1,188 nucleotides of DNA. Source: a phage. The translations under genes were made by a program, and so were the position numbers. The stretch is from the sequence record OR846228.1; one strand, 5' to 3'. This document shows, piece after piece, positions 1 to 1,188 of the stretch. Each line of letters opens with the position of its first letter. Position 1 is the first letter of the stretch. Under the pieces are notes generated by a model that had not been told where the DNA came from, did not search any database, and saw only the letters and a list, made by a program, of their open reading frames with translations.

Positions 1-55
1 TTCTTCGAATCCCGATTCCCTGAGCTGTTAAAGCTGCTCGATACCGTTCATTGAG

Positions 56-1051
56 GTGACCGTGAGAGCACTACTGACTCCTGAAATTGCCCCGCGTATG
101 GGGATCGTATTGTTCAGACCCGGTTCAGAGCTGATGCCCCTGTTTATGCAGGGGCGTGTCCTGCTGGAGCCTGAGCCGGAACGTTATTCATCTTTCGCCA
201 GTGGTGCCGTTCCGGCGGCATCACAACCGCTGGCGGATGATCCTGCCGTTCGGGCCGTGTTCCGCAATGAGGCAGTGATCCGTCGTGCTGGTGGCGTGGA
301 ATGTCTTGAAAGCTGGTTACTTCGTGAAAAAGGCTGCCAGTGGCCTCATTCCGACTGGCACAGCGAGAACATGACCACAATGCGACACGCTCCGGGCGCA
401 ATCCGTCTGTGCTGGCACTGCGATAACCAGCTGCGCGATCAGTTCACGGAACGGCTGGAATCAATGGCAACGGATAACTGTGCCCGCTGGGTGTTGTCTG
501 TTGTGCGTCGGGATCTCGGTTTTGATGACAGTCACGTTGTGACAATGCCGGAACTGTGCTGGTGGCTGATTCGTAATGACCTGGCGGATGCCTTACCGGA
601 AAGTGCAGCCCGTAAGGCACTGAGATTACCAAAGCCTGTTGTGCCGTCTGTCACCCGGGAAAGTGACCTTGTGCCTTCGGTTCCTGCCACCAGCATCATC
701 CAGGATAAAGCGAAAAAGGTGCTGGCGCTGAAAGTGGATCCGGAGTCGCCGGAGTCTTTTATGTTACGCCCAAAACGTCGCCGCTGGGTTAATGAAAAGT
801 ACACGCGCTGGGTTAAGACACAGCCGTGGGCATGTTGTGGAAAGCCCGCTGATGATCCCCACCACCTGATAGGCCACGGTCAGTGTGGAATGGGTACAAA
901 AGCGCATGACCTTTTTGTGTTGCCTTTGTGCAGAAAGCATCACGACGAGCTGCATGCGGATACCGTGGCATTTGAAGAGAAGTATGGCTCTCAGCTGGAG
1001 CTGATATTTCGTTTTATCGATCGTGCGCTGGCAATTGGCGTACTGGCGTAA
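56..1051 (+). CDS. Uncharacterised lambdoid-prophage protein, DUF968 / YdfU-like family; Cys/His-rich, possible HNH-like nuclease domain at C-terminus
   Basis: Longest ORF in the window (331 codons, GTG 56 to TAA 1049-1051), in frame with stop TAA 29-31 upstream. All four minus-strand ORFs are nested antisense within it. It sits immediately upstream of a Q-antiterminator homolog, matching the ydfU-quuQ arrangement I recall from the E. coli K-12 Qin prophage. Conserved-looking C-terminal motif WACCG...DPHH...GHGQCG...LCRKHHDELH. Start codon is uncertain: GTG 56 is the first canonical start but has no well-spaced SD; alternatives are GTG 62 and ATG 98. Family assignment is from memory, not a search. 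Confidence 0.8.
   Translation: MTVRALLTPEIAPRMGIVLFRPGSELMPLFMQGRVLLEPEPERYSSFASGAVPAASQPLADDPAVRAVFRNEAVIRRAGGVECLESWLLREKGCQWPHSDWHSENMTTMRHAPGAIRLCWHCDNQLRDQFTERLESMATDNCARWVLSVVRRDLGFDDSHVVTMPELCWWLIRNDLADALPESAARKALRLPKPVVPSVTRESDLVPSVPATSIIQDKAKKVLALKVDPESPESFMLRPKRRRWVNEKYTRWVKTQPWACCGKPADDPHHLIGHGQCGMGTKAHDLFVLPLCRKHHDELHADTVAFEEKYGSQLELIFRFIDRALAIGVLA
596..688 (+). repeat. Imperfect in-frame direct duplication within the CDS (cGGAAAGTG...TTGTGCCgTCtGT / gGGAAAGTG...TTGTGCCtTCgGT), encoding PES...VPSV and RES...VPSV
   Basis: Read directly: the 9-mers c/gGGAAAGTG at 597-605 and 657-665, and TTGTGCC followed by near-identical bases at 639-652 and 669-682. The encoded VPSV tetrapeptides are exactly 10 residues apart (aa 196-199 and 206-209). 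Confidence 0.55.
740..757 (+). repeat. Tandem 9-bp in-frame repeat CCGGAGTCG / CCGGAGTCT encoding Pro-Glu-Ser twice
   Basis: Read directly: 740-748 ccggagtcg, 749-757 ccggagtct; translation DPESPESF (aa 228-235). Confidence 0.7.
782..816 (+). repeat. Exact 11-bp direct repeat CGCTGGGTTAA, copies 24 bp apart and in frame, encoding R-W-V-(N/K) twice
   Basis: Read directly: cgctgggttaa at 782-792 and 806-816; protein RRWVNEKYTRWVK (aa 242-254). Confidence 0.7.
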
Positions 1052-1057
1052 GTGGAG
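1052..1057 (+). promoter_or_regulatory. Shine-Dalgarno / ribosome binding site for the Q-family gene (GTGGAG)
   Basis: GGAG at 1054-1057 lies 7 nt upstream of ATG 1065, directly after the upstream TAA stop (1049-1051). Spacing is canonical. Confidence 0.7.
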
Positions 1058-1064
1058 AACGAGC

Positions 1065-1188
1065 ATGAACTTTGAAGCCTTACCGAAATATTACTCCCCA
1101 AAATCTCCAAAATTGAGCGATGACGCACCGGCGACAGGCTCTGGTGGTTTAACAATTACGGATGTGATGGCTGCGCAGGGGATGGTGC
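1065..1188 (+). CDS. quuQ: Lambda Q-family late-gene antitermination protein, N-terminal 41 codons only (continues beyond window end)
   Basis: ATG 1065 preceded by GGAG at 1054-1057 (7-nt spacer). Translation MNFEALPKYYSPKSPKLSDDAPATGSGGLTITDVMAAQGMV aligns without gaps to the lambda Q N-terminus as I recall it (MRLESVAKFHSPKSPMMSDSPRATASDSLSGTDVMAAMGMA), sharing the SPKSP and TDVMAA-GM blocks and roughly half of positions. Symbol quuQ is given by analogy to the Qin prophage Q homolog; the exact ortholog is not verified. Confidence 0.85.
   Translation, partial: MNFEALPKYYSPKSPKLSDDAPATGSGGLTITDVMAAQGMV

Follow-up and report, generated by a model that had tools for sequence, protein, structure and literature searches.

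The window (the whole 1,188-nt stretch of DNA analysed here) carries an early nin-region gene of the DUF968/YdfU family, and on balance its product can be read as a two-module zinc protein in which a C-terminal HNH domain would act as a nickase on recombination or replication intermediates. The gene, its family, its genomic context, its fold, the conservation of its motifs and the purifying selection acting on it are established. It is an ordinary and very common prophage gene, present in the window as a near-identical copy of an annotated gene.

An uninterrupted open reading frame on the + strand, 56..1051, appears in the ORF list of the window and would give 331 aa from GTG 56, which is how the initial annotation described it. 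While this frame is confirmed, translation probably starts at 62, since all annotated homologues begin two codons downstream of GTG 56 (MRALL, 329 aa), since the 329-aa product of 62..1048 is on record exactly and the 331-aa form is absent from the record, and since the spacing of a GAGG motif suits the second GTG. The gene thus most likely extends over 62..1051 rather than 56..1051 (Table 1). Comparison of natural alleles gives 20 synonymous and 6 non-synonymous differences, and this pN/pS of 0.09 indicates a real gene under purifying selection. The product is rich in Cys and His, as had been stated, with 10 and 12 residues, respectively. No promoter-like site was found within the window, and the ORF contains only weak terminator-like hairpins (z -2.2 and -1.3).

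Table 1. Features of the window, with their positions, strand and basis.
Feature	Position	Strand	Basis
KilA-N domain gene, 3' end (stop TGA 52-54)	1..54	+	RefSeq and phage annotations of 98-99% identical DNA
GAGG ribosome-binding site of GTG 62	53..56	+	Read from sequence; spacing suits the annotated start of homologues
DUF968/YdfU-family CDS, 329 aa and stop	62..1051	+	ORF, Pfam DUF968, phrog_96, recorded product, pN/pS
N-terminal module, aa 1-190: small beta sheet, helices, beta-beta-alpha zinc-finger-like unit, helical bundle	62..631	+	
Putative N-terminal Cys/His site and beta-beta-alpha unit, aa 92-125: C92, H100, C117, C120, W118, D121	335..436	+	Conservation, predicted structure
Lower-confidence linker, aa 191-235: ESD(L/I)xP near aa 200-205, VDPE near aa 224-228	632..766	+	Conserved E200, D202, D226
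C-terminal HNH / His-Me finger domain, aa 236-329, after basic stretch RPKRRRW	767..1048	+	
TGG, Trp256 at the first Cys of the CxxC zinc knuckle (C256W; C258W in 331-aa numbering)	827..829	+	Homologue comparison
Cys259, second Cys of the CxxC knuckle	836..838	+	Cys in 28/32; aligns with Gp16 C148
His267-His268, end of beta strand 1 (aa 265-268), predicted general base	860..865	+	Each His in 29/32
Cys275, natural polymorphism	884..886	+	Gly in 25/32; T at nt 884 common to E. coli E2865 and MBT-5
Asp283, position of the HNH middle 'N'	908..910	+	Asp in 32/32 homologues
C290-x-x-H293-H294-x-x-x-H298 on helix aa 291-299: two predicted zinc ligands, then two predicted metal-binding His	929..955	+	
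Q-type late antiterminator gene, 5' part (Qin ydfT type)	1065..1188	+	phrog_127 'anti-termination protein Q-like' E 3e-14; near-identical records annotated antitermination protein

The DUF968/YdfU-like assignment made in the initial annotation is borne out by a strong profile match. Residues 162-328 match Pfam DUF968 (PF06147) with 260.8 bits and E 8e-78, against a gathering threshold of 27.8 bits, and cover profile positions 2-171 of 171, and PHROG phrog_96 'HNH endonuclease' is matched over the full length (E 5e-174). The HNH core alone matches HNHc_6 (PF16784) with 21.6 bits and E 1.8e-4, under the gathering threshold of 26.6 bits. No NCBIfam model matches the protein at E <= 0.01, so that no curated NCBIfam family claims it, Ref included if such a model exists. 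Pfam gives no match to NinG or other nin families at E <= 1, and neither an HTH nor another regulator domain was found in the protein. The sequence search of the PDB returned only a weak match to YbcO (E 0.018 for the single sequence and 1.1 for the profile) and did not retrieve Ref. Architectures in which DUF968 is fused to IstB, LexA_DNA_bind, MT-A70 or HTH_36/Phg_2220_C look like fusions of neighbouring genes in single odd contigs, and were not counted. The family had also been described as lacking an established function, in agreement with the literature, where we found no paper assigning a tested or a non-nuclease function to DUF968/YdfU and no report of a DUF968 protein being assayed. 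In the His-Me finger classification of Jablonska et al. (2017), group 7 unites DUF968 with DUF1364, YdfU is named and a role in recombination is proposed (PMC5714182). The nuclease/recombination idea has been in print since 2017, the same recombination-nuclease hypothesis having been reached there independently (PMC5714182).

The gene lies directly upstream of Q, as first proposed, the ORF from 1065 matching Q-like antiterminator PHROGs (Table 1). The order RusA, KilA-N, DUF968 gene, Q is found in phage mEp460 and in E. coli MBT-5, and the locus of a 37%-identical homologue reads lambda-P, Dam, methylase, RusA, ANT, DUF968. No linkage to defence or anti-defence genes was seen in mEp460, in MBT-5 or in the locus of that homologue. 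Of 5426 complete E. coli genomes, 3725 contain near-identical DNA, some with as many as 6 copies, and so do 74 phage records; the gene family occurs in many Stx2-converting phages. Its distribution over the lambdoid phages is mosaic, and lambda is not known to carry a DUF968 gene.

The C-terminal domain has the beta-beta-alpha-metal fold of the HNH / His-Me finger superfamily, its nearest structures being those of Ref and YbcO and not those of homing or packaging HNH types. Conservation along the protein is highest here (entropy 1.39 bits, against about 2.2 elsewhere). Residue conservation was counted over 32 homologues with 25-99% identity, and the window has the whole catalytic set H267, H268, D283, H294 and H298, each member of which is kept in 29-32 of the 32. 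Within the helical motif, C290, H294 and H298 are each kept in 29/32, and position 293 is Cys or His in 28/32. His267-His268 align with the HH of Ref and the A-H157 of Gp16, and C290/H293/H294/H298 correspond to C181/H184/H185/H189 of Gp16. Asp283 stands seven residues ahead of C290, a spacing that we take to match the Pfam HNH pattern. Every computational check proposed for the suggestion that the protein is a nuclease or recombination factor, among them the DUF968 profile and the predicted HNH-like fold, was positive and supports it; the suggestion is not new.

The N-terminal two thirds of the protein form a separate, putatively zinc-binding module outside the Pfam domain, which the initial annotation missed. 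Residues 1-159 match no Pfam family, and a fold is confidently predicted for the first 190 residues (pLDDT 91.3), whose charge is near neutral. C92 and C117 are invariant among the 32 homologues, positions 100 and 120 hold either Cys or His without exception (19 H and 13 C at each), and W118 and D121 are kept in 31/32 and 30/32, respectively. In the predicted structure, strands at aa 104-109 and 112-117 are followed by a helix at 118-124. This site would bind zinc, and it is kept more strictly, with all four positions in 32/32, than the C-terminal zinc site. The module is followed by a less confidently predicted segment (pLDDT 67-73 over aa 191-230). The N-terminal fold weakly resembles HNH folds, the catalytic histidines being absent. 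BLASTP and hhalign comparisons of the N-terminal finger with the C-terminal HNH were not significant, so that a possible origin of the one by duplication of the other rests on hints at the level of the fold.

How such a protein might act can be proposed by analogy. As a lambdoid phage gene on the pR side, in the nin region, it would be expressed early. Residues 236-329 would constitute an HNH / His-Me nuclease of the Ref / YbcO / Gp16 clade, with a structural zinc site of the form CxxC...CxxH and a catalytic set of the form His-His ... Asp ... His-x3-His. The N-terminal module (aa 1-190) would bind DNA or a partner protein and thereby direct the nuclease, which, to judge from Ref and Gp16, the nearest relatives that have been characterised, would most likely nick DNA without strong sequence specificity. 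It would act on intermediates of recombination or replication, possibly bound or stimulated by RecA, early in lytic growth and beside RusA, a resolvase whose gene lies two genes upstream. What we infer here is that the protein binds zinc, is a nuclease, has such a substrate and may be linked to RecA. The analogies with Ref and Gp16 extend over about 55-77 aligned residues and the N-terminal parts of these two proteins are of other kinds, which weighs against this proposal, as do the lack of an NCBIfam match, the HNHc_6 score under its threshold, the PdcB branch without catalytic His, the dispensability of P1 pdcB and the zinc ligand missing from the window copy. A bolder version, to be held only tentatively, would make YdfU/PdcB-type proteins tandem two-finger proteins, in which a dead N-terminal His-Me/treble-clef finger, whose recognition of a DNA structure or of a partner such as RecA would be the conserved core function, steers a Ref-like HNH nickase that is active in lambdoid/Stx phages and switched off in the PdcB branch; in Stx phages such a protein could link SOS induction to replication and toxin output.

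The copy in the window departs from its family at codon 256, a substitution that was not noticed in the initial annotation. This column is Cys in 31/31 other sequences and in all matched top-120 cluster representatives, and the four-ligand zinc site to which it belongs (C256, C259, C290, C/H293) is complete family-wide, the window retaining three ligands. Among 1602 E. coli genomes, window:812-901 finds no exact match, the best ones differing only at nt 829, and a 29-mer containing the TGG is absent from viral contigs, GTDB species genomes and metagenomes. The chances are about even that the window copy is non-functional or its sequence wrong, either because a zinc ligand has been lost or through an error in a short multi-copy assembly. 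The invariance of the replaced Cys and the absence of the W256 allele from the 1602 matching genomes and three large collections both point this way. Furthermore, the exact protein is known from a single 1188-nt contig, which is the draft window itself, the segment is present in up to 6 copies per genome, and in Gp16 mutating the three zinc ligands other than C145, the counterpart of C256, abolishes activity (PMC12817073). Either a defective allele or an error of assembly may thus lie behind the unique C256W in a window that is the whole of a 1188-nt draft contig. Against this, the rest of the ORF is intact, the remaining differences from natural alleles are all ordinary, and four homologues without other zinc ligands retain the catalytic His, so that the fold may tolerate an incomplete zinc site. 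If the base call is correct, the window copy is probably impaired.

Regarding the family as a whole, it is conceivable, though unlikely, that the conserved job is the binding of DNA or of a partner, by a zinc-finger regulator or scaffold encoded before a late regulator, with an accessory or vestigial nuclease. P1 PdcB and the representatives P0189, P0192 and P0256 are full-length proteins that keep both Cys/His scaffolds and have H267, H268, H294 and H298 replaced together, and since the PdcB branch retains the scaffolds without these four His, an activity independent of the nuclease must exist. In addition, the gene immediately downstream of pdcB is lpa, which encodes the late activator of P1, a parallel to the DUF968 gene directly upstream of Q, and the N-terminal zinc site is the more strictly conserved of the two. 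The toxicity of Gp16 is likewise abolished by zinc-finger mutants, and only partly by catalytic-His mutants (PMC12817073). However, in the window's own branch the four catalytic His and D283 persist in 29-32/32 sequences, down to 28% identity, which is difficult to account for if catalysis plays no part; conservation is also highest in the HNH region, and the searches for a regulator domain or HTH returned none.

A quite improbable reading makes the protein mainly a host-takeover or toxic effector, which would damage or condense host DNA early and so stop host replication in the manner of Gp16, or would serve counter-defence. Gp16, the closest characterised relative in sequence, inhibits host growth and host replication (PMC12817073), the DUF968 gene sits in the accessory nin region, and a very strong Rho-dependent terminator upstream of Qin ydfU is one of a set said to silence toxic genes of prophages (PMC9160355). 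Against it stand intact copies in thousands of lysogens, up to 6 per genome. As for defence, PADLOC gives no match to the protein and no linkage to defence or anti-defence genes was seen in the three loci above, so the anti-restriction alternative raised at first drew support neither from PADLOC nor from an informative context. Host toxicity, moreover, overlaps with the two-module nickase and does not exclude it. Finally, phage HNH genes often have homing or packaging roles (background in PMC12817073) and the gene is mosaic in its occurrence, but a selfish HNH endonuclease of the homing type, or an HNH that works with terminase in cos/pac cleavage, is very improbable given one fixed slot, from KilA-N/ANT to Q, across distant homologues, structural neighbours (Ref and YbcO) of another type, and a position far from the terminase genes, unlike that of HK97 gp74-type proteins, the terminase small subunit of the MBT-5 prophage being adjoined by a separate small HNH gene (L003 16688-17053) about 6.6 kb downstream.

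The DUF968/YdfU family is among the commonest unassigned prophage genes in E. coli. If YdfU-type proteins act like Ref/Gp16, they could affect prophage induction and recombination between co-resident lambdoid prophages, and also the antibiotic response of pathogenic E. coli; P1 Ref raises killing by DNA-damaging antibiotics (PMC4713147). On the family question the window itself brings no new biology; what it holds is one probably damaging or erroneous base.

Several known proteins can be set beside that of the window. YdfU from the Qin prophage of E. coli K-12 belongs to the same full-length family, has a predicted His-Me fold (PMC5714182) and adjoins a Q-type antiterminator (ydfT), and near-identical phage genes carry the annotation 'YdfU family protein'. 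The window copy falls into the 329-aa mEp460/SfV/Stx-phage allele group, as opposed to the longer Qin-type proteins, and is further set apart by C256W; representatives of 348-352 aa with about 50% identity exist (P0128, P0135). In lambda, NinG (Rap), NinH and NinI occupy the same slot on the pR transcript, with the replication genes on one side and Q on the other. Rap, too, is a nuclease, acting on DNA branches (PMC4118853), but the lambda nin genes share no sequence or family relationship with the window protein and are positional analogues only. YbcO from DLP12 / phage 82 (DUF1364, PDB 3G27) is a 96-aa single domain without an N-terminal module, and its nuclease activity is only predicted (PMC4999995).

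P1 PdcB is a full-length homologue, with 27% identity over the whole protein, in which both zinc scaffolds are kept. Its four catalytic His are however replaced, HH by YI, CxxCH by CxxCQ and H298 by E. The gene is located on a plasmid prophage, after phd-doc and directly upstream of a late-gene activator, and is non-essential (PMC10695390).

With P1 Ref (PDB 3PLW), a RecA-dependent HNH endonuclease that cuts RecA-bound DNA only (PMC4330346), the window protein shares a structurally similar HNH core, although the similarity in sequence is marginal (hhalign probability 66%). The N-terminus of Ref consists of 76 disordered basic residues (PMC4330346), whereas the window protein has a folded 190-aa module and only the short basic RPKRRRW before the HNH. 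Gp16 from PhiNM1 (HNHc_6) has a homologous HNH core (BLASTP 43% over 53 aa, E 7e-9; hhalign probability 95%) and itself scores over the DUF968 cut-off (29.1 vs 27.8 bits). Its N-terminus is NinB/Orf-like (PMC12817073), a fold not found in the window protein, and its gene, from a phage of a Gram-positive host (Staphylococcus), is likewise early and lies near SSB, replication genes and RusA. Gp16 has been shown to be a nickase and binds RecA, its zinc-finger mutants, including C148A, are inactive, and C181/H184/H185/H189 have been tested by mutagenesis (PMC12817073). Gp16 and the window family have in common the CxxC / CxxH zinc knuckles and the H ... H-x3-H catalytic set.

A single long open reading frame is found on the plus strand of the window (56..1051), upstream of a Q-like ORF, with a match to Pfam DUF968 (260.8 bits, E 8e-78, residues 162-328 in the 331-aa form) and a full-length match to PHROG phrog_96 (E 5e-174), which bears out the initial annotation of a DUF968/YdfU gene in this position. 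The reading frame itself stands, but the 331-aa size and the start at 56 probably do not. Two in-frame GTG codons lie within 56-64, and all annotated homologues start at the second (62), two codons further 3', with MRALL and a length of 329 aa. The product of 62..1048 is present exactly in database records, from which the 331-aa form is absent, and GAGG at 53-56 is suitably placed as a ribosome-binding site for GTG 62. Because homologue starts, recorded protein and GAGG all favor GTG 62, the gene is probably 62..1051, encoding the 329 aa used here for residue numbering.

The gene belongs to an early-region run ending at Q that comprises replication genes, RusA, KilA-N and the window gene, and the local order RusA, KilA-N, window gene, Q can be found in phage mEp460 and E. 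coli MBT-5. The lambda nin region is known for terminators upstream of Q. Five hairpins resembling terminators are present in the window vs. 1.1 expected from shuffles, the strongest hairpin being at 978-1020 (-12.7 kcal/mol, z -2.2). Since all are weak and lie within coding sequence, they are probably not functional. In the Qin prophage, a very strong Rho-dependent terminator precedes ydfU (PMC9160355).

Features in and around the DUF968/YdfU-type gene (window coordinates unless a locus is named)
Feature	Coordinates	Strand	Remark
KilA-N domain gene, terminal portion	1-54		
Q-like antiterminator ORF	from 1065		
Terminator-like hairpin	739-753	+	
Terminator-like hairpin	985-1004	+	
Terminator-like hairpin	480-494	+	
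Terminator-like hairpin	1130-1118	-	
Linker motif RESD(L/I)VP	653-676		directly before HNH domain
Linker motif VDPE..FM.RPKRRRW	734-787		directly before HNH domain
Separate small HNH endonuclease gene, same prophage	L003 (E. coli MBT-5 locus) 16688-17053		adjoins terminase small subunit

The gene is real and under selection. DNA with at least 80% identity to the window is present in 3725 of 5426 complete E. coli genomes, in up to six places per genome, and 74 phage records also contain it, among them mEp460, SfIV and many Stx2-converting phages; the window differs from three natural alleles by 20 synonymous and 6 non-synonymous changes (pN/pS 0.09). In a genome-wide association study of STEC, one ydfU allele, ydfU_1, showed an association with haemolytic uraemic syndrome (OR 4.3), alongside stx2B and a Q-type gene (PMC11950266), most likely as a result of linkage to the Stx2 prophage. 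Among 1.84 billion cluster representatives searched, 1850 relatives were found at E <= 1e-3, many of them full-length proteins with identities down to 25-30%; 32 relatives were aligned, and the AlphaFold model built from this alignment has a mean pLDDT of 84.8. Two longer database entries, P0001 (526 aa) and P0002 (476 aa), repeat most of the gene internally in tandem (from about aa 64 to 260 in P0001), which may be an assembly artefact or a real duplication. In four single-contig proteins (P0142, P0175, P0182, and P0233), the DUF968 C-terminus is fused to IstB/DnaC-like, LexA DNA-binding, MT-A70 or HTH_36/Phg_2220_C domains; since the partner domains are those of the usual neighboring genes, the fusions seem to stem from deletions or chimeric calls and not to be true architectures.

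Conservation within the protein is highest in the C-terminal domain (aa 236-329). The domain opens with RPKRRRW, in which P237 is nearly invariant and K238 invariant, and carries the family motif C256-x-x-C259 ... H267-H268 ... D283 ... C290-x-x-(C/H)293-H294-x-x-x-H298. Zinc-finger HNH domains follow the generic pattern CxxC ... HH ... N/D ... CxxCH ... H, with which the aligned motif agrees. With high confidence, the structure prediction requested by the initial annotation assigns to the domain an HNH fold like that of Ref, YbcO and Gp16 in which the catalytic set is complete, and this predicted fold and the catalytic residues place the protein in the His-Me finger superfamily, with a zinc site that is incomplete in the window copy. 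Indeed, nucleotides 827-829 read TGG, encoding Trp256 (258 in the 331-aa numbering) in place of the first Cys of the CxxC zinc knuckle, a position occupied by Cys in all 31 other aligned sequences and in all matched cluster representatives. No complete E. coli genome matches window positions 812-901 exactly, the best differing only at nt 829, nor does the 29-mer across TGG occur in the viral, species-genome or metagenome collections. Only one contig, of 1188 nt, is recorded as the source of the exact 329-aa protein, and the window is therefore an entire short draft contig, probably derived from a repeat common to several prophages in the source genome. Either a zinc ligand has recently undergone a probably damaging mutation in C256W, or the change is an error; the window copy itself may be defective or mis-assembled. 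Cys275 (884-886), at a position in the HNH hairpin loop where Gly is usual, is a natural polymorphism common to E. coli E2865 and MBT-5; the aligned residue of YbcO is likewise Cys. Four distant aligned relatives (P0174, P0186, P0197, and P0242) have lost zinc ligands at 259, 290 and/or 293 and retain Cys256 and all catalytic His, the reverse of what the PdcB branch shows.

Upstream of this domain, a separate, conserved N-terminal Cys/His module is present, and no Pfam family covers aa 1-159. Modelled separately (pLDDT 91.3, pTM 0.73), aa 1-190 fold into a small sheet, helices, a beta-hairpin with a helix (aa 104-124) and a helical bundle. None of the 32 aligned sequences departs from Cys at 92 and 117 or from Cys/His at 100 and 120, and W118 and D121 hardly vary; judging from this pattern, residues 92, 100, 117, and 120 look like a four-ligand zinc site. 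Profile comparisons of the module with the C-terminal domain, Ref and Gp16 were not significant. At position 109, where the first strand ends, the alignment shows no conserved His; the module, if it is a second His-Me-like finger, would be non-catalytic. The lower-confidence linker (aa 191-235, pLDDT 67-73) contains short conserved motifs around E200/D202 and D226, which could serve to dock a partner protein or form a basic arm that binds DNA, as the Ref N-terminus does.

The reading slightly favored as a whole is a zinc-binding, two-module nickase acting on recombination or replication intermediates. Both Cys/His sites would bind zinc, the C-terminal domain would nick DNA with little sequence preference, and the N-terminal module would provide recognition of a substrate or partner. 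The intermediates would plausibly be RecA-bound, a link that is in itself rather doubtful, and the enzyme would act with RusA in early lytic growth. The nuclease or recombination role first proposed for the gene agrees with the DUF968 match, the predicted HNH fold, the full catalytic set and the links to Gp16 and Ref. Alternatively, the role could be one of binding, independent of catalysis, as suggested by P1 PdcB, a full-length homologue (27% identity), and likewise by three metagenomic relatives (P0189, P0192, and P0256): in all four, H267, H268, H294, and H298 are replaced together while both zinc scaffolds are kept. Moreover, lpa, the gene of the late activator, directly follows pdcB (860-1900 in the P1 locus L011), just as Q follows the window gene. 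However, the lambdoid branch keeps the catalytic residues throughout. The pdcB gene is dispensable. P1, whose PdcB lacks all four catalytic His, thus encodes an active Ref together with an apparently inactive YdfU-like protein. A host-takeover toxin like Gp16 overlaps with the nickase reading and has no direct support, PADLOC giving no match for the window. A homing or packaging HNH enzyme is very unlikely in view of gene position and of the separate terminase-adjacent HNH gene, which already fills the packaging-type role.

The gene, its family, the predicted fold and the idea of a recombination nuclease are already in databases and papers. Minor points that may be new are Ref as the top structural match for long YdfU-type proteins, the sequence link to the newly characterized Gp16, the strict conservation of the N-terminal Cys/His site, the coordinated loss of catalytic residues in the PdcB branch and the private C256W change. 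The DUF968/YdfU family is a fair experimental target, to which the window itself adds nothing unexpected. No experiment on any DUF968 protein proper was found in the literature. In the His-Me finger classification, DUF968 and DUF1364, with YdfU and YbcO named, make up group 7, for which RusA, Q and antirepressor neighbors were noted and a recombination or repair nuclease was proposed (PMC5714182); an independent prediction also made YbcO a Ref-related nuclease (PMC4999995).

Among proteins with experimental data, Gp16 of Staphylococcus phage PhiNM1 is the closest in sequence (BLASTP 43% over 53 residues, E 7e-9; hhalign probability 95%); it matches Pfam HNHc_6 (E 4.9e-117), and its HNH core also exceeds the DUF968 threshold (29.1 bits). 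An early protein, Gp16 binds dsDNA and introduces nicks into plasmid DNA; it also binds RecA, which stimulates it. Gp16 inhibits replication of the host, and the phage requires it to replicate normally (PMC12817073). Its growth-inhibition phenotype is lost in the zinc-ligand mutants C148A, C181A, and H184A but only partly in catalytic-His mutants (PMC12817073). Ref, whose cutting is confined to RecA-bound DNA and includes targeted breaks in D-loops (PMC4330346), aligns more weakly (hhalign probability 66%, E 5.5e-5) and shares the signature PC-x-x-C ... HH ... PLCR-x-HH. While the window protein belongs to Pfam DUF968, it is neither a member of the Ref family, with which only the core fold is common, the N-terminus being different and an HMM match lacking, nor of the HNHc_6/Gp16 type, since its score is under threshold and its N-terminus different. 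The likeness to lambda NinG, NinH, and NinI is one of position only; by analogy, the window protein plausibly works like Ref and Gp16.

Follow-up and report, generated by a model that had tools for sequence, protein, structure and literature searches.

The locus

The stretch of DNA analyzed here (the window, 1188 nt) contains a single complete gene, on the + strand, flanked by the ends of two others. At the level of genes and protein domains, it reads as follows.

1–54, + strand: 3' end (last 54 nt) of an upstream KilA-N domain gene, with its TGA stop codon at 52–54, as annotated for the corresponding, homologous locus of E. coli strain C325 (L001)
56–1051, + strand: ORF of a YdfU-family DUF968 protein, 331 aa if begun at GTG 56 and 329 aa if begun at GTG 62
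221–625, + strand: N-terminal domain, aa ~56–190, without annotation (pLDDT 80–92 in a full-length model)
626–787, + strand: Pro/Ser/Lys-rich inter-domain linker, aa ~191–244, predicted disordered (pLDDT <50 for aa 194–248 in the full-length model)
788–1036, + strand: C-terminal HNH / His-Me finger domain, aa ~245–327, with helix 247–254, a zinc knuckle, beta1, a loop, beta2, helix 293–301 and two more helices
1065–1188, + strand: gene for the antitermination protein Q (ydfT-like), 5' end with the first 124 nt, from the annotation of the C325 locus (L001) and phage records

GTG 62 is the more probable start codon. It is preceded by GAGG at 53–56, and RefSeq starts the gene there, the RefSeq CDS WP_001365028.1 (strain C325) corresponding to window positions 62–1051. 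Residues are counted here from GTG 56. RefSeq residue numbers are two lower because they begin at GTG 62.

The homologous locus in E. coli C325 is 99.1% identical to the window and has the gene order RusA, KilA-N, DUF968, Q (ydfT), tRNAs and lysis genes. The DUF968 gene lies in the early-right 'nin'-type region of a lambdoid/Stx-type prophage, just upstream of Q. Among phage records, 74 contain near-identical DNA, and most of these are from Stx2-converting phages. A DNA match is also found in 3,725 of 5,426 complete E. coli genomes (roughly two thirds), Stx-converting prophages included.

Membership of the DUF968 family

A sequence-only reading of this DNA had picked out, by eye, an HNH-like arrangement of Cys and His residues encoded by nucleotides 827–955. 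The quoted string is present, since translation of 56–1048 (+ strand) gives WACCGKPADDPHHLIGHGQCGMGTKAHDLFVLPLCRKHHDELH at residues 258–300. Nor is it a chance pattern. It falls within a match to Pfam DUF968 (PF06147; E 8e-78, 260.8 bits against a gathering cut-off of 27.8) that covers aa 162–328 and profile positions 2–171 of 171, and within a match to PHROG 96 'HNH endonuclease' (E 5e-174) that extends over the whole length of the protein. RefSeq entries named 'DUF968 domain-containing protein' are 98% identical to the window protein, and the homologs in phages cdtI and mEp460 carry the RefSeq label 'HNH endonuclease'. The window protein has no match in NCBIfam.

Pfam HNHc_6 (PF16784; cut-off 26.6) reaches 21.6 bits with the full protein and 24.5 bits with the C-terminal domain alone, in both cases below the cut-off and over profile positions 129–184 of 204 only. 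The N-terminal domain of the window protein also differs from the NinB/Orf-like N-terminal domain of the HNHc_6 family. RecA_dep_nuc scores 13.1 bits against the window domain (E 0.11), below its cut-off of 26.9. There is no listed match of the domain to Pfam YbcO / DUF1364, and phmmer against YbcO 3g27 gives E 0.018. A Pfam scan of 55 family members found HNHc_6 in 38 of them (best 1.7e-8), RecA_dep_nuc in 23 as sub-threshold matches, YbcO in nine as weak matches (best E 0.013), HNH in five and HNH_5 in two. When PDB sequences were compared with the family profile, YbcO (E 0.01) and the McrA HNH domain (E 0.086) were matched with the HH, D and LC..CH..LH elements in register. Because the HNHc_6, RecA_dep_nuc and YbcO thresholds are missed, the window protein is best regarded as a relative of those families and not a member. 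On these scores it is a plain DUF968 protein.

The HNH reading of DUF968/YdfU is already published, and phage databases already label the family HNH endonuclease. DUF968 and DUF1364 together make up group 7 of the His-Me fingers, in which YdfU and YbcO (3g27) are named and RusA and Q are noted as neighbours; a recombination role like that of NinG and the RecA-dependent nucleases has been proposed for the group (Jablonska et al., 2017, PMC5714182). A zinc-finger HNH motif has been noted in DUF968 (Curtis et al., 2014, PMC4118853), and the nuclease function of YbcO has been predicted from its treble-clef fold (Kaur and Subramanian, 2016, PMC4999995).

Fold of the C-terminal domain

The sequence-only reading had named two outcomes that would count against it, the absence of a beta-beta-alpha topology and a lack of conservation of the Cys and His positions across homologs. 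The first was addressed with an AlphaFold2 model of aa 225–331 (mean pLDDT 89.7, pTM 0.78). This was built from a 67-sequence alignment, the broader homologs for which came from a search with a profile that combined 55 diverse sequences of the domain, and it shows a beta-beta-alpha unit. It replaced a full-length model made with 22 close homologs, which was useless for the motif (mean pLDDT 60, core 268–287 below 50). DSSP assigns a helix at 247–254, a knuckle region at about 257–264 and a strand at 267–270 that ends at H270. After a 17-residue loop (271–287) come a second strand (288–291), a helix (293–301) that contains H295, H296 and H300, and two further helices. The least confident loop of the model is the block 275–284 (mean pLDDT 79).

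The domain has the features of the HNH superfamily, namely the beta-beta-alpha topology, a His at the end of beta1, and predicted His ligands on the helix together with a central Asp. A Foldseek search of the PDB with the domain model returned nothing significant, the best being Cas5-HNH and IscB at E 0.8–1.4 with RING-type treble clefs below them. The HNH domains of TagI and Cas9 were named in the fold comparison too.

Predicted zinc-binding and catalytic residues

Within the domain, the elements of the motif are these.

827–838, + strand: zinc knuckle, CxxC in the family (C258-A-C-C261) and W258-A-C-C261 in the window, where TGG at 827–829 replaces TGT
854–865, + strand: beta1, D267-P268-H269-H270 (DSSP strand, model residues 43–46); H270 is the predicted general base and H269 a predicted metal ligand
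884–886, + strand: C277 (TGT) in the beta1–beta2 loop, a lineage polymorphism and no ligand of the family
908–910, + strand: D285, where the HNH motif has its central Asn
917–928, + strand: beta2, V288-L289-P290-L291 (DSSP strand, model residues 64–67)
929–958, + strand: C292-R-K-H295 (zinc half-site), followed by H296 and H300, predicted ligands of the catalytic metal (helix 293–301, model residues 69–77)

How well are these residues kept? A search with aa 225–331 against 1.84 billion cluster representatives gave 2,135 matches at E ≤ 1e-3. Residues were tabulated for the 112 motif-spanning sequences among the best 150 of the 2,135, all representatives of 50%-identity clusters. H269 and H270 are each present in 109 of the 112, D285 in 110, H296 in 107 and H300 in 103, which puts the HH dyad and the other three at ~92–98% conservation. 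K282 is near-invariant too (105/112). Position 258, Trp in the window, is Cys in 100 of the representatives; C261 is kept in 81, C292 in 85 and H or C at 295 in 78.

Taken together, positions 258, 261, 292 and 295 read CCCH or CCCC in ~69 of the 112. In a zinc-less subclass the four ligands are lost together, typically to give SSTE or CT.E at these positions, and yet D/E267-H269-H270-D285-H296-H300 is still there. The CxxC...CxxH set co-varies as a unit while the HH-D-H-H set stays, as would be expected of a single structural zinc site distinct from a catalytic one. From this pattern, the structural zinc site of the family appears to be C258-x2-C261 plus C292-x2-H/C295, and the predicted catalytic set is H269, H270, D285, H296 and H300. 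The existence of zinc-less members also means that, with other changes in place, the domain can keep its fold when zinc is absent. Since the topology is present and the core residues are conserved, neither of the two adverse outcomes is found for the core residues.

Some details of the sequence-only reading need correction. It had proposed C260, C261, C277 and C292 as ligands. C261 and C292 are indeed conserved, but C260 and C277 are not, position 260 being Cys in 36 and Val in 31 of the 112 representatives and position 277 being Gly in 83, Ser in 19 and Cys in none. The terminal Cys/His element was recognized correctly, but with the wrong spacing: it was given as C-x3-HH-x3-H and is C292-x2-H295-H296-x3-H300. 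The Trp at position 258, the canonical place of the first Cys of the CxxC knuckle, was overlooked.

The spacing HH-x14-D-x10-H-x3-H resembles the HH-x14-N-x8-H-x3-H of colicin E9. H270 aligns with H157 of phage phiNM1 Gp16 and with the conserved His of YbcO. D285 aligns with the D of TDN in McrA (one before the Asn), the D of PPDL in YbcO and the conserved Asp (hyDk) in Gp16. H296, H300 and D285 align with McrA CH..LH and with H185/H189 of Gp16. The predicted helix metal ligands and the central Asp are all present.

Characterized relatives

Lambda NinG/Rap is a His-Me finger nuclease encoded just upstream of Q on the lambda map. This is the equivalent position, which makes NinG a plausible positional and functional analogue of the DUF968 protein. 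However, NinG is placed in another His-Me finger group than DUF968 (group 24; PMC5714182), and it is absent among the Pfam matches of the window protein and the 55 family members.

One of the closest characterized relatives is Gp16 of the S. aureus phage phiNM1, in which a NinB-like domain is fused to an HNH domain with a CxxC (C145, C148), a CxxH (C181, H184) and also H157, H185 and H189 (PMC12817073, 2026). The Gp16 sequence, taken from the phage record (L002:4052–4723), matches HNHc_6 at E 4.9e-117 and, at 29.1 bits, is above the DUF968 gathering cut-off of 27.8 as well. With hhalign, the family profile aligns to it at 95.2% probability (E 2.7e-8). The register is 258 = C145, 261 = C148, 270 = H157, 292 = C181, 295 = H184, 296 = H185 and 300 = H189. 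Gp16 has the motif of the DUF968 family residue for residue, CxxC-x8-H ... D ... CxxHH-x3-H. Both are also early-region phage genes near RusA. The differences are that beta1 has AH in Gp16 and HH in the window protein, that identity over the core is ~32%, that the host of the Gp16 phage is Gram-positive, and that Gp16's N-terminal domain is NinB/Orf-like whereas that of the window protein is unrelated and has Cys and His residues.

Mutants of Gp16 bear on the roles of these residues. The C148A, C181A and H184A substitutions abolish toxicity, with growth inhibition and nucleoid condensation both gone, and C181A eliminates plasmid nicking in vitro (PMC12817073). Gp16 also binds RecA, which stimulates cleavage (PMC12817073). 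In contrast, H157A (the counterpart of H270) stays toxic, and H185A and H189A relieve toxicity in part only (PMC12817073). These His mutants leave the classical catalytic roles short of clean proof even in Gp16.

The best structural match is P1 Ref (PDB 3plw; RecA_dep_nuc), whose HNH core, like the one proposed for the window domain, combines a structural metal with one in the active site. Ref binds two Zn2+ ions, and its HNH nuclease activity depends on RecA (PMC4330346). Its likeness to the window domain is structural only, the RecA_dep_nuc score being sub-threshold, and its N-terminus is disordered and basic whereas the window protein has a folded N-terminal domain.

YbcO (E. coli DLP12 / phage 82; PDB 3g27; DUF1364) is in the same His-Me finger group as DUF968 in the literature and is also a nin-region gene. 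It shares with the window domain a GxGTK...D loop and a helix start of C-x2-[C/H]-H-D-E. However, YbcO is a single-domain protein of 96 aa, its matches are weak (E 0.01–0.02), it has CxxC rather than CxxH as its helix pair and AH rather than HH, and its knuckle spacing is different. Within its own family the window protein is unremarkable. It has the same ~330-aa two-domain length as the DUF968/YdfU proteins (YdfU itself is from the Qin prophage) and the same neighbours, RusA and Q, and it departs from them only in W258 and a minority G277C polymorphism.

The DUF968 score, the hhalign match to Gp16, the beta-beta-alpha model and the residue conservation all bear out the reading of this domain as HNH / His-Me finger. 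What nucleotides 827–955 encode is very probably the core of a nuclease domain of the zinc-stabilized HNH type (beta-beta-alpha-metal, His-Me finger). This domain makes up the C-terminal part of a lambdoid prophage protein of the two-domain YdfU/DUF968 kind.

A private tryptophan at position 258

One aspect sets this copy apart. Codon 258 is TGG (Trp) in the window and TGT (Cys) in the family, by a T to G change at nucleotide 829 in comparison with the nearest relative, strain C325. The ORF differs from that of C325 at eight positions, all of them third codon positions. Seven of the differences are synonymous, and the eighth, C258W, is the sole non-synonymous one. Cys is found at 258 in all 21 close homologs and in all cluster representatives aligned over this position. 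A second protein that seemed to have W258 (P0002) proved to be an artefact of local alignment across internally duplicated sequence, its true residue being Cys. Among the 112 representatives Trp does not occur at 258, and the only two with an aromatic residue there (P0166 and P0254) are both visibly degenerate.

The DNA tells the same story. No exact copy of a 61-mer with TGG is present at 1,990 sites of complete E. coli genomes or in 35 phage records. A 32-mer with TGG has no exact match in any GTDB genome, IMG/VR or JGI metagenome contig, whereas the control 32-mer with TGT has at least 120 matches in IMG/VR. An exact-protein look-up did not find the product of the window gene on record. W258 is private to this copy and replaces the Cys of one of the four zinc-binding positions. 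As a result, the window copy has three of the four Cys/His ligands that define the zinc-finger HNH subclass, a shortfall specific to this copy.

What if the G at nucleotide 829 is a sequencing or assembly error? In this scenario, which is possible if somewhat unlikely, the gene would be an ordinary, functional wild-type YdfU-type HNH gene. W258 is unique among thousands of near-identical copies, one altered base in the third place of a codon accounts for it, and the remaining ORF differences are synonymous, as for a gene under purifying selection. However, the window is without signs of poor quality, it has no frameshifts, and its other 10 differences from C325 look like normal polymorphism. 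Moreover, private inactivating mutations are frequent in prophage genes.

If the base call is real, the W258 copy probably has weakened or lost zinc binding and activity, by analogy with Gp16. There, alanine at three of the four zinc ligands abolishes function (C145, the counterpart of 258, is not one of the three), and therefore the W258 copy may be impaired. The allele would then be a natural zinc-ligand mutant.

Proposed function

How might the enzyme work? Two elements would grip a structural Zn2+, the knuckle C258-x2-C261 and, where the helix begins, C292-x2-H295, and beta1 would in this way be pinned to the helix. The general base that activates water would be H270, with which beta1 ends. 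The catalytic divalent metal would sit on H296 and H300 of the helix, probably with H269 as well, and with D285 in the place of the Asn of the motif. The enzyme's task is most likely to nick the DNA of recombination or replication intermediates, perhaps with RecA bound to it. The proposal of such a substrate comes from the position of the gene, its neighbour RusA, and Ref and Gp16. A partnership with RecA is possible, as for the closest characterized relatives, P1 Ref and phiNM1 Gp16. For the enterobacterial YdfU group, nuclease activity, substrate and RecA dependence are all extrapolated.

Perhaps the domain has the HNH fold but is no nuclease, and instead serves a regulator as its zinc-finger module for binding DNA or protein. 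The annotation 'phage transcriptional regulator' is found on some homologs, the literature has one family member with a transcriptional regulator annotation (PMC5714182), the gene adjoins KilA-N and Q, and the zinc-finger residues matter more than the histidines for the toxicity of Gp16. Nevertheless, this is unlikely. The complete catalytic signature H269/H270/D285/H296/H300 is ~92–98% conserved, and it persists even in members without the zinc ligands, whereas a purely structural zinc finger would be expected to show the reverse. In addition, Gp16 and Ref are demonstrated nucleases.

It is very unlikely that another cysteine, either the adjacent C260 (in W-A-C-C) or C277, replaces the fourth zinc ligand and so keeps the W258 copy active. 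The window does contain both cysteines, YbcO carries Cys where it aligns with 260 and 277, and chemistry allows a zinc site of three ligands plus water, but C277 pre-exists beside C258 in relatives and lies in the least confident loop of the model, and among the 112 diverse homologs 277 is never Cys and 258 never Trp. The exact 61-mer with C277 occurs in 140 of 1,626 E. coli records, and C277 accompanies C258 in strain C325. Since C277 is found together with C258 in relatives, it is no compensation for W258, and a compensatory role was rejected as the main reading on the strength of these 140 records and the nearest relative.

The N-terminal domain and wider significance

The N-terminal domain (aa ~56–190) is confidently modeled, with a beta-hairpin and a helix at 106–126, and has a conserved set of C94, [H,C]102, C119 and [C,H]122 followed by D123-N124; the window has H102 and C122. 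It has no sequence match in Pfam or the PDB, and profile searches with it gave chance-level matches only. An internal duplication was considered, and hhalign of the N-terminal against the C-terminal domain is colinear, but at 2.8% probability (P 0.016) the signal is too weak to claim. It is a rather doubtful idea that YdfU-type proteins are tandem double His-Me finger / treble-clef proteins, the N-terminal domain being a degenerate duplicate for recognition of DNA structure or of a partner such as RecA. If this were true, C258W would have naturally knocked out the zinc site in the catalytic one of the two copies.

The general significance of these findings is small, because DUF968/YdfU was classed as a His-Me finger years ago. 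The unusual points are the private zinc-ligand substitution W258 and the unannotated N-terminal Cys/His domain. What is added for the family is a residue-level map that separates a putative structural zinc site (258/261/292/295) from the predicted catalytic residues (269/270/285/296/300), and a link to the newly characterized RecA-dependent nickase Gp16, which suggests a concrete, testable function for a widespread E. coli gene.

A putative second module in the DUF968 protein

The N-terminal half of the DUF968 protein contains a domain of its own, in which four residues form a motif. On the window these are placed as follows:

221-625, + strand: N-terminal domain (aa ~56-190), pLDDT 80-92 in the predicted model
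335-337, + strand: motif residue C94
359-361, + strand: motif residue H102
410-412, + strand: motif residue C119
419-421, + strand: motif residue C122

The confident part of the model (pLDDT 80-92) has a beta-hairpin (106-111/114-119) followed by a helix (120-126). Among diverse full-length homologs the conserved set is C94, His or Cys at 102, C119, W120, Cys or His at 122, and D123. Since a sequence match to the domain is absent from Pfam and the PDB, it is read as a second, unannotated module, putatively a zinc module of the treble-clef or His-Me-like kind. When compared by hhalign with the C-terminal HNH domain, the similarity is weak (P 0.016) and the alignment is colinear. The module is probably non-catalytic, because conservation is lacking at H111, the histidine with which the first strand ends.

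Residues 258 and 277

Two codons of the C-terminal domain stand out:

827-829, + strand: Trp258 codon TGG; TGT/TGC (Cys) in all other copies examined
884-886, + strand: Cys277 codon TGT, a minority allele; the family has Gly or Ser

Trp258 is the sole non-synonymous difference from the nearest relative, the E. coli C325 locus, and the variant was not found in the E. coli, phage, GTDB, IMG/VR or JGI collections. The 61-mer carrying Cys277 is matched exactly in 140 of 1,626 E. coli records, O157:H7 and O26:H11 strains among them.

Start of the gene

The upstream KilA-N gene ends with TGA at 52-54. The RefSeq start, GTG 62, is preceded by GAGG (53-56) with a 5-nt gap. Translation therefore probably does not begin at GTG 56, the mechanical start of the ORF, and a product of 329 aa is the likelier one.

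Duplicated and decaying copies

Three E. coli database proteins of 406-526 aa (P0001, P0002 and P0003) are versions of the DUF968 protein in which internal stretches of 75-200 residues are duplicated in tandem; at one example junction KTQP is joined to HAPGAIRL. These duplications could be real, or else assembly artefacts. In P0166, a degenerate representative of the diverse set, the C-terminal end reads ...CCLWAESITTSYM. It is similar to the product predicted from an out-of-frame ORF of the window:

885-1004, + strand: alternative-frame ORF, translation like the P0166 end

This resemblance suggests that public data contain frameshifted, decaying copies of the DUF968 gene.
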